Part shown: in pieces, positions 1 through 64,000 of the stretch
How the letters are laid out: every line of letters starts with the position of its first letter
Position numbering within the stretch: position 1 is the stretch's first letter
Assembly: GCF_044704955.1 (NCBI RefSeq)
Contig: NC_091977.1
Span: forward strand, 500,650,001 to 500,714,000
Length of the DNA: 64,000 nt
Reading direction: 5' to 3'
DNA from: Pristiophorus japonicus
Lineage: Eukaryota
Made by a program: the position numbers and the translations under genes
Notes under the pieces: generated by a model
Databases searched by the model: none
What the model was told of the DNA's origin: nothing
Seen by the model: only the letters and a program-made list of their open reading frames with translations

Positions 1-104
1 CTGTGGAAAATGACGACTTGAAAAGCTCACAAACAGGCAGGCAAACTTGCTCAAAGACAAATCCAAGCACATTGTAAATCACTTTTATCAATCTGACGGA
101 AAAG

Positions 105-895
105 ATTTCAACACCAACAACGTAGTGAAACGTCCCATTGCGCTTCACAGGAGTATTATGAGATAAAAAATTTGACACCGAACCGCACAAGTAGAAATTA
201 GCGCAGGTCAAAGCGGTATGTTTTAAGGAGTGTCTTGAAGGAGGAAAGAGAGGTAGAGGGTTGGAGGGATTTAGGCAGGGAGTTCCAGAGCTTGGGGCCT
301 GGACAACAGAAGGCACGGCCACCAATTATAATCATGGATGCTCAAGAGGGCAGAATTAGAGGAGTGCAGACATCTTGGGGGTTTTTGGGGCTAGAGAAGA
401 TTACAGAGATAGGGAGGGGTCATGGAGTGATTTGAAAACAAGGATGAATTTTAGAAATCAAGGCGTTGCTTAACCGGAAACCAATGTAGGTCAGCGAGTA
501 CAGAGGACTTGGTGCGAGTTAGGACACAGGCAGCCGAGGTTTGGATCGCCTCTAGTTTATGCAGGGTAGAATGTGGGAGGCTAGCTTGGAGTGCATTGGA
601 ATAGACAAGGCTAGAGGTAACAAAGACATGGATGAGGGCTTCAGCAGTGGATGAGCTGAGGCAAAAGCAATGTTACAGAGGTGGAAATAAGCGGTTTTAG
701 TTATGCTGTGGATATGTGGTCAAAAGCTTATATCAGGGTCAAATATGACACCAAGGTTGCGAACAGTCTGGTTCAGCCTCAGACAGGGATTGGACAGAGG
801 GATGGAGTCAGTGGCTAGGAAACGGAGGTTGTGGTGGGGGCCCGAAAACAATGGCTTCGTTCTGCTCAATATTCAATTGGAGAAAATTCCCAATA
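105..895 (-). mobile_element. L2-clade LINE 3' fragment (degenerate)
   Basis: Reverse strand resembles vertebrate L2 ORF2 C-terminus and 3' end (+ strand ...CAACAACGTAGTGAAACGTCCCA..., GGGAGTTCCAGAGCTTGGGGCC). Recognised from memory of the family; ends approximate. Confidence 0.7.
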
Positions 896-1019
896 TTCAG
901 TTTTAGAAAAAAACCACAGGTTGATGAAAAAACATAATGCAGCAATAATTTGCGAAGTGCTGAGCTCATGAGACAATCTAAAACCAAAATCTCTGTCGTG
1001 GAGCAGGAACGACAGATGT

Positions 1020-1300
1020 TAAAACTCGTCCAGTTATCAATCCCAGTTTTGTCACACAGGGAGGCACCAAATGGAGGCTGACCACAATCCATTGTCTCCT
1101 GCGAGTGCGTGGACATCGAGTGAGGACAGGATCAGGCTTGCTTTAATGCTCTCCTCGCTGAATAACCTGCTGCCACTCACTGTCCAGCCTCACACTTAAA
1201 GGATGAAAATTTGGGCAAGGTGCCAATGGGCTGCTAGCATGGGGAAGCTACCTCAACATAATCAATGACTTCAAGAGAGGGGGCCATGTAAAGGGCAGAA
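1020..1300 (+). mobile_element. Degenerate SINE fragment, same family as 13325-13655
   Basis: TGCGTGGACATCGAGTGAGGACAG (~1106-1129) matches the reverse complement of 13445-13468 (TGCATGGACATTAAGTGAGAACAG). Confidence 0.45.
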
Positions 1301-1554
1301 AACTGTCGAGAGAAATGTATATATTTTTAAATTGACATATTAAAATTAACATAAATAGGGAGAATACTTTTCCATTAAGGTCAATGTGATCCCAGGACAG
1401 GAATAATACCGAGTGCATTGATGCTGAGCAAGTGGTACTCTCTCTGATTTGTGATGGTAGGCCCTCTCGCTAATGCAATCTTTCATGTCTTTGACAGTCA
1501 CCCAGAGAGCCATAACTATATACTCTTGGGCTGCTCCACTCGACAGCAATTCAT

Positions 1555-1581
1555 ACATACATATGTATATATATATATATA
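1555..1581. repeat. (TA)n microsatellite
   Basis: Imperfect ...catatgtatatatatatata... run. Confidence 0.8.
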
Positions 1582-2819
1582 AAAATCAAGCTAGCTCTAA
1601 TTACCAGAGCTAACAGACGTGGCATAATGTTGTAAAACATCTCAGTGGGAACCCAATTAAACTGGTGTGTAATGCACACCTCTTCAAAGCCCAGTTAATT
1701 GAGGTGGGGAACACTAACTGTGTAATTGCTGATTAATGATATGGTAAAATGAGTTTTTACCTGTAATAACAGCCAAGAAGCCAGTTCTTGTGTTCAAAGT
1801 GCATTAATCAGCAAAAAATATTTATGAATATATTAATTCAATTAGGCACCATAACTAAGTGGAGGGACTACTGAAACTAGGAACACTGATGCTAGAGAAA
1901 AAAGATTGGGGATTTCTTATTGAGATATGCAAGATTCTAGTGTATGGATAAATTGAATCCCAAGATTATGTTTGATATACCTGTACTCACAAACAACTGA
2001 GTGAATTCAGGATCTCTCCCAACACTTGTATCTTGTTTTCGCAGTAAAAAGACAGCTTCCATCACCAACCCATGTGAACTATGAACTGAGATGATATGCA
2101 TGATGTGACTGAGGTAGCGTGTGGCAGGACTGATATACCGTAGTATTTTGCACCTGTGATTACATGGGCTGTCCACCATATTATCATTTCCACCTCAAAA
2201 GGCACTACCTAACAGTGAGACCGTTGTATTCAGGCTACAATGAATGGCCAGATTTAATGCAAATAAGATCATTACATGTTAGTATAAACAGCAAGATATT
2301 TATATTACAAATTCTTGAAAGAAAGAGTGATACAGTTCACAAGAATGTAAATATTTTTATCAGTCCTACAATCTGCAAGACTTTTGAAGGAAACAGACTT
2401 GAGGATGCAATCTTCAGACATGGGTAGCAATATTCTTCACTACAATATTGAAACTTGCTGTCCATTTTAGACGCAATTAAAAAAGAATCAAATATTACCG
2501 GAGAGGTTGAGTGATGTATATTCCCTAAATCAACAGTTCTTCGGAATATATAAATCACGCTAGTTCAAAGACACAATGGCGCACAGAATAATTTGACAAG
2601 ATGCGGTTTACACCCCAATCAGGCTTCATATAACTAATTAATGCCATGATTGAATATGTTTAATATGAGTAGTCCCGGGGCAAAGGTTCAACATCCTGTC
2701 TAATATGAAGATCAAAGGGTTTCAACTGGCACTTCATCTCCCTTAGAAACGATGGAAATCTTTGAACAGTGCTTTGTATTTAGCTGCCGCTCTTCCCAAA
2801 TGTATTAGTCCAGAGACAA

Positions 2820-3050
2820 AAGTTTATGCAAACAGGAAGGGTTTTCACTCCATCAATGTTCAAAGTGTGATCACCGCAGAAGGATAATTCAAGTCTGCGC
2901 TAGTTTTACTGGTAGCTGCAACATCATCTTCATTCTGAGTCACTCATCTATTCTCCACTTTTGCGCCTGTCCAGGAATTTCAGAGCATGGCTGCTAGGTG
3001 ACAAGCGTTACCCCCTACACATCTGGCTTATAACACATCTCCCAACAGCT
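2820..3050 (+). pseudogene. PIF/Harbinger transposase (HARBI1-like DDE) fragment
   Basis: Manual translation gives YANRKGFHSINVQ (~2825-2863) and WLLGDKRYPLHIWLIT (~2988-3035), hallmark Harbinger transposase motifs. Frameshifted and truncated. Confidence 0.8.
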
Positions 3051-3079
3051 ATGGAGTCACATTAATTTCCAGAGCTTGC

Positions 3080-3818
3080 TGCTTCAGCTCGGTGAGGTTC
3101 ACTATTTTGGGTGGTCCTCACCCACCCCAATCCTACTCCTCTCCCTTGTGTTGTGCTCCGTTCTGTCGTGCAGAGGGAGAGGGTGAGAGGTAGTCAGTAT
3201 CTGCTATAAAGGAGAGAGTGTAGATGTGTGGAGTTTTTTGCCTGTTGCACCAATGCTGAGAGTGAGAAGAAACAAGAGACAATCGGGATGGGAAGGTATT
3301 GAGTGGAAAGCCAGTGCGAAGTGAGGACGGAGCCAAGAGAGAAATTGATGATTCTGCAAATGCTACCAAGTGAGAAGAGAATAGTGCCACTAGCTGCTGT
3401 GAAGGGAGCAAGGAAGAGGTGAGTGTGTGTTTATAATGAGAATGAGTAGTGGTATGGTGTACCCTTGTGCTGGGCGGTAAAGGATGTAATGGAAGGGAGG
3501 GAATTGTTGAGACTTCTGGGAGAGGGAGAAAAGGACTGTTGCCAGTGTTGTTGAGAGAGATGGAGAAATGAAGAGCTGGACTTACGTGTGCTACTCTTGA
3601 GAAGCATTGCACTGCTTCCTGTACTGCATCCAGGTCCTAGGGCTGATGCTCCTGGATCTGAAAAGGAATCTCTGCTTTATCTCTTCATGCACGGTGGACT
3701 TGGTTTTCAGGAACCTTTCTCCAACTGATTGGAAAGAAAACGTCTCACCTTGCTCTGACCTCTTCCAGCAGAACCTCCGATCGGCCTCAGAGAATCTAAG
3801 GGCTTGCCTACGACTCAT
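3080..3818 (-). pseudogene. Harbinger Myb/SANT-like DNA-binding protein gene relic (two exons)
   Basis: ORF 3591..3818 reads MSRRQALRFSEAD...SISPRTWMQYRKQCN, with LLEEVRARRDVF in an adjacent frame. A GTAAGT donor lies at ~3585 and a second exon (HNTRERSRIG/GPPKIVNLTE) at ~3085-3165. Confidence 0.7.
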
Positions 3819-4039
3819 ACCAACGCGGTTTCTTCCTCTAGAAACCTTTCACCTCACTACTGACCCACCCACCCAAAACCCACCCAAAGTTAAAATGGGG
3901 GCCGCCATTTAAACACACATACGTTAAAATAGTTAAATTTTCTCCATAAAATACATGTGTGCTTTGTTATTGACAATGCATGCAATGAAGCTAGAAATTT
4001 GTGGTACTTTACATCTAGTTCCTTACAGCAGCATCCGAG

Positions 4040-4860
4040 CGCTGCTTCATCAATGACCTTCCCTCCATCACAAGGTCAGAAGTGAGGCTTTTCACTAATG
4101 ATTGCACAGTGCTCAGCTTAAATGGAAGCAAACTTGGGCTGATAAGTGATAGGTAACATTTGAGCCACACAAGTGCCAGGCAATGACCATTTCCAACAAG
4201 AGAGAGCCTAACCATCTCCTTGACATTCAATGGCATCACAATAGCCATATCATCCACCATCAATATCCTCAGAAACACCACTGACCAGAAACTGATCTGG
4301 ACTAGCCACATAAATGCCATGGCTGCGAGAGCTGGTCAGAGGGTAGATATTCTGTGATGTGTTGCCCACTTCCTGACTATCCAAAGTCTCTCCACCACCT
4401 ACAAGGAACAAGTCAGGAGCGTGATGGAATATCCTCCACTTGTTTGGATGGGTGCAGCTACAACACTCATCCAGCAGCTTAAACAGCCACTCTCTCCACC
4501 ACTGGTGTAACAGCAGTGTGTACTATCTACAGGATGCACTGCAGTGATCACCAAGCTTCTTCGGAAGCACTTCCCAAACCCGCGACCTCCACCACCTAGA
4601 AGGACAAGTGCATCAGGTGCATGGGAACATTATCACCACCAAGATGCACTCCAAATCAGATACCATCTCGCTTTCAACATATATCGCCATTGCTTTATCG
4701 CCTCTGGGTCAAAATCCTGGAACTTCCTACCAAACAGCATTGTGATAGTACCTTCACCACATGGACTGCAGTGGTTTATGATAAAAGCTCACTACCACTT
4801 TCTCAAGGGCAACCATGGTTGCCAGCCTTATCAGTGACGCCTATATCCCAAGAATGAATG
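4040..4860 (+). mobile_element. CR1-group LINE 'family B' 3' fragment
   Basis: RT C-terminal remnants (FINDLPSI..., YKEQVRSVMEY) plus the family 3' UTR (CCCAAACCCGCGACCTCCACCACCTAGAAGGACAAG...AATGAATGAA). Similar copies at 22965-25272 and 34345-36380. Confidence 0.75.
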
Positions 4861-5586
4861 AAAGACTGAATGAATCAGATTGCCAAAAATGATCTTGAAT
4901 CAAGACTGCTCATCTATGGATTTGGCAATGAGATGTTCTATAAACATTGACTGCAGTTATTGACAAACTGCTGCACTGGGAACTAGAGAGGGACTAAGAA
5001 TAATGGCCCAAGCAAGAGGCTGGAGAAATTATTGCAGTGTCATTTCTGCACCCAAGGCAATATGTTGAATTATAGCCCGACCCTGTTTACTCAATTATAT
5101 CCTTAGGTGAAGAATACAAAAGAGTAAAGCTGAAAATACTTCGATAAGTAGTATTTTGTTAGATTTTTCAATGGAAGATCAGTGTAAATGATATTAATAT
5201 ATCCATTGCTAATTTTTCTATGGAGATCTTTTGTAGCTATAACATGCAGCACAGCTTTAAAAATTATGAGGAAAGCATAAGTACTTCTTAATTACCAACT
5301 TCCCCCACCAGCCAAATGTTACTTTTGGATTAATTAGTGTTTTTTATTTTAAAAAGAAACTTTAATTTGTTTCTCACAGTACTTAAATATGTAAACTCCT
5401 TTGCAAAATCATTCTTTTAAATAGCTTCTTTTCTAGAGAAGAATTAATAAATAGCACTTGGTAAATATATCCAATATACAACTACTGAACAATTCAATGT
5501 GCAGTTCTTGAACTCTAAAGCTTATTAATAGATTTGTCGATAGGTTCCACCTCTTAGGCTGCCATCTAGAACATCCCATAGTTTGC

Positions 5587-6640
5587 AATTTATTGCCGGG
5601 GGATCGGTGGCGTATTTTGCCACCAAACATTTTCATGCCATTTCTGGACGACTGACTTTCTCTTTTGGCAAGACATGCCCTGAGGGTTTGCTGTTTGGGT
5701 CTGTAGTTGGGGAAATCAGAGATGTTTTTGAAAAGTGAGAATTTCTAAACCATGTCCACTGTTACAAAAAAAGCAGTTTGTTTAAGCAAGGAAGTATTTT
5801 GCTAAATTGTGTTGTTCTATAAATGTTCTCAGTTTCCTATTACTGAGATGCTCTATTCCTCATGCTTTGACAAGAGCTGAATGAAAGCAACATTTTTGCT
5901 CAACAGTAGTATCACGTGCAGTCGTGGTTCCGAACGAGTGACCCAGAGAGTTCTAACCCCTCTATGCCAAGTTGTGGAATTGAATTTGCAATTGGTCATG
6001 TGGGCAGCATAGCAGGGGCCGATTGTATTGGCATAATATGCAGCCTGAATTTTGAGGGCTGTTTCAGCTTGTACACAGGACAGTATCTCGGGTCAGAGGG
6101 CTGATGCACTGAACAGTGTCTCAGTCCGATTACAATGAAATGTGTAAACAGGATAGGAAACAGGCTCGAGATACAGATATTTTGTCAGTTTTGTGAATGC
6201 ACTGGGAATGTCACAAGCCTTGTACTTCAAGGTGAGATACGAACCAATCTGACACCTAATGAATAACTTCAGAAATCACTGTTGAGCACAGAAACATGTG
6301 AAGTCCTGCCGTTAGTTTGGAACAATTGCTCATGCTATCAATTTTCAGCCTGCTTGGGAAATTTGTTTTCTTTGATAAAATCTCTTGCTACTACATTACT
6401 TTGAAAATCAAGCCCTTGCAGACTAAATTAATGAAGGAGAAATTAATTAACCAAAAAAAGGGGAAGCGGACACTAAGCAAGAGTTATGGGAAAAGGTTAG
6501 GAGAGATCAACAAAGGTGCATGTCCCGAGTGTGTTGGTGTGACTGGCTGTCTGTAATAAACGTGAACACTTTAGCATGGGGTCAAACAGCATTTGTCACA
6601 ACACAAGCAGATAACTCAGGGCGCTGCCATTGGCTACAGT
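5587..6640 (+). repeat. Tandem duplication, copy A (~1.05 kb, uninterrupted)
   Basis: Collinear with 6641-6930, 7771-8350, 13277-13325 and 13826-14010. Confidence 0.9.
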
Positions 6641-6930
6641 AATTTATTGCCAGGGGATCGCTGACGTGTTTTGCCACCAAACATTTTCATGGCACTTCTG
6701 AACGACTGTATTTACTTTTTCTTTTGTCAAAACATGCCCTGAAGAATTGCTGTTTGCGTTTGTAGTTGGGGAAATCGGAGCTTATTTTGAAAAGTGAGAA
6801 TTTCTAAACCATGTTCACTGTTACAACAAAAATCAGTTTGTTTAAGCAAGAAAGTGTTTTGGTAACTTGAGTTGTACTATAAATATTCTAAGTTTCCTAT
6901 TACTGAAAAATTTAAGATGCTCTATTCCTC

Positions 6931-7770
6931 GGGGCTGAAATAGCCCACCGCCCGAAACCCTCCTTTTTTTTTAACAAACGTTTTTCTCTGCCGCAACCCA
7001 TGTAGCGGAGATGCCGTCGATATTCGGCACTTTGAAGTTTTTTTTCTGACTGGGCAGATGTTGTGGTGGCTGAAGGGCGGATGTGCCCTTGCAGCGCTGA
7101 TGACGGGCCGTGTCTCGCTGACGCGTTACAACGTCCCTCCCCTTCACTTAAAGGGGAGAGCTGCTGCGAACTCTGCATATTTTTCAGTTAGATCTACTGG
7201 GTCACCAAGGAGGGTTTCGGCCAGGCTAGCGGCCTGGCACCCAAGAGGGGGTGCCGGGCTGCCTGTTAGCGGCCCTGCTGAACCCGGGGGCATAATTGTC
7301 GCGCTGACCAGGCAGTCGGCCGACAATACAAAATAAAATGGTGTCACCGGCAGCACCACCTCCCCTTTAAGGGTGGCTGCGCCGCCAACCATCAAGGAGT
7401 GCACCAACAGAAAAAGCTGTTGGGGGCACCGATCGGCAGCGGCACTGCTCCCGCGGGAAAATTCCGCAAAAGGGATATTTCCCGCAGGGCAATTTCAGGA
7501 AGGACTCGTTACTAGTCAGTAAGGGGTTGGCGCGTGCATGCCACGGCGGGAAAACAGGTGGAGCAGTCCCCTACACCGCTCCGACCCCGAGGAAGGACAA
7601 TGTTTAAAATTGCGGCCGCTCCGTGAAGACTCAGCGGCTGTTCCACGCCGCCCCGGCAAGCAAGCCCCAGGTGGGCAGAGGGAACGCTTTAAGGACACTC
7701 CCAAAGCCTCCTTGACAAAGTCGCTTTCAGGCGGCCAGAGGCCTTAATCAGAAGGTGCAATTTCGGCACC
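6931..7770. mobile_element. Non-autonomous PIF/Harbinger-type MITE
   Basis: TIRs GGGGCTGAAATAGC / GCAATTTCGGCACC and 3-bp TSD CTC (6928-6930, 7771-7773). The empty site TATTCCTCATGC is present in duplication copy A (~5855). Confidence 0.85.
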
Positions 7771-8489
7771 CTCATATTTTGGTTAAGAGCTGAATGAAAA
7801 GGACCTATTTACTCAGTAGTAATATTAAATGCAGTAGTGTAGTGGTTCTGGTTCCGAATAAGTGACCCAGAGAGTTCTAACCCCACCATGCCAAGTTGTG
7901 GAGTTGGTCATGTGGGCAGCACAGCAGGGTCTGATTGTGCTGGCATAATAGCAGCCTGAATTTTGAGGGCTCGTTCTGCATGTATACAGGACAGTATCGC
8001 GGGTCAGAGGACTGATGCATTGAACAGTGTCTCAGTCCGAAGTGCTGATGATGAAATGTATAAACAGGATAGGAAAAAGGTTTGAGATACAGCCAACCGT
8101 AATATTTGTTTTGTCAGCTATGTGAATGCACTGGAAATGTCACATGCCTTGTACTACAAGATGAGATACTAACCAATCTGACACCTAGAGTGCAATGAAT
8201 AACTTCATAAATCACTGTTGAGCACAGAAACATGTGACATCCTGGCGTTAGTTTGGAACGATTAATCATGTTATCAATTATCAGCCTGCTTGGGAAATTT
8301 GTTTTCTTTGATATAAATGTGACGACAGCTCTTGCAATTACACTATTACGTGTGGTGTTTCAAGACCAGGACCTCATATCCAGCACCAAGCTTATGGTCG
8401 ACAGGGCAGTAGTGATACCCGCCCTGCTATATGGCTTAGATATGTGGACTATATACACAGCAGGCACCTCAAAAAGCTGAAGAAGTACC

Positions 8490-8700
8490 TGTTGTGTTCC
8501 TAACACAGATGAGACTGCACACAGGGAGGTTAAGGTAACAGTGACGTCAGTCTTTATTCAGACACTCCAGAGTGAGGAACAGGCCTTAGGGGTCAGCTTA
8601 TATAAAGTGCTCCGAAGGGATGCTGGGATCCCTTGGGACTTCAGGGGATGCGCTCCCTGGTGGCGGAACATGGGAGTGCATGCTTTACAGATACACAACA
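8490..8700 (-). repeat. 3' LTR of Gypsy element 1
   Basis: TG...CA ends; about 12 differences from 12443-12653 by hand count. Confidence 0.95.
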
Positions 8701-8732
8701 TCACGCCCCGTCAAAGTCAAAGTGAAAACTAT

Positions 8733-11700
8733 TTACAAGGTGAGGCGGTCGGGAGCCTTTCCTTCCCTGGTGGACCGCCTCGGTACAAATGTCTGTTCTG
8801 GTGTGTTGGCTGTGCCCTTGCTGGGCTGGTGTGTTGTTGGCCCTGCAGGGCTGCTGAGTGTGCCTGCCCTTGATGGGCTGTTGGGCATCATGGGTTCGAT
8901 TTCCTGGTCCGGTGTGGTGTTGTTGATCCTTTGGTTGTGTGTTGTGGGCTCGAAAAAGGTGCGTGTCTGCTGTGGGTCGTTCAACGCAGTCTGTGAACCG
9001 CAGCCTCGTTTGGTACAGGCGCTTTCTGCAAATTTGTCCATTGTCTAGATTGACGACAAACACCCTACGCCCTAGCTATCACCGTGCCCGCGATCCACTT
9101 GGGACCATGTCCATAGTTTAGCACATACACAGGGGCATTCAGATCAATTTCCCGTGACACACTGGCGCAATCATTGTTTACATTTTGTTGCTGCTGCCTG
9201 CTCTCTACCTGATCATGCAGATTGGGGTGAACCAGCGAGAGTCTGGTTTTAAGTGTCCTTTTCATGAGTTGCTCAGCCGGGGGCACCCCTGTGAGCAAGT
9301 GGGGTCTCGTGTGGTAGCTGAGCAGTACTCGAGACAGGCGGGTTTGTAGTGAGCCTTCTGTGACTCATTTAAGGCTCTGTTTGATAGTTGGTATTGCCCG
9401 CTCTGCCTGCCCATTGGAGGCTGGTTTAAACGGGGCCGAGGTAATATGTTTGATTCCATTGCGGGTCATGAATTCTTTAAATTCGGCACTGGTGAAACAT
9501 GGCCCGTTGTCACTGACCAGTATTTCAGGCAGGCCGTGGGTGGCAAACATTGCCCTCGGGCTTTCAATGGTGGCGGTGGCGGTGCTTCCTGACATTATTT
9601 CACATTCAATCCATTTTGAAAAAGCATCCACCACCACCAGGAACATTTTACCGAGAAATGGGCCCGCATAGTCGCCATGAATCCTCGACCATGGTCTGGA
9701 GGGCGAGGACCACAAACTTAGTGGTGCCTCTCTGAGCGCGTTGCTCAACTGAGCACACGCGCTGCATTGCCGTACACAAGACTCTAAGTCAGAGTCGATA
9801 CCGGGCCACCACACGTGGGATCTGGCTATTGCTTTCATCATTACTATACCCGGGTGTGTGCTGTGCAGATCAGAGATGAAAATCTCCCTGCCCTTTTTGG
9901 GTAGCACTACGTGGTTACCCCACAACAGGCAGTCTGCCTGAATGGACAGCTCGTCCTTTCGCCGCTGGAATGACTCGATTGGCTCTTGCATTTCAACGGG
10001 GATGCTGGCCCAGCTCCCATGCAGTACACAGTTTTTTACGAGGGACAGCAGAGGATCTTGGCTGGTCCAAGTCCTAATCTGGCGGGCCGTGACAGGTGAT
10101 TTATCATTTTCAAACGCTTCCATGACCATCAACAAGTCTGAGGGCTGCGCCACCAACAACAAGTTTGCAGGCTGCGCCATTTTCACCCCCGTGGTGGGCA
10201 AAGGTAGCCGACTGAGAGCATCCGCACAGTTCTCGGTGCCTGGCCTGTGGCGGATGGTATACTAATACGCTGATAGCGCGAGTGCCCACCTTTGTATGCA
10301 GGCTGAGGCATTAGTATTTATCCCCTTGTTTTCAGCAAACAGGGATATGAGAGGCTTGTGATTTGGTTTCCAGCTCAAATTTGAGGCCAAACAGGTACTG
10401 ATGCATTTTCTTTACCCCGAACACACATGCTAATGCCTCTTTCTCAATCATGCTGGAGGCCCTCTCGGCCTTGGACAAGCTCCTGGAGGCATAGGCGACA
10501 GGTTGCAAATTCCCCGCAATGTTAGCTTGTTGTAAACACACCCGATGCCGTACGAAAACGCATCACATGCTAGCACAAGTCTTTTACACAGGTTATGCAA
10601 TACAAGCAGCTTGTTGGAGCATAAAATGTTTCTGGCTTTCTCAAAAGCAATTAAATAGTTTTTTCCCCATACCCAGTTCTCACCTTTATGCAATAACACA
10701 TGTCGGGGCTCTAAGAGGGTGCTTAACCCCAGTAGGAAGTTACCAAAATAGTTGAGTCGTCCCAGGAACGACCGCAACTCAGTGACATTCTGTGGCCTGT
10801 GCGCATTCCTGATAGCCTCTCTGTCTTGGCGTCTGTGGGCCGAATGTCGTCTGCCGCGATCTTTCTCCCCAAAAACTCCACTTCTGTTGCCATGAAGACG
10901 CATTTCGACCTCTTCAGTCGCAGCCCTACGCGATCCAGTCGCTGGAGGACCTCCTCCAGGTTTTGTCGGTGCTCAACGGTGTCCCGACCCGTGATCAATA
11001 TGTCGTCTTGAAAAACCACCGTGCATGGTACTGACTTGAGTAGGCTCTCCATGTTTCTCTGGAAGATCGCTGCAGCCTACCAAATTCCAAACGGGCATCT
11101 GTTATAGATGAACAGTCTCTTGTGCTTGTTGATGCAGGTGAGGCCCTTCGAAGACTCCTCCAGCTCCTGCGTCATGTAGGCCGAAGTCAGGTCGAGCTTG
11201 GTGAACGTCTTGCCTCCTGCCAGCGTCGCAAATAGATCGTCTGCCTTAGGTAGCGGGTATTGGTCCTGTCGCGAGAAACGACTAATAGTTACTTTATAAT
11301 CGCCGCAAATCCTGACCGCTCCATCACTTTTGAGTACTGGAACAATCGGGCTGGCCCACTCGCTGAATTCCACTGGGGAGATGATGCCCTCGCATTGCAG
11401 CCTATCCAGCTCAATTTCCACTCTCTCCCTCATCATGTGAGGTACCGCTCGCACCTTGTGGTGAATGGGTCGTGCCTCTGGGACCAAGTGGATCCGCACT
11501 TTCACCCCGGAAAAGTTTTCAATGCCTGGCTCAAAAAGGGAAGGAAATTTGTTAAGAACCTGGGTACATGAGGCCTCATCGATATGTGATAGCGCTCGGA
11601 TGTCATCCCAGTTCCAGCGTATTTTTCCCAGCCAGCTCCTTCCAAGCAATGTAGGGCCATCGCCCGGGACAATCCAGAGTGGCAGTTCATGCACCGTGCC

Positions 11701-12400
11701 CTCGTAGGTGACCTTGACCATGGCGCCGCCCAGGACAGTGATAAGCTCTTTGGTGTACGTTCTCAGTTTTGTGTGGATGGGGCTCAGGGCTGGTCTGAGT
11801 GCCTTGTTGCACCACAGTCTCCCAAACATATTTTTACTCATGATGGATTGGCTAGCGCCAGTGTCCAGTTCCATGGCTACGGGTAAGTCATTCAATTTTA
11901 CATTTAGCATTATAGATGGACATTTCGTCGAAAATGTGTGCACCCCGTGTACTTCAGCATCTGACTCCTCTCTCTGAGGCTCGAAATTGCTTTGATCCAC
12001 CATGGACAGATCTTCCTCTGCCATGTGGTGGTTAGTATCAAACTCACATTGTCCTGCAAGTCGCCTTAGCTCGGCAACGTAGCTCGCCATTTCCTGACCT
12101 TCAGATCGCTGGCACGTGTAGAACTGATACCTCGCCATCAGCACGCTCTTCCACGGGTTAAGATGCTCCCGAACCAGTGTACACAGCTCCTCATATGACT
12201 TATCTATGGGTTTCACCGGAGCCAGAAGATTCTTCATGAGGTATGGGCACCCTGTGCCCCGCAGACCGTGAGGAGGACCGCTCTCCATTTTGCAGCGCTT
12301 CCTTCTCCATCCAGCTCGTTGGCTACAAAGTGCTGGTCTAGCCGTTCGACATAGGCTTCCCAGTCCTCACCCTCCAAGAACTTCTCCAGGATGCTCTCAA
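8733..12400 (-). pseudogene. gag-pol (PR-RT-RH-IN) of Gypsy element 1, frameshifted, gag partly deleted
   Basis: Protease ELDTGAS, RT (WASPIVPV, RICGDY, KLDL, FQDD), RNase H (LACDA, YSMIEKEALA-like), and integrase HHCC plus DDE (VVVDAFSKW, VSDNG, SNGQAER), across ORFs 11077..12288, 10723..11052, 10448..10903, 10332..10541 and 9365..10201. Confidence 0.92.
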
Positions 12401-12442
12401 TTTGCTGCATCTTTGCATTGGATTCGTATACTCGTCGCCAGT

Positions 12443-12653
12443 TGTTGTGTTCCTAACACAGATGAGACTGCACACAGGGAGGTTAAAGTAACAGTGACCT
12501 CAGTCTTTATCAAGACGCTCCAGAGTGAGGAATAGGCCTTAGGGGCCAGCTTATATGCAGTGCTCCCAAGGGATGCTGGGATCCCTTGGGACTTCAGAGG
12601 ATGCACTCCCTGGTGGCGGAACATGGGAGTGCATGCTTTACAGATACACAACA
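12443..12653 (-). repeat. 5' LTR of Gypsy element 1
   Basis: Direct repeat of 8490-8700, adjacent to the PBS. Confidence 0.95.
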
Positions 12654-13324
12654 GTACTACCTCAGCTACCTCCGCAAGATCCTGCGAATTCATTGGCAGG
12701 ACAGATGCACCAACGTCAGTGTTCTTGCTCAAGCCAACATCCCCAGCATCGAAGCATTGACCACGTTCGATCAGCTCTGTTGGCTGGGCCACATTGTCCG
12801 CCTGTCCGACACGAGGCTCCCTCAGCAAGCGCTCAACGCGGAGCTTCGACACAGCAAGCGCGCCCCAGGTGGGCAGAGGAAACGCTTCAAGGACTCCAGT
12901 CTCATGACTATGCGGTTGTCAAGGAGACTTTGAGAGTATCCAAAACCTCCTTGACAAAGTGCAACATCCTCACCGACTCCTGGGAATCCCTGGCCCATGA
13001 CCCCCCCAAAAGTGGAGGAGAAGAATCTGGGAGGATGCTGAGCACCTTGTGTCCCATCGCCGAGAACAAGCAGAAACCAAGTGTAGACAGCGGAAGAAAC
13101 GTGCGTCAATCGAAGCTCCCCGACCACCCTTTCCTTCAACCACTGTCTGCCCCACCTGTGACAGAGACTGTAGGTCCCACACTGGACTCTTCAGTCACCT
13201 GAGAGCTCACTTTTAGAGTGGAAGCAAGTTATCCTCGACTCAGAGGGACTGCCTATGATGATGATGATGATGACGACTACTATGCAAATCAAGACCTCTC
13301 AGGTTAAATCAATTAAGTAGAAAT

Positions 13325-13655
13325 GTTCCCACAAATTTCTCTCTTCTTCTGAAGATGCAGATTCTTGCTGGGGTACAGTTCCTTCACTCCCCCACCCCTC
13401 ACCCAAGTGAACCTTTCTTAGCGGTACCACAGTCGAGCTCAAAGCTGTTCTCACTTAATGTCCATGCACAGCACTTTGTATCTGCGTATGCTGGATATTA
13501 ATCATCAACAGAAACCCTCACCACTGTTTCCCTTCTTAGGGGTGTCGCGGCTTTCCTATAGCCGCCTGGACTTACATCCCCTAACTCAGAACAGACAGGA
13601 GGTCAAATTGGAATCTTCCTAGTCTGAATGGCTCAGTATCAGCAGCACTGTAGGC
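13325..13655 (-). mobile_element. Degenerate tRNA-head SINE
   Basis: Absent from duplication copy A. The head-like end (CTTCCTAGTCTGAATGGCTCAGT) also occurs at ~45890-45920, and the body matches 1020-1300. Confidence 0.5.
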
Positions 13656-14169
13656 CACTAAAAGCTTGAGACATTTTTTTTTTTTAAAACATGTATTTTA
13701 TTGCTTTCTCTGTGCAGTAATCGATTATTCTTTTCTTTTTAATGCTGTAATTCAGAAGAATACCACAACAATACTAGAAGAACAACTTGCAGTGCCTTTA
13801 ATTCAGGGACATATCCCAAGGAATTACAAAAAAGGGGAAGTGGACACTAAGATTTACCGGAAAAAGTTAGGGGAGATGAACAAAGGTGCATGTCCCGAGT
13901 ATGTTGGTGTAAATGGCTATCTGTAATAAACATGAACACTGTAACATAGGGTCAAACAGCATTTATTACAACACAAGCAGATAACTCAGGGTGCTACCAT
14001 TGGGTACAGTACTGTTATGGTATTGGTACCTGACTGCAAACCCCAGAGGGAAGTCCACCAAGGCATGTTGTCAAACTGAATTCTGGTCATTTCTGAGCTG
14101 GCACCAGAAAAATTATGAGGAAAACTTTGTTTGTTTAAAAAAAAACAATTAGTTGACATATATATTTCA

Positions 14170-14368
14170 GGGAAGGAACCCTGCCAATCCTATAGTTTCA
14201 CTTACATATGACTCCAGTCTCATGACTATGTAGTTAACTTGTAAAGCCCGCTGAATGCCCCAACCGCAAAACCAGAAAGTGGTCGACCACCATCTTCTCA
14301 GGGCAGCGAGCAATGGGTAATAAATGCAGCCTTGCCAGTGTCACCCACATCCGGAGACCAAATAAAAC
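14170..14368 (+). mobile_element. Family-B-like LINE/SINE 3' end
   Basis: CACCATCTTCTCAGGGCA...ATGGGTAATAAATGCAGCCTTGCCAGTGTCACCCACATCC matches the 3' end at 36300-36375. Confidence 0.6.
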
Positions 14369-15597
14369 AAGCATATTGTACTACTAACAACAGTTTCACG
14401 TTTACTTGGAGTGGTGAGCGACCATTTTAAGCCGCCACACCCTGGCACTCTCAAGCTAGGGAAACCGTAACCCAGGAAGACATGCATGGACAACACACTG
14501 TCACGTAATATTAGTAATTTTTAAAGTTAGTCAAAATTTGTTCCACGTCTCTATGCTATCAGTTGGCCGCCCATTAGGGCTGAGGGGAGGTGTCAATCAT
14601 TTTGAAGGCCGGGCAGAATTACCATGCCCCGGGCAGCTCGCTAGCTCCAGGCTGGCACAATATCGGCCAGACTGTGTTAGGTCATGGAGGGGGGATCCAT
14701 TCGGGAGGTGGGTAAGGGCCGGGTAAAATCACTCCTCTTAAAGTGAACGTCCAGCTGAAACTAGACGGAGTGTGCACAGCGCGTGTGCCATAAAGTCAGT
14801 GAGAACTGGGCAGTAAGTCATTCCCCACCATTTTCAGCTACTGTCCCTTTTCCTCAAAATTTCCCCCATTGTGATAGTTGGCTTTCCACTAAGATTAAAA
14901 ATATTAAACAAATTAACTTTTTAAAATTCCCTCTTTTGCAGATGCACTTACACAGTCAGCAGTGTGAAGGGAAAGTGGTGCAAGACCATTTCCTGCTGGC
15001 AGTTACACACCTCTTGCCTGAATTCCACTCAACAATTTTCATTTTTATAGTGCCTTTCACAATAACATCCCTGGGAAAGCTATGACACATAAGAATGAAC
15101 GGAAGTTAGAGATATCAAAGGCAGTAAAAGTGAGTAGCTTCACAAAGGCTTTTGGAGGACAGAGGAGGCACCTAAAGGAAGAGAATTCCAAACTTCAGCG
15201 CTGTGCTGGATAGCTCTGCCTCAAAAGGTGCAACAGAGGAGAAGGGCACACAATAGATTAGCCAGAAGAACAAATGTACCTACTGGGAATTAAGCCTGGA
15301 CAAGTTTGCACTCTCAATTTACACAATACAGCAACCAATTAGGGACCAGCAAGAGTTGATTGGTCAATCTTCCTGAAATAATGCTAATCAAATGCACAGT
15401 GGCACAAGTTAATTTAGAAGACATTTTATGATCATTCGGGTGGAATAATACTGCAATGCTAGCCTACTAATTTGCACAGTTGATTAGTTTGGACAGTTAA
15501 TTAATTTGGCTACTTTAGTGTTGAAGTATAAGCAGTGTGTGCTTTGACAAAGCTACTTGGAACTGGGTTAAAATTGCCCAAACTCATTCCACATAGG

Positions 15598-16536
15598 GGG
15601 GGCCAAAATTTCCCCTCTCCTTAAGGCCTGTTACCACCGCAAATCCAGCGGCCACGCTGCGGAGTGGAGTGGCCGCCGACTTTTCCTGGAATGGCCACTG
15701 ATAGCCCCAATTGCCCTCTCAGGTTTTCCCAACAGTGCCCCGATCCCCCCCCCCCCCGCTACCGCTCCACTGCTGCCGATCCGTGGTAAGCGTGTCATCA
15801 CTGTGCGCACTGCCGATCCAACCACCCGACGGCGACATTCCCTTCGGAAAATCTTCGGCCCACCCGGCGGTGCCCAAAACCTGTTTTGTCCCAGTGGTCC
15901 AGTGAGGCTGTGGCCTTCTGCAATGGCAGTGCGGCTTCCCTTAAAGGGGAGGAAGCGCTGTTGCTGCCGCCATTTTAAAAAAATTTGTCAGCCGACTGGC
16001 CGGGCCGCCAACAGGCCGCCTGGCAGCCCCTCTTGGTTGCCGGGCCACTGGCCTGGCCGAAATCCTCCCTGGTTGGCCCAAGTCTTTAAATCGTGGAGGC
16101 TCTCCCCTTTAAGTGAAGGGGAGAGCCGTGGTGATGCGGCGCCGTGATGACATCACTGCGACGCTGACTCCGCTCCGCACCCAACGTCCGCCCCTCAGGT
16201 GTTGCCACCGCCGCGTCTCCGCCCCTCAGGTGTTGCCACCGCCGCGTCTCCGCCCCTCAGGTGTTGTCACCGTCCCGTATCTTCCCCTCAGGTGTTGTCA
16301 CCGTCCCGTATCTTCCCCTCAGGTGTTGTCACCGTCCCGTATCTTCCCCTCAAGTTTGTCACCGTCCCGTATCTGCCCCTCAAGTGTTGCCACCGCCCCC
16401 ATTAAGAGCGATTTCTGGAGCCAAGGGAAAAAAGCACAACAAGAGGCTCAAGAGGCGACCTGAACCGCAGCTGCGGTAAAAGCCATTCATAAGAGGTGGG
16501 AGAGCCCCGTTTTGGGCGGGGGGCAATTTATACCCC
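15598..16536. mobile_element. GC-rich Harbinger-type MITE related to 6931-7770 (opposite orientation)
   Basis: TIRs GGGGCCAAAATTTCCCC / GGGGCAATTTATACCCC. Shares CTCTCCCCTTTAAGTGAAGGG with the reverse complement of 7140-7160. Possible AGG TSD. Confidence 0.7.
16187..16400. repeat. 31-bp minisatellite (~7 units) inside the MITE
   Basis: Unit CCCCTCAGGTGTTGTCACCGTCCCGTATCTT and variants. Confidence 0.9.
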
Positions 16537-16675
16537 AGGATTTTTGTGGTCAGCAAAGGGAGGAGACTAATGTCCGATCAGTCAGGTCTGAGTGTCAAAG
16601 TTGGAAGGACACAAACCTGAATATTTATGATGTCAACCATCCACCATGGAAATGTTTAATTTTCATTTGGTTACA

Positions 16676-17123
16676 CAGGTTGGACCTCCCTTATTCGGGA
16701 CTCCCTTCTCCTGCACCACCCCTCGTCCGGTATGACTCCGGCGGCGCATGCGCAGAACGCGGCCGACTTCCACCCTGACTTGTGCCGACACTTGGCCCGC
16801 GGCAACACTAGGCCCGCTGGGGCCGCGGCAACACTAGGCCCGCTGGGGCCGTGCCGACACTTGGCCCGCTGGAGCCGTGGCAACACTAGGCCCGCTGGGG
16901 CCGCGGCAACACTAGGCCTGCTGGGGCCGTGCCGACACTCTCTGGAGCCGCACCAACACTCGACCCACCGCGAGCCCATCAACACTTCGGGCCTGCCGGG
17001 GCGCTGACCTCCTCTCCACCCCCCCCACCCGACCTCGGGCCGCTGATCTCCCCTCATTCGGTAAAATCCCTTATTCGGCACAGGCCAAGTCCTGAGGGTG
17101 CCAGTTAAGGGAGGTTCAACCTG
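16676..17123. mobile_element. Tc1/mariner (pogo/Tigger-like) non-autonomous element
   Basis: 18-bp TIR CAGGTTG(G/A)ACCTCCCTTA. TA at the right flank, CA at the left. Internal repeats CAACACTAGGCCCGCTGGGGCCG. Confidence 0.8.
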
Positions 17124-17204
17124 TATACAGCTTTTAGAGCTCTGCAAGTTAATAAAGTAACTAAGAGTTGGAATAACATTTATAGCATCAAAGATCTCTA
17201 CAGG

Positions 17205-17897
17205 GCTCCAATATTTATGAGGAGGGAGCGGAGGGGGCACAAGTTTTTGGAGGGAAACCTGGAAATGTCGGAATGTGAATCTAATGGCAAGACCTCATTA
17301 TCATTCTTTACTCCGTTTCCTGCCCGGCAGCCAGTCAGATGGACCGACTGCCGGGCAGGAGAGTGAGCCTTTGAGGGCCGCAGACTGGAACCATTGGGTT
17401 TTGTCCCCGGCACATTGTGGGTTTGTAGGGGGAGGAGGGGGTGATGGGTTTGTCAGACCGGTAATCAGGAAGGAGGGGCAGAGAAACATCGCCGGTTGGT
17501 GGTGAGAGGGCGGGGGGCGGGGGGGGGTCAGCCGAATGTGGCAGGGGATTTGCTTGAGCGGTTGAGGGGAGTACTCCTGCTCCTCCTGGCCCACAACCAG
17601 TGCTCTAAACAGCACTTTGCTGATGGGTCTGGCAGCTCCCGCGTCCCTTTAGTTGGCTGGTTTCCCGAGGCCTGGGAAACCCGGCCGACCAACGTTAAAT
17701 TTCAATAGCTGCCGAAGTCCGAGGATCGGAGCCCTTATTTAAATCTTAGAATCACTGACCCGCCTCTCCAGAGCAGTTTACTTGGATGCCCCCAAACCCG
17801 CTACGGTTACAACGGAAGCAGCGTTTGTCGATTTAACACCCCCAATCTCGCCCCCATCCCGCCTGTTATGAGGGAGTGAGTTAAAATTCGCCCCCCA
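17205..17897. mobile_element. Probable GC-rich non-autonomous DNA transposon
   Basis: GC-rich island ending GTTAAAATTCGCCCC, like other MITE termini here. Left end not resolved. Confidence 0.4.
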
Positions 17898-18475
17898 CCA
17901 TCACCCCCGGTTTCTTGCATGTATATATTGATAATACCAAAAATAACCGAATACAAGGAATGATTTATTATAACATGAGGAACCAAAAACCTTCAACATA
18001 TAAGTAAAATAAAAACACAACCTGGGGAAATGTTATGTATATATCTACGATGCATTCAGGCCTTAGCACAATCCCAATAAACCTTCAGATTCAACATTAT
18101 AAAATGAATAATACCATTTGTAGCTAAGGTGATACAATTTTCACTTTCTGCACCTACTTCTGTACTACTTTCTGTGCTGTTACATTTCCAACCTACATGT
18201 CCTTTTTTTCCTTGAGCTATCAGCGACACTGGCAAAGTCACATTTATTGTCCATCCTTAAGTTGCCCTGAGAAGGTGGTGGGCCCGCCACTGTGAACCGT
18301 TGCAGGATTGTGCTGTTCTACATACCTTCTCCACAAATGCATTTCCACATTTCCACTGTTTGACAGCACACTCTACAATGCTACATATTAATCTATCTTT
18401 ATTACTAAAGGTTTGCATCTCTGTGAAAGTGTGTTTGTAGTCCTATAATACTGTAGAACCCCTTCAATGGGTCAT

Positions 18476-19355
18476 GGGGGCGATTTGCAACTTGAAAATA
18501 GGGGTGCGGGAGGGGGGAAGGGTCCGGCCCACTGATGCACAAGGCCCAATGACGCAATTTTCATGCAGCCTGTAAAGGAGCAAGCAGCCTTCACCCGTTT
18601 TTCCACTGGGAGGCTTCTTAAATATGCAAATTGGGTCCTACGCCGGTTGTAAACACGGAGGTCCCGCCCCCAACGCGGAATTGGTCGTAAGCTCCTCAAT
18701 GGAAGGGAGCGCTGTCTCCGGCACTCTGCTTCCTTTGAGAGTATCGAGTCCGGTGTCACGCAGAGCAGGCCAGCGCTACTGACACGCTACAATGCCCTTC
18801 CCCTTCCGCTCTGCACCACCACTGGGCCACCAGGGATGCGATCGACCGGGCAAGCAGCTCAGAACCCAAAATGGAGCACCAGGCTGCACGATGGTGGCCC
18901 AGTTGACGCGAGGGTTGTTATTGTCGGACTGAACCAAGTGTCGGCCGATAAATAAAGATGGCGGCCCGGGGCGCCCGGTGGCGACACCTGAAGCTGGCTT
19001 TGACATCCACCCGCGACATCTCGCGACCCGTGGGGCAATTTCCCCCACAGGGTGGTAAGGGGTCGGCGCACGCGGCAATTGCCGGTTGCGCGCCGGTCTG
19101 AGGCACTAATCACGGGCGCGACACTGCCGAGACAGCGTCCCCCAAACCACCAGGGATAATTTCCCGGGAGAAAACGCCAGTGCTCCTGGCCACAGCCCCA
19201 GGCTCACTGCCTCCTGACTTCATCGCCAAGCTTCGCCCCTCACTGCGCATTCCTGCCGGCATCGAGCTCAGATCCTGATCACTCAGCCACAGGGCCCACA
19301 ATTCACTACTCCCAGGTCAACCAAGACAGGTGCACTCCAGGCCCTGGATTTTGCC
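18476..19355. mobile_element. Probable MITE or composite of MITE fragments
   Basis: Starts GGGGGCGATTTGCAAC. Internal motifs (AATAAAGATGGCGGCC, GGGGCAATTTCCC) resemble 6931-7770. Right end uncertain. Confidence 0.45.
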
Positions 19356-19846
19356 CTCCTGGATAGCAATTAATATCATAATATAATAATGCATTCTGTT
19401 CATTTAGTTTTGAATTAGGTCAGTCACTCTGCAGACACTTCATTTCCAGCACTACACTTTTTCACACATGCAGATTTCTGTCACACTTCAAGTGTAAAAA
19501 TAACAAGAGGAAGTAAGCCAAATATTTCCTGCTGGTTGGCAGCTGGGAATTTACAAGCTGCTGTCAATAAGCAAACTTTTCTCACCATAGCTATTGGATT
19601 GTGTGTCAGGCCAGTTTTAACACAGCTCTATCTGAGCAGCAAAATCGGACATAATGCATTACACGGTACAACCTTCGTGCCATTATAAAACAGTGGGGTA
19701 GGTTTCTTCTTCACCATCTCCGCAGTAATCTGATGAGGCAGATCGTACACTCTTCACAGAAGACACTTGATTTTCATTTCACAGCCCCAAAGGACATCGG
19801 AGCTCAAGGGAATTTGTAATAACCAGGCAGCCTTCGGCACTCATAA

Positions 19847-20018
19847 GGGGTAATTTTAACTTTGTGCAATAATTTAAAATGGGTGATCATCCCGTTTTAC
19901 ACCTCTCCTGATTTTTATTTCCATTGAAGTCAATGTAAATAAAAATCGGTCGAGTTATAAAATGGACTGCCTATTTGCTATTACCCATTTTACACGATTT
20001 CACAGTCAAAACTACCCC
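19847..20018. mobile_element. Short palindromic (fold-back) MITE
   Basis: Termini GGGGTAATTTTAAC...GTCAAAACTACCCC, with arms inverted throughout around the centre CATTGAAGTCAATG. Confidence 0.8.
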
Positions 20019-20257
20019 ATTAATTGAACAGTAAACCTGCAGCTTGCTTAGACACAATAAACTATCTTAAGTCAATCGACAAAAAACTGCACGATATCTA
20101 TCCAAGCTTCCCCCTCCCACAAATCTGTCAAATAAGCAGACAGTCGCTTGATGCCCCAATCTCAGTCAGTGAGCTTCAGCTGGCAGGAAAGAGTCTCCAA
20201 TCTGAGAAAATGTCCTGGCCACTTTCACAAGCCTCAAACTCTAAAGCTTACCCACTA

Positions 20258-20690
20258 CCTGACATCGGTAGTGAGTAAAATGATGGAGTCAATTATTAAG
20301 GATGTCATAGCAGCGCATTTGGAAAGAGGTGACATGATAGGTCCAAGTCAGCATGGATTTGTGAAAGGGAAATGATGCTTGACAAATCTTCTGGAATTTT
20401 TTGAGGGTGTTTCCAGTAGAGTCGACAAGAGAGAACCAGTTGATGTGGTATATTTGGACTTCCAGAAGGCTTTCGACAAGGTCCCACACAAGAGATTAAT
20501 GCGCAAAAATTAAAGCACATGGGATTGGGGGTAGTGTGCTGACGTGGATTGAGAACTGGTTGTCAGACAGGAAGCAAAGAGTAGGAGTAAATGGGTACTT
20601 TTCAGAATGGCAGGCGGTGACTAGTGGGGTACCGCAAGGTTCTATGCTGGGGCCCCAGCTGTTTACATTGTACATTAATGATTTAGATGT
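20258..20690 (+). mobile_element. Internal CR1 RT fragment (no 3' end)
   Basis: LTSVVSKMMESIIKD...[11 protein letters not shown]; near-identical to 28978-29409. Confidence 0.9.
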
Positions 20691-20822
20691 GGGAGCTTGC
20701 TGTGCGTAAATTGGCTGTGCCGATTACAACAGTGACTAAACTTTAAAAGTACTTTATTGGCTGTAAAGTGATTTGGGATGGCATGAAAGGTTCTATATAA
20801 ATGCAAGTCTTTTTTTCTTTTT
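20688..20822 (+). mobile_element. Deu-domain SINE 3' part (AmnSINE1/SacSINE1-like) with L2-type tail
   Basis: TGTGGGAGCTTGCTGTGCGTAAATTGGCTG...TTACAACAGTGACTA...CTATATAAATGCAAGTCTTT. Confidence 0.75.
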
Positions 20823-21074
20823 TATATTCCTCCTCAGTGCTGACTATAAATTAGTGGCCAAGACCCTTGACTTCCAGACCCAATACAGACCTGTGTCTGG
20901 TCCACACAGATCTAATACAGGGGGTTGACCCCTGAGATACACCACCTTGTATTCAATGTGGTACACCAGTGTTGTGGCACTGAGACGCCTGCACTGGTAT
21001 TCACCATGGATACAAAAAAACATTCTAACAGAGAGAATGATGTGACACTCGAGAATGGCCTTAGGCAAGATATT

Positions 21075-22800
21075 AGAAACATAGAAAATAGGTGCAAGAG
21101 TAGGCCATTCGGCCCTTCGAGCCTGCACCGCCATTCAATGAGTTCATGGCTGAACATGCAACTTCAGTACCCCATTCCTGCTTTCTCGCCATACCCCTTG
21201 ATCCCCCTAGTAGTAAGGACTACATCTAACTCCTTTTTGAATATATTTAGTGAATTGGCCTCAACAACTTTCTGTGGAAGAGAATTCCACAGGTTCACCA
21301 CTCTCTGGGTGAAGAAGTTCCTCCGCATCTCGGTCCTAAATGGCTTACCCCTTATCTTTAGACTGTGACCCCTGGTTCGGGACTTCCCTAACATTGGGAA
21401 CATTCTTCCTGCATCTAACCTGTCTAAACCCATCAGAATCTTAAACGTTTCTATAAGATCCCCTCTCATTCTTCTGAACTCCAGTGAATACAAACCCAGT
21501 TGATCCAGTCTTTCTTGATATGTCAGTCCTGCCATCCCGGGAATCAGTCTGGTGAACCTTCGCTGCACTCCCTCAATAGCAAGAATGTCCTTCCTCAAGT
21601 TATGAGACCAAAACTGTACACATTACTCCAGGTGTGGCCTCACCAAGGCCCTGTACAACTGTAGTAACACCTCCCTGCCCCTGTACTCAATCCCCGTGCT
21701 ATGAAGGCCAACATGCCATTTGCTTTCTTAACCGCCTGCTGTACCTGCATGATGTACCATGACACCCAGGTCTCGTTGCACCTCCCCTTTTCCTAATCTG
21801 TCACCATTCAGATAATAGTCTGTCTCTCTGTTTTTACCACCAAAGTGGATAACCTCACATTTATGCACATTATACTTCATCTGCCATGCATTTGCCCACT
21901 CACCTAACCTATCCAAGTCACTCTGCAGCCTCATAGCATCCTCCTCGCAGCTCACACTGCCACCCAACTTAGTGTCATCCACAAATTTGGAGATACTACA
22001 TTTAATCCCCTCGTCTAAATCATTAATGTGCAATATAAACTGCTGGGGCCCCAGCACAGAACCTTGTGTTACCCTACTAGTCACTGCCTGCCATTCTGAA
22101 AAGTACCCATTTACTCCTACTCTTTGCTTCCTGTCTGACAACCAGTTCTCAATCCACGTCAGCACACTACCCCCAATCCCATGTGCTTTAACTTTGCACA
22201 TTAATCTCTTGTGTGGGACCTTGTCGAAAGCCTTCTGGAAGTCCAAATATACCACATCAACTGGTTCTCCCTTGTCCACTCTACTGGACACATCCTCAAA
22301 AAATTCCAGAAGATTTGTCAAGCATGATTTCCCTTTCACAAATCCATGCTGACTTGGACCTATCATGTCACCTCTTTCCAAATGCGCTGCTATGACATCC
22401 TTAATAATTGATTCCATCATTTTACCCACTACCGAGGTCAGGCTGACCGGTCTATAATTCAGTTTTCTCTCTCCCTCCTTTTTTAAAAAGTGGGGTTACA
22501 TTGGCTACCCTCCACTCCATAGGAACTGATCCAGAGTCTATGGAATGTTGGAAAATGACTGTCAATGCATCCGCTATTTCCAAGGCCACCTCCTTAAGTA
22601 TTCTGGGATGCAGACCATCAGGCCTTGGGGATTTATCGGCCTTCAATCCCATCAATTTCCCCAACACAATCTCCCGACTAATAAGGATTTCCCTCAGTTC
22701 CTCCTTCTTTCTCGACCCTCTGACCCCTTTAATATCCGGAAGGTTGTTTGTGTCCTCCTTACCAAAGTACTTGTTCAATTGGTCTGCCATTTCTTTGTTC
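21075..22800 (-). mobile_element. 5'-truncated CR1, same subfamily as the intact element
   Basis: ORFs 21164..21598, 21728..22429 and 22452..22868 nearly match the ORF2 C-terminal half. Tail TAGAAACATAGAAA at 21075. Confidence 0.95.
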
Positions 22801-22964
22801 AGGAGAGGATTAACTGACCTTGAGCAGCGAAAGGCCAGAGGAGTGTAAAAGTCCAGAAAAGTGTGCAATTTACCCTTAATGGGAGTTCAGCCTTTTAGTA
22901 TTGTTATACAGAATTTTTTCCCCCTAAAATTAATTCTTATGTGAAGTAAGACAAGTTTGATTCT

Positions 22965-25272
22965 TTTTTTTTATTCGTTTCTGGATGTGGACATCGCTGG
23001 CAAGGTCAGCATTTATTGCCCAACCACAATTGACCTTGAGAAGGTGGTTGTAAGCTGCCTGCTTGAACCGCTGCAGTCCGTGTGGTTAAGGTACTCCCAT
23101 AATGCTGTTAGGGAGGGAGTTCCAGGATTTTGACCCAGCGACAATGAAGGAAGGGCGATATATTTCCAAGTCAGGATGTTGCGTGACTTTGAGAAGAATC
23201 TGCAGGTACTGGTGCTCCCAGGCGCCTACTGCCCTTGTCATTCCAGGTGGTGGAGGTCGCGGGTTTGGATGGTGCTGCTGAAGAAGCCTTGGCGAGTTGC
23301 TGCAGTACATCTTTTAGTTGGTGGTGGAGGGAGTAAATGTTTTAGAACATAAGAACATAAGAAATAGGAGCAGGAGTAGGCCATATGGCCCCTCGAGCCT
23401 GTTTCACCATTTAATACGATCATGGCTGATCTGATCATGAACTCAGATCCACTTCCCTGCCCGCTCTCTATAACCGCTTATCGTTTAAGAAACTGAATAT
23501 TTCTGTCTTAAATTGATTCAATATCCTAGCTTCCATAGCTCTCTGAGGCAGCGAATTCCACAGATTTACAACCCTCTAAGAGAAGAAATTTCTCCTTATC
23601 TCTGTTTTAAATGGGTGGCCACTTATTTTAAGATCGTGCCCTCTAGTTCTAGTCTCCCCTATCAGTGGAAACATCCTCTCTGCATCCACCTTGTCAAGCC
23701 CCCTCATAATCTTATACGTTTCGATAAGATCAGCTCTCATTCTTCTGAATTCCAATGAGTAGAGGCCCAACCTACACAACCTTTCCTCATAAGTCAACCC
23801 CCTCATCTACGGAATCAACCGAGTGAACCTTCTCTGAACTGCCTCCAAAGCAAGTATATCCTTTCGTAAATATGGAAACCAAAACTACACGCAGTATTCC
23901 AGGTGTGGCCTCACCAATACCCTGTATAACCGTAGCAAGACTTCCCTTTTATCCTCCAACCCCTTTGCAATAAAGGTCTAGATTCCATTGGCCTTTCTGA
24001 TCACTTGCTGTACCTGCTTACTAACCTTTTGTGTTTCATGCACAAGTACCCCTAGGTCCCGCTGTTCTGTGGCACTTTGCAATCTTTCTCCATTTAAATA
24101 ATAACTTGCTCTTTGATTTTTTTCTGCCAAAGTGCATGATCTCACACTTTCCGACATTATACTCCATCTGCCAAATTTGTGCCCACTCACCTAGCCTGTC
24201 TATGTCCTTTTGCAAATTTTTTGTGCTCTCCTCACACATTGCTTTTCCTCCCACCTTTGTATCATCAGCAAACTTGGCTACATTACACTCTGTCCCTTCT
24301 TCCAAGTCGTTAATATAGATTGTAAATAGTTGGGGTCCCAGCACTGATCCCTGCGGCACTCCACTAGTTACTGATTGCCAACCAGAGAATGAACCATTTA
24401 TCCCGACTCTGTTTTGTTAGTTAGCCAATTCTCTATCCATGCTAATATATTACCCCCAACCCCGTGAACTTTTATCTTGTGCCATAACCTTTTATGTGGC
24501 ACCTTGTCAAATGCCTTCTGGAAGTCCAAATACACCACATCCACTGGTTCCCCTTTATCCATCCTGTTTGTTACATCCTCAAAAAATTCCAGCAAATTTG
24601 TCAAACATGACTTCCCTTCATAAATCCATGCTGAACTCCCATTAAGGTGGTGGTGGAGGTGCCAATCAAGCAGGCTGCTTTGTCCTGGATGGTGTGGAAT
24701 TTTTTGAGCGTCATTGGAGCTGCACTCATCCAGGCAAGTGGAGAGTATTCCATCACACTCCTGACTTGTGCTTGGTAGATGGTGGAAAGGCTTAGGGGAG
24801 TCAGGAGGTGAGACACTTGCCATAGAAGACCCAGCCTCTGACATCTTGTAGCCACAGTATTTATGTGGCTGGTCCAGTTAAGTTTCTGGTCAATGTTGAC
24901 ACCCAGGATGTTGATGGTGGGGGATTCGGTGATGGTTATATTATTGTATGTCAAGGGGCGGTGGTTAGACTCTCGCTTGTTGGAGATAGTCATTGCCTGG
25001 CACTTGTGTGGTGCGAATGTTAATTGCGCCTATCAGCCCAACCCTGAATGTTGTTCAGGTCTTGCTGCATGCGGGCATGGACTGCTTCGTTATCCGAGGA
25101 GTTGCAAATGGAAGTGAAGTCAGTGCAGTCATCAGCGAACATCCCCAGTTTGAACCTTATGATGGGCGAAAGGTAATTGATGAAGCAGCTGAAGATGATT
25201 GCCCCCAGAACATTGCCCTGAGAAACTCCTGCAGTGATGTCCTGGGCCTGAGGTGATTGACCTCCAACCACC
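22965..25272 (-). mobile_element. Family B LINE (22965-23343 + 24642-25272) interrupted by a CR1
   Basis: 3' UTR at left; RT remnants (GMFADDCT, YQAQVRSVMEYSPLAW) at right. The sequence rejoins across the insert (GGAGTAAATGTT / TTAAGGTGGT). Confidence 0.85.
23344..24641 (-). mobile_element. 5'-truncated CR1, older subfamily with (TTCTTATG)n tail
   Basis: [21 protein letters not shown] and FADD motifs; tail AAGAACAT repeats at 23344-23365. Confidence 0.9.
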
Positions 25273-25502
25273 ACAGAGAGCTGTTGCGAGTGGGACATCA
25301 GATGACCACTATATACATGGTTTAGGGGATGACAGTTCCAGCATTGCTTGTGATCTGTGTGGCCTTAAGGGGACAAACCAGCTTATTAGCAGCAAAATAA
25401 TATATAGTGCTTTGTATGACTCAGTGCTCCGAACCTCATAAAACACGAGTAATGCTGCACTAGAATATAAATAGGGAAATCAACAAGAATACAAATCAAC
25501 AA

Positions 25503-26164
25503 GCAGTCCGGGGAGCGTCGAGAGAGGCGGGAGTCGAGAGAGGCAGCGGCCTATAAAAGGCTCAGCAGTCCGGGGAGCGTCGAGAGAGGCGGGAGTCGAG
25601 AGAGGCAGCGGCCTATAAAAGGCTCAGCAGTCCGGGGAGCGTCGAGAGAGGCGGGAGTCGAGAGAGGCAGCGGCCTATAAAAGGCTCAGCAGTCCGGGGA
25701 GCGTCGAGAGAGGCGGGAGTCGAGAGAGGCAGCGGCCTATAAAAGGCTCAGCAGTCCGGGGAGCGTCGAGAGAGGCGGGAGTCGAGAGAGGCAGCGGCCT
25801 ATAAAAGGCTCAGCAGTCCGGGGAGCATCGAGAGAGGCGGGAGTCGAGAGAGGCAGCGGCCTATAAAAGGCTCAGCAGTCCGGGGAGCGTCGAGAGACGC
25901 GGGAGTCGAGAGAGGCAGCGGCCTATAAAAGGCTCAGCAGTCCGGGGAGCATCGAGAGAGGCGGGAGTCAAGAGAGGCAGCGGCCTATAAAAGGCTCAGC
26001 AGTCCGGGGAGCGTCGAGAGAGGCGGGAGTCCAGAGAGGCAGCGGCCTATAAAAGGCTCAGCAGTCCGGGGAGCATCGAGAGAGGCGGGAGTCGAGAGAG
26101 GCAGCAGCCTATAAAAGGCTCAGCAGTCCGGGGAGCGTCGAGAGAGGCGGGAGTCGAGAGAGGC
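25503..26164 (+). repeat. 62-bp tandem monomers (10 full + 1 partial), each full unit with TATAAAA; CR1 5' UTR
   Basis: Unit GCAGTCCGGGGAGCGTCGAGAGAGGCGGGAGTCGAGAGAGGCAGCGGCCTATAAAAGGCTCA starting at 25503, 25565, ... 26123. Confidence 0.97.
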
Positions 26165-26217
26165 GTACCGGTGCAGCTCCAGCTGAGAGAAGTCAAAAAA
26201 GTAGAAAGAAATCAAAA

Positions 26218-26290
26218 GGTGACGTCACAGCCAACGTGGTAAGTGATTGGCTGCTGATTGGTGAGTAGTTTTTCTTTTTCTTTATTAGTC
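26218..26290 (+). promoter_or_regulatory. CRE palindrome, two inverted CCAAT boxes and splice-like signals in the CR1 5' UTR
   Basis: TGACGTCA (26220-26227), two GATTGG, GTAAGT and GTGAGT donor-like motifs, and a pyrimidine tract ending TTAG at 26288. Function is inferred. Confidence 0.5.
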
Positions 26291-26342
26291 AGTAACTTTT
26301 AACATTGTTGTCGGCAATTTAAGTGTATCTAAGGGTTAAGTC

Positions 26343-27290
26343 ATGGCAGGACAGCTCGGTCACGTGATATGCTCCTCCTGTACCATGTGGGAACACGGGG
26401 ACAACACCAGTGTCCCTGACGACTACATGTGCGGGAAGTGTGTCCACCTCCGGCTACTGACGGTCCGCGTTGCGGAGTTGGAGCTGAAGGTGGATTCACT
26501 CTGGAGCATCCACGATGCTGAGAATAACGTGAGTATCACGTGTAGCGAGTTGGTCTTACCGCAGGAGAAGGGTCCACAGCCAGCGAGGGAATGGAAGACC
26601 AGCAGGAAGAGTAGTGCAAGGAAGGTAGTGCAGGGGTCCCCTGTGGTCATCCCACTGCAAAACAGATACACTGCTTTGAGTGCTGTTGAGGGGGATGACT
26701 CATCAGGAGCGGGCAGCAGCAGCCAAGTTCATGGCACCGTGGCTGGCTCTGTTGCACAGGAGGGCAGGAAAAAGAGTGGGCGAGCGATAGTGATAGGGGA
26801 TTCAATTGTAAGGGGAATAGATAGGCGTTTCTGCGGCCGCAACCGAGACTCCAGGATGGTATGTTGCCTCCCTGGTGCAAGGGTCAAGGATGTCTCTGAG
26901 CGGGTGCAGGACATTCTAAAAAGGGAGGGAGAACAGCCAGTTGTCGTGGTGCACGTTGGTACCAATGACATAGGTAAAAAAAGGGATGAGTTCCTACAAA
27001 ATGAATTTAAGGAGCTAGGAGCTAAATTAAAAAGTAGGACCTCAAAAGTAGTAATCTCGGGATTGCTACCAGTGCCATGTGCTAGTCAGAGTAGGAATCG
27101 CAGGATAGCTCAGATGAATACGTGGCTTGAGCAATGGTGCAGCAGGGAGGGATTCAAATTCCTGGGGCATTGGAACCGGTTCTGGGGGAGGTGGGACCAG
27201 TACAATCCGGACGGTCTGCACCTGGGCAGAATCGGAACCAATGTCCTCGGGGGAGTGTTTGCTAGTGCTGTTGGGGAGGAGTTAAACTAA
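26343..27290 (+). CDS. CR1 ORF1p: CxxC-CxxC zinc finger, coiled coil, SGNH/GDSL esterase
   Basis: CSSC...CGKC; LRLLTVRVAELELKVDSL; NRYTAL; SGNH blocks IGDS, PGA, HVGTND and DGLH. 315 aa, uninterrupted. Confidence 0.93.
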   Translation: MAGQLGHVICSSCTMWEHGDNTSVPDDYMCGKCVHLRLLTVRVAELELKVDSLWSIHDAENNVSITCSELVLPQEKGPQPAREWKTSRKSSARKVVQGSPVVIPLQNRYTALSAVEGDDSSGAGSSSQVHGTVAGSVAQEGRKKSGRAIVIGDSIVRGIDRRFCGRNRDSRMVCCLPGARVKDVSERVQDILKREGEQPVVVVHVGTNDIGKKRDEFLQNEFKELGAKLKSRTSKVVISGLLPVPCASQSRNRRIAQMNTWLEQWCSREGFKFLGHWNRFWGRWDQYNPDGLHLGRIGTNVLGGVFASAVGEELN

Positions 27291-27367
27291 TATGGCAGGG
27301 GGATGGGAACCAATGCAGGGAGATAGAGGGAAACAAAAAGGAGGCAAAAACAAAAGACAGAAAGGAG

Positions 27368-30274
27368 ATGAGGAAAAGTGGAGGGCAGAGAAACCCAAGG
27401 CAAAGAACAAAAAGGGCCATTGTACAGCAAAATTCTAAAAGGACAGAGGGTGTTAAAAAAATAAGCCTAAAGGCTTTGTGTCTTAATGCAAGGAGTATCC
27501 GCAATAAGGTGGATAAATTAACTGTGCAAATAGATGTTAACAAATATGATGTGATTGGGATTACGGAGACGTGCCTCCAGGATGTTCAGGGCTGGGAACT
27601 CAACATCCAGGGGTATTCAACATTCAGGAAGGATAGAATAAAAGGAAAAGGAGGTGGGGTAGCATTGCTGGTTAAGGAGGAGATTAAGGCAATAGTTAGG
27701 AAGGACATTAGCTTGGATGATGTGGAATCTATATGGGTAGAGCTGCAGAACACCAAAGGGCAAAAAACGTTAGTGGGAGTTGTGTACAGACCTCCAAACA
27801 GTAGTAGTGATGTTGGGGAGGGCATCAAACAGGAAATTAGGGGTGCGTGCAATAAAGGTGCAGCAGTTATAATGGGTGACTTTAATATGCACATAGATTG
27901 GGCTAACCAAACTGGAAGCAATACGGTGGAGGAGGATTTTCTGGAGTGCATAAGGGATGGTTTTTTAGACCAATATGTCGAGGAACCAACTAGGAGGGAG
28001 GCCATCTTAGACTGGGTGTTATGTAATGAGAGAGGATTAATTAGCAATCTCGTTGTGCGAGGCCCCTTGGGGAAGAGTGACCATAATATGGTGGAATTCT
28101 GCATTGGGATGGAGAATGAAACAGTTAATTCAGAGACCATGGTCCAGAACTTAAAGAAGGCTAACTTTGAAGGTATGAGGCGTGAATTGGCTGGGATGGA
28201 TTGGCGAATGATACTTAAGGGGTTGACTGTGGATGGGCAATGGCAGACATTTAGAGACCGCATGGATGAACTACAACAATTGTACATTCCTGTCTGGCAT
28301 AAAAATAAAAAAGGGAAGGTGGCTCAACCGTGGCTATCAAGGGAAATCAGGGATAGTATTAAAGCCAAGGAAGTGGCATACAAATTGGCCAGAAATAGCA
28401 GCGAACCTGGGGACTGGGAGAAATTTAGAACTCAGCAGAGGAGGACAAAGGGTTTGATTAGGGCAGGGAAAATGGAGTATGAGAAGAAGCTTGCAGGGAA
28501 CATTAAGACGGATTGCAAAAGTTTCTATAGATATGTAAAGAGAAAAAGGTTAGTAAAGACAAACGTAGGTCCCCTGCAGTCAGAATCAGGGGAAGTCATC
28601 ACGGGGAACAAAGAAATGGCGGACCAATTGAACAAGTACTTTGGTTCGGTATTCACGAAGGAGGACACGAACAACCTTCCGGTTATAAAAGGGGTCGGGG
28701 GGTCTAGTAAGGAGGAGGAACTGAGGGAAATCCTTATTAGCCGGGAAATTGTGTTGGGGAAATTGATGGGATTGAAGGCCGATAAATCCCCAGGGCCTGA
28801 TGGACTGCATCCCAGAGTACTTAAGGAGGTGGCCTTGGAAATAGTGGATGCGTTGACAGTCATTTTCCAACATTCCATTGACTCTGGATCAGTTCCTATC
28901 GAGTGGAGGGTAGCCAATGTAACCCCACTTTTTAAAAAAGGAGGGAGAGAGAAAACAGGGAATTATAGACCGGTCAGCCTGACATCGGTAGTGGGTAAAA
29001 TGATGGAATCAATTATTAAGGATGTCATAGCAGTGCATTTGGAAAGAGGTGACATGATAGGTCCAAGTCAGCATGGATTTGTGAAAGGGAAATCATGCTT
29101 GACAAATCTTCTGGAATTTTTTGAGGATGTTTCCAGTAGAGTGGATAAGGGAGAACCAGTTGATGTGGTATATTTGGACTTTCAGAAGGCGTTCGACAAG
29201 GTCCCACACAAGAGATTGATGTGCAAAGTTAGAGCACATGGGATTGGGGGTAGTGTACTGACATGGATTGAGAACTGGTTGTCAGACAGGAAGCAAAGAG
29301 TAGGAGTAAATGGGTACTTTTCAGAATGGCAGGCAGTGACTAGTGGGGTACCGCAAGGTTCTGTGCTGGGGCCCCAGCTGTTTACACTGTACATTAATGA
29401 TTTAGATGAGGGGATTAAATGTAGTATCTCCAAATTTGTGGATGACACTAAGTTGGGTGGCAGTGTGAGCTGCGAGGAGGATGCTGTGAGACTGCAGAGC
29501 GACTTGGATAGGTTAGGTGAGTGGGCAAATGCATGGCAGATGAAGTATAATGTGGATAAATGTGAGGTTATCCACTTTGGTGGTAAAAACAGAGAGACAG
29601 ACTATTATCTGAATGGTGACAGATTAGGAAAAGGGGAGGTGCAAAGAGACCTGGGTGTCATGGTGCATCAGTCATTGAAGGTTGGCATGCAGGTGCAGCA
29701 GGCGGTTAAGAAAGCAAATGGCATGTTGGCCTTCATAGCAAGGGGATTTGAGTACAGGGGCAGGGAGGTGTTGCTACAGTTGTACAGGGCATTGGTGAGG
29801 CCACACCTGGAGTATTGTGTACAGTTTTGGTCTCCTAACCTGAGGAAGGACATTCTTGCTATTGAGGAAGTGCAGCGAAGGTTCACCAGACTGATTCCCG
29901 GGATGGCGGGACTGACCTATCAAGAAAGACTGGATCAACTGGGCTTGTATTCACTGGAGTTCAGAAGAATGAGAGGGGACCTCATAGAAACATTTAAAAT
30001 TCTGACGGGGTTAGACAGGTTAGATGCAGGAAGAATGTTCCCAATGTTGGGGAAGTCCAGAACCAGAGGTCACAGTCTAAGGATAAGGGGTAAGCCATTT
30101 AGGACCGAGATGCGGAGGAACTTCTTCACCCAGAGAGTGGTGAACCTGTGGAATTCTCTACCACAGAAAGTTGTTGAGGCCAATTCACTAAATATATTCA
30201 AAAAGGAGTTAGATGAGGTCCTTACTACTAGGGGGATCAAGGGGTATGGCGAGAAAGCAGGAATGGGGTACTGA
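27368..30274 (+). CDS. CR1 ORF2p: APE endonuclease + reverse transcriptase (frame open from 27266; true start may be a frameshift)
   Basis: APE motifs LNARS, ITET, VYRPP, GDFN, LDWVL, SDH; RT motifs [32 protein letters not shown]. 968 aa, uninterrupted. Confidence 0.96.
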   Translation: MRKSGGQRNPRQRTKRAIVQQNSKRTEGVKKISLKALCLNARSIRNKVDKLTVQIDVNKYDVIGITETCLQDVQGWELNIQGYSTFRKDRIKGKGGGVALLVKEEIKAIVRKDISLDDVESIWVELQNTKGQKTLVGVVYRPPNSSSDVGEGIKQEIRGACNKGAAVIMGDFNMHIDWANQTGSNTVEEDFLECIRDGFLDQYVEEPTRREAILDWVLCNERGLISNLVVRGPLGKSDHNMVEFCIGMENETVNSETMVQNLKKANFEGMRRELAGMDWRMILKGLTVDGQWQTFRDRMDELQQLYIPVWHKNKKGKVAQPWLSREIRDSIKAKEVAYKLARNSSEPGDWEKFRTQQRRTKGLIRAGKMEYEKKLAGNIKTDCKSFYRYVKRKRLVKTNVGPLQSESGEVITGNKEMADQLNKYFGSVFTKEDTNNLPVIKGVGGSSKEEELREILISREIVLGKLMGLKADKSPGPDGLHPRVLKEVALEIVDALTVIFQHSIDSGSVPIEWRVANVTPLFKKGGREKTGNYRPVSLTSVVGKMMESIIKDVIAVHLERGDMIGPSQHGFVKGKSCLTNLLEFFEDVSSRVDKGEPVDVVYLDFQKAFDKVPHKRLMCKVRAHGIGGSVLTWIENWLSDRKQRVGVNGYFSEWQAVTSGVPQGSVLGPQLFTLYINDLDEGIKCSISKFVDDTKLGGSVSCEEDAVRLQSDLDRLGEWANAWQMKYNVDKCEVIHFGGKNRETDYYLNGDRLGKGEVQRDLGVMVHQSLKVGMQVQQAVKKANGMLAFIARGFEYRGREVLLQLYRALVRPHLEYCVQFWSPNLRKDILAIEEVQRRFTRLIPGMAGLTYQERLDQLGLYSLEFRRMRGDLIETFKILTGLDRLDAGRMFPMLGKSRTRGHSLRIRGKPFRTEMRRNFFTQRVVNLWNSLPQKVVEANSLNIFKKELDEVLTTRGIKGYGEKAGMGY

Positions 30275-30837
30275 AGTTGCATGTTCAGCCATGAACTCAT
30301 TAAATGGCGGTGCAGGCTAGAAGGGCCGAATGGCCTACTCCTGCACCTATTTTCTATGTTTCTATGTTTCTATGTTTCTAATACATTTTTATTATTTGGC
30401 AAAAGCTTGGTAAAGGTTGTGATCTAAAAATACAAGAGGATAATGATTCATCTGATCCTGCAGAAGGAGTTTTTAATGCTGCTATAATTTAATACTTTTA
30501 ATGAACAAGGTAACTCTTACTGCAAGACATTAGACCTTATCACATCTGCTTAATATCCCTTTTACATGTCTTCTCTGATTATTCATGCACGAAAGAATCA
30601 TGTCTGATGACCTGATTTGTGCGATCAAAGTGACAATCTTTTTTCTGCAGGTCAGTTTCAAAGCACTTCAGAAACCAGTCTAGCTGCTATCAATTGAAAT
30701 TTGTGAAACACAGTAAAGAAGATCACACAATTTTCAGAGGGGAGCTAATCAATTGTTTTTGTTTTTTCTTATTTTTTTCCCCTCTGTAGTTTTCACTCTC
30801 CCTCTCCTAAAGGTCTTTAACTTTAATGATTATTCTT

Positions 30838-32075
30838 CATAAGAACATCAGAAATAGGAATAGAAGTAGGCCATTTGGCCCCTCAAGCCTGCTCCGCCAT
30901 TCAATAAGATCATGGCTGATCTGATCATGGACTGAGCTCCACTTCCCTGCCCGCTCCCTATAACCCTTTGCTCCCTTATCGCTCAAAAACATGTCTATCT
31001 CCAGCTTAAATATATTCAATGACCCAGCCTCCACAGCTATCTGGGGCAGAGAATTCCATAGATTTACAACTCAGAGAAGAAATTTCTCCTCATCTCAGTT
31101 TTAAATGGGCGGCCCCTTATTCTAAGACTATGTCTCCTAATTTTAGTTTCCCCTATGAGTGGAAATATCCTCTCTGCATCCACCTTGTTGAGCCACCTCA
31201 TTATCTTATAAGTTTCAATAAGGTCATCTCTCATTCTTCTGAACTCCAATGAGAATAGGCCCAAGCTATCTTCATAATTCAGCCCCCTCATCTCCAGAAT
31301 CAACTTAGTGAACTTTCTCTGAACAGCCTCCAAGACAACTGTATCATTCCTTAAATACGGAGACCAAAACTGTACGCAGTATTCCAGGTGTGGCCTCATC
31401 AATACCCTGTACAGTGTAGGAGGACTTCTCTGCTTTTATACTCTATCCCCCTTGCAATAAAGGCCAACATTCTATTTGTCTCCCTGATTACTTGCTGTAC
31501 CTGCATACTAATGTTTTGTGTTTCATGCACAAGGACCCCCAGGTCTCTCTGTATTGCAGCACTTTGCAATTTTTCTCCATTGAAATTCTAATTTGCTTTT
31601 CTATTATTTCTGCCAAAGTGGAAAACCTCACAATTTCCCACATTATACTCCATCTGCCAAATTTTTGCCCATTCACTTAGCCTGTCTATATCTCTTTGCA
31701 GATTGTGCGTGTCCTCCTCACAATTTGCTTTCCCATCCATCTTTATATCATCAGCAAACTTGGCTACATTACACTCGGTCCCTTCATCCAAATCATTAAT
31801 ATAGATTGTAAATAGTTGAGGATCCAGCACTGATCCCTGCGGCACCCCGCTAGTCACTTTTCCAATCGGAAATTGACCCATTTACCAGACTCTCTGTGTT
31901 CTGTTAGCATGGATAGAGGATTGGTTAACTAACATATTACCCCTAACCCTGTGAGCTTTTATCTTGTGCATTAAGCTCTTATGTGGCACCTTATCGACTG
32001 CTTTCTGGAAATCCAAATACACCACATCCACTGGTTCCCCCTTATCCACCCTGCTCGTTACATCCTCAAAGAATT
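30838..32075 (-). mobile_element. 5'-truncated, decayed CR1
   Basis: ORFs 31064..31402 and 31588..31881 ([25 protein letters not shown]); tail at 30838. Confidence 0.9.
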
Positions 32076-32771
32076 CATGTATTATCCTAGATAGCAGGGA
32101 AGTGGGTTTTCGGGTGGGGGAGTAGATTTTCCTCTTTTATACTTGGCTGTAAATATTCGCCTCAGTGGAACATATAGAGGCTAATCAGACAAACAAGGAT
32201 CAATTTAAATAGCTGGAAAATTGTGCAGGCTCTATTGTGGGTGTGTGACCCTCCCTATTTTATCTTCCTCTATGCAATCCACCTGGACAATTATTTACAC
32301 TGAAGGCACAAACGAGGAAGATCAGCCATTGCGTGTCAGCAGGACATGCAGTCTTTGGAAGAATTACATTTTAGTCTGACAATGTGCTCATAGACGGACA
32401 CATTCCAGTAAGGGCCCCTACATAGCGGTCAGGATTGGGAACCTATAAAATATTTAACAATTCTGTTCTCTTTCCACCCCCTCTCCCATTTCTGTCTGAA
32501 GACAAGAAGGTTGGACAGTCTCACAAACTGACTTCTTTACACCTGCTGCTCCATGACTCATTAGCAGGTGCAATTTAAGCAGGTTGACCTGCACCAGATC
32601 TTTTTTTCTTGCTACTTGAGGGGGTGGATCATTTGGACTCCATGCATTGTGCCATCTATGAGGCTCGGTGTGAGCCAATGAAATATATTCAATCAAGTTA
32701 GGTCAACAGGGAGCAACAAGCAGTCATCATTCGGGCTAAGAATTCTAAGCACTTCTTAAAAGGCAGGACAG

Positions 32772-33440
32772 TGTAAGAAATTGTGAATTGGAAGATAATT
32801 GTGAATTGTAAAAGACATAACTGTTTTGTAAAAGGTCATGCCTGGTTCGGCAGCCGGAATAATTGATGACACAGAAGGATTCCAGCCATGTCAGATAAGG
32901 GGCCCCATGATTTTCACAGAGATGTTGTTTACATGGGCATAACGCAGAAACAGGCCATCATGTAAGCATGACTAGGCCTGATAAGAGGTCGAGCGAGGAG
33001 CCTTGTAATAAACAAACTGTCCGAGAGAAGGTAACCAGAGGTCCAAAGAAGAGATAAACAAAAGAATGATCTCATGGGACAGGGAGGGTTTTCATCTGAA
33101 AGTTGAGACAAAGAACTCGACATACCATTGGGCACCTTGGTTTAGGATAAGCCCTTTACAGGTTAGATAGTCCTGTCCATATTCTACCCCAGGCCCACCC
33201 CTAAAAAGAGAATAAAAGAGATATCTAAGAGCTTTTAGCACAGACGGTGGAGAGGAGAGCTGTTTGCACATGTCAGCCACCTGTCTGATCGGGACCAATA
33301 ACAGCTGCTTGTCACAGTCGTATGTCTACTATGTCTATCCAGATTGCATGTTGTATTTGATTATATCCTTACTGAAATGACCTATGACTCTTAAGACCCT
33401 TTTGGGTAATCCGTGTGTGACATGTGATCCAAATCTTACA
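32772..33440. mobile_element. Probable solo LTR (~670 bp, ERV or Gypsy type)
   Basis: Terminal inverted repeats TGTAAGAAATTG / CAAATCTTACA, with internal AATAAA motifs. Flanks share only CAG (or an overlapping ACAG), so the TSD is imperfect. Confidence 0.55.
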
Positions 33441-34653
33441 CAGCACAGGATATGAGGTTGGAGTTGTAATGTAAAAGAAGAATTTTCTCTGATGTTCTCA
33501 ATGGTGTGACACTTTTTTTCATGACAGAGAATCACAAGTGTTCGCAGATGTACTCTCCTTTGATGCTGTTCCAGAATTCACCAGGGAGCAATTAAATTAG
33601 ATTTGATATGTTTCTTCATGCCAACATCATTCACCCACCTCCCACAAGAAGAAAATCTTAGAACTCACAACCTTTGAGCTTGGAGGAAAGCATTTCTACC
33701 AACTTTCGAAATGGCAACTAAACAACTGACTTAAAAATGTAAGACATTACGCAGCACTATAATCATGGAAGAACAATAATGTGGCTCTTTCAATGAGCGA
33801 AGCCTTAAGGTTTGGAAGCAATTTCTGATGATTTCACTCTGGGGTGTAGCCAGTTGCTGAGAAAGCAAGTCCGGCGTATTAACTGGGGATCAAACAGGAC
33901 CCCTGGGTGGAGCAGATCCAATTATGAAACCTCTCTGCAGGCAAACTACGTTATAAAAGATACAGGAAGATGAACATAAAAGCAGTCGCAGCCATTACTA
34001 ACGTACACTTACAGGAAAACAATATAATTTTTATTTTAAAATCACACCAGGGAAACCTAAACCACATTGTTTATTTATGAAGAAGTTATCGCTCTACACT
34101 GATTAACTTTTATATATCTACAATAGATTTAAAAGTATGTAACTACAGTACATTAAAGGGGTAATTCCACAAACCTGTACTCTCGATATTCTCTGCAAGC
34201 ATTGCTCAATGTTCCATCTCCAACTCCCTCTTCCTGAAAACATAGCTCCCAACTGAGAATACAGAACTATCTTTCAACCATCTTGCAGATAGTGGCGGCC
34301 TGGAGTTTCTGCTCGATTCTGCTGTTTTTTTCAGTACAATTTCCCTGATATCAGTGTAACCAGCGCAAAACTAGCTACGCTTCTAGCCAAGCTGCTCCAG
34401 TACAGCTATAACACTGGCATCTACCCGACAATGTGGAAGCCTGCCCAGGTATCTCCTGGTAAATAGCAGGAAAAATCAAATCCGGCCAATTACCATCCCA
34501 TCAGTCTACTCTTAATCATCAGCAAAGTGATGGAAGTTGTCATCAACAGTGTTATCAAGTAGCACTTACTCCCAATAACCTGCTCACCGAAGCTCAGTTT
34601 GGGTTCCGCCAGGACCACTTGGCTCCGGATCTCATTACAGCCTTGATCCAAAC

Positions 34654-34852
34654 TGTCATGTATGTACATGCTGTTTGTAGCCACCAGATGGTGTCACTGT
34701 TGGAGGCCACTGAGCAGCACGCACATGGTGCTGCTCTGGTATAACAGGCCAGCCATTTTGTGAGTCACTTTGGGACTAAATAAAGCACAGGCAAGGTCAT
34801 AGCTTGCATAGTTAAGCAGTACTCAGTTTGAACTTTTATTGCATAAATAACA
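34654..34852 (+). mobile_element. Solo Gypsy LTR (199 bp)
   Basis: TGTCATG...AATAACA ends, perfect 5-bp TSD CAAAC (34649-34653, 34853-34857), and TATAA and AATAAA in the expected order. Confidence 0.88.
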
Positions 34853-35204
34853 CAAACATGGACAAAAGAGCTGAATTTCAGAGGTGAGGTGAGAGTTACT
34901 GCCCTTATCAAGGCAGCAACTGACCAAGTGTGGCATCAAGGAGCCCTAGTAAAACTGAAGTCAATGGGAATTAAGGGGAAAGCTCGTCACTGGCTGGAGT
35001 CTTATCTAGCACAAAGGAAGATGGTTGTGGTTGTTGGTCAATCATCATAGCCCCAGGACATCGCTACAGGAGTTCCTCAGGGCAGTGTCCTAGGCACAAA
35101 CATCTTTAGCTGCTTCATCAATGACCTTCCCTCCATCATAAGACAGAAGTGGGGATGTTCACTGATGATTGCACAGTGTGCAGTTCCATTTTCAACTCCT
35201 CAGA

Positions 35205-35330
35205 TGGCGAGAAAGCAGGAAGGGGGTACTGAAGTTTCATGTTCAGCCATGAACTCATTGAATGGCGGTGCAGGCTAGAAGGGCTGAATGGCCTGCTCCT
35301 GCACCTATTTTCTATGTTCTATGTTTCTAT
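35205..35330 (+). mobile_element. Very short CR1 3'-end insertion
   Basis: Essentially identical to 42778-42900; TTCTATG tail; ATG repeated at both junctions. Confidence 0.9.
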
Positions 35331-35432
35331 GAAGCAACCCATGCCCGCATGCAGCAAGACCTGGATGACAGTCAGGCTTGGGCTGATAAGTGGCAAGTAA
35401 CATTTGTGCCACACAAGTGCCAGGCAATGACT

Positions 35433-35752
35433 TTTTATTTAATTCGTTCTGGGATGTGGGCGTCGCTGGCAAGGCCAGCATTTATTGCCCATCACTAATT
35501 GCCCTTGAGAAGGTAGAGAGGAGCTGCCTTCATGAACCACTGCAGCATTTGTGGTGAAGGTATTCTCACAGTGTTGTTCGGGAGGGAGTTCCAGGGTTTT
35601 GACCCAGCAACGATGAACAAACAGCGATATATTTCCAAGTCAGGAGGGGAACTTACAGGTGATGGCATTCCCATGCGCCTGCTGCCCTTATCCTTCTAGG
35701 TGGTGGAGGTTGCGGGTTTGGGAGGTGTTGCCGAAAAAGCCATGGCGAGAGT
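35433..35752 (-). mobile_element. Family B LINE 3' end inserted in opposite orientation
   Basis: Matches 22965-23295. The host sequence rejoins (GCAATGAC / TCTAACCACC). Confidence 0.75.
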
Positions 35753-37149
35753 TCTAACCACCACCCCTTGACATTCAGCAGCATTACCATCGCCGAATCC
35801 CCCACCATCAACATCCTGGGGGTCATCATTAAACTGAAACATAATTGGGCAGCTACATAAATACTGTGGCAACAAGAGCAGGTCAGAGCGAATGTCTCAC
35901 CTCCTGACTCTCCAAAGCCTTTCCACCATCTATGAGGCACAAGTAAGGAGTGTGATGGAATCATCTGCACTTGCCTGGATGAGTGCAGCTCCAAGAACAC
36001 AAAAGAATTTCGACACCATCCAGGACAAAGCAGCCCGCTTGATTGGCACCCCATCCGCCACCTTAAACATTCACTCACTCCACCACCGGCACACCGTGGC
36101 TGCAGTGTGTACCATCTACAAGTTGCAGCAACTCGCCGAGACTTCTTCGACAGCACCTTCCAAACCCGCGATCTCCTGACTTGCAAATATATCACCGTTC
36201 CTTCATCATCACAGGGTCAAAATCCTGGAACTCCCTCCCTAACAGCACTGTGGAAGTACCTTCACCACACGGACTGCAGCAGTTCAAGAAGTCAGCTCAC
36301 CATCTCTCAAGGGCAATTAGGGATGGGCAATAAATGCTGGCCTCACTAGCGATGCACATGCCCCAGGAATGAATAAAAAAACGATTGCAGAATTTTACTT
36401 GCAAATTGCATTCAGTGCAACTCGAGTTTCTGCGATCTTTTGCGCTAGATTACTCACAGATTGACACTGTGATTTAAAATGCTTATTTTTTGTGATAAAC
36501 CAAAGTTACCACTGATAACTATATCAAGGAATATTTTAAAAGCGAAACGGTTTAAAAAAATTTACGTTTTAAAACGCCGCCTGATTGTGCTGGTTCATGG
36601 CAGATTTTGCATTCGGCAATATGCAAATGAGTTTGTGCGAAAACTCGGGGAAAAAAAACACTTTACGAAAAGGGCGTCATTTTGAGCAGAAACTCCACCC
36701 CAGTGTCGGCAACACTTTTGTAACACTTTCTTATGCTTTTTCTACTGTGCCCCTTTTTACATTTAAATGTAGCTATTTATTATACTTCCCTGAATGAAAC
36801 CCTTTTCGCTCAGTCTCGAAGGTAGATGGTGCCGTTGCACTATTCTCATATTGATTGTACTTATCTCTAATCATGTCCTCGAAGCGCTGTGTCCAAGCTA
36901 AGGGGCACAAAAGATCGGGCCTCTCATCTAATAATCACTCTGCCACTTCTTCCTGCTCCCACCTGCCATCTCTCCCACGGCTCAGGACCCCAGCTGAGCC
37001 CCGATGTGGCTTTCACCCCCCACCCTCCCCTTCCGCTCCTGAGATACACCCAATCCTGGGGTAACTTTTCCTCTTTTCCCCATTCACCATGGTGGCCATA
37101 GCATGTCAAAACCCGGAATTAAGTGCAGCGCGGCGGTCAGTGACTTTTT

Positions 37150-37640
37150 AGCTCAGCGAGGTTTCCCAGGAGGTCAGCAGCAGGAGTGTGGTGCCATGTT
37201 CCTGGATACAATGCAGGAAGCACTTCCAACAACCTAAGCAGGGCAGGAAAGGTGAAAGCAGTGGCACATTGCCCTACATCCTGATGTGTGTATCGCCCTA
37301 ACTCCCCTCACTCTGCCTTCTCATGCCAGCTCCAGCACATAACTCCTCACACCGACTTAACTTGCAGGTACATCTCTGTTTACGCGCTCACTCACATTCC
37401 CATTTACCTATCCAGCACTGACACTCACCCTTATCCTTATACAATGTCATGCCTCTCCCTCAGTCATCCTCAACAAATGCTCTCCATCCATCGGGCGAAC
37501 ACTGGCCATTACATTCACTCATGCGTCTCTTCTTTCCCTCCAGCATGACAAGGGTGGGACGGGGTGGGGGGGGAAAGAGAACCAGAGGTGGTCCTCCAGC
37601 TGTCTCCCAACTAACATCTGCAGAGCAGATGGTGGAGGTC
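37150..37640 (+). pseudogene. Harbinger Myb/SANT-like protein gene relic (two exons)
   Basis: EVSQEVSSRSVVPCSWIQCRKHF/NNLSRAGK then a GT donor (~37252); acceptor TTTCCCTCCAG (~37543); then KRTRGGPPAVSQLTSAEQ. Confidence 0.7.
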
Positions 37641-38599
37641 AGGGACAGCAGTGCTGACTCCATGTCAAAGGGCGCAGGGCTCTCCAAGCTCTGCTCAGCT
37701 AGAAGCAGATGCTGTAGCCCAGGGGCCGTTGATAATCAAGTTAATTCTGGACAGCAGCGAGTATGTGCGATGTACTGGCAGGTGTTCCAGCCACACTGTG
37801 CACCATTGCAGAGAGATTGGCGGAATCTGCCTCAAGCATGAGTCGCATGCTGTTGCAGGCCTTTGTGATGATGTCTTCTTCCACGGAAAGAGTGGCCAAC
37901 TGCACGGAGCATCAAACGTGGCAATCACACGAGGGCATGCAGGCTTTCACCAATGCATGTCGCCTGAAATAGGGTGAGTGATACCCTAGCCTTGGCCGTT
38001 CATCACACCACTGTTCTGCAGCAAAGTGTTGTCCAGCTCACTGCTGGCAGGGAAGTGAGACTAGGCCATGAGGAATAAGGATAAAGGGGACATGGAAGTG
38101 GGGACTCGGCTCAAATCACTCCCATTTCTAACCCATTGGCCCTCCCTCAGTCAGTAGCCCACACACTGCCTCATGTCCCAATGGGCGAGTCTGTCTCTGC
38201 ACATATGCAGGTGGAGCAGTCTTTGGCGGGACCCTCGTGGGCTCCAGAGGACATCGGCCAAGAGCAACTCAGCAGTCAGGGCAGGGATCGGAGCAGCCTA
38301 CCTCACCAGGGGTCGCACCATGTAGAAGCGCTAGGAAAAGGAAGAGTAAAGATTTCTAGTTGCACAAGGGTATGAACATACGTGTGGTGTGTTACATATT
38401 GTTAGATTGGTAAGAGTCTGTTTTCTATGTGAAGCACATAAATATTATTCTTTTGCAACAGTTTCATGTCTTGGCCTTTCTTGATTGCTTGCTGGCAAGT
38501 GGCCTGTTCAGTCGTGTGCTGAATGGGAAGACATGAATTGATGATAACCAATTGGGGGACTGTGAAAGGGATGCTTGGTTGTTTGCAGGACTGGTGGAA

Positions 38600-39726
38600 C
38601 CCAAGTGAACCTCTCAACAATGAGGGCATCCCTGTCAGCAATGTGTGCCACTGGTGGTGCATTGCCCGCATCACCTTCTGCTTCCACCTCCTCCCCTCCT
38701 CCCCGAAATCCTCTGCAGAGGCTCTGTGCTCTGTTCCTCCTGCAGGTCCAAACCTTGCTGCTGTGCAATTCTGTGCAGAGTGTAACACACCTAGACCATT
38801 CTGGAGACCCTGGCTGGTGCGTGCTGTAGGGCACCTCGAGATCTGTCCAGGCACCTGAAGTGCATCTTCAGCATGCGGATGGCTTGTTCGATTACACATC
38901 TGGTGGTGATATGGCATTCATTGTATCGCTCCTGGGCCTCATTCCTTGGGTTTCCGAGAGGTGCCATCAGCCAGGTTTTAAGTGGGACTCTGAGCAGCTG
39001 GCCATTAACTCTGCTTCGAGGTGCAGAGAGATCAGGGAGGGTGGATTGCCGCAGGACGAAAGCATTGTGGCAGCTGCCTGAGAATCACGTGCATCTTTTT
39101 GTGGTTGCACACCAGCTGCACATTGATGGAGTGGACGCCCTTGTGGTTAATAAATGCTCCTGGATGATCTGGGGGAGTCTTAATTGTCACGTGTGCAGTC
39201 GAAGATGCTCTGCACCTGTGGGAAGCCAGCCAGAGCTGCAAACCCGAGCACCCGCTCTTTCTGACTGGTGTCATCGCAGGCAAAGTGTACATAATTGGCG
39301 GCCCTGGCAAATAAGCCATCGGTCTTGTGCATTTGTGCATTATGCCACTGACTGTGAGATCCTGCACATGTCTCTGGCAGATTCCTGAAAGTATCCAGAA
39401 GCAAAGAAGTTGAGGGCTGTGGTGACTTTGACAGCTTCTGGTAAAGCCTGGCCACCAGGTCCAGTTGGCAGCAGGTCTTGTTCCAGCAGCCTGCAAATGT
39501 CTGTCATCACATGACACAACACCCTGAGCGTCCTGAGACGCTGGTGTTCAGACGTGTCAAGGATGCTTATCCTCTGCCTGTAGATACATGTGTGCCAGGT
39601 ATGGCCACTTGCGAGCTGCATCTCTCTGCTGCTCCCCTCTCTCTTGTGGGGCATCAGGTCTGTGAGCAGCAGTCTGTTGCTGGGTCTGCTGCTGCTGGTG
39701 CTGTTGTTAGTCACCTTCATCCTCAT
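38600..39726 (-). pseudogene. Harbinger transposase (HARBI1-like) relic
   Basis: AVKVTTALNFFASGYFQ, GFAALAGFPQVQSIFDCT, FINHKGVHSINVQLVC and IEQAIRMLKMHFRCLD across frameshifts. Confidence 0.88.
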
Positions 39727-40356
39727 CAGCCAGAAGTTTAAATTCAGCCCATAGTAACATTGTGAAGGAAATTCGCAGGTTATGCCCAGAAATGTAGCTG
39801 TAGAGCTAGAGCAGGGCAGTGCTTAGTTCCCCGGGGCAGATACTTATAGTAAAGCTGCACTAAGTACATTGAACAACCAAACCAGGCTTCACACAGCTCA
39901 CTGCTGGGAATGCACAGCCCTAAAACTTCTTCAAGTGAGGAATTCATGAAGGCTTATACCCATCATTATTTTGACCCCACCCCCGCATAGAATGGCCTTC
40001 CTGTGCTCCCTGCTGACAACCTACACCCGAGACAACCCATAGTGCCACATTGCTGACAGTAATCCAGGAACTATCGTGGGGTTCTTCAGGCACTTTATTA
40101 AGCATAGTAAACATTGCAATGAATTTGGAAATTTTTTCTCAGGAGCACTTTCCCACCACTGAAACAGTTGGTTATTTAAAGTGTTTAGTGCGTTTACAGT
40201 GAAACTCTAACCTACAGTCAATTATTATAATATATGTGCACAAAGTTGCACAGGCTTTTGAAACTCAGTCCTGGGAAAGAACCTAATAAAACATCTGGGG
40301 ATTCATGATTTATGTTTTTAAATATTATTTTTTAATTATTTATTTTTGAAAACATT

Positions 40357-41418
40357 TAGGGCTAAAAATTACTTCGCTTAGCGCCAACCGTTAGTGCCCG
40401 AGAGGGTCGTTAACATAGAAACATAGAAAATAAGTGCAGGAGTAGGCCATTCGGCCCTTCGAGCCTGCACCGCCATTCAATGAGTTCATTGAACATGCAA
40501 CTTCAGTACCCCATTCCTGCTTTCTCGCCATACCCCTTGATCCCCCTAGTAGTAAGGACTTCATCTAACTCCTTTTTGAACATATTTAGTGAATTGGCCT
40601 CAACAACTTTCTGTGGTAGAGAATTCCACAGGTTCACCACTCTCTGGGTGAAGAAGTTTCTCCTCATCTCGGTCCTAAATGGCTTACCCCTTATCCTTAG
40701 ACTGTGACCCCTGGTTCTGGACTTCCCCAACATTGGGAACATTCTTCCTGCATCTAACCTGTCTGAACCCATCAGAATTTTAAACGTTTCTATGAGGTCC
40801 CCTCTCATTCTTCTGAACTCCAGTGAATAACGCGTGACTAAAGTCTTACTGACTGAGCTGGCAGTGCCTCCTGCAACCTTCAGTGGAGGTTTACTGGTGA
40901 CACTAAGATTTAGCACTGTGCACTCTAGCGCCACCCACTTGGTGATGTCAGTGAGTCTGCAACGCTCCCTTAGTGCCGCGGTTGCACAATTGAATGCTTT
41001 CGCTTGCCGCAGCGCCTAGCCCGAATTCCGACAGGGAAGGCAGGCGTCCCGAAGAAGCTATCAGGGCGATATTTCCGCGGGTGCGCAGGTGGTCGATTAA
41101 AATGGAATGTATTTGTACTAATGTATCTCTCTTCGGTGTTCAACACTGTTGCTAATCTCCCTTGCATTTTCTTTCAGTTTTCGGGTGGTCCATCTGACCT
41201 CCCCTTTAGGCGCTAGGATACCAGAACGTCAGCCACACTCCCGCGAAAGCGCCCCAAGAATCAGGGTTAGTGCCAACACTTCCCTTAGTCCTCCACTCCC
41301 CTCTTGGGGCACTAAAAACCAATATCCCGGATGGAGGCCGTAAACATCTCCCGGCGCTAAAATTAGTGACCAGGTGGTGTCACGGCCTCAAACTGGACGA
41401 TAATGAATTAGTAACCCC
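40357..41418. mobile_element. Probable MITE hosting a CR1 fragment
   Basis: Ends GGGCTAAAAATT / AATTAGTAACCCC; GC-rich with repeated TAGCGCC/GGCGCTA. Confidence 0.5.
40415..40829 (-). mobile_element. CR1 3' fragment
   Basis: YSLEFRRMRGDLIE...GEKAGMGY plus tail; TAAC at both junctions. Confidence 0.92.
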
Positions 41419-41419
41419 T

Positions 41420-41986
41420 AGGGTTGGATTTTCAGGTTTGGGCAAAAACGGTAGCGATACGTGAAAATTACCGTTTATGCCACGTTACCGAATTTAAGCC
41501 GAACTTTCGGCCTTTGGGGTCTGCGGTAAGGGAGGCATTGCATAAACATTTATGGCACAAAACGCGATCTTTGCCACCTTTAATGCGGGGTCGTTTGCGC
41601 TGCAAGAGAGGCCTTGGGAGGGGGAAAAAAAACTTCAAAAAACATTCAAACAACATTACCAAGACCCTTAGCTACCAAATTGCTGAAAAAAAATGTAAAA
41701 ATAAAAACTTTAGCTTACCTTTTTTGCAGGTTTTCCAACTTACCGCTGCTGGTAGGGCTGCACCGACAGGTTTTAGCTGGCACAGCGTACGGCTCAGAAG
41801 AGTGCTGAAACTCAGACAGTAACGCAATCCGCGTCATTACACGTCAGCACACCTCTCCCTGGCGGTACATCGCTGCCACAAAGAACAAACCGGAGATTCC
41901 CGGCCGGGCTTTGCGACAGGATTTTTGCCGCAGAGGATCAAAACACGGCGAAAACCCGGTCACAAACCCCTCAAAAATCCGGCCCC
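41420..41986. mobile_element. MITE abutting the previous one
   Basis: TIRs GGGTTGGATTTTCAGG / CCTCAAAAATCCGGCCCC. Confidence 0.6.
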
Positions 41987-42261
41987 TTATATCAAATACC
42001 TTAAATGTTTAAGTCCTGGTACTGGTGCTGGTTAATAGTTCTGGGTGAATGCCCGAGATTAGGATGGAAAGGGTTAATCAGGATAGTAGGTCTGATTAAT
42101 TCTCTGAAAAGACCCGTTAGTGCTGTGCTGTTTTTATGCTGTAACTGTGTGAAATGTGAACCTTCAATTTCAAAAAAATAATGATGCCACTTTTAATAAT
42201 ATTTTTTATATCAGTGTCTGCAACATTTGATGTTTTCCGGTGCTACTTGCGAGGATGCCAG

Positions 42262-42904
42262 CAGCATAGCGAGGGGATTTGAATACAGGGGCAGGGAGGT
42301 GTTGCTACAGTTGTACAGGGCCTTGGTGAGGCCACACCTGGAGTATTGTGTACAGTTTTGGTCTCCTAACTTGAGGAAGGACATTCTTGCTATTGAGGGA
42401 GTGCAGCGAAGGTTCACCAGACTGATTCCCGGGATGGCGGGACTGACCTATCAAGAAAGATTGGATCAATTGGGCTTGTATTCACTGGAGTTCAGAAGAA
42501 TGAGAGGGGACCTCATAGAAACGTTTAAAATTCTGACTGGTTTAGACAGGTTAGATGCAGAAAGAATGTTCCCAATGTTGGGGAAGTCCAGAACCAGGGG
42601 TCACAGTCTGAGGATAAGGGGTAAGCCATTTAGGACCGAGATGAGGAGAAACTTCTTCACCCAGAGAGTGGTGAACCTGTGGAATTCTCTACCACAGAAA
42701 GTAGTTGAGGCCAATTCACTAAATATATTCAAAAGGGAGTTAGATGAAGTCCTTACTACTCGGGGGATCAAGGGTTATGGCGAGAAAGCAGGAAGGGGGT
42801 ACTGAAGTTTCATGTTCAGCCATGAACTCATTGAATGGCGGTGCAGGCTAGAAGGGCTGAATGGCCTGCTCCTGCACCTATTTTCTATGTTTCTATGTTT
42901 CTAT
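42262..42904 (+). mobile_element. Young 5'-truncated CR1
   Basis: ORF 42227..42805 matches the ORF2 C-terminus; (TTTCTATG)n tail. Confidence 0.95.
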
Positions 42905-43164
42905 CTGCTGAGACAAGTGGAATAGAGTTCATGTGAAAGCTGCAAAACACAAAGGTTGCATCAGATCTGACACAAAGCAGTGATCAGAGAGGGTATAAAG
43001 GGAGAGAGTCTTAGCCTAGACAGTTAGCTACGGTGAATCCTCCACAGCTGAGCGGTTGATGTAGTTCCTGGGGCAGTGATCTTCCATGCATTCCATGAGT
43101 AAGGTTGCCCCATAGCAGAAAGGTAGCGCAGTGTCCTCTTACTGCGATGGCCAAAAAAAATGAT

Positions 43165-43645
43165 TGACAAGGATGATACCAGAAATGCAAGGATATACCT
43201 ATCAGGAAAGAATGAACAGACTGGGTCGCTTTTCTCTTGAAAGGAGAAGGCTGAGGGGTTGACCTAATAGAGATCTTTAAAATTATAAAAGGTTTTGATA
43301 GAGTAGTCACAGAGAGTGTTTTCACTTGTGGGGAAGAACAAAACTAGAGGCCATCAAAATAAGATTGTCACCAAGAAATCAAATAGCGAATTCAGAAGAA
43401 ACTTCTTTACCCAGAGTGTGGTGAGAATGTGGAACTCACTACCAAGGGAGTGGTTGAAGTGAATAGTATAGATGCATTTAAGGTGAGGCTAGACATGCAT
43501 ATGAGGGAGAAGGGCATAGAGGGTTATGCTGATAGTTCGATGAGGAAAGACAGGAGACTCGAGTGGAACATAAACGCTGGCATAGACTGGTTGGGCCGAA
43601 TGGCCTGTTTCTGTGCTCTATATCCTATGTAATCCTATGTATGTA
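43165..43645 (+). mobile_element. Older CR1 subfamily 3' fragment
   Basis: LEKRRLRGDLIE-like and FRRNFFTQ remnants; tail (ATCCTATGT)n. Confidence 0.8.
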
Positions 43646-43664
43646 ATCCATGTTTGAGCTGATA

Positions 43665-45042
43665 CTTGATGTACATGGCCTTCTTTGACCTCACAAAGGC
43701 CTTTGACGCTGTCAACCATGAGGGAATATGGAGCGTCCTCCTGCGTTTCGGCTGCCCTCAAAAGTCTGTCACCATCCACCATCTGCTCCACGGTGACATG
43801 CAAGTCGTGATCCTGACCAATGGATCCGCCTCAGACCAAATCCACGTCCGGACCGGGGTCAAGCAGGGCTGTGTCATCGCACCAACACTCTTTTCGATCT
43901 TCCTTGCTACATCTCACCCTTCGCAAGCTCCCCGCCGGAGTGGAGCTAAATTATAGAACAGATGGGAATATGTTCAACCTCCACCGCCTCCAGGCTAGAT
44001 CCAAGGTCATCCCATCCTCCATCATCAAACTACAGTACACAGACGATGCTTGCGTCTGCGCACACTCGGAGGCCGAACTCCAAGCCATTGTCAACATCTT
44101 CACCGAGGCCTAAGAGAGCATGGGCCTTATGCTAAACATCCGCAAGATAAAGGTCCTCTACCAACCTGATCCCACTACACAGCACTGCCCCGCCGATTGT
44201 CAAAATCCACGACAAGGCCTTGGACAAGGTGGACCATTTTACCATACCTCGGGAGCCTACTGTCAGCAAGAACAGACATTGACGATAAAGTCTAACACCG
44301 CCTTCAGTTTGCCAGTGCAGCTTTCGGTCACCTGAGGAAGAGAGTGTTTGAAGACCAGGACCTCAAACCCGGCACCAAGCTCATGGTCTACAAGGCAGTA
44401 GTGATACCCGCCCTCCTATATGGCTCAGAGATGTGGACTATATACAGCAGACACCTCAAAGCGCTGGAGAAATACCATCAGTGCTGGCTCCGCAAGATCC
44501 TGCAAATCCATTGGCAGGATAGTCGCACCAATGTTAGCGTTCTCGCTCAGGCCAACATCCCCAGCATCGAAGCATTGACCACACTCAATCAGCTCCGTTG
44601 GGTGGGCCACATCGTCCGCATGTCCGACACGAGACTCCCAAAGTCAGCGCTCTATGCGGAGCTTCGACATGGCAAACGAGCCCCAGGTGGGCAGAGGAAA
44701 CGCTTCAAGGACAACCTCAAAGCCTCCTTGACAAATTGCAACATCACTCTGACTCCTGGGAATCCCTGGCCGAAGACTGCCCAAAGTGGAGGAAGAGCAT
44801 CCGGGAGGGCGCTGAGCACCTCGAGTCCCATCGCTGAGAACAAGCAAAAAGTAAGTGTAGACAGCGGAAGGAGCGTGCGTCAACCGAGGCTCTCCGACCA
44901 CCCTTTCCTTCAACCACTGTCTGCCCCACCTGTGACATAGACTGTAGGTCCCCGCATTGGACTCCTCAGTCACCTGAGAGTTCACTTTTAGAATGGAAGC
45001 AAGTCATCCTCGACTCCAAGAGACTGCCTATGATGATGATGA
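43665..45042 (+). mobile_element. 5'-truncated RTE-clade LINE
   Basis: AFFDLTKAFD, GVKQGCVIAPTLF, LQYTDD, TKLMVYKAVVIPALLYGSE; (GAT)n tail. Confidence 0.92.
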
Positions 45043-45554
45043 CTTGATGTGTGTCATACATGAAGATTAAATTAATTTTTAAAAATATAATTGTGTAGTT
45101 GTGTCTGAGTCAACAGGTCTGAACCCAACTTATATTTAGAGACATTTACATCATTTGGTAGCACCGGTTACGAAGAGTTATTGTGAAATGTAGGCAATGA
45201 CACCAGAGTTGCCCAGCTCCTACAGAGCCTTTTGCTCCATTACTACTAATAAAATTGCAAGCACACTGCACTGTATTTGAAGCTAAGCAAAAAGAGGGCA
45301 GTGAGATATTTTCTTTGAAGTATTCGAATGTATATGGTAGTCTGCAATGTATTTGCTGTGTTGAGACCCCTAGATTATGGGGCACGATTATTTTCTGTCT
45401 GTTACAACTAAAATCTTTTTTAAACTTGATGCCAGACTGTCAAGTTGAGGGCCGGAGGATAAAATGTGAAAATCACTTGCTCTGTTCAGCTTAGCAAGGT
45501 ACTTCACTTTTGACAATACACATAGTTCAGACATATCTCACTTGGTTCTTTCAA

Positions 45555-45945
45555 TTTTATTCCTTCTGTGCTGAAGGCACTGATGCACATGGAGCCCAGT
45601 GTACTTTACTGAAGCACCTCAGCTCTTGTTCTGAAGCTACTGATACACATGTGCTGGGATGAAGTGCAGCTGGTCTCCTGCACCTAATTTCAATGTATAT
45701 TTTCCATGTCCGAGAAGAATAGTAGGCCTTGCATTTTGACCAATATCTACACATGTACATTTTCCAGCAGAGGTCACAGGTTAAGATTCAGGCAAGTGAA
45801 TTTTGAGTGATTTTCTGATTTCTGAAATGAAGAGATCAATTGTGCCGTCTATTACCACCTGACAACAACAGGAACCTAGACTTGATTTTGGAACCTGTAT
45901 GGTCTGTATAACTCAGCTACATGCCATTTTATCCAGCTGAACCTT
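45555..45945 (-). mobile_element. Degenerate SINE (family of 13325-13655)
   Basis: CTGAAGGCACTGA at left and GGTCTGTATAACTCAG at right parallel that copy. Confidence 0.4.
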
Positions 45946-46151
45946 TGTGAACGCACTCAAAGTTATGGGGAAAGGTCAGAGATTAGGCGTATTATCTTTC
46001 AAAAAGAGGAGAGTTCAATGTGACCTAATTGAAGTTCCCAAGATTACGATAGAGAATTGATAACTTCAATCCGATAGTAGATCAATTTACAATTTAAAGG
46101 GAAGTCAGGTGAAAATTTTCCATCCAAAAGGTAAATGATGTGGAATACAAT

Positions 46152-46918
46152 GGCCCGGGTTTTATAGTCAGTGACGAAGGAACGGAGCTTGCCGCTGACA
46201 TCGAAAGAAAGCTGCCCACGAAGTTTGATGGGGCTCGAGAGTGTAGACTTTAATTCCGACATCACTTCGAATTTGATGCCTTCTACAGGGCATTTGTAGT
46301 GTCCAGCAACAGGGCAGGCATCAGGAAGGCTGATCAGCCAATCAGATCGAAGAATTCTCATAGATGGCAAAGCAGGAAGTAAAAAGCAGGGAATATAAAT
46401 TATATTTAAATCATTGTACAGAAAGCAAAATAAAGACTGGGACAGATACATGGGGCTAAAGGAGAAATGTAAATATCAGAACACAATTTTTTTTTAAATA
46501 ACTTTTATTTTTTAAACAATCTGCAATTTTTAAATGTTCTTCTGAGGAAATGAGACTCCATACTTGTAAAATTAGTTTTTCTGGGCTAGAGAGGTTGTTC
46601 ACCTGTAATTATGGCTTAGTACGGCGTTAAAAACTCAGTTACTCCTGACTGAACATGGCACAACTTTTTAATTGGTTCTTACAGTGCGAATACTGTGTAA
46701 ATAGTTGGAAGTTCAAGGCAAATCAGTGACTTCCAATTAATTCCATTTGCGAAAACTGCAACAGCGCACCCTGTGGAGGAGCACGGTATCACTGATAACA
46801 ATTTACAGATTCTCTGCTTTTAACTGCGCATGTGTGGATGCCAGAGTTTGCTGTCAGTTTTATACAGTAATAATGGCACTGACAGCCTCGCAGATATTAC
46901 GAAGCAAGTTCCGTGCCT
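46152..46918. mobile_element. Old non-autonomous DNA transposon
   Basis: Right end GCAAGTTCCGTGCC is inverted relative to GGCCCGGGTTTT (46152) or GGAACGGAGCTTGC (46179). Confidence 0.45.
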
Positions 46919-47850
46919 TTACCAGGAAAGGCTACTGAAGAGGACAGTTTTTATGGGTTTAAGAAACAATTGCTGGATAGAGAAGGTTTTGAGATACAAG
47001 ACAAGAAAGTGGGTAAGTAGGTTTGGTCTATCAAAAAAGGGCAGCCCAGTTGGATTGCTCAGCTTGGGGTCAAATAGGACGGTGAGATTGCGAATAGTCT
47101 GGTTCCCCCTGAGATAGTGACCAGGGAAGGGAATGAAATCAGTGGCAAGGGTATGGAGTTTATGGTGAGAACAAAGATGATCGATGCACTCTTACCAATA
47201 TATAACTGCACAAAATTGTGGTTATTCCAGGACTGGATATGAGACAAGCAGTCTGACAGTAGTGTGCAAGGGTTGAGGAGAGTTTTTTTGAGAAGGGTGT
47301 GATAGCAGTAGTTTCGAAAGGGAAATAGATGCGGGTAAGTATGTCAGGGTACTGATCCCAATGCTGTAAACGGTATCTTGGCCAACAATTAACATCACCA
47401 AAAGAAATAGAACAACTGGTCGTTTATCTCCTTCCTGTTTGTGAGATCCTACTGAGTGCATTCGCTCCACTTCAAACATTTTCTATGAAGTGCTTTTGAG
47501 AGATGTGTTCAGGCACCCCCCTTTTTAAAAATGTGAACTCCTTGATCAGAGATCCTTATGATTATTCCCAAGTATCCATTGCTCCTCAATTTAATTACAT
47601 CAAGCTAATGACATGCATAAGAATTACACCACAACTGTGAGGTGCAGATTGAAAGGTTTGCAAAACATCAATTAGAAACAGATTGCCAGTGAACAAAATG
47701 TGCAGTCTGTATAGGAACAAAAAGGTTCTGACTGGCACTTAGCTGTATCACCAACAATACACTTGCAGGTGTTATGACAACTGTTTCATCAACTGTACAC
47801 AATATGTGCCTCTGCAGAGACTTGCTTACAGTTAGAGCTTTTGTGAATAA

Positions 47851-48148
47851 TGGGCCGGAATTCGCTGCCAAAGGCGAAATTGGCATGAAATACCATATAT
47901 TAGATCGTTGTGCTGCAGTGGCGAATTTACACCACAATTTTCTGGGCAACGGATTAGAATACACCACAGCGATCATAGTGACAAATATGAAGCGCGTGGC
48001 CAATGTATTGATTCTAATGACAAAGTAAGTTCCAGCTGTTTTCGGCGAGGGCTAATGGTTGAGCAGTGCAAAGGTCCCAGAAAATTATGGCATGTTGTAC
48101 GTAATGGCATAAGTCACTCACGCCATAATTTGCTGGAATTTCTGCACC
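47851..48148. mobile_element. Short degenerate MITE
   Basis: Ends GGGCCGGAATTCGC / GGAATTTCTGCACC. Confidence 0.4.
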
Positions 48149-48169
48149 ATAATAATGGCATACAGCACA

Positions 48170-49897
48170 GAGGGAAATTAGGGATAGTGTTAAATCCAAT
48201 GAAGAGGCATATAAATTGGCCAGAAAAAGCAGCAAACCTGAGGACTGGGAGAAATTTAGAATTCAGCAGAGGAGGACAAAGGGTTTAATTAGGAGGGGGA
48301 AAAGAGAGTATGAGAGTAAGATTGCAGGAAACGTAAAAACTGACTGCAAAAGCTTCTATAGCTATGTGAAGAGAAAAAGATTAGTGAAGACAAATGTAGA
48401 TCTCTTGCAGTCAGAATCAGATGAATTTATAATAGGGAACAAAGAAATGGCAGACCAATTGAACAAATACTTTGGTTAGGCTTCACTAAGGAAGACACAA
48501 ATAACCTTCCAGAAATACTAGGGGACTGAGGGTCTAGCGAGAAGGAGGAACTGAAGGAAATCCTTATTAGTCAGGAAATTGTGTTCGGGAAATTGGTGGG
48601 ATTGAAGGTCGATAAATCCCCAGGGCCTGATAGTCTGCATCCCAGAGTACTTAAGGAGATGGCCCTAGAAATAGTCGATGCATTGATGGTCATTTTCCAA
48701 CATTCTATAGACTCTGGATTAGTTCCTATGGATTGGAGGGTAGCTAATGGAACACTACTTTTTAAAAAAGGGAGAGAGAAAACAGGGAATTATAGACTGG
48801 TTAGCCTGACATCGGTAGTGTGGAAATTGTTGGAGTCAATCATTAAAGCTGTAATAACTGCACATTTGGAACGCAGTGATAGGATCGGTCCAAGTCAGCA
48901 TGGATTTATGAAAGGGAAATCATGATGGACAAATCTTCTAGAATTTTTTGAGGATGCAATTAGTAGTGTGGACAAAGGAGAACCAGTGGATGTGGTGTAT
49001 TTGGACTTTCAAAAGGCTTTTGACAAGGTCCCACAGAAGAGATTAGTGTGCAAAATTAAAGCACATGGTATTGGGGGTAATGTATTGATGTGAATAAAGA
49101 ACTGGTTGGCAGAGAGGAAGCAAAGAGTCAGAATAAACGAGTCCTTTTTAGAATGCCAGGCAGTGACTAGTGGGATACCGCAAGGTTCAGTGCTGGGACA
49201 CCAGCTATTTACAATATACATTAATGATTTGACGAAGGAATTGAATGCAATATCTCCAAGTTTGCAGATGACACTAAGCTGGGTGGCAGTGTAAGCTGTG
49301 AGGAGGATGCTAAGAGGCTGCAAGGTGACTTGGACAGGTTAGGTTAGTGGGCAAATGCATGGCAGGTGCAGTATAATGTGGATAAATGTGTGGTTATCCA
49401 CTTTGGTGGCAAAAACAGGAAGGCAGATTATTATCTGAATGGTAACAGATTAGGAAAAGAGGAGGTGCAACGAGACCTGGGTGTCATGGTACATCAGTCA
49501 TTGAAAGTTGGCATGCAGGTACAGCAGGCAGTGAAGGCGGCAAATGGCATGTTGGCCTTTGTAGTGAGAGGATTTGAGTATAGGAGCAGGGAGGTCTTAC
49601 TGCAGTTGTACAGGGCCTTGGTGAGGCCACACCTTGAATATTGTGTACAGTTTTTGTCTCCTAATCTGAGGAAGGACATTCTTGCTATTGAGGGAGTACA
49701 GCGAAGGTTCACCAGACTGATTTCCGGGATGGAAGGACTGACATATGAAGAAAGACTGGATCAATTCGGCTTATATTCACTGGAATTTAGAAGAATGAGA
49801 GGGGATTTCATTGAAACATGTAAAATTCTGACGAGATTAGACAGGTTAGATGCAGGAAGAATGTTTCCATTGCTGGGGAGTTCCAGAACCAGGGGTT
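48170..49897 (+). mobile_element. Decayed CR1 ORF2 fragment (both ends truncated)
   Basis: ORFs 48216..48479, 48581..48925 and 49366..49899 align to ORF2. Confidence 0.92.
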
Positions 49898-49989
49898 GAT
49901 TTCTTTTGACCTGCAGCTGAAAATGCTCCCAGCATCTGTCAATCTGCAAACTTCGCTGCAGGTTTAAGCAATTAAGACTCAACAAAAGA

Positions 49990-51005
49990 GAGGGATAGAA
50001 TAAAACTAAAAGGGCTTACACAAATGCAAAGAATAGTGGAAATCCCGTTGAGTTGGAGAGATATAAACAGCAAAGTGAAAGAAAGTAGTAAGAGCAGCAC
50101 AAAGGGACTATACGAGAAAAAACTTGCCGGAGAAATCAATGATAACACTAAGGTTTTACAAGTGTATTGAGAGAAAATGCTTGAATAGGGATGATGTGGG
50201 CCCCCTTAAAGACAGGTACAGGCAATATTGTAATTGAAAATAAGGAAGTGGGGTAGGCTTGTTAAATGATTACTAAGTTTCACTCCTCACCGTAGCAGAG
50301 GAGGATAAAATACCAGTGAAGCGAGGAAAAATTCAAATAAATCAAGGAGAGGAACTTACTAGATTTAATAATAAGTACAAAAACGGAAACAGAGAAAAGA
50401 TTGAGTCTGAAAATTGACACATCTCCAGACCCTGATGGTTTCCACCCCAGGGTGAACAGAAATAGGCGAGGAAATTGCAGATGCTTTAGCTCTCTTGATT
50501 CAGGAATTGTCCCCTTGGATTGTAAAATTGCCAATGTCACTTCTTATTTAACAAACGTGAGAGAGAAACCAGGAAATTATAGACCTATTAGTTTAATATC
50601 TGTTGTAGGAACTAAAGGAATCCGTTATTTGGGACAGAGTGACTGAGGACAAGCATGAACTGATCAGAGAGCCAGCATGGATTTGTAATGGGTAAGTCAT
50701 GTCTACTTACCTCGTCAAACTTTTTGAGGTGGGTATGGGTATGTATTCCAATTGGCAGTTTAAGACTAGCAGTGCCCCCGCCGAGATCTGTACTCAGTTT
50801 TTCGCTATATTTATCAAAATAACTTAGAAGAATAGAGAGCGGTATAACCAAGTTTGCTGACAACACTATGCTAGGCGGCACAGTAAGTAGTCAAGATGGG
50901 AGCAGAATGTTCCAAAGGGGCATTAATAGATTAAGTGAGTGGAAAAAAACTGACAGATGAAGTTGTGTGGGGAGAAATGTGAGGGCATCCACTTTGGACC
51001 AAAGA
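49990..51005 (+). mobile_element. Very old CR1 ORF2 fragment
   Basis: SPDPDGFHPRV, DCKIANVT, PGNYRPISL, SQHGF and KFADNT remnants. Confidence 0.75.
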
Positions 51006-51070
51006 AGGAAAGCCTGTCAAACATCCAGTTTTGAATGAACTATCATCAGCGTTCCAGTTAAGCTGCGCAG

Positions 51071-51912
51071 TGCTCTGCAGCTCCCCCCCGTGGCTCTCTG
51101 CAGCTCCCCCCCCGTGGCTCTCTGCAGCTCCCCCCCCGTGGCTCTCTGCAGCTCCCCCCCCGTGGCTCTCTGCAGCTCCCTCCCCGTGGCTCTCTGCAGC
51201 TCCCCTCCCGTGGCTCTCTGCAGCTCCCCCCCCGTGGCTCTCTGCAGCTCCCTCCCCATGGCTCTCTGCAGCTCCCCCCCGTGGCTCTCTGCAGCTCCCC
51301 TCCCGTGGCTCTCTGCAGCTCCCCTCCCGTGGCTCTCTGCAGCTCCCGCCCCGTGGCTCTCTGCAGCTCCCCCCCCGTGGCTCTCTGCAGCTCCCCCCCC
51401 GTGGCTCTCTGCAGCTCCCCACCGTGGCTCTCTGCAGCTCCCCCACGTGGCTCTCTGCAGCTCCCCCCCCGTGGCTCTCTGCAGCTCCCCCACGTGGCTC
51501 TCTGCAGCTCCCCCCACGTGGCTCTCTGCAGCTCGCCCCCGTGGCTCTCTGCAGCTCCTCCCCGTGGCTCTCTGCAGCTCCCCCACCGTGGCTCTCTGCA
51601 GCTCCCCCACGTGGCTCTCTGCAGCTCCCCCCCCGTGGCTCTCTGCAGCTCCCCCACGTGGCTCTCTGCAGCTCCCCCCCCGTGGCTCTCTGCAGCTCCC
51701 CCCCCGTGGCTCTCTGCAGCTCCTCCCCGTGGCTCTCTGCAGCTCCCCCACGTGGCTCTCTGCAGCTCCCCCCCCGTGGCTCTCTGCAGCTCCCCCCCCG
51801 TGGCTCTCTGCAGCTCGCCCCCGTGGCTCTCTGCAGCTCTTCCCCGTGGCTCTCTGCAGCTCCCCCACGTGGCTCTCTGCAGCTCCCCCCGTGGCTCTCT
51901 GCAGCTCCCCCG
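51071..51912. repeat. 23-24-bp minisatellite (~35 units)
   Basis: Unit GTGGCTCTCTGCAGCT plus a C7-8 run with variants. Confidence 0.97.
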
Positions 51913-52019
51913 CCACCGGCTCAGCTCATCATTTTTAAATAGGAAACTCCACACATTTTGAATGGGCCACGCAACTCGTTAAATGCACCGCACACTTAAA
52001 AAGAAAATTAAAGGGAACA

Positions 52020-52720
52020 TTGGCTATAATTTCCTCCAGCTAAACATTGGGAACACCAAAGACATCACCTTCAGGTCTTGCTACAAAATCTGTACTCTTC
52101 CCAAACTGTCCACACCCATACCTTGGACAATGCCTGAACCAGACTGTTCACAACCACTGCGTTTTATTTAACACTGATTCCATCCTCCTCCTCAGCCACT
52201 GTTAAAGATTGAACCTAACTGTTTGAAATCTCACAGTCCTATTTGTCTCTTTAACTAAGCTTCCGACCACACATCCCCTTCATCCACTTTGGACCTAAGA
52301 AAGAAAGCTTGTCTAACATACAGTTTTGAATGAGCTATCCTCAGCGTTCCGTTCAAGCTGTGCAGCGCTCCAGCCTTGACTATTCCAATGCTCCCTTGGC
52401 CAACCTCCATTCCACGATAAACTTCAGCTCATCCAAACCTCTGCTGACAGAAGTAGATCTTATTCTGCTGCACTTGCCCATTATCACTGTGCATGCTGAC
52501 CTACGTTAGTCACATAACATATCAAATTTAAAATGCTCATGCTTATGTTTAAATCCCTTCCTGCCATGTCCTATCCCGGTTACCAGCTCTACAACCTCCA
52601 TTTGTCCAAACTCTCCATTTTTCTTCCTCTGGTATCTTCTGCATCCTGCTGCCCCCTCCCCTCCACCCCACCATTGGCAGCCTTGCCTTCAGCTGCCGAG
52701 GCTCCATGCTCCATAATTTC
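52020..52720 (+). mobile_element. L2 3' fragments (degenerate)
   Basis: NFLQLNIGNTK matches NFLQLNIEQNE of the L2 at 105-895; LDYSNAPL and KLQLIQTSA remnants. Confidence 0.6.
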
Positions 52721-52989
52721 CTTTCACAAGCGTCTGAGTGAAGAAATGTCTCCTCATCTCAGTCCTAAATAGCCAACTCTTTATCCTGAGACTATACCTG
52801 CTAGTTCGAGACTCTCCAGCCAGGGGAAACAACCGCTCAGCATCTACCTTGTCAAACCCTCTTAGAATTTTATAAGTTCCTCACTCTCATTAGATCCTTA
52901 CTTCCTTCATATCTCCTCATAGTTACATCCTTATAGAAGCTCTTACAATCTGTTTTTTATATTCCTTGTTAATTTACAGCACCTATTGC

Positions 52990-53542
52990 CCAAATTAAAA
53001 GTTCTCTCCATTAATGCACGTAGCATGATAAATAAAACAAGTGAATTAGAAGTGCAAATTCAGCTAAAAGGGTGTGAAATAGTGGCCATCACTAAGACCT
53101 GGCTATGATGGACAGGACATGATTGGGAGATAAATATTGCAGGTTATAAGGTCTTTAGAAAGGATAAGGAAATTGGAAAAGGAACAGTAGCAATAGTAGG
53201 GCCTAGATATAGTGGATAGAAAGGACCTATTTCCCTGGCAGAGGGGTCAACAACCAGGGAACATCGATTTAAAGTAATTGGTAAGAGGTTTAGAGGAGAT
53301 ACGAGGGGAAATTTCTTTACCCTGAGGGTGGTGGGGGTTTGGCACTCAAAAGGCAGTAGAGGCAGAAACCCTCATCACATTTAAAGGGTGCCTGGATGTG
53401 CACTTGAAGTGCCGTAACCTGCACGGCTATGGACCAAGAGCTGGAAAGTGGGATTAAGCTGGATAGCTGTTTGTCGGCCAGCATGGACATGATAGGCCGA
53501 AATGGCCTCTTTCTGTGCCGTAAATTTCTATGATTCTATGAT
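52990..53542 (+). mobile_element. Old CR1 pieces (APE N-terminus, then a 3' end)
   Basis: LKVLSINARS...AITKTWL; later GGCCGAAATGGCC hairpin and (ATTCTATG)n tail. Confidence 0.7.
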
Positions 53543-53988
53543 AATAATTGCTTATTAACATTTTGTGACAGTGTAACCCCTTTTTCAAGTTATTTTAAAG
53601 TGGAATTCTTGCTATCGGGACCCTTTTAATAAAGGAGTGAATCTTGCGAGCATTCCTACTATTATGGAGAACACCTGGAATGCAATCAGGAACTCAATAT
53701 TGACTCTGGATGATTTCCTATGGACTGGAGGGTAGCTAATATAACACCACTTTTTAAAAAAGGAGGGAGAGAGAAAACGGATAATTATAGACCAGTTAGC
53801 CTGACATCAGTAGTGGGGAAAATGTTGGAATCAATCATTATGGATGAAATAGCAACGCATTTGGAAAGCAGTGACAGGATTGGTCCAAGTCAGCATGGAT
53901 TTATGAAAGGCAAATCATGCTCGACGAATCTTCTGGAATTTTTTGAGGATGTAACTAGCAGAGTGGACAAGGGAGAACCAGTGGATGT

Positions 53989-54248
53989 TGTGGTGTCCTT
54001 ACATCTTGCTATAGAATCACATGAGGCATGTACTGCAGACAAGGTCACTACGAGACCTGAACGTTTATTCCCAGGACCAAGAAGTGATGACACTGCGTGG
54101 GACCTCCTTTTATACACCTGGATGACTAGATGAGGAATGTCTCCCACAAGTTCACCCCCTGTGGTCAAGGTGTACATTACTCAGGTGTATACAGTGTACA
54201 GTGTTGTTACATAAAGGTTACAGTTATGTGAAGGTTACAAACATGATA
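53989..54248 (-). repeat. 3' LTR of Gypsy element 2
   Basis: Direct repeat of 61833-62092; about 17 differences by hand count. Confidence 0.95.
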
Positions 54249-55349
54249 TCACCTCCCCCAAACGTCTTTCAGGCGGTCGACGCTCTCTCGTGGAGCGCCG
54301 CAGTTGGGGCTCTGGTGGTTAGGCCTTGGCATGCACCTCTGTCGCCTGAGGTGATTCCGGCCTGTCCGGGCTGGCCGCAGCGACTGTGCATGCTGGTGAA
54401 TGTCCTTGTTGCTCGTTCTCTGGCAGTGGTGTGGGTAGCATCTTATGATCTTCCTCAGGTTCCTCAGTGTCCATGCTGAACCTTTTCTTTACTTGGTCCA
54501 GATGTTTGCAGCATATCTGCCTATTGTTAAGTCTGACCACTATGACCCTGTTCACCTCTTTGCCAATTACAGTACCCTCAAGCCACTTGGGTCCCAAAGC
54601 ATGATTGAGAACGAATACAGGGTCATCAATTTCTATGCATCTCCCCACTGAGTTGCGATCATGGCACTCGATTTGGGACTGGCGCTTGCCCTCAACAATG
54701 TCTGACAGAGCTGGATGAATGAGGGACAGCCGCGTTTTAAGCATGTGTTTCATGAGTAGTTCCTCGGGCGGGACTCCAGTGAGTGAATGCGGGCGGGACC
54801 TATAGGCCAGCAGGAGGTGGTACTGAAGGGAGGGTCCTTGAATCCGGAGCATGACCTGTTTTATGATTTGAAACGCACGTTCCGCATGGCCATTGGAAGC
54901 CAGCTTGAACGGTGCTGTCCTGAAGTGTTTGATACCATTACCCGACATAAACTCTTGGAATTCATAGCTAGTGAAACACGGGCCATTATCGCTAACCAGG
55001 ATGTCCGGCAAGTCGTGGGTCGCAAAGACCGTACGCAGACTCTCCACAGTGGTTAATGTCGTGCACGAATTCAATATGATGCACTCGATCCATTTCAAGT
55101 ATGCATCGACAACAATCAGGAACATTTATCCCATGAACGGGCCCACGTAGTCTACGTGAATATGTGACCATGGCCTGGTGGGCCAGGGCCATGGACTGAG
55201 TGGGGCCTCCCTGGGGGCATTTCCCTGCTGAGCACACGTCGTGCAGCTGCGAACCCAGTGTTCCAGGTCTGAGTCAATTCCTGGCCACCATACATGTGAC
55301 CAGGCAATGGCCTTCATTAGCACGATGCCTGGGTGCTCGCTGTGGAATT

Positions 55350-58300
55350 AAAAACATAGAAAATAGATGCAGGAGTAGGCCATTCGGCCCTTCGAGCCTG
55401 CACCGCCATTCAATGAGTTCATGGCTGAACATGCAACTTCAGTACCCCATTCCTGCTTTCTCATCATACCCCTTGATCTCCCTAGTAGAAAGGACTACAT
55501 CTAACTCCTTTTTGAATATATTTAGTGAATTGGCTTCAACAACTTTCTGTGGTAGAGAATTCCACAGGTTCACCACTCTCTGGGTGAAGAAGTTTCACCT
55601 CATCTCGGTCCTAAATGGCTTACCCCTTATCCTTAGACTGTGACCCCTGGTTCTGGACTTCCCCAACATTGGGAACATTCTTCCTGCATCTAACCTGTCT
55701 AAACCCGTCAGAATTTTAAACGTTTTTCTATGAGATCCCCTCTTATTCTTCTGAACTCCAGTGAATACAAGCCCAGTTGATCCAGTCTTTCTTGATATGT
55801 CAGTCTGGTGAACCTTCACTGCACTCCCTCAATAGCAAGAATGTCCTTCCTCAAGTTAGGAGACCAAAACTGGACACAATACTCCAGGTGTGGCCTCACC
55901 AAGGCCCTGTATAACTGCAGTAACAAGTCCTGCCCCTGAACTCAAATCCCTTCGCTATGAAGGCCAACATGCCATTTGCTTTCTTAACCGCCTGCTGTAC
56001 CTGCATGCCAACCTTCAATGACTGATGTACCATGACACCCAGGTCTCGTTGCACCTCCCCTTTTCCTAATCTGTCACCATCCAGATAATAGTCTGTCTCT
56101 CTGTTTTTACCACCAAAGTACTTCATACTTCATCTGCCATGCATTTGCCCACTCACCTAACCTATCCAAGTCACTCTGCAGCCTCATAGCATCCTCCTCG
56201 CAGCTCACACTGCCACCCAACTTAGTGTCATCCGCAAACTTGGAGATACTACATTTAATCCCCTCATCTAAATCATTAATGTACAATGTAAACAGCTGGG
56301 GCCCCAGCACAGAACTTTGCGGTACCCCACTAGTCACTGCCTGCCATTCTGAAAAGTCCCCATTTTCTCCTACCCTTTGCTTCCTGTTTGCCAACCAGTT
56401 CTCAATCCACGTCAGCACACTACCTCCAATCCCATGTGCTTTAACTTTGCACATTAATCTCTTGTGTGGGACCTTGTCGAAAGCCTTCTGAAAGTCCAAA
56501 TACACCACATCAACTGGTTCTCCCTTGTCCACTCTACTCAAACATCCTCAAAAAATTCCAGAAGATTTGTCAAGCATGATTTCCCTTTCACAAATCCATG
56601 CTGACTTGGACCTATCATGTCACCTCTTTCCAAATGCGCTGCTATGTCATCCTTAATAATTGATTCCATCATTTTACCCACGACTGATGTCAGGCTGACT
56701 GGTCTATAATTCCCTGTTTTCTCTCTCCCTCCTTTTTTAAAAAGTGGGGTTACATTGGCTACCCTCTACTCCACAGGAACTGATCCAGAGTCTATGGAAT
56801 GTTGGAAAATGACTGGAAATGCATCTGCTATTTCCAAGGCCACCTCCTTAAGTACTCTGGGATGCAGGCCATCAGGCCCTGGGGATTTATCGGCCTTCAA
56901 TCCCATCAATTTCCCCAACACAATTTCCCGACTAATAAGGATTTCCCTCAGTTCCTCCTTCTTACTAGACCCTCTGACCCCTTTTATATCCGGAAGGTTG
57001 TTTGTGTCCTCCTTAGTGAATACCGAACCAAAGTACTTGTTCAATTGGTCTGCCATTTCTTTGTTCCCCGTTATGACTTCCCCTGATTCTTGCTGCAGGG
57101 GACCTAGGTTTGTCTTTACTAACCTTTTCCTCTTTACATATCTATAGAAGCTTTTGCAGCCCGTTTTAATGTTCACTGCAAGCTTCCTCTCGTACTCTAT
57201 TTTCCCTGCCCTAATCAAACCCTTTGTCCTCCTCTGTTGAGTTCTAAATTTCTCCCAGTCCCCGGGTTCGCTCCTATTTCTGGCCAATTTGTATGCCACT
57301 TCCTTGGCTTTAATACTATCCCTGATTTCCCTTGATAGCCACGGTTGAGCCACCTTCCCTTTTTTATTTTTACGCCAGACAGCGATGTACAATTGTTGTA
57401 GTTCATCCATGCGGTCTCTAAATGTCTGCCATTGCCCATCCACTGGCAACCCCTTAAGTATCATTCGCCAATCTATCCTAGCCAATTCACGCCTCATACC
57501 TTCAAAGTTACCCTTCTTTAAGTTCTGGACCATGGTCTCTGAATTAACTGTTTCATTCTCCATCCTAATGCAGAATTCCACCATATTATGGTCACTCTTC
57601 CCCAAGGGTCCTCGCACAACGAGATTGCTAATTAAGCCTCTCTCATTACACAACACCCAGTCTAAGCTGGCCTCCCCCCTAGTTGGTTCCTCGACATATT
57701 GGTCGAGAAAACCATCCCTTATGCACTCCAGGAAATCCTCCTCCACCGTATTGCTTCCAGTTTGGTTAGCCCAATCTATATGCATATTAAAGTCACCCAT
57801 GATAACTGATGCACCTTTATTGCATGCACTCCTAATTTCATGTTTGATGCCCTCCCCAACATCACTACTACTGTTTGAAGGTCTGTACACAATTCCCACT
57901 AACGTTTTTTGCCCTTTGATGTTCTGCAGCTCTACCCATATAGATTCCACATCATCCAAGCTAATGTTCTTCCTTACCAATGCATTAATCTCCTCTTTAA
58001 CCAGCAATGCTACCCCACCTCCTTTTCCTTTTACTCTATCCTTCCTGAATGTTGAATACCCTTGGATGTTGAGCTCCCAGCCCTGAACATCCTGGAGCCA
58101 AATCTCTGTAATCCCAATCACATCATATCTGTTAACATCTATTTACACAATTAATTCATCCATCTTATTACGGATGCTTCTTGCATTAAGACACAAAGCC
58201 TTCAGGCTTGATTTTTTTTAACACCTTTGTCCTTTTAGAATGATGTTGTAGTGTGGCCCTTTTTGTTTCTTGCCTTTGTTTACTCAGCCTTCCACTATTG

Positions 58301-58905
58301 CTTTTTACCTCTCTACCATCTGTTTCTGACTCCATATTACCTCGCCCTGTCTCGCTGCATAGATTCCCATCCCCCTGCCATATTAGCTTAAACACTCCCG
58401 AACTGCATTAGCAAATGTTACCCCCAGGACATCAGTTCCAGTCCTGCCCAAGTGCAGACCGTCCCTTTTGTACAGGTCCCACTTCCCCCAGAACTGGTTC
58501 CAATGTCCCAGGAATTTCAATCCCTCCCTCTTGCACCACTGCTCAAGCCACGTATTTATTCTAACTATCCTGCTCCCTCTACTCTGATTAGCACGTGGCA
58601 CTGGTAGCAACCCAGAGATTACTACCTTTCAGGTCCTACTTTTTCATTTAACTTCTAGCTCCCTAAATTCAGCTTGTTGGACCTCTTCCCGCTTCTTACC
58701 TGTATCGTTGGTACCTACATGTACCACGACAACTGGCTGCTCACCCTCCCTCTCCAGAATGCTCTGCAGCCGCTCCGAGAAATCCTTGACCCTTGCACCA
58801 GGGAGGCAACATCCCATCCTGGAGTCTTGGTTGCGGCCGCAGAAACTCCTATCTATTCCCCTTACAATACAGTCCCCTATCACTATAGCTCTCCCACTCT
58901 TTTTC
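55350..58905 (-). mobile_element. CR1 truncated within ORF1, inserted in Gypsy 2 pol
   Basis: Tail at 55350. ORF2 pieces 56107..56541 and 56766..58121; ORF1 SGNH pieces 58383..58610 and 58644..58883. The Gypsy frame rejoins as AFIRE / HSEHPGIV. Confidence 0.95.
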
Positions 58906-61832
58906 CCTGATGAATGCCTCCCTGGCCTTCTGGGGCATGACTACATGGCTGCCGCATAGCAGGCAGTCAGCTTGGATGGAGAGTACGTCCATCCGTCTGC
59001 GGAACGGCCTGACCACCTCGGGGCACGCTCCGTGTGTGGGTGCCCAATCCCCAGTCAGGACACATTTCTTTATCAGGGATAGGAGGGGGTCTCTGTTGGT
59101 CCAGATTTTGATCTGGCGGGCTGTGATAGGAGAGCCTGCGGTGTCAAAAGCCTCAATGGCCATGACCATCTCTGCACTTTGCTCCAACGCCCCCTCGATG
59201 GTCGCCAGTGGGAGCCTGCTGCGCGCGTCAGCGCAATTTTCGGTGCCTGTCCGGTGCCGTATGGTGTAGTCATACGTAGCCAGCATGAGAGCCCATCGCT
59301 GTATGCGACCTGATGCATTGGCATCGACAGCCTTGCTGTCAGACAACAGGGATGTTAACGGTTTGTGGTCCATTTCTAACTCGAACCTTCTGCCGAAAAG
59401 GTACTGGTGCATCTTTTTCACCCCATAGACACATGCGAGTGCTTCCTTTTCAACCATCCCATACCCCTTTCTGCTTGGGAGAACGACCTAGAGGCATAAG
59501 CCACAGGTTGGAGTTGGCCCTCACCATTACTCTGCTGCAACACGCACCCAACCCCATAGAATGATGCATCGCATATCAAATCCAATTTCTTACAGGGGTC
59601 ATACAGGGTCAATAACTTATTAGAACAAAGCAGGTTCTGCGCCCAATTGAAAGCCCATACCTGACAGTCCCCACAAAACCAATCGCAACCTTTACGCAGG
59701 AGCACGTGTAGCAGCTCCAGCAATGTACTTATGTTTGGCAGTAAGTTCCCGAAATAGTTCAACAGTCCCAGAAACGAACGCAACTCTGATGTATTGCCGG
59801 GCCTGCGCACGCGACGAATTGCCTCCGTTTTGGATTCGGTAGGCCGGATCCCGTCTGCAGCAACCCTCCTACCCAAAAACTTGACCCCTGGGGCCAAAAA
59901 CACACACTTGGACTTCTTTAGTCGCAAGCCTACCCGGTCCAGTCGGCATAGCACCTCCTCCAAGTTGTGGAGGTGTTACTCGGTGTCTTGACCCGTGATT
60001 AGGATGTCATCTTGGAATACGATTGTTCCAGGGATGAATTTAAGCAAGCTTTCCCTGTTCCTCTGGAACATGGCGGAAGACACTCGGTTGATGGTGGCCT
60101 TGTAGTCACCACAAATCTTGACCGAGCCATCCGCTTTAAGGACAGGAACGATGGGGCTTGCCCAGTCACTGAATTCAACAGGCAAAATTATGCCGTCTCT
60201 TAGCAGCCTGTCCAACTCACTCTCAATTCTCTCACGCATCACATACAGCACGGCTCTGGCTTTGTGGTGCACTGGTCTGGCGTCCGGGGTGATGCGTATC
60301 ACTACTTTGGTGCCCTTAAAGGTCCCGACACCTGGTTGAAAAAGTGGCTCGAATTTCTGTAGGACCTGTGAGCATGAATTTCGCTCCACAGATGAAATGA
60401 CGTGCACATCCCCACATTTCCAGTTCATCTCGGCTAACCAGCTCCTCCCCAAGAGCACGGGACCATTCCCCGGAAAAATCCAGAGTGGCAGCCGGTTCTC
60501 CGATTCTTTGTATGAGACCACCAAATTTGCACTGCCTAGTACTGGGATGATCTCTCTAGTGTACGCCCGTAGCTGCGTGTCAATGCGTTCCAATTTGGGC
60601 CTGTTAGCTTTGTGTGGCCATCGTTTTTAAAATTGTTGGGCACTCGTAAGTGATTGGCTGGCTCCTGTGTCCAGCTCCATGTGTATCGGGATGCCATTTA
60701 ATAGAACTTTCATCATCATAGCTGGCGTTTTGGTCTACGAGCTGTAGACGTCTGCCACATGAACCCTCTGGACTTCAGCATCCATAGCTTGCCCCCAAGC
60801 ATCACTCTGCCTTGCACACCCCTCGTCTGGTTCCTCTGCCTCGTAAACTAGCCTCGCTACGGGCTTTCTGCATATTCTGGCCAGATGTCCCTTGAAGTTA
60901 CAGTTTCTACACATAAATTGTTGAAATTTACAGGTTTTTGCAGTATGTCTGCCACTGCACCTCCAGCATAAGCGGAGATTGTTGTGAACAAAGGAACTGT
61001 TAGCAGGCATTCCTCTCTGATTGTTTCTTTGATTACTCCTGATCACTCTGTTCCTGAGTGTCAATGGTCCCATCCCGGGATGCATTGTCCCTTGTGATGG
61101 CGTGAATTGCTGATGCCCCTGCCATTGTCTTTGTTGCCGGCCCACTCTAGAGTCTGTTGCTGCCTGGGCGGTGTCGAATTGCCCTTGCCTGCCTGTGGGG
61201 TTCTGAGTCTCGTTTACAACGTTAACTCCCTGGTCCATCGCCACGTTGGAACCAGGGCTGTGCACGTAAATTATCTTGGTCTCCTCTTCCCCTGCCATGA
61301 ATGTCTGAGCTATCAACGTTGCCCTTTCCAAAGTCAAGTCCTTGGTCTCAATAAACTTCCTGAAAATCCCGGCATGACCAATGCCCTCAATGAAAAAATC
61401 CTTTAACATCTCCCCACTTCAGGCGTCTGTGAACTTACAGAGGCTGGTTAAACGCCGAAGGTCCGCAACGAAGTCTGATATGCTTTGTCCCTCCCGACGC
61501 CGGTGTGTATAGAACCGGTGCCGGGCCATGTGTATACTGCTCGCCAGTTTGAGGTGCTCACCGATCAGAGTGCTGAGCTCTTCAAAGGACTTGTCCGCCG
61601 GCTTCTCGGATGTGAGCAGGTCTTTCATCAGCGCATACGTCATGGATCCACAGCTGGTCAGTAGATGCGCCCTCCGCTTGCCACCGATTCCTCTCCCAGC
61701 CAGTCCTTCGTGACAAAGCTCTGCTGGAGCCTCTCAATGAAGTCGTCCCAGTCCTCACCGACACAGTACCGTTTCTCGATGCTACCGGTGGCCATCCTCA
61801 TGGGTCGTTGATTCCCGTTTCTCGTCGCCAAA

Positions 61833-62092
61833 TGTAGTGTCCTTACACCTTGCTATAGAATCACACGAGGCATGTACTGCAGGCAAGGTCACTAGGTGAC
61901 CTGAACGTTTATTCCCAGGACCAAGAAGTGATGACCCTGCGTGGGACCTCCCTTTATATACCTGGATGACTACGTGAGGAGTGTCTCCCACAAGTTCGCC
62001 CCCTGTGGTCAATGTGTGCATTACTCAGGTGCATACAGTGTACAGTGTTGTTACATAAAGGTTACAGTTATGTGAAGGTTACAAACATGACA
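61833..62092 (-). repeat. 5' LTR of Gypsy element 2
   Basis: TGTAG...TGACA, adjacent to the PBS. Confidence 0.95.
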
Positions 62093-62645
62093 GATGTGGT
62101 GTATTTGGACTTTCAAAAGGCTTTTGACAAGGTCCCGCACAAGAGATTGGTGTGCAAAATCAAAGCGCATGGTATTGGGGTGATGTACTGACGTGGATAG
62201 AGAACTGGTTGGCAGACAGGAAGCAGAGAAGCGGGATAAACAGGTCCTTTTCAGAATGGCAGGCAGTTACTAGTGGAGTGCCGCAGGGCTCAGTGCTGGG
62301 ACCCCAGCTATTTACAATATACATTAACGATTTAGATGAAGGAATTGAGTGTAATATCTCCAAGTTTGCAGATGACACTAAACTGGGTGGCGTTGTGAGC
62401 TGTGAGGAGGACGCTAAGAGGCTGCAGGGTGACTTGGACAGGTTAGGTGAGTGGGCAAATGCATGGCAGATGCAGTATAATGTGGATAAATGTGAGGTTA
62501 TCCATTTTGGGGGCAAATCACGAAGGAAGAATATTATCTGAATGACGGCAGATTAGGAAAAGGGGAGCTGCAACAAGACCTGGGTGTCATGGTTCATCAG
62601 TCATTGAAAGTTGGCATGCAGGTACAGCAGGTGGTGAAGGCGGCA

Positions 62646-62895
62646 TAGAAACATAGAAACATAGAAACATAGAAAATAGGTGCAGGAGTAGGCCATTAGG
62701 CCCTTCGAACCTGCACCACCATTCAAAAAGATCATAGCTAATCATTCACCTCAGTACCCCTTTCCTGCTTTCTCTCCATATCCCTTGATCCCTTTAGCCG
62801 TAAGGGCCATATCTAACTCCCTCTTGAATATATCCAACGAACTGGCATCAACAACTCTCTGTGGTAGAGAACTCCACAGGTTAACAACACTCTGT
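62646..62895 (-). mobile_element. Short CR1 3'-end insertion
   Basis: (TAGAAACA)n tail; TSD GGCA (62642-62645, 62896-62899). Confidence 0.9.
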
Positions 62896-63235
62896 GGCAA
62901 ATGGTATGTTGGCCTTCATAGCTAGCGGATTTGAGTATAGGAGCAGGAAGGTCTTACTGCACTGTACAGGGCCTAAGTGAGGCCTCACCTGGAATATTGT
63001 GTTCAGTTTTGGTCTCCAAATCTGAGGAAGGACATTCTTGCTGTTGAAGGAGTGCAGCGAAGGTTCACCAGACTGATTCCAGGGATGGCTAGACTGTCAT
63101 ATGAGGAGAGACTGGTTCAGCTGGGCCTTTAATCACTGGAGTTTAGAAGGATGAGAGGGGATCTCATATAAACGTATAAGATTCTGACAGGACTGGAGAG
63201 GTTAGGTGCGGGAAGAATGTTCCCGATGTTGGCGA

Positions 63236-64000
63236 AGATCGATTGGTCAAATCAAATCGCACAGGGTAGCCTGGAGGAGGAATTCATAGAATGCATACGG
63301 GATTGTTTCTCAGAACAGTATGTTACAGAACCTACAAGGGATCAAGCTATCTTAGATCTGGTCCTCTGTAATGAGACAGGAATAATAAACGATCTCCTCG
63401 TAAAAGATCCTCTTGGAATGAGTGATCACAGTATGGTTGAATTTGTAATACAGATTGAGGGTGAGGAAGTAGTGTCTCATACTATGCTTAAACAAAGGGG
63501 ACTACAGTGGGATGAGTGCAGAGTTGGCTAAAGTAGACTGGAAACACAGACTAAACGGTGGCACAATTGAGGAACAGTGGAGGACTTTTAAGGAGCTCTT
63601 TCATAGTGCTCAACAAAAATATATTCCAATGAAAAAGAAGGGCGGTAAGAGAAGGGATAACCAGGCGTGGATAACCAGGGAAATTAAGGAGAGTATCAAA
63701 TTAAAAACCAATGCATATAAGGTGGCCAATGTTAATGGGAAAATAGAAGATTGGGAAAATATTAAACGACAGCAAAGAATGACTAAGAAAGCAATAAAGA
63801 AAGGAAAGATAGATTACGAAGGTAAACTTGCACAAAACATAAAAACGGATAGTAAAAGCTTTTACCGATATATAAAACGGAAAAGAGTGACTAAAGTAAA
63901 TGTTGGTCCCTTAGAAGATGAGAAGGGGGATTTAATAATGGGAAATGTGGAAATGGCTGAGACCTTAAACAATTATTTTGCTTCGGTCTTCACAGTGGAA
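63236..64000 (+). mobile_element. CR1 ORF2 (APE/tether region) of another subfamily, running off the window
   Basis: IDWSNQ...FIECIRD...ILDLVLCN...SDHSMVEF; TNVGPL, LNNYFASVFT. Confidence 0.9.

Follow-up and report, generated by a model that had tools for sequence, protein, structure and literature searches.

A slippery heptamer conserved at the ORF1/ORF2 junction of esterase-type CR1 LINEs suggests expression of ORF2 by -1 ribosomal frameshifting

CR1 elements are a dominant repeat of birds and make up 11.8% of the chicken model chromosomes (PMC11835228). In subgroup 7, ORF1 is of type IVB, that is, zf/lz plus esterase (Metcalfe & Casane 2014, PMC4120745), and an esterase relative of the ORF1 described here is known from ZfL2-1 (ORF1p, PDB 4C1B, PMC3905857). 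The words "frameshift" and "overlap" are absent from the portion of the text of PMC4120745 consulted, as is "frameshift" from that of PMC3905857, and a literature search that left the 1997 and 2003 primary papers outside its scope returned no report of a CR1 frameshift. For the LINE L1, AUG-independent reinitiation is favored, the expression route of ORF2 being called unknown in the same source (PMC5009743); for SART1, reinitiation has been shown (PMC3708506). Canonical -1 frameshift signals consist of an X_XXY_YYZ heptamer, with GUU tolerated, and a structure 5 to 9 nt downstream (PMC3542737). The heptamers listed as most prone to shifting include U_UUA_AAC and G_GGA_AAC, and equine arteritis virus uses G_UU(A) (PMC5009743, PMC3542737). 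A conserved -1 site in CR1 bears on the open question of how LINEs express ORF2.

The window (the whole 64,000-nt stretch of shark DNA that was analyzed) contains a copy of such an element and the junction of a second one, with the following features:

25502..26164, + strand: array of a 62-bp monomer, 10.7 copies, 5' start of the element
26343..27290, + strand: ORF1, 315 aa, Cys-rich N-terminus and SGNH esterase (PF13472, PDB 4C1B), C-terminus ...GEELN*
27281..27287, + strand: slippery heptamer G_TTA_AAC (T_TTA_AAC in most other lineages)
27288..27290, + strand: ORF1 stop TAA, directly 3' of the heptamer (TAG or TGA in other subfamilies)
27292..27294, + strand: ATG after the stop, in the +1 frame, not that of ORF2, and not conserved
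27298..27307, + strand: G5 run 10 nt past the heptamer, then GGG, a candidate unstructured stimulator
27287..30274, + strand: ORF2, -1 frame, counted from the codon at which reading is predicted to resume, 995 aa, with basic linker, APE endonuclease and reverse transcriptase
27368..27370, + strand: first in-frame ORF2 ATG of this subfamily, at a position that is not conserved
27485..27487, + strand: endonuclease Asn (LNARS), aligned with L1 endonuclease Asn14
30347..30380, + strand: 3' tail of 8-bp repeats (CTATGTTT x4.4)
58383..58392, - strand: junction of the second, decayed copy, T_TTA_AGC TAA

The element is labeled a CR1-type LINE of the esterase-ORF1 type (subgroup 7, IVB) on the basis of its architecture. 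ORF1 matched the SGNH esterase domain PF13472 (E 6.4e-13) and, among solved structures, only the zebrafish ZfL2-1 ORF1p esterase 4C1B at E <= 0.01 (E 2.6e-29); a search of the ESM Atlas retrieved SGNH clusters only. In the ORF1 alignment, C30, C33 and L46 of the N-terminus are invariant and L39 and L53 nearly so, while L314 and N315 at the other end are near-invariant. The conserved terminal Asn might also be kept for folding, a point that we counted against a frameshift reading. ORF2 matched PF03372 (APE endonuclease) and PF00078 (reverse transcriptase), and a profile search of the PDB with the endonuclease matched L1 endonuclease structures, aligning the Asn of the element with L1 Asn14; the single-sequence search of the PDB was empty. 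The tail of 8-bp tandem repeats in the window copy is a feature that we take to be typical of CR1.

An ORF scan placed the ORF1 frame at 26340-27290 and the ORF2 frame at 27266-30274. The initial annotation had proposed that ORF1 and ORF2 are fused by a -1 frameshift, and its reading of the site holds in the sequence: G_TTA_AAC at 27281-87 lies in X_XXY_YYZ register directly before TAA (27288-90), and ORF2 is in the -1 frame, which opens after a TAG at 27263-65. The overlap of about 25 nt that it described is present in the window copy but is not a fixed feature, since the upstream TAG is TCG, CAG or GAG in other copies. At the second copy, the junction does read T_TTA_AGC TAA (58392-58383, - strand; codon 17 is Met and codon 27 Lys), but its AGC is not typical of its subfamily and reflects copy-specific decay, given that same-subfamily copies (L186, L209, L224, L227) carry T_TTA_AAC.

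The heptamer, the adjacent stop, the -1 phase and a G5 run 7 to 10 nt downstream are conserved at the nucleotide level, and the ORF2 AUG is not. Among 155 genomic copies located by their ORF1 protein, with the last six residues left out of the anchor, 121 have [G/T]_TTA_AAC at the predicted place (29/30, 20/30, 34/50, 20/25 and 18/20 by set). The heptamer is likewise kept in all 11 metagenome loci with an ORF1 ending in LN (avian-type, sturgeon-like and echinoderm-like), and the ORF2 frame is -1 in the eight of these LN-ending loci that have an ORF2 match. The junction alignment called for by the initial annotation showed conservation of the heptamer at synonymous sites between lineages that are only 28 to 56% identical just upstream. 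In 22 lineage representatives, which were hand-picked and are related to each other, the terminal Leu codon is always TTA (4 of 72 nearby Leu codons), the terminal Asn codon is AAC in 21 (10 of 27 other Asn codons) and X is T or G throughout, over 10 different codons. The tree of these 22 ORF1 C-termini is mostly unresolved (3 of 19 branches starred), and we relied on no more of it than the separation of avian-type rows from the rest. The stop after the heptamer is TAA, TAG or TGA across subfamilies.

The genome has more than 30,000 copies of the junction. X is G or T in 35,111 cases genome-wide and A or C in 658; since GAG to GAA and GGG to GGA would be silent, we counted this rarity as support for frameshifting. 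Between 27235 and 27345, only five variable places passed the 3% threshold in the runs of three organisms; one is the G/T exchange at X, and none falls in TTAAAC or the G5 run. The phase between ORF1 and ORF2, whose variation would have told against the initial annotation, is fixed, with a 13-nt gap in 99 of the 100 copies listed and an extra nucleotide in 92 of 30,463.

Considering that the heptamer shared by these elements precedes the ORF1 stop and that ORF2 lies one base back, the copying enzyme is likely made by -1 slippage. We therefore favor -1 ribosomal frameshifting at the ORF1/ORF2 junction, giving a predicted fusion of about 1310 aa (315 + 995 aa), with a probability of roughly 0.8. 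That the terminal Leu-Asn of the esterase is instead kept for the two proteins alone, with no translational role, would agree with the near-invariance of L314 and N315. However, synonymous codons are fixed at the junction and free at neighboring Leu and Asn, the penultimate residue switches between L, G, S and K, and the ORF2 of lineages lacking an AUG would be left unexpressed, so that we give this explanation hardly any credence.

Among 76 ORF1 proteins, LN is the terminus in 53 (the search profile itself ends in LN, a point against the frameshift reading), GN in 8, SN in 3, KN in 1 and others in 11. The residue before LN is K, Q, E, M or W, whose codons cannot end in U, in only 1 of 101 cases, versus 104 of 505 at positions -4 to -8; before GN, it is Q in 6 of 7. 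The GN and KN termini of distant ORF1s, known from protein alone, would fit G_GGA_AAC and A_AAA_AAC. Not every esterase LINE carries the signal, since catfish esterase ORF1s end in RTI. With a catfish ORF1 or one ending in GN as the query, a search of one genome (G000) recovered known families only. Viral contigs gave no CR1 relatives (one unrelated match and 12 motif matches without CR1 homology), and plasmids and phages gave no match. A search for longer proteins found no naturally fused family, its 11 matches being gene models or chimeras, which is weak evidence. Three proteins that run into the -1 frame as FKL (P0039, P0073, P0121) were set aside as single broken copies or models.

The position of the first ORF2 AUG differs from one subfamily to another, and certain lineages reach the endonuclease Asn without any. 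The window copy has its first in-frame ATG at 27368 and an ATG at 27292 that is in the +1 frame, wrong for ORF2, both as initially annotated. The universally conserved in-frame AUG that would have contradicted the annotation does not exist: ORF2 shows its first Met at codon 2, 17, 20, 26, 27, 38 or 50, or shows none ahead of the endonuclease Asn. A Met at codon 17 or 27 is present in most young shark copies, which speaks against frameshifting, while one shark family of 27 copies has Met in at most 2 of 26 in any scored column. Restart of ORF2 after the ORF1 stop, at an AUG or non-AUG codon close by, as in L1 and SART1, with the conserved letters serving as termination or reinitiation context, could draw on those precedents, on the 44 of 53 open-frame loci that have a Met ahead of the endonuclease Asn (the other 9 lack one), and on four of the eight avian-type loci whose sequence was followed beyond the junction (L033, L034, L036, L045), which have an in-frame ATG 2 nt after the TAG. 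These four are the only loci with an in-frame start beside the stop. A start codon near the stop is not conserved (CTA, then ATA, GCT, GAA, GTA, GAT or GGT), and AUG-less lineages exist. The only upstream TGGGA of the window copy (27192-96) lies over an invariant Trp codon, 92 to 96 nt before the stop, versus a range of 40 to 90 nt for UGGGA in SART1/TURBS, and the start beside the stop is out of frame. Reinitiation also leaves unexplained the restriction of X to T or G, the invariable TTA codon for Leu, the constant -1 phase and the LN/GN/KN pattern. We consider it unlikely as the general route, but it may operate beside frameshifting in subfamilies with a close AUG.

Correction of the frame in the RNA, by splicing at YAG, transcriptional slippage or a subgenomic RNA, would make a ribosomal shift unneeded. 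In avian-type copies, CTAG|G does look like a 3' splice site, and CTAAT like a branch point. However, other subfamilies end ORF1 with TAA or TGA, and the AG of the putative splice site is therefore not conserved. Genomic copies are cDNAs of the element RNA, yet the 92 with an extra nucleotide are few and heterogeneous, and contigs, which can show presence but not absence and tell nothing of strand, level or splicing, have no joint at the junction. This explanation is thus very improbable.

Frameshifting at this junction would lack the usual stimulator. No hairpin or pseudoknot 3' of the heptamer is conserved, stems and partners being inconsistent between elements; z was below -2 in one of nine folds, a weak hairpin of -7.4 kcal/mol in the window copy. 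This absence of a frameshift-type structure speaks for reinitiation. The G5 run begins at +10 in 79 of 118 loci with an intact heptamer, at +8 in 11 and elsewhere in 5, and is absent in 23; part of its signal may be at the protein level, as the Gly encoded under it is also conserved. Four G-runs follow the heptamer in the window copy (27298-302, 27305-07, 27318-20 and 27328-30), but a role of all four as a general stimulator is not supported by comparison, only the first and mostly the second being conserved. A quadruplex of four runs fails because only the first is kept: at least four G3 tracts within 60 nt occur in only 5 of 21 representatives, and two of the three loops are long in the window copy. 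By comparison, the synthetic G-quadruplex that drives -1 frameshifting has four G3 tracts with short loops 6 to 8 nt downstream (PMC3919603), unlike the shark element. As a long-range partner for the G-run, a C-rich stretch 650 to 690 nt upstream scored highly in five of nine elements, but it lies within Pro-rich coding sequence and L032 lacks it; a partner in the 3' UTR was not top-ranked in elements containing one. Long-range pairing of the G-run was therefore rejected as unsupported.

The junction shares with canonical signals an X_XXY_YYZ heptamer in 0-frame register and a long -1 ORF open across the site, but its G-run is mostly at 10 nt and without conserved structure. Lacking the 3' structure, it is filed as a variant rather than a canonical signal; judged from sequence features, it likely works in the same way. 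An adjacent stop with an unstructured G-run was not found as a stimulator in the reviews consulted.

In the proposed mechanism, a minority of ribosomes would slip back one base at the heptamer, with tRNA-Leu and tRNA-Asn presumably re-pairing from UUA AAC to GUU/UUU AAA. The junction peptide would then read ...GEELN-LIWQGDGN (...GEELNLIWQGDGN), or ...GEELKLIWQ should a single tRNA slip, within an esterase-endonuclease-reverse transcriptase of about 1310 aa. Most ribosomes would halt at the next codon and release ORF1p, giving a high ORF1p:ORF2p ratio. The least certain step is the stimulation, which may come from a pause at the adjacent stop together with the unstructured G-run, either protein-bound or acting in the mRNA channel, rather than from a pseudoknot. 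We propose tentatively, at somewhat less than even odds, that such frameshifting is how ORF2 was ancestrally, and is generally, expressed in esterase CR1 LINEs (sharks, bony fish, amphibians, reptiles, birds and echinoderms), driven by the stop and G-run, some lineages having swapped to G_GGA_AAC or A_AAA_AAC, and the reverse transcriptase made as a Gag-Pol-like fusion with the esterase. If frameshifting is true, ORF2 annotated from its first AUG would be N-terminally wrong, which matters for active CR1 constructs, and the junction would be a rare, deeply conserved frameshift in animal nuclear genomes that may reveal a structure-free stimulator.

The element has in common with CR1 subgroup 7 and ORF1 type IVB the two-ORF APE-RT layout, the Cys-rich N-terminus and the SGNH esterase (PMC4120745); the same source calls the subgroup exclusively vertebrate, yet related ORF1s are named from sea cucumbers. 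L1 and SART1 have a bicistronic RNA as CR1 does, but make a separate ORF2p via reinitiation, and in SART1 the start codon overlaps the stop in frame (UAAUG), while the CR1 window copy has its post-stop ATG out of frame. The Dictyostelium elements TRE5-A and TRE3-A, likewise non-LTR elements of the APE type, are said to depend on a -1 frameshift to express ORF2 (PMC5911963), but they belong to another lineage with another ORF1 type, and the statement is that of a review's figure legend, with neither slippery site nor assay. Slippage by -1 produces retroviral Gag-Pol, as we propose for the CR1 reverse transcriptase. In PRRSV, a protein-bound C-rich motif without folded structure stimulates -1/-2 frameshifting in nsp2 (PMC7939443); the CR1 motif is G-rich and its binding protein hypothetical, so the likeness is an analogy only. 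Nidovirus ORF1a/1b has the same heptamers in the same register and joins an upstream ORF to the polymerase, as at the CR1 junction (PMC3542737, PMC5009743), but with a stem-loop or pseudoknot 5 to 9 nt downstream, where CR1 has no conserved structure, an adjacent stop and a G5 run 7 to 10 nt downstream.

The junction between ORF1 and ORF2 of this CR1 element conserves the heptamer, the adjacent stop, the -1 phase and a downstream G-run; the AUG is mobile or absent. This conserved signal is real and strong, and from sequence comparison the junction is likely a -1 frameshift site without a canonical 3' structure. We propose, with a probability of roughly 0.8, that tRNA-Leu and tRNA-Asn would slip by -1 at the heptamer in a minority of ribosomes, which would yield a 1310-aa ORF1-ORF2 fusion. 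Re-reading of the window sequence confirmed all the coordinates in the initial annotation, and the relevant features are as follows.

25502-30380 (+), LINE, apparently full-length, carrying the frameshift candidate
25502-26164, 5' monomer array, 10.7 near-identical 62-bp monomers with TATAAAA in each
26343-27290 (+), ORF1, 315 aa, SGNH esterase (PF13472; closest solved structure 4C1B)
27281-27287, heptamer G_TTA_AAC (X is its first base), then the ORF1 stop TAA
27287-30274 (+), ORF2 in the -1 frame, with APE and RT domains
58383-58392 (-), T_TTA_AGC TAA of a second, decayed CR1 copy
9365-12366, 54319-55125 and 58849-61418 (-), presumed fragments of broken gypsy-type LTR retrotransposons (protease, RT, RNase H, integrase-like)
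38402-39822 (-), presumed Harbinger-like transposase fragments
44296-44940 (+), presumed RTE-like RT fragment
50931-51980, GC-rich tandem array in which several frames are open

The 5' array resembles the monomer promoters of mouse L1, and the 3' tail consists of 8-bp repeats. The closest named ORF1 matches (90%) come from Pristiophorus japonicus itself, whose genome is 5.9 Gb. In the endonuclease motif ITETWL, the window copy carries Cys (27572-27574) where most other copies have Trp, so the element may be defective despite its open frames. The second copy, adjoined on its 5' side by one gypsy-type fragment, does hold a heptamer at the position first described, its AGC being decay of that copy. 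We take the CR1 label from the architecture (the available text of PMC4120745), not from a reference phylogeny.

A genome search with two anchors either side of the site and a free gap of 8-18 nt matched 30,463 places. Variable ORF1/ORF2 phase was sought among them, and 99 of the 100 copies listed share a 13-nt gap; the frame-fusing 14-nt gap occurs in just 92 of the 30,463, which are heterogeneous. Joining of these frames by correction at the RNA level seems very unlikely. When the anchors are shortened, 35,111 places have G or T at X and 658 have A or C; the silent ORF1 changes GAG>GAA and GGG>GGA are avoided, the common variant being the non-silent GAG>GAT. As a control for circularity, copies were fetched by ORF1 protein and the ORF end predicted without its last six residues. 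[G/T]TTAAAC lies exactly at this end in 121/155 copies (29/30, 20/30, 34/50, 20/25 and 18/20 per set). The sets include an old family that shares ~60% identity with P0044 in its best matches; P0044 is a protein with 44% identity to the window ORF1. Copies that miss the heptamer carry point changes or indels, and most of them are old. TAA, TAG and TGA are all seen as the adjoining stop. The TAG upstream of the junction, from which the -1 frame had been said to open, is present in the window copy and unconserved in others. Across 27235-27345 (contigs, four runs, three coded organisms), five places vary by >3%, all of them outside TTAAAC and the G5 run and one of them being X (G<->T), under an 80% likeness filter that favours similar copies.

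The heptamer and -1 phase are also conserved in other animals. A search with an ORF1 alignment yielded 44 loci from metagenomes and 4 from genome contigs; 17 were examined, and most of the remainder stop short of the ORF1 end or are distant SGNH proteins. Among the 17, ORF1 ends in LN in 11, nine of which we label avian-type from ORF2 motifs; [G/T]_TTA_AAC is found in 11/11, followed by TAG in 10, and ORF2, matched in 8, is in the -1 frame in 8/8. The site is absent from L048, L050, L053, L054, L056 and L071, SGNH ORFs with other ends. L053:1290-1480 is a different SGNH-ORF1 element, with ORF1 and an endonuclease-like ORF in the same frame and one TGA between; this single copy, with TGA then CTA, is a possible stop-codon readthrough junction. 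LN ends 52/54 ORF1 proteins with intact C-termini, by a pattern that skipped catfish proteins (ending RTI); named sources of LN-ending proteins include rays, skates, Callorhinchus, Latimeria, eel, sturgeon, frog, turtles, lizards and a snake. The C-terminus of L031 is near-identical to an Acipenser sinensis protein. The named relatives of L032 are sea cucumbers (53-55%), and many proteins of its kind (P0179-P0195) end in SN, not LN; they are at odds with the exclusively vertebrate esterase-ORF1 group described in the available text of PMC4120745. P0006, which bears the label of a Pseudomonas aeruginosa SGNH/GDSL hydrolase, shares 61% identity with the window ORF1, ends in GLN and is likely vertebrate contamination.

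Conservation for the protein only is the least probable reading of these ends, a shade below RNA-level correction. Over 23 upstream codons of 22 hand-picked representatives (related rows, about five deep lineages), shark and avian-type rows are 28-56% identical; the terminal Leu codon is TTA in 22/22 versus 4/72 for Leu nearby, the Asn position AAC in 21/22 versus 10/27 elsewhere, and the preceding codon has T or G as its last base in all 22, with ten different codons in use. Searching 50%-identity representatives with a profile gave a list of 150 proteins; of the 111 examined, which extend close to the profile end, 76 stop no more than 3 residues from where the end was expected (LN 53, GN 8, SN 3, KN 1, others 11), the profile's own LN end biasing towards LN. 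L, G and K are all encoded by XXA codons (UUA, GGA, AAA). A residue lacking U-ending codons precedes LN in 1/101 proteins versus 104/505 at positions -4 to -8, and Gln precedes GN in 6/7, as CAG_GGA_AAC would require, the GN, KN and SN ends being read from protein sequences. Such covariation of terminal residues is what a slippery site would predict and a fold constraint would not. Some distant ORF1s (P0273, P0305) end in FFH or FFR and others have a longer tail ending in SLN, which may be further slippery-site types.

Reinitiation at an ORF2 AUG is the main rival, improbable overall, and may coexist with frameshifting in subfamilies having a close AUG. In its favour, and against frameshifting, an upstream Met is present in 44 of the 53 loci (of 154) whose -1 frame is open from junction to endonuclease Asn, and in four avian-type loci an in-frame ATG follows the stop by 2 nt. 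A universally conserved AUG was sought, but the first Met lies at codon 2, 17, 20, 26, 27, 38 or 50, or is absent, in linkers of 33, 37, 48, 51, 52, 55, 66, 70 or 88 codons. No Met before the Asn was found in 9/53 (L031, L148, L150, L151, L159, L166, L167, L170, L175), and in one shark family group of 27 copies Met occurs in at most 2/26 in every column scored. The Asn aligns with the catalytically important Asn14 of the L1 endonuclease; in Met-less lineages, starting at an AUG would therefore yield a truncated enzyme.

We found no conserved hairpin or pseudoknot 3' of the heptamer. Of 118 intact-heptamer loci, 30 of them picked by an anchor containing the G5 run, 23 lack this run; it begins at +10 nt in 79 loci, at +8 nt in 11 and at other positions in 5. 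Shark, avian-type, sturgeon-like and echinoderm-like loci all include examples of it, and the peptides encoded there differ (QGDG, KGEG, KGGE, AGAR); G5 runs in ORF2 number just 0.3-4.8 per kb. In the old shark family (L109-L138) the G-run begins 8 nt past the heptamer and is very variable in length. Of the four G-runs in the initial annotation, the first one or two are conserved and the rest are not. A quadruplex formed by such runs fails as a general stimulator, at least four G3 tracts occurring in just 5/21 representatives, and the available text of PMC3919603 puts the optimum for synthetic quadruplexes at 6-8 nt downstream with short loops. By analogy with the C-rich motif of PRRSV, a stimulator model in the available text of PMC7939443, one might guess at a protein-bound or channel-acting motif.

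An early frameshift suggestion for CR1 is possible in older literature, since the 1997 turtle CR1 paper reportedly describes overlapping ORFs. We found no such proposal in the available text of the literature covered (including PMC11835228, PMC4255032, PMC3542737, PMC3708506, PMC13708176, PMC5006619 and PMC3905857); CR1 has 0 occurrences in the first 300,000 characters of PMC5009743. Among APE LINEs the idea is not without precedent: a review legend within the available text of PMC5911963 ascribes a -1 frameshift to Dictyostelium TRE5-A and TRE3-A.
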